From assembly GCA_907165135.1 (NCBI GenBank), contig OU015571.1, positions 1-9,225 on the forward strand: a stretch of 9,225 nt of DNA, written 5' to 3'. Source of the DNA: Oikopleura dioica (Eukaryota > Animalia > Chordata). Both the position numbers and the translations under genes were made by a program. Shown in pieces: positions 1 through 9,225 of this stretch. A model generated the notes under the pieces. That model did not search any database. It saw only the letters and a program-made list of their open reading frames with translations, and was not told the DNA's origin. Within the stretch, counting starts at the first letter, position 1; the number at the start of each line of letters is the position of its first letter.

Positions 1-298
1 GTCTTAACACAATGTAAAATATTCTTCCAGAAACAGATTCTACATAAGCAATTATATATATAGTAGGCACTAAACTTACGATGACGAATAAAAAAGGGGA
101 TAAAGTCCAAGTAAATTCAACCATTCTGTACCCGTATTTTCTTCTTACAGATTTAGTAGGACGGTGGTTAAAGTTTCTTCTAACAAAGGAAAAAGAAACT
201 ATAATAGTAGTCAATACAATTATTAGCCATAAAGAGAAACTATGAAAACTAGTTCGCAATAGTGAACTCCAATTAATATATTTTAAAAGCCTAGACAA
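1..298 (-). CDS. cox2: Cytochrome c oxidase subunit II, 5' part (runs off window start)
   Basis: Uninterrupted table-13 frame ...SFHSFSLWLMIVLTT...GMVEFTWTLSPFLFVIVSLVPTMYMIAYVE..., matching the COX2 'FH' and 'E-x-x-W-T-x-x-P' motifs. Start uncertain: TTG at 298, or ATT at 324 if the T4 run at 309-312 is really T5. Confidence 0.9.
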   Translation of the reverse strand, partial: MSRLLKYINWSSLLRTSFHSFSLWLIIVLTTIIVSFSFVRRNFNHRPTKSVRRKYGYRMVEFTWTLSPFLFVIVSLVPTIYIIAYVESVSGRIFYIVLR

Positions 299-319
299 AT
301 TTAACGTTAAAAGGCGGTA

Positions 320-466
320 TTAATTTTTTTGGGAGCTATTAACTGTAATCGGACAAAACACTTTTAATTTCTTCTTAAAATATGTTGTATGTCGATTAAT
401 GAAATATAAAGTTTTATACTGCCGTTGACATGTCTTTGAATAAAAGTTTATAGCACAAAATGTAAT
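320..466 (-). CDS. Short unassigned ORF (48 aa); speculative detached nad1 C-terminal piece or atp8-sized ORF
   Basis: Open frame ATT(466)..TAA(320): ITFCAMNFYSKTCQRQYKTLYFINRHTTYFKKKLKVFCPITVNSSQKN. It fills the cox2-atp6 gap. LKVFCPITV weakly resembles the ND1 C-terminal WKNFLPLTL. Confidence 0.25.
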   Translation of the reverse strand: MTFCAINFYSKTCQRQYKTLYFINRHTTYFKKKLKVFCPITVNSSQKN

Positions 467-497
467 TTAAATTATACTTAAAATGATTTAATTAAAA

Positions 498-1007
498 ATT
501 ATTCTGTTTTTTTTAACATTTTTTTACTTTTTAAGATTAAACAGAACAACTAGTTTTCTAGCTCTCCTATTTTTGTAGCCTTAATAGTGATTAGTAGAAA
601 TGTTATAAAAATTATTACACTTTCAGACAATATTTTCATAGGCATTGTTGTCCTAAAGACTTGACTACTAGGAAAAGATACTCAAATATTAGAAGTTTAA
701 AAGATTTATGTCAAATTTCGCTATAGATTTATCCGGTTTTTTTAATTTCTGCTGTAGAAATATGTGGTCAATTAGTTCGTCCAGTGTCTTTAACATGTCG
801 TTTAAGATCTAATATTTCCTCCAGACATTTATTAATAAGTATATGTACTTCTTCTACATATTTTTCTGTCAATTTAGCTCCAACCAGGTTTATTATATGG
901 TTCCTATTTATGCCAAGATACTTAATATTTGAAATTGGTGTTGCTCTTATTCAAAGTTATGTCTACAGTTTTTAATTTCTGACTACAATAAAGAATGCAA
1001 AAGATAA
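498..1007 (+). CDS. atp6: ATP synthase F0 subunit a, shortened (~169 aa), frameshifted at homopolymers
   Basis: VEMCGQLVRPVSLTCRLGSNISSGHLL and FEIGVALIQSYVYSF match the ATP6 R-L-x-x-N-x-x-x-G-H and E-x-x-V-A-x-I-Q-x-Y-V motifs. The frame is continuous if T8 507-514, T7 519-525, T5 570-574, T7 737-743 and T5 969-973 are read as T6, plus two unplaced +1 nt near 675-720. Stop TAA 1005-1007. Confidence 0.88.
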
Positions 1008-1040
1008 AAAAATGGAGATACACAAATAAGACAGACTTTT

Positions 1041-2078
1041 TTAGATAAAGTAAGACATAAAATATGTGACACTAGTAATTTGACTTATTAAAACATAAGG
1101 ATCTTCAACTGGTATTCTACCAGTGACAGTTAAAATAAAAAAGGATAAGATAAACACTCCTATATTGCTTGAGTTTGTTCCACTTTTACGAAAAATGGCG
1201 TAAAGAATAGGAAAGACCACACTAAGAACTAAAGCTAAAACTCTAACAACTTTAGAAGGAATGCAACGTAAAATAGCGTAAGCAAATAAAAAAGAAAAAA
1301 AAAAGAAAAATACCATTCTGGCTTAATGTGAAGAGGAGTAACTAGAGGGTTTGCAGCTAGATAGTTTTCAACATCTCTTAGAAGATTTATTAAAACCAAT
1401 ATTAAAATAGCTCTAATGATTCTATAAAAGTCCAAGTACACATATCTTTTATAACAAACAGAGGAATAAAGTATTTTTGTCTACTCTCATATTAACAGAT
1501 CTATTAGATCTAGTTACATGTAAAAGAAGGGTGTGTCTAATAACCAGAACAGTTAAAATTAAAGGAAGTAAAAATGGAAAGTAAAAAAGCGTTTAAGAGT
1601 ATAGGTACTAACTGTATATGAACCCCAAATAGCAATACATAGTAAAGGTCTTACGAAAGGCACAATACTAGCCAAATTAATAATTACTGTGGCTCTCAAT
1701 AAGACATTTGTCTGTAAGGTAATACATACCTTAAAAAAGCGGACCTTATTCTAAGTAATAGAATAATGCATCTACTAATCCAAAGTTTGGTCTTATTATA
1801 GCCATAGTAATAAATCCTACGAAATAGGTGTAGAAACATAAAAAAATAAGTTAAGAAAAATGAGGCTCTATTGGCATGACAAAAACGTAAATTACTTCTA
1901 AAATCTGTATTACGCATGTAAAAATCAAAGCATCAAAGGATTGTCTAAAATGCATAGTTAAGATGACTCTGGTCAAAATTTGAAATCTTAGGACCAATCC
2001 TAATCTAGATCTTTGATTCCACCATAAATTAATGGAAGAAGGAACAAAAACAACAGAACGTTTTTTAATGATAATTAT
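1041..2078 (-). CDS. cob: Cytochrome b (~341 aa after correction)
   Basis: Motifs [57 protein letters not shown]. Needs removal of 17 nt at 1288-1310 and +1 nt at about 1920, 1697, 1570, 1474 and 1426. The corrected length of 1026 nt is divisible by 3. Start ATA 2078, stop TAA 1041. Confidence 0.95.
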
Positions 2079-2134
2079 CTATATTTAATTTATGGCCTAG
2101 TAAAAAAATTAATAAGTCAAACTATTAAAATAAG

Positions 2135-2852
2135 ATATTTGCCGATATTAGACTTTTATCTAAAAGTTTTCTGAACTTATTTTCCTTGTTAGAGCTTACC
2201 TTTGTTAAGGGCGCTCGAAGCAGTGAGTACTTGAGAAAAATTTTTGTATCTTCTTTTGATAGGAATTATTATATATTTCAGAAGGCAGTTTACTTTTATA
2301 ATGCATATCTTACATATTTTTTTGCACAAAACATATTTATCAGATTTACAATCATAATTACAATATTAATTTTGTTATACCTAACTTATCTTTTAAAATA
2401 TTCTCCTTTTCTTTAGAAGACAATTTTTTTGATTAACTCCGTATCAAAAATTTTAACTTCCCATATAATTTTGTTTAGAGTGTTTCAAAACTATTTTTTT
2501 AGTTTTTGTCTTAATAATGTCCATAATCGTAGTTACGGACTTTATTTCTACCTATTCTTAAGAAGAATGTACATAATATGCTCTATGTTTATACTCTTAT
2601 ATAGCTTTATCTTTAATAGTGTTTTACGTAATTAACAGAGTAAAAATAGTCAATTTTTTTGATAACTGCTATAATCCCTACATCCTTACTATTTAGATTA
2701 AAAATTTTCGCAACTTCTAGAAGCTATTTTTCTTTTTTAGGTTTAATCCCTTTCTTAGCTATTTCCCACACAACATATTTTTTCCTTAAAAATAGGATAA
2801 ACATAAACTGATACAATTTTTAGCGCCTACTATAATACTTCTAATACTATAA
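2135..2852 (+). CDS. nad2: NADH dehydrogenase subunit 2, highly divergent and short, frameshifted
   Basis: RSSEYLGKIF ~ ND2 RSTEAAIKYF; KYSPF ~ KLGMAPF; MIPTSLLFGLKIF ~ LPPLTGFLPKW (reached after T7 2654-2660 -> T6); YFFLK ~ YFYLR. Ends at TAA 2850-2852 after T5 2817-2821 -> T6. The frame in 2540-2630 is not fully resolved. Confidence 0.72.
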
Positions 2853-2939
2853 AAAAGAAAAGCTTTGTCATGTTTAAATCTTGAAATAAAGTATTTACTG
2901 ACTTTAACTTTTCCCTCCTTTTTACGATAAAACGCTTTC

Positions 2940-4430
2940 ATTCTACACAGAAGAAAAAAAGCTTAAATTTACAAAGGATTTTATTATGCTCAAAATTTGA
3001 AATAAGGGGTTTTATTAGTCTTAAACCACTTTTTTGTTGCACCTATAACTATAGGTGCTCTAAAAATATTTGTGAATTTAGCCTAGGAAATGTAAGTTTC
3101 AGATGCCTTTATTTTCAATTTTATGTTTGCTTATACTAGGTTTTCATCTATTACTTTCTTCTTTGTGTTTATAGTATAAGGCATTAATCATAAAGGAAAA
3201 GGGAAGAGGAAGAAAAGAAAGGAAATAGACGGAAGAATTCAATATAAGCAAACATAAAATTGAAAATAAAGGCATCTGAAACTTACATTTCCTAGGCTAA
3301 ATTCACAAATATTTTAGAGCACCTATAGTTATAGGTGCAACAAAAAAGTGGTTTAAGACTAATAAAATCCCTTATCTCAAATTTTGAACATAATAAAAAT
3401 CCTTTGTAAATTTAAGCTTTTATTGTTGTTGTTTATGGTAAGATGCTTTTATTCTACACGAAAAAAAAAAAAAGAAAAGCTTAATTTACAAAGGATTTTT
3501 ATTATGTTCAAAATTTGAGATAAGGGATTTTATTAGTCTTAAACCACTTTTGTTGCACCTATAACTATAGGTGCTCTAAAAATATTTGTGAATTTAGCCT
3601 AGGAAATGTAAGTTTCAGATGCCTTTATTTTCAATTTATGTTTGCTTATATTGAATTCTTCCGTCTATTTCCTTTCTTTTCTTCCTCTTCCTTTTTCCTT
3701 TATGATTAATGCCTTATACTATAAACACAAAGAAGAAAGTAATAGATGAAAACCTAGTATAAGCAAACATAAAATTGAAAATAAAGGCATCTGAAACTTA
3801 CATTTCCTAGGCTAAATTCACAAATATTTTTAGAGCACCTATAGTTATAGGTGCAACAAAAAGTGGTTTGAGACTAATAAAACCCCTTATTTCAAATTTT
3901 GAACATAATAAAAATCCTTTGTAAATTTAAGCTTTTTATTGTTGTTGTTTATGGTAAGATGCTTTTATTCTACAAAAAAAAGCTTAAATTTACAAAGGAT
4001 TTTTATTATGTTCAAAATTTGAAGTAAGGGGTTTTATTAGTCTTAAACCACTTTTTTGTTGCACCTATAACTATAGGTGCTCTAAAAATATTTGTGAATT
4101 TAGCCTAGGAAATGTAAGTTTCAGATGCCTTTATTTTCAATTTATGTTTGTTTACTGTACCTATCTCCCTCCCATTATTTCTCTTCTTTTCTTTGCTTAT
4201 ATTGTAAATAGCAAAATTTAAGACAAAAAAAGAAAAAAGAAGAAGTAGATGGAAGAATCTAATATAGGCGAACATAAAATTACAAAAAAAACGCATACGG
4301 ACATCTGAAATTTACATTTTCTAAGGCAAATTTACAAATATTTTAGAGCACCTATAGTTTAGGTGCAAAAAAGTGGTTTAAGATTAATAAAATCTCTTAT
4401 TCTAAGTTCTAAACATAATAAAACCTTCTG
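2940..4430. repeat. Non-coding control-region-like array: three ~515-bp tandem units, each an ~180-bp inverted repeat pair around an ~107-bp loop
   Basis: Arms F1 ~2956-3135 / R1 3243-3421, F2 ~3475-3650 / R2 3758-3937, F3 ~3974-4154 / R3 ~4263-4430 (degenerate). Direct spacer ATTGTTGTTGTTTATGGTAAGATGCTTTTATTCTAC after 3421 and after 3937. Confidence 0.95.
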
Positions 4431-4451
4431 TTATTTCAATTTTTTTTTTTT

Positions 4452-5957
4452 TTATAGAGTTCTAGAATAAGGACCTTCTTCCCAAGAATGTATTTTGGTA
4501 GGCAGTCTGAATATTTGATCAACAGGTAATACATATCTTATTGTGGACACTAAATTAGACAAGTTACTTTTTAAAGACCATAATATTACAATTGTAGAAG
4601 CAATAGTAACTAATAAAGACCATCTAATTAGACGATTTGTTCCTACTATTAAAGGTGAATAATGGATGTAACGACGAGGCATTCTTTCAATTCTTAGTTT
4701 ATGTATAGGAAAGAATACTCTATTTACTCTTAAAGAAAATACTATAGTTCTTACTATTATAGAAGTTTCCATAATGTACAATCTAGAGAATACAGGCCAA
4801 TAATGAACAGATCTTATTACTACAGCAGAAGTGGCTCTTATACTCAAAACATAGTGGAAATGAGCAACAACGTAGTAAGTATCATGCAGATCTAAATCAA
4901 TTGTAGCACTACTACAAACAATTCTGGTACATCTTCTTAAAGTAAAAACCAAATAAATAATACAGCCCAAATTAAAGGTAATGTTACGTATAGATTGTTT
5001 GAATTGATATTGGCTAACCAAGTAAAAACTTTTACTCTAGTAGGAATTCTGATTATAATAGTGGCAGCACTAAAATACATTTTAGAGTCTGTGTCTATTC
5101 TGGCAGAATATATATGATGAGCCCAGACAACAAATCTTAAAAACCAATTCTTATAATAGACCATATCATACCGTAATAACCCCACATACGAGCAGAATCA
5201 ATGTTAAACTCAATTACATGACTTAATAGTCTAAATCTAGGTAAAATAAGTACATATACTTCTGGGTGCCTAAAAACCAGAAAAGATGTTGAAATAATAA
5301 AGCATCTCTTCTACCTCTGTATTCGAAAAAGCTTGTTCTAAAGTGACGGTCAAATAAGATTATAGTAATAGCTCTAGCTAAAACTGGTAATGTAGTTAAC
5401 AATATAAAACTTGTTACTAATATACACCATAGAAATAGAGCAGCATTATAAATTTGTGTTCTTTTGGAGAATTTAAAATTATAGTTACTATAAAGTTGGC
5501 ACTACCTAAAATAGAAGAAACTCTGGCACAATGTAAACTGAAGATTACCATATCTATACAATTTTCACTAGTGCTTAATGGAGGATAAATAGTCCAACCT
5601 GATCTTGTACCTCTTGATTTTATACTTTGAACTAAAAATATGGAGGCTGGCATCATTATCCAAAAGAAAAGTTGTTTATACGTGGAAAAGATATGTCTGG
5701 AGTAGTTACAAAAAGAGGGATTAACCAATTTCTAAATCTTCTAATTAAAAAAGGCATAATAAAGAAGAAAACTATTACAATTCTATGCCTAGTAACTACA
5801 GTATTGTAATGATGATTAGTTAAAACACTAGTTCTTGGAGATATTAACTCTAAACGAATTAGTCTAGATAAGGAAGTTCTAATTAAAGCAAAAATAGTCT
5901 AAGTGTTTGGTATAACACTCTAATATCTTTATGGTTTACGGAACATATCCAACGAAT
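4452..5957 (-). CDS. cox1: Cytochrome c oxidase subunit I (~503 aa after correction)
   Basis: [65 protein letters not shown]. Six +1 corrections (5890-5894, 5662-5665, 5450-5452, 5272-5276, 5139-5143, 4944-4948) give 1512 nt. Start ATT 5957, stop TAA 4452. Confidence 0.97.
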
Positions 5958-5962
5958 TTTTT

Positions 5963-6573
5963 TTAGTTTATAGATCTTATAACTCTTATCCAAATTATGG
6001 TTAAGGTTTCACTTAAAAATAGCAATGTAAATCTAACTCTTCTATAATTAATATTATATCTACTTACTAATTCACTTTCTCTTTCAGATAAGTCGTAAGG
6101 AGAACGTCTAGACTCCACTATTAAAACCACAAATAAAAAGCTTTCATAAATAAGGAAAGACTTCTATAAACATATAGTGACCAAACAATAGATATTCTTA
6201 ACAATATATCTAAACATATACCAAGACAAAAAAATTCGGAACATTCTTAATAGCCTAAAAGAAGAATCATTAAAAAATCTGACTCTCAACATAATAATGC
6301 TAAAAATCTGGATACAAAAATAAAAGTATAGTAATTGTACCTTATAAGTAAAGCTATAAACCTAAAAATTATTAAAATAAATCTAATAGAAAGATCAGAG
6401 GTTTTTCTTCAAGATTTTGTGAAAAGCTTTCTTCTATCTACCAAAGCCTGTATGATACCATACAATCTGGTGGTACGGGGTCTAGTACGATTTTGAGTTA
6501 ATCTCAATATAAATCGTTCTATTATGGTTACAAAAGCAATAAAAACTACAAAGAATAATCTAAAAACTTTAAT
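5963..6573 (-). CDS. nad1: NADH dehydrogenase subunit 1, C-terminally truncated (~203 aa)
   Basis: [57 protein letters not shown]. Needs T5->T6 at 6302-6306 and 6135-6139, and T7->T6 at 6228-6234. Stop TAA 5963-5965. Confidence 0.92.
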
Positions 6574-6574
6574 T

Positions 6575-6638
6575 TGCAACACCTCTTTTGAGGATCTTAA
6601 GATTATAAGTCTTACGTTTTATACTTAAACTATGTCGC
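6575..6638 (-). tRNA. trnM(uau): tRNA-Met, anticodon UAU (reads AUA)
   Basis: Cloverleaf: acceptor GCGACAT/GTGTTGC + A, D-arm GTTT/AAAC, anticodon stem TAAGA/TCTTA with loop CT-TAT-AA, T-arm CCTC/GAGG. trnM(UAU) is a known tunicate mitochondrial feature. Confidence 0.9.
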
Positions 6639-6640
6639 TG

Positions 6641-6714
6641 AGTTTTACCGAAGACTCTGGCACTTCAATTTTATCCTAAAATAATAAGTAATTATTCAAA
6701 ATTTATGAAAACTA
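6641..6714 (+). other. tRNA-like cloverleaf with atypical anticodon loop (possible degenerate tRNA-Gly)
   Basis: AGTTTT/AAAACT acceptor-like stem, GAAG/CTTC D-like stem with a GG-containing loop, ATTT/AAAT stem around TATCCTA (TCC central but A33/T37), extra AATAA/TTATT arm. Confidence 0.3.
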
Positions 6715-6721
6715 TTTTTTC

Positions 6722-7595
6722 TTAGAAATAAGCAGCATTTCTAACATAAAATAGGGCGTACAATCTAATCCATACTACATCGACAAAATGCCAATACCAA
6801 ATACTTGAAACTAATCTTACAGCACGTCTATTTCTTATATCTCTTTTGGATCTACGTAACAAACTCCATACTAAAAAGACACTCTAATAATAACATGTGC
6901 TCTATGAAATCTTGTTCTTAAGAAGAAGACAGCTCTATAAATTCTGGTTATAATAGTATATTTAGCATCTAAATATTCTTTATATTGTAATTTAACAAAA
7001 ATAGTCTTAATAAAATAGAAAATACAAATCTTATTTTAAAATAGCTTTTTATTCTAGCCTTTAACCTATGATATCTAAATGTAGCATGAAAACCGCTAGT
7101 AATTAGGACAGCTGTATTTACTATAGGTACCCCGAATCTATCGATAAGTTCTATACCTATTCTACGGTTGTTTGGGAATCTTCTAGAGTACTGGTCTTCA
7201 GAAATAAAGCTATTACAATAGCCCCAAAAAAGAAAAATGCTAAAGAAAAGACAAGCTTCACTTACTAAAAAGAACTTTATACCTAATTTTAAATTAGAGT
7301 GAGTTTTCACTGTATGAAATATAGGCTCTGTAGCCAATTTCAAAAACCAATTAAATATTCTAATGAAACTTATAGAAACTAAAATTAAAATTACTTTTTC
7401 AATTCTCAAAAGACCAAATAATCTTAAGAGTCTTGAGGAAAGTTCAGAAACTTCTCTTAATTCTGGCCTAATTTTATAAGCAAATTCTACGTAGTCTACT
7501 CCGGATATCCAAGTCCATAGGCACATTAAAGCAACCCAAACACTTAAAGATCTGGTTAAAGGCATAAAAGATGGATATATTATATGTTGTCTAAT
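6722..7595 (-). CDS. cox3: Cytochrome c oxidase subunit III (~289 aa, with a large insertion)
   Basis: HMMYPSFMPLTG, GMKFFLVSEA, NTAVLITSG, GFHGAHVIIG, WYWHFVDVVW. Needs T5->T6 at 6997-7001 and 6873-6877. Stop TAA 6722. The ATT start at 7595 is tentative. Confidence 0.93.
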
Positions 7596-8463
7596 ATAAT
7601 TTTTTTTTGGATTAAGATTCAGAGCTTTTGTATTTTTAGTAGAAAAATTGAAGTCTACATGTTTATTGAAGTTTTATCTATTAGACTGATCTTTCTTTAT
7701 TGAACTTCTTCTACTAAAGAAGCCATATCTAGATTTACCTATTTAATATCTTTTGGAATTATTATAAGATCAGCTTTCGTTCTAGATATAATCTGGTTTT
7801 ACAGAAATATTAATATATATTTATTTATAACTATTATGTCTATTAGAGTGGTAATATTCTTATCAAAACTCCCTATTTTTATCTGCACTATTGGCTAACA
7901 AAAGCGCACGTGGAAATTGTGACCATTAGATCAGCCATTCTTAGATCCTTAATATTAAAAATAAGGTTTTCTAGCTTCTCTTTTTTTAATAGAGGAACTA
8001 ATAATGGCTTTAGCTGTATGCCTTCTTCCTTGTTTTTGTATGATAAGAACTATCGATTTTAAAATTTGAGTTGCCTACTCCTCAATTTTACATATAACTG
8101 TTTACAGAATGAGAGCAATAATCTTCCACATTTTTATTTCTGACCTTTATCTAATTCCTCACACCCTAATGTCTAGAATAATGTTCTTCTTTCTAAGATC
8201 AGTTTATTCAGTTATAAGAACTCGAATTTTAAACTATATTTTCTATAGACCCATAAGATCTTTAGTACTATTTTGAGTTAGATTGCCTATTTTATCTTTG
8301 TTTTTAGTAGAAATATCTTATTTTCTGATATTTTTTTACTTCTTTTTCTATGACAATTTTTTTGGTTCGTTAATTTCATAATTTTCTTGAAATTAGATTA
8401 AGCTTTCTATCAAAATCTGTCTATAGAACAACTAAAAAGTTTTTAAGTCTAATTACATATTAG
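7596..8463 (+). CDS. nad4: NADH dehydrogenase subunit 4, N-terminally truncated (~270-290 aa)
   Basis: KLPIFYLHYWLTKAHVE, IDFKIWVAYSSILHM, PHTLMSGMMF, GLPILSLFLVE. Needs T5->T6 at 7876-7880 and T7->T6 at 7981-7987; T7->T6 at 8331-8337 and 8357-8363 extends the ORF. 3' end is TAA 8399-8401, or TAG 8461-8463 with one further +1. Confidence 0.88.
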
Positions 8464-8694
8464 AAATAGTATTCAGAGTGTTAGTATGCTGGACCTTCCT
8501 ATAAAAAATGGGAAGAGAAAGAGCAAAGTAAAACAGAAAGTGGAAATGCTCGAATGATCTATAAAATACAATTAGACCCTAAAAATTTTTGATGGGACAA
8601 AATAGCAAGCTACTAATAAAATCCTGAACAGAATTAAAAATTTTACTTTAGGGACAACATAAATTAATAAATTAAATCAATGTCTTCTTCTTAT
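8453..8694 (-). CDS. Unassigned hydrophobic ORF (~80 aa if one +1 is allowed at ~8578); weak nad3- or nad6-like similarity
   Basis: ATA(8694) MGGGHWFNLLIYVVPKVKFLILFGILLVACYFVPSKIFG, then the adjacent frame GLIVFYGSFEHFHFLFYFALSLPIFYG... The unshifted frame stops at 8572. No diagnostic motif. Confidence 0.3.
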
Positions 8695-8843
8695 TTAAAT
8701 AAATCTAGGCCATTATTTACAACAGTTGTTACCTGTTAATATAAGACATGAGATGGGTTAATTTCGCTGAAAAGTAGAGTATTTTTATTTTAGAAACATT
8801 TTTTGAGCACCTTGAGTGGTGTAAAAACAAAGTTGTCCGTCTA

Positions 8844-8882
8844 TTTTTTCTCTTCTTCTTTTTTTCTTTTCTTTTTTTTTTT
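8844..8882 (+). repeat. C-interrupted poly-T tract preceding the tandem repeat
   Basis: TTTTTTCTCTTCTTCTTTTTTTCTTTTCTTTTTTTTTTT read directly from the sequence. Confidence 0.9.
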
Positions 8883-9225
8883 GATTTTCTGCTATTAAGC
8901 AATCAAAAATTTATAAGGATTTTTCACTTATTTTGAACAAAATTTTTGGCCTAGTAAAGAGGTATCTCATAGTATCTAAAAGAGATAATAAATTTCCTTT
9001 CAATATTTTGAAAATTACGTCAAAATCGCAAAATTTCAGCAATTTTAGGCTCCATTTTATTTTGCCATTTTATAAAATATTGTAAGGTTTAAAGTCTTTT
9101 CTTTTTTCCTGATTTTCTGCTATTAAGCAATCAAAATTTATAAGGATTTTTCACTTATTTTTGAACAAAAATTTTCGGCCTAGTAAAGAGGTATCTCATA
9201 ATATCTAAAAGAGATAATAAATTTC
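8880..9225. repeat. ~228-bp tandem repeat (about 1.5 copies visible), non-coding region
   Basis: TGATTTTCTGCTATTAAGCAATC starts at 8882 and 9110; GGCCTAGTAAAGAGGTATCTC at 8948 and 9177. The second copy is cut by the window end. Confidence 0.93.

Follow-up and report, generated by a model that had tools for sequence, protein, structure and literature searches.

Editing of poly-A/T stretches in the mitochondria of Oikopleura dioica, by which poly-U is reduced to 6U, is reportedly documented in Denoeud 2010. At a classic site of this kind, a perfect T6 is kept and a C/T stretch of 2–509 nt, ending at the first purine, is excised (Klirs 2024, PMC11384887). In O. dioica, 59 of 65 sites have been confirmed in RNA as 6U, and a few unedited ESTs occur (PMC11384887). 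In the Okinawa population, every T run longer than six in a coding gene is a 6-mer in the transcriptome (Dierckxsens 2024, PMC11384890), and non-T insertions inside the tracts, the presence of which was confirmed by reads, are removed as well (PMC11384890). In the HiFi genome of this population, deposited as PP146516, cob (5787–7021) and cox1 span 1235 and 1767 bp and contain 7 and 5 edited n-mers, respectively (PMC11384890). An irregular site has been reported in the cytb gene of Norwegian O. dioica, in which TTTTTCTT is followed by an excised AACTT (PMC11384887).

Two other processes resemble this system in part. In kinetoplastid U-deletion editing, runs of U are likewise removed from mitochondrial pre-mRNA and reading frames are restored; however, that editing is directed by guide RNAs, acts on U only and leaves a U count that is set for each site, whereas in Oikopleura a fixed six U are left and Cs are removed too. 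We know of no guide RNAs for the poly-U trimming of Oikopleura. Transcriptional slippage by bacterial or viral polymerases also takes place at long A/T runs, needs no guide or splice signal, and might in addition explain the strand specificity of the Oikopleura sites and, via U–G wobble, their tolerance of C. Ordinary slippage yields heterogeneous lengths, whereas the Oikopleura product is reported as exactly six.

Gene content and provenance of the window

The DNA analysed here (the window) is a whole stretch of 9,225 nucleotides. Using translation table 13 and Pfam, we identified cox2 (partial, minus strand), atp6 (plus), cob (minus), cox1 (minus), nad1 (minus), cox3 (minus) and nad4 (plus). 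On the minus strand, the order is nad4(R)-cox3-tRNA-nad1-cox1-(repeats, unassigned ORF(R))-cob-atp6(R)-cox2, which is the published order for O. dioica (Table 1 of PMC11384887; text of PMC11384890). The genes end in TAA followed by A runs, as has been reported for the Okinawa genome (PMC11384890), and AGR is used for Gly, as in the ascidian code. Sense-strand T runs of at least 5 exceed A runs of at least 5 in every gene, whichever strand it is on (13:2 in cob, 9:1 in cox1 and 10:2 in nad4), and T runs longer than six are few in the window as written.

A previous draft from Okinawa by Bliznina et al. (2021), whose mitochondrial scaffold is chrUn_12 of OKI2018_I69, is 9,225 bp long and contains all reported genes except nad5 (PMC11384890). 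Its scaffold carries cob, cox1, nad1, cox3, nad4, cox2 and atp6, with T-rich interruptions and a repeat-rich non-coding region beside cob (PMC8008620). By its length, gene set, gene order, repeats and missing nad5, the window is almost certainly this published Nanopore draft of the mitochondrial scaffold of Okinawa O. dioica. Features outside the protein genes are as follows.

6574 to 6639, minus strand: tRNA between cox3 and nad1 (Rfam, 37.7 bits), the only tRNA found
2950 to 4453, no strand: non-coding repeat region separating cox1 from the unassigned ORFs beside cob, composed of tandem units of ~515 nt that contain long inverted repeats
8844 to 8882, plus strand: second long C-containing tract, 39 nt, a perfect T6 followed by 33 C/T (six Cs) and ending at G

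A single tRNA-Met stands at the place of this tRNA in the published O. dioica map (PMC11384887, Table 1). Its anticodon loop, CTTATAA, suggests by eye the anticodon UAU (Met in the ascidian code). ARAGORN, run on the window in bacterial mode, returned no tRNA and missed the one at 6574–6639. A repeat region similar to that at 2950–4453 has been described for the draft scaffold and for the Okinawa genome (including in PMC8008620). Its units contain near-perfect inverted repeats (e.g. with 235-nt arms that are 98% complementary), with A/T runs at the unit borders, and the copy number given by this assembly for the ~515-nt units is probably not to be relied on. At 2129–2820 on the plus strand, opposite to that of cob, three T-rich ORF fragments follow one another; none has a Pfam match, and they occupy the place of ODI_mt_ORF196 / putative nad2 in the published maps. 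The tract at 8844–8882 has the classic published form. Like nad4, which it follows downstream, it is on the plus strand, and its location is one in which rnl or the beginning of the control region would be expected. Within the last 340 bases, a direct repeat (GATTTTCTGCTATTAAGCAATCAAAA...) is present on the plus strand at 8883–8990 and 9110–9225, with a T-rich tract before each copy; it is probably the edge of a large repetitive control region.

The poly-T tract in the PEWY motif of cob

The tract that is the subject of this study is defined by the following features.

1041 to 2078, minus strand: cob (cytochrome b), 1038 nt in the window, with the stop codon TAA at 1041–1043 running into A6
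1288 to 1310, minus strand: poly-T tract in cob, T5 C T10 C T6 on the coding strand
1311 to 1321, minus strand: 5' part of the PEWY motif, CCA GAA TGG TA, i.e. the Pro, Glu and Trp codons and the first two bases of the Tyr codon, directly 5' of the tract

The initial annotation had described the PEWY motif of cob as split at 1288–1310 by a 23-nt, C-interrupted poly-T. The sequence, the tblastn frames and the Pfam matches all agree with this description, which was exact as far as it went but left unstated that cob lies on the minus strand: the plus strand of the segment reads A6 G A10 G A5, and the minus (coding) strand T5-C-T10-C-T6. All 23 bases are thus T or C. PEWY is the Qo-site motif, and the first T of the tract (1310) is the third base of its Tyr codon. 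The 3' flank reads A TTT GCT TAC GCT ATT TTA CGT on the coding strand, and its leading A at 1287, the first purine after the tract, completes the Leu codon TTA once the frame is restored.

In tblastn searches with the ascidian code, the upstream match to cob (frame −3) stops at ...HIKPEWY and the downstream match (frame −2) begins with FLFAYAILR, from 1292; the reading frame of cob switches exactly at the tract. The ORF at 1235–1441 (minus strand) was placed by Pfam on positions 2–21 of the Cytochrom_B_C profile and that at 1041–1316 (minus strand) on positions 17–102, and because of these profile positions the two cob ORFs can be taken to abut, with nothing missing between them. Reducing the 23 nt to T6 means a loss of 17 nt, which restores the frame and joins the two ORF fragments, as had been proposed. 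A dinucleotide shuffle of the window would be expected to contain 0.03 all-pyrimidine runs of 23 nt; in the window itself they were observed at four loci, among which only 1288–1310 sits within a recognized coding gene.

When the tract-spanning ORF (1235–1441, minus strand) was looked up in public assemblies for independent DNA copies, no record was returned. In metagenome contigs, K-P-E-W-Y codons with 13 or more pyrimidines directly behind them gave 8 matches, all of them due to chance and located in GC-rich sequence other than cob. An Rfam scan of the window for structured RNA (group I/II introns and others) matched only the one tRNA. A group I/II intron or another catalogued RNA element was rejected as an account of the tract, a 17-nt pyrimidine run being incapable of folding in such a way.

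Comparison with transcript-like sequences

Searching for homologues of both cob fragments, we recovered uninterrupted counterparts of the PEWY region in several sequences that appear to derive from RNA. Proteins P0001–P0004 are 86–96% identical to the window and read PEWYFLFAY through this region; their source is given as "merc", which we take to be the catalogue of marine eukaryotes built from Tara metatranscriptomes. Since the MERC assemblies P0004 and P0009 hold internal jumps (P0009 skips 9 cox1 residues), they were never used as the sole basis for placing a frame break.

A close relative is represented by L012, a JGI contig that was reached via P0011, of which only the cob part (~1020–1971) was used. 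On the same contig, a scramblase-like ORF (136–1014, minus strand) is joined to cob, most likely as the result of a chimeric assembly. The cob of L012 is 82% identical to that of the window in nucleotides and 95.7% identical in amino acids. At the PEWY codon it reads GAA TGA TAT TTT TTA TTT GCT, with exactly six T, and in a base-by-base alignment the window has exactly 17 extra bases at the tract. Seven T runs in L012 cob are exactly six long, and no run exceeds this length. Between the two genes, 117 codon differences are synonymous and 13 non-synonymous, and 114 of 160 differences fall at third positions, a substitution pattern that shows cob to be a functional gene under purifying selection.

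Two further contigs, L001 and L002, come from a more distant appendicularian (50–55% amino-acid identity) and also have T6 at the PEWY codon (TGG TAT TTT TTG TTC GC). Their cob sequences of ~1 kb contain 20 (L001) and 25 (L002) runs of exactly six T, none longer and only 1–2 of five. In cob, the hexamer sites of this lineage, one of which is at the PEWY codon, are about threefold more numerous than those of O. dioica. At 525–550, L002 keeps a 14-nt, frame-breaking T6-GCCCCTTC-T6 where L001 (~335–345) has a single T6; judged from this pair of contigs, the segment looks like a mis-edited or partly edited purine-containing tract. T runs of exactly six and none longer are what is expected of RNA from a hexamer-editing lineage, and from these T-run spectra and the poly-A end of L002, rather than from library records, we infer that L012, L001 and L002 are RNA-derived.

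Taken as proxies, L012, L001, L002 and the MERC proteins suggest that RNA of the source animal would have T6 at this codon. The claim that the tract must become exactly six U is supported by the T6 of the transcript-like contig L012 and by the uninterrupted RNA-derived proteins. Applied literally to the assembled tract, the classic rule (keep the first perfect T6) would produce T5-C-T6, which is in frame and reads PEWYFSFLFAY; this was rejected because L012 and all of the RNA-derived proteins are without the two extra residues.

Homopolymer collapse in cob and cox1

Outside the PEWY tract, the cob gene of the window differs in length from its relatives at six sites.

1920 to 1924, minus strand: T5 where T6 is needed (ALIFYMR); T6 in L012
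1570 to 1574, minus strand: T5 where T6 is needed (FHFLLPL); T6 in L012, L001, L002 and P0004
1474 to 1478, minus strand: A5 against A6 in L012, a single-base deficit that breaks the frame
1426 to 1429, minus strand: T4 against T5 in L012, a single-base deficit that breaks the frame
1697, minus strand: G against GG in L012, where TGG AGA encodes the Trp-Gly of SYWGATV; the one missing base is not in a T run
1840 to 1860 (~1851), minus strand: extra-base site, TTTTTCTT AACTT A T7 in the window against TTTTTCTT A T6 in L012

The first five are single-base, frame-breaking deficits relative to L012, and we infer the T5 at 1920–1924 to be an edited n-mer that was collapsed by base-calling. At the last site, six nt of the window are absent from L012 and the frame is kept; the AACTT (5 nt excised) has CTTA direct repeats on both sides. 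With the deficits filled and the 17 nt and 6 nt removed, cob reads through for 339 codons to its TAA and contains T6 runs at exactly seven places; its start is uncertain, an A6 run being present at codons 5–6.

The same kind of defect was found in cox1.

4452 to 5957, minus strand: cox1, 1506 nt in the window, with six single-base deficits
5890 to 5894, 5272 to 5276, 5139 to 5143 and 4944 to 4948, minus strand: T5 where T6 is needed, the sixth T restoring the conserved LFFALIG, HLFWFFGHPEVY, GIGFLGFVVWAHH and IWFFTLGG
~5654 to 5676 and ~5466 to 5485, minus strand: single-base deficits outside the hexamer sites

Automatic greedy repair of cox1 yielded six breaks, all +1, but at arbitrary positions, and the positions given here were therefore set by reading overlaps and then verified. 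The fifth break is backed by P0009, which reads NNFSFW. With the six deficits filled, cox1 consists of 503 codons plus TAA and an A run, and contains exactly five T6 runs.

Together, the two genes have twelve inferred hexamer sites. In the window, six of these are T5, four are T6 and one is T7; the twelfth is the PEWY tract. Because the removal of bases from RNA cannot mend a one-base deficit, T5 at a site that needs T6 is an assembly error. The cob and cox1 genes of the window (1038 and 1506 nt) are ~200 and ~260 bp shorter than their spans in the HiFi genome of the same population, and the numbers of T6 runs in our models, 7 in cob and 5 in cox1, equal the published n-mer counts, as a match of counts and not site by site. 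Poly-T lengths in the earlier Okinawa draft have been described as unreliable owing to Nanopore base-calling and polishing (PMC11384890). The short-tract appearance of the window is a product of homopolymers collapsed in the Nanopore assembly, and the real DNA has long tracts. The deficits outside the hexamer sites (G for GG, A5 for A6 and T4 for T5) are generic long-read deletion errors, and hence no ORF of the window is trustworthy as written.

The PEWY tract is probably the long tract that partly survived this collapse, its true length being greater, and its run lengths, and perhaps the exact positions of its Cs, are those of an assembly whose homopolymers demonstrably cannot be relied on. 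As assembled, it opens with T5-C, and the six other sites that need T6 and have T5 are in the same assembly; the leading T5 is probably an under-called T6 or longer. If the leading run is truly T6 or longer, then the site fits the classic rule, in which the 5' T6 is kept and the pyrimidines are dropped up to the A at 1287.

Comparison with described editing sites

With the poly-T sites of O. dioica, the locus shares a sense-strand T tract in a protein gene that consists of C and T, ends at the first purine and restores the frame when reduced to six U. It belongs to the same species complex and the same gene, Okinawa cob having seven such sites from which non-T bases are also removed. It differs in that the tract as assembled opens with T5-C, whereas a classic site opens with a perfect T6, a difference that is probably due to Nanopore under-calling. 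The proposal that 1288–1310 is an Oikopleura-type poly-T to 6U site holds, given the C/T composition, the purine end and the T6 of L012, and such sites have been published for the same species. The internal Cs, to which the initial annotation had drawn attention, are not a new feature, as excised C/T tracts and removed non-T insertions are both published (PMC11384887, PMC11384890).

The Norwegian cytb AACTT site is a further likeness, in that tracts with non-T bases, even purines, leave cob RNA, and its motif is also present in the window at 1840–1860. Unlike the PEWY tract, which lies ~540 nt downstream of it, this site contains purines and keeps the frame.

Evaluation of alternative explanations

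We conclude, with a probability of roughly 0.9, that the window is mitochondrial DNA of O. dioica from Okinawa and that 1288–1310 is one of the seven known poly-T insertions of cob, which are trimmed to 6U in RNA. The DNA would carry a C/T tract after the PEWY Tyr codon, and everything beyond six U would be absent from the RNA, giving UGG UAU UUU UUA UUU GCU and a normal protein.

Assembly error alone, with a true T6 in the DNA at the PEWY codon and 17 bases introduced by base-calling or polishing, is very unlikely, even though the assembly is wrong at many homopolymers. The frame-breaking errors that can be checked are all one-base deficits, and extra bases occur only at the tract and at the AACTT site, which independently agrees with a published edited site (PMC11384887). 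Furthermore, the HiFi work reports seven cob tracts longer than six, with non-T insertions verified by reads (PMC11384890), and the T6 count of our model reaches seven only with the PEWY site as one of them.

The initial annotation had seen in the window a genome of mostly short tracts, which could represent a mild or early stage of editing in another species. Taken literally, the window does hold only a handful of T runs longer than six, but this reading is not sustained and we regard it as highly improbable: 6 of the 11 other hexamer sites are T5, which is beyond repair by deletional editing, and single-base deficits are found also at A6, T5 and GG. In addition, both genes fall 200–260 bp short of their spans in the HiFi genome of this population, at 1038 nt rather than 1235 for cob and 1506 rather than 1767 for cox1, and the authors of the draft themselves warned of unreliable poly-T lengths (PMC11384890, PMC8008620).

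It is scarcely credible that the window is a nuclear copy (NUMT) or a decaying pseudogene in which the frame breaks are genuine damage. There are six such breaks in each of cob and cox1, as damage would produce, but all are in short runs and are single-base deficits, and the comparison with L012 (117 synonymous against 13 non-synonymous differences, 114 of 160 at third positions) argues against decay, as do seven genes and a tRNA in mitochondrial order, TAA/poly-A gene ends and AGR for Gly. Retention of the tract in mRNA, with the ribosome coping by programmed frameshift or by the kind of bypass that occurs at yeast mitochondrial byp elements, would suit the slippery U-rich sequence at the frame change but can be dismissed almost entirely, since transcript-like contigs, close and distant, carry precisely T6 at this codon and are free of longer T runs throughout, and 59 of 65 sites of the same species are 6U in RNA (PMC11384887).

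Possible mechanisms

As to how the tract would be trimmed, we tentatively favour co-transcriptional realignment, at somewhat less than even odds. The U-rich 3' end of the nascent RNA would slide forward along the A (purine) tract of the template, where U would find a partner in template A and, through wobble, in template G (a C in the sense strand), but none in template pyrimidines. Under this proposal, wobble on template G would cause Cs to be skipped, and the lack of pairing with pyrimidines would let the first purine end the skipped stretch. Two single cases, both read from assembled sequence, appear to fit: the AACTT site with its flanking CTTA direct repeats, and the T6-GCCCCTTC-T6 of L002, in which each T run would be as if cut to six and the G-containing piece copied.

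The main alternative, post-transcriptional cleavage followed by pyrimidine trimming and religation, is almost as probable and matches the published rules equally well. It also matches the rare unedited ESTs (PMC11384887), which suit either model.

A stronger form of co-transcriptional realignment can be drawn if the tract is correct as assembled, i.e. opens with T5-C and has no perfect T6 at its 5' end. Combined with the hexamer common to distant lineages, the AACTT/CTTA site and the leftover in L002, such a tract would mean that no T6 signal is recognized and that realignment proceeds with U–G wobble and halts at template pyrimidines. We consider this unlikely; if true, it would supply a concrete, testable mechanism for an editing system whose enzymes are left unnamed in PMC11384887 and PMC11384890.

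Implications

The PEWY tract is a rediscovery of a known system in the very species in which it was described, the removal of non-T bases and the seven tracts of cob having already been published. Its first lesson is one of caution: the window looks short-tracted only through the collapse of homopolymers in Nanopore base-calling and polishing, and because of this collapse nothing on the evolution or "stage" of the editing can be read from the contig. Two small additions leave the general picture unchanged. The hexamer at the PEWY codon is common to a divergent, heavily edited appendicularian lineage, and the AACTT site of Norwegian cytb is present in Okinawa DNA too and appears conserved. For annotation, the locus offers a clean example of how the mitochondrial genes of O. 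dioica are to be read, with the T tracts cut to six and the Cs removed.

Follow-up and report, generated by a model that had tools for sequence, protein, structure and literature searches.

Between cox1 and an opposite-strand gene in the mitochondrial DNA of the chordate Oikopleura dioica lies a tandem array in which neighbouring repeat units appear to carry the same large hairpin loop in opposite orientations, which raises the question of whether a unit has been inverted in the animal or only in the assembly. The window (the whole 9,225-bp stretch of DNA that was analysed) is the Nanopore draft mitochondrial scaffold chrUn_12 of O. dioica OKI2018_I69 (PMC8008620), which is cited as a partial assembly in PMC11384890. 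A profile search of the window returned Pfam matches to pieces of cox1, cob, nad1, cox3 and atp6; the gene pieces are frame-shifted at T runs, and arginine stands at expected glycine positions, a trait of the ascidian mitochondrial code. The gene order is the published order (Klirs 2024) read backwards, and the array sits between the 3′ ends of two convergent genes. The following features were located.

About 784-972, plus strand: atp6 (Pfam).
1044 to about 2050, minus strand: cob (Pfam).
2129-2824 (end approximate), plus strand: putative ORF196-like gene, on the T-rich strand, with its 3′ end towards the array.
2951-4451: the array, three hairpin units, non-coding.
4452-5021, minus strand: 3′ portion of cox1 with its stop codon, running towards the array (E 2.5e-13 to positions 321-435 of the Pfam COX1 profile).
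Between cox1 and tRNA-Met, minus strand: nad1 (Pfam).
6574-6639, minus strand: tRNA-Met (Rfam).
Beyond tRNA-Met, minus strand: cox3 (Pfam).
About 7560-8400, plus strand: T-rich stretch with no Pfam match, where the published order puts nad4.

The gene to the left of the array had been called nad2 in the initial annotation, a name that could not be kept. Its pieces (2129-2824) matched no Pfam family, and it is interrupted by four T7 runs (at 2317, 2424, 2494 and 2654). Judged by its position and opposite strand, it is a putative ORF196-like gene that matches ODI_mt_ORF196, the name used by Klirs et al. 2024, who assigned the gene no established identity. On the other side of the array, cox1 (4455-5728, minus strand) is broken into at least four pieces in shifted frames, a fragmentation consistent with known poly-T (poly-U to 6U) editing sites and with the collapsed homopolymers of the draft. 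At the end of the contig, 8869-9225 holds two direct copies of a ~228-bp unit that are about 90% alike, and the long repetitive control region (22-28 kb) of the complete HiFi genome presumably begins here.

The array is a chain of arm, large loop, inverted arm and small spacer, repeated without a break to give three tandem units at a spacing of 506-516 bp (~510 bp each). Its elements, none of which is assigned to a strand, are as follows.

2921-2950: S0, spacer, a diverged direct copy of S1 and S2 at the left edge of the array (family D9).
2951-3135: L1, left arm (arm alignment).
3136-3242: loop 1, 107 nt, pyrimidine-rich then purine-rich, with an EcoRI site at 3235-3240.
3243-3427: R1, right arm (3063-3135 and 3243-3315 are 100% complementary, pair I9).
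3428-3460: S1, spacer, centre of the ~1-kb palindrome and central loop of the minimum-energy fold.
3461-3650: L2, left arm, with an A13 run at its start (arm alignment).
3651-3757: loop 2, 107 nt, reverse complement of loop 1, with an EcoRI site at 3653-3658.
3758-3942: R2, right arm (3548-3637 and 3772-3861 are 100% complementary, pair I5).
3943-3971: S2, spacer, a direct copy of S1 (alignment).
3972-4156: L3, left arm, close to L1 and L2 (arm alignment).
4157-4261: loop 3, diverged (alignment with loop 1).
4262-4451: R3, right arm, a diverged edge copy ending in T14 that abuts the cox1 stop (arm alignment).
2956-3937: composite near-perfect palindrome of ~1 kb, unit 1 against unit 2 about S1 (alignment and fold).

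The edge elements S0, loop 3 and R3 are far more diverged than the homogeneous central units, and this combination of diverged edges and homogeneous centre favours a natural tandem array. Other copies of the unit in the same genome were searched for and none was seen; matches were confined to this contig, with no nuclear copies. A candidate degenerate arm copy to the left of S0 (2825-2920) was dropped as its local alignment scores were too low.

Runs of A open each junction of a spacer with a left arm (A7 at 2954-2960, A13 at 3461-3473 and A8 at 3974-3981), and a T14 run (4440-4453) abuts the stop codon of cox1 on the minus strand. The latter agrees with the published rule for gene ends, TAA and then a genome-encoded poly-A; homopolymer run lengths are unreliable in a Nanopore draft, and the true runs may be much longer. 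Each of the six arms also has an internal palindrome, for example 3037-3056 (family D2; 9-bp stem, 2-nt centre, GCACCTATA..TATAGGTGC), which is kept even in the diverged R3 apart from a 1-nt deletion.

Alignment of loop 1 with loop 2 showed that the two are reverse complements at 106 of 107 positions without a gap, as the initial annotation had proposed, the sole difference being A4G3 against A5G2 at 3201/3692. Compared directly, the same two loops are 58% alike. The repeat search recovered the corresponding inverted pair (I1) as 3031-3265 against 3628-3862, 235 nt at 98%, and on the sequence as assembled the loop match cannot be attributed to chance. The spacers keep their direct orientation, as had also been described: S1 and S2 agree at 33 of 33 positions directly and at 46% as reverse complements, and S0 and S1 at 71% directly and 57% as reverse complements. 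Loop 3 had been placed in the orientation of unit 1, a placement that the alignment does not bear out, with an identity to loop 1 of 65.5% direct versus 61.9% inverted; as a quasi-palindrome, the loop has 58% identity to its own reverse complement, and its orientation is therefore weakly discriminated.

The inverted arms that flank the loops, given as ~180 bp in the initial annotation, were found at ~185 nt each. The 73-90 nt beside loops 1 and 2 are 100% complementary, and over whole arms the differences amount to 0-3 substitutions plus homopolymer indels. Within unit 1, L1 and the reverse complement of R1 agree at 171 positions, with 3 mismatches and 2 gap columns. Between the units, the inverted comparisons gave 0 mismatches (R1 reverse-complemented, against L2) and 2 mismatches (L1 against R2 reverse-complemented), while the direct arm pairs of units 1 and 2 gave 3 each. 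L3 differs from the other arms by 5-6 mismatches, and R3 by 14-20 mismatches and 20-26 gap columns.

With loop 2 inverted, units 1 and 2 are reverse complements of each other as wholes. Unit 1 matches the minus strand of 3462-3937 at 97% and the plus strand of 3469-3974 at 87%. The predicted lowest-energy structure of 2941-4440 (-614 kcal/mol) is a single very large hairpin, with units 1 and 2 paired to each other. As read from these alignments, the event would be better described as the inversion of a whole unit, or as a 1-kb palindrome around S1. Only two arm sites, 3001 and 3009, favour inversion of the whole unit; they are 8 nt apart, and since both are symmetric about S1 they do not locate the breakpoints, and homogenisation across the small hairpin at S1 explains them equally. 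With two informative sites of this symmetry, use of the arm substitutions as a breakpoint map was set aside. When unit 1 is set against the reverse complement of unit 2, the core of the comparison (2961-3416) shows three substitutions (2989, 3022 and 3201) besides differences in homopolymer length, and due to the substitutions the two units are taken to be separate copies and not one sequence used twice.

The tandem repeat as such has been published for the Okinawa lineage between cox1 and ORF196 (Bliznina 2021 Fig. 7b; PP146516 in Klirs 2024), and the array studied here is the same repeat at the same position of the same genome: tandem units between cox1 and the opposite-strand ORF next to cob. 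The published repeat is described as a hard-to-assemble tandem repeat, without the hairpin build, the 1-kb palindrome or the inverted loop, and in the literature searched no description of these three features was found. What is new here is that unit 2 is a better match to the reverse complement of unit 1, that a ~1-kb palindrome results, and that the copies are distinct.

A loop exchanged for its own reverse complement has a documented counterpart in small hairpins, whose loops are inverted by replication template switching (Monttinen and Loytynoja 2022, PMC8794818). In those cases, as here, the loop is swapped with its length kept and the stems are perfect: loops 1 and 2 are 107 and 107 nt and match at 106/107, and the stems are 100% complementary over 73-90 nt. 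Loops measure a few bases and stems ~6-20 bp in the documented cases; in O. dioica a 107-nt loop is held between 185-nt stems, and the event lies within a tandem array. The equal-length inverted loop, the perfect adjacent stems and the direct spacers together favour an inversion between inverted arms. We therefore favour, at a probability of roughly 0.6, the reading that the array at 2951-4451 is real and lineage-specific and that unit 2 is an inverted copy of unit 1, produced by template switching or recombination between the arms; this figure covers a real inversion whether fixed or still flipping.

During replication or repair, a nascent strand or a crossover would switch between the perfectly complementary arms of one hairpin, either as copy-choice in replication or as a reciprocal crossover. 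Everything between the switch points would then be re-copied or exchanged as its reverse complement, comprising the loop and possibly most of the arms, while the spacers would stay in direct order and the outcome would be a ~1-kb palindrome around S1. A double switch that re-entered at an R arm would also duplicate the spacer, and would thereby explain both the identity of S1 with S2 and the match of unit 2 to the reverse complement of unit 1. The choice between template switching and reciprocal recombination, the fixed or flipping state of the array, and any role that it has are matters that we infer.

The main rival to a real inversion is a misassembly or consensus artefact, in which the true loops would all have one orientation, or the units another number, and opposite-strand reads would have been mis-piled across the palindromic arms. 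The sequence basis is one assembly, made from 2019 R9.4 Nanopore reads of unamplified DNA; only reads of at least 1 kb were used, with a Canu error limit of 10.5%, followed by three rounds of Racon and then Pilon. Its authors flag this very region as error-prone, and a Flye assembly came out ~2 kb longer (PMC8008620), both of which speak for an artefact, as does the median Nanopore read length of 840 bp. Inverted repeats are also reported to degrade Nanopore base calling (Spealman 2020, as cited in a later paper). The arms make up ~72% of each unit and have the same sequence on both strands. Being palindromic, they would let reads align either way at ~88% identity (an estimate based on how alike the loops, spacers and arms are, not a computed value), near the 10.5% limit of Canu. 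Differences of the homopolymer type, which is typical Nanopore noise, account for the single difference between the loops and for most of those between the arms. Against this, orientation would have had to switch twice inside a single 477-nt unit, in reads of at least 1 kb and with both flanking spacers direct, and three rounds of Racon with Pilon would be expected to favour the orientation present in spanning reads. The three substitutions tell the copies apart, and the palindrome centre S1 is a genuine spacer homologous to S0 and S2 and not an adapter or fragment end. An artefact of this kind is a serious possibility, but a minority one; if it is the correct reading, the array is a warning that hairpin arrays can assemble with individual units inverted.

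A fold-back chimeric read was considered as a source of the palindrome and rejected, as S2, unit 3 and cox1 continue in direct orientation past the centre and the flanking genes are in the published order. An independent HiFi assembly of another Okinawan individual was reported to have tandem repeats between cox1 and ORF196 (Klirs 2024). Repeats at the same position in the HiFi data, the documented inversion of loops by template switching and the stability of the hairpins together favour a real inversion.

The initial annotation had interpreted the array as the footprint of recombination between the flanking arms, and as a sign of active intramolecular recombination. The footprint stands as the likeliest origin, given an equal-length inverted loop, perfect stems and direct spacers; the word "active" does not, as the sequence records a state only. 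A suggested link to the strand switches in gene order was not upheld, since gene order and strands are the same in the Bergen lineage, where this repeat is reported to be missing (Klirs et al. 2024).

A state of ongoing exchange would nevertheless be a variant of the favoured inversion. The units would flip often, and the pattern in the contig (+,-,?) would be one sampled or majority path through a structural heteroplasmy collapsed into a single sequence. The perfect 73-90-nt stems beside the loops suggest continuing homogenisation of the arms, and inversion isomers around long inverted repeats coexist in the amphimeric mitogenomes of stingless bees (Meliponini) and in plastids (PMC10839653). 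The likeness to these systems is that two inverted repeats enclose a unique segment, which occurs in both orientations in an organelle genome, in the bees in animal mtDNA. The inverted repeats of plastids and bees, however, are kilobases long and gene-bearing, and their isomers are alternative states of one locus that were seen in reads, whereas the O. dioica array is non-coding and presents its two orientations in neighbouring paralogous units of one consensus contig. All three small spacers also have the same orientation although they too are flanked by arms, which is unexpected under free recombination between arm pairs. A collapsed heteroplasmy of this kind is rather unlikely, and it is equally doubtful that the array is actively flip-flopping, with each ~510-bp unit present in both loop orientations within one animal by ongoing arm-to-arm exchange.

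Folding of single-stranded DNA gave -191.7 kcal/mol (z -35) for L1-loop1-R1 and -187.2 kcal/mol (z -43) for R1-S1-L2, so that the two hairpin registers are predicted to be extremely, and equally, stable. This equality would also suit an origin in hairpin-primed replication, of rolling-hairpin or telomere-like type, with the array as a relic of a linear or concatemeric mtDNA, as would the alternation of arm, loop, arm and spacer, which resembles concatemer junctions, and the statement of the HiFi authors that a linear concatemer could not be excluded. The flip and flop forms of parvovirus ITRs and poxvirus telomeres share with the present loops both the terms and a hairpin loop in two inverted forms. 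Those hairpins, however, lie at the ends of molecules and arise by hairpin transfer, whereas the O. dioica array is internal to a circular-mapping genome, with genes of conserved order on both sides and a complete genome that assembles as a circle. By reasoning, plain copying of a hairpin-ended unit would moreover give one loop orientation per strand, and such a relic is considered highly improbable.

Each loop is crossed by a small hydrophobic ORF with both its ends in the arms (at 3144-3275 on the minus strand, 3642-3749 on the plus strand and 4105-4296 on the minus strand). A coding or regulatory switch could in principle work through such an ORF, of 43 aa in code 11 and ~66 aa in the ascidian code, if inversion presented it on either strand. 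Loops 1 (minus) and 2 (plus) both keep this ORF open, and in shape it is reminiscent of short membrane subunits, among them atp8, a gene that this genome lacks. No Pfam family was found for the loop ORF (best match E 0.04-0.08, below threshold), loop 3 is open in a frame that is not the homologue of the loop-1 frame, and the homologous frame pair came lowest of the nine combinations. The loop ORF was rejected as a gene on these grounds, without family support and without frame conservation between loops 1 and 3. A loop that is pyrimidine-rich then purine-rich yields such an ORF from composition alone, and the ORF is probably a product of base composition. The ORFs of the window match respiratory-chain families or nothing, with no recombinase gene among them of the kind that a site-specific invertase would supply, and a switch of this type is scarcely credible. 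Rfam matches of the hairpins to microRNA precursors were far below gathering scores, and these, like a tRNA-Leu(caa) called by ARAGORN in mitochondrial mode within L3 (3976-4058), were judged to be hairpin false positives.

An exact 29-mer of the arm core was absent from the metagenome and viral contigs searched, and a search of metagenome contigs with the cox1 piece found relatives at no more than 45% identity, none of them appendicularian-like. A word search of other data sets with the 84-aa stop-free frame across S0 and L1 gave no candidate. Logan-derived proteins match the cox1 piece at 92-93% identity (P0001 and P0003).

The array is most likely a by-product of hairpin-driven repeat turnover, and an effect on 3′-end formation of the two converging transcripts is possible. 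If the inversion is real, it would be a clear-cut natural record of exchange between inverted repeats, by strand switching or recombination, in the mitochondrial genome of a chordate, and a rare case of a near-perfect palindrome of ~1 kb kept in animal mtDNA. It would also help to explain the resistance of this region, and of Oikopleura mtDNA generally, to PCR and assembly. Active flip-flopping, if true, would show directly, and in a form that can be counted, that intramolecular DNA exchange is frequent in chordate mtDNA. The ~1-kb palindrome would then be tolerated, and might serve the convergent genes, which have no tRNA punctuation, as a transcript end in both directions.
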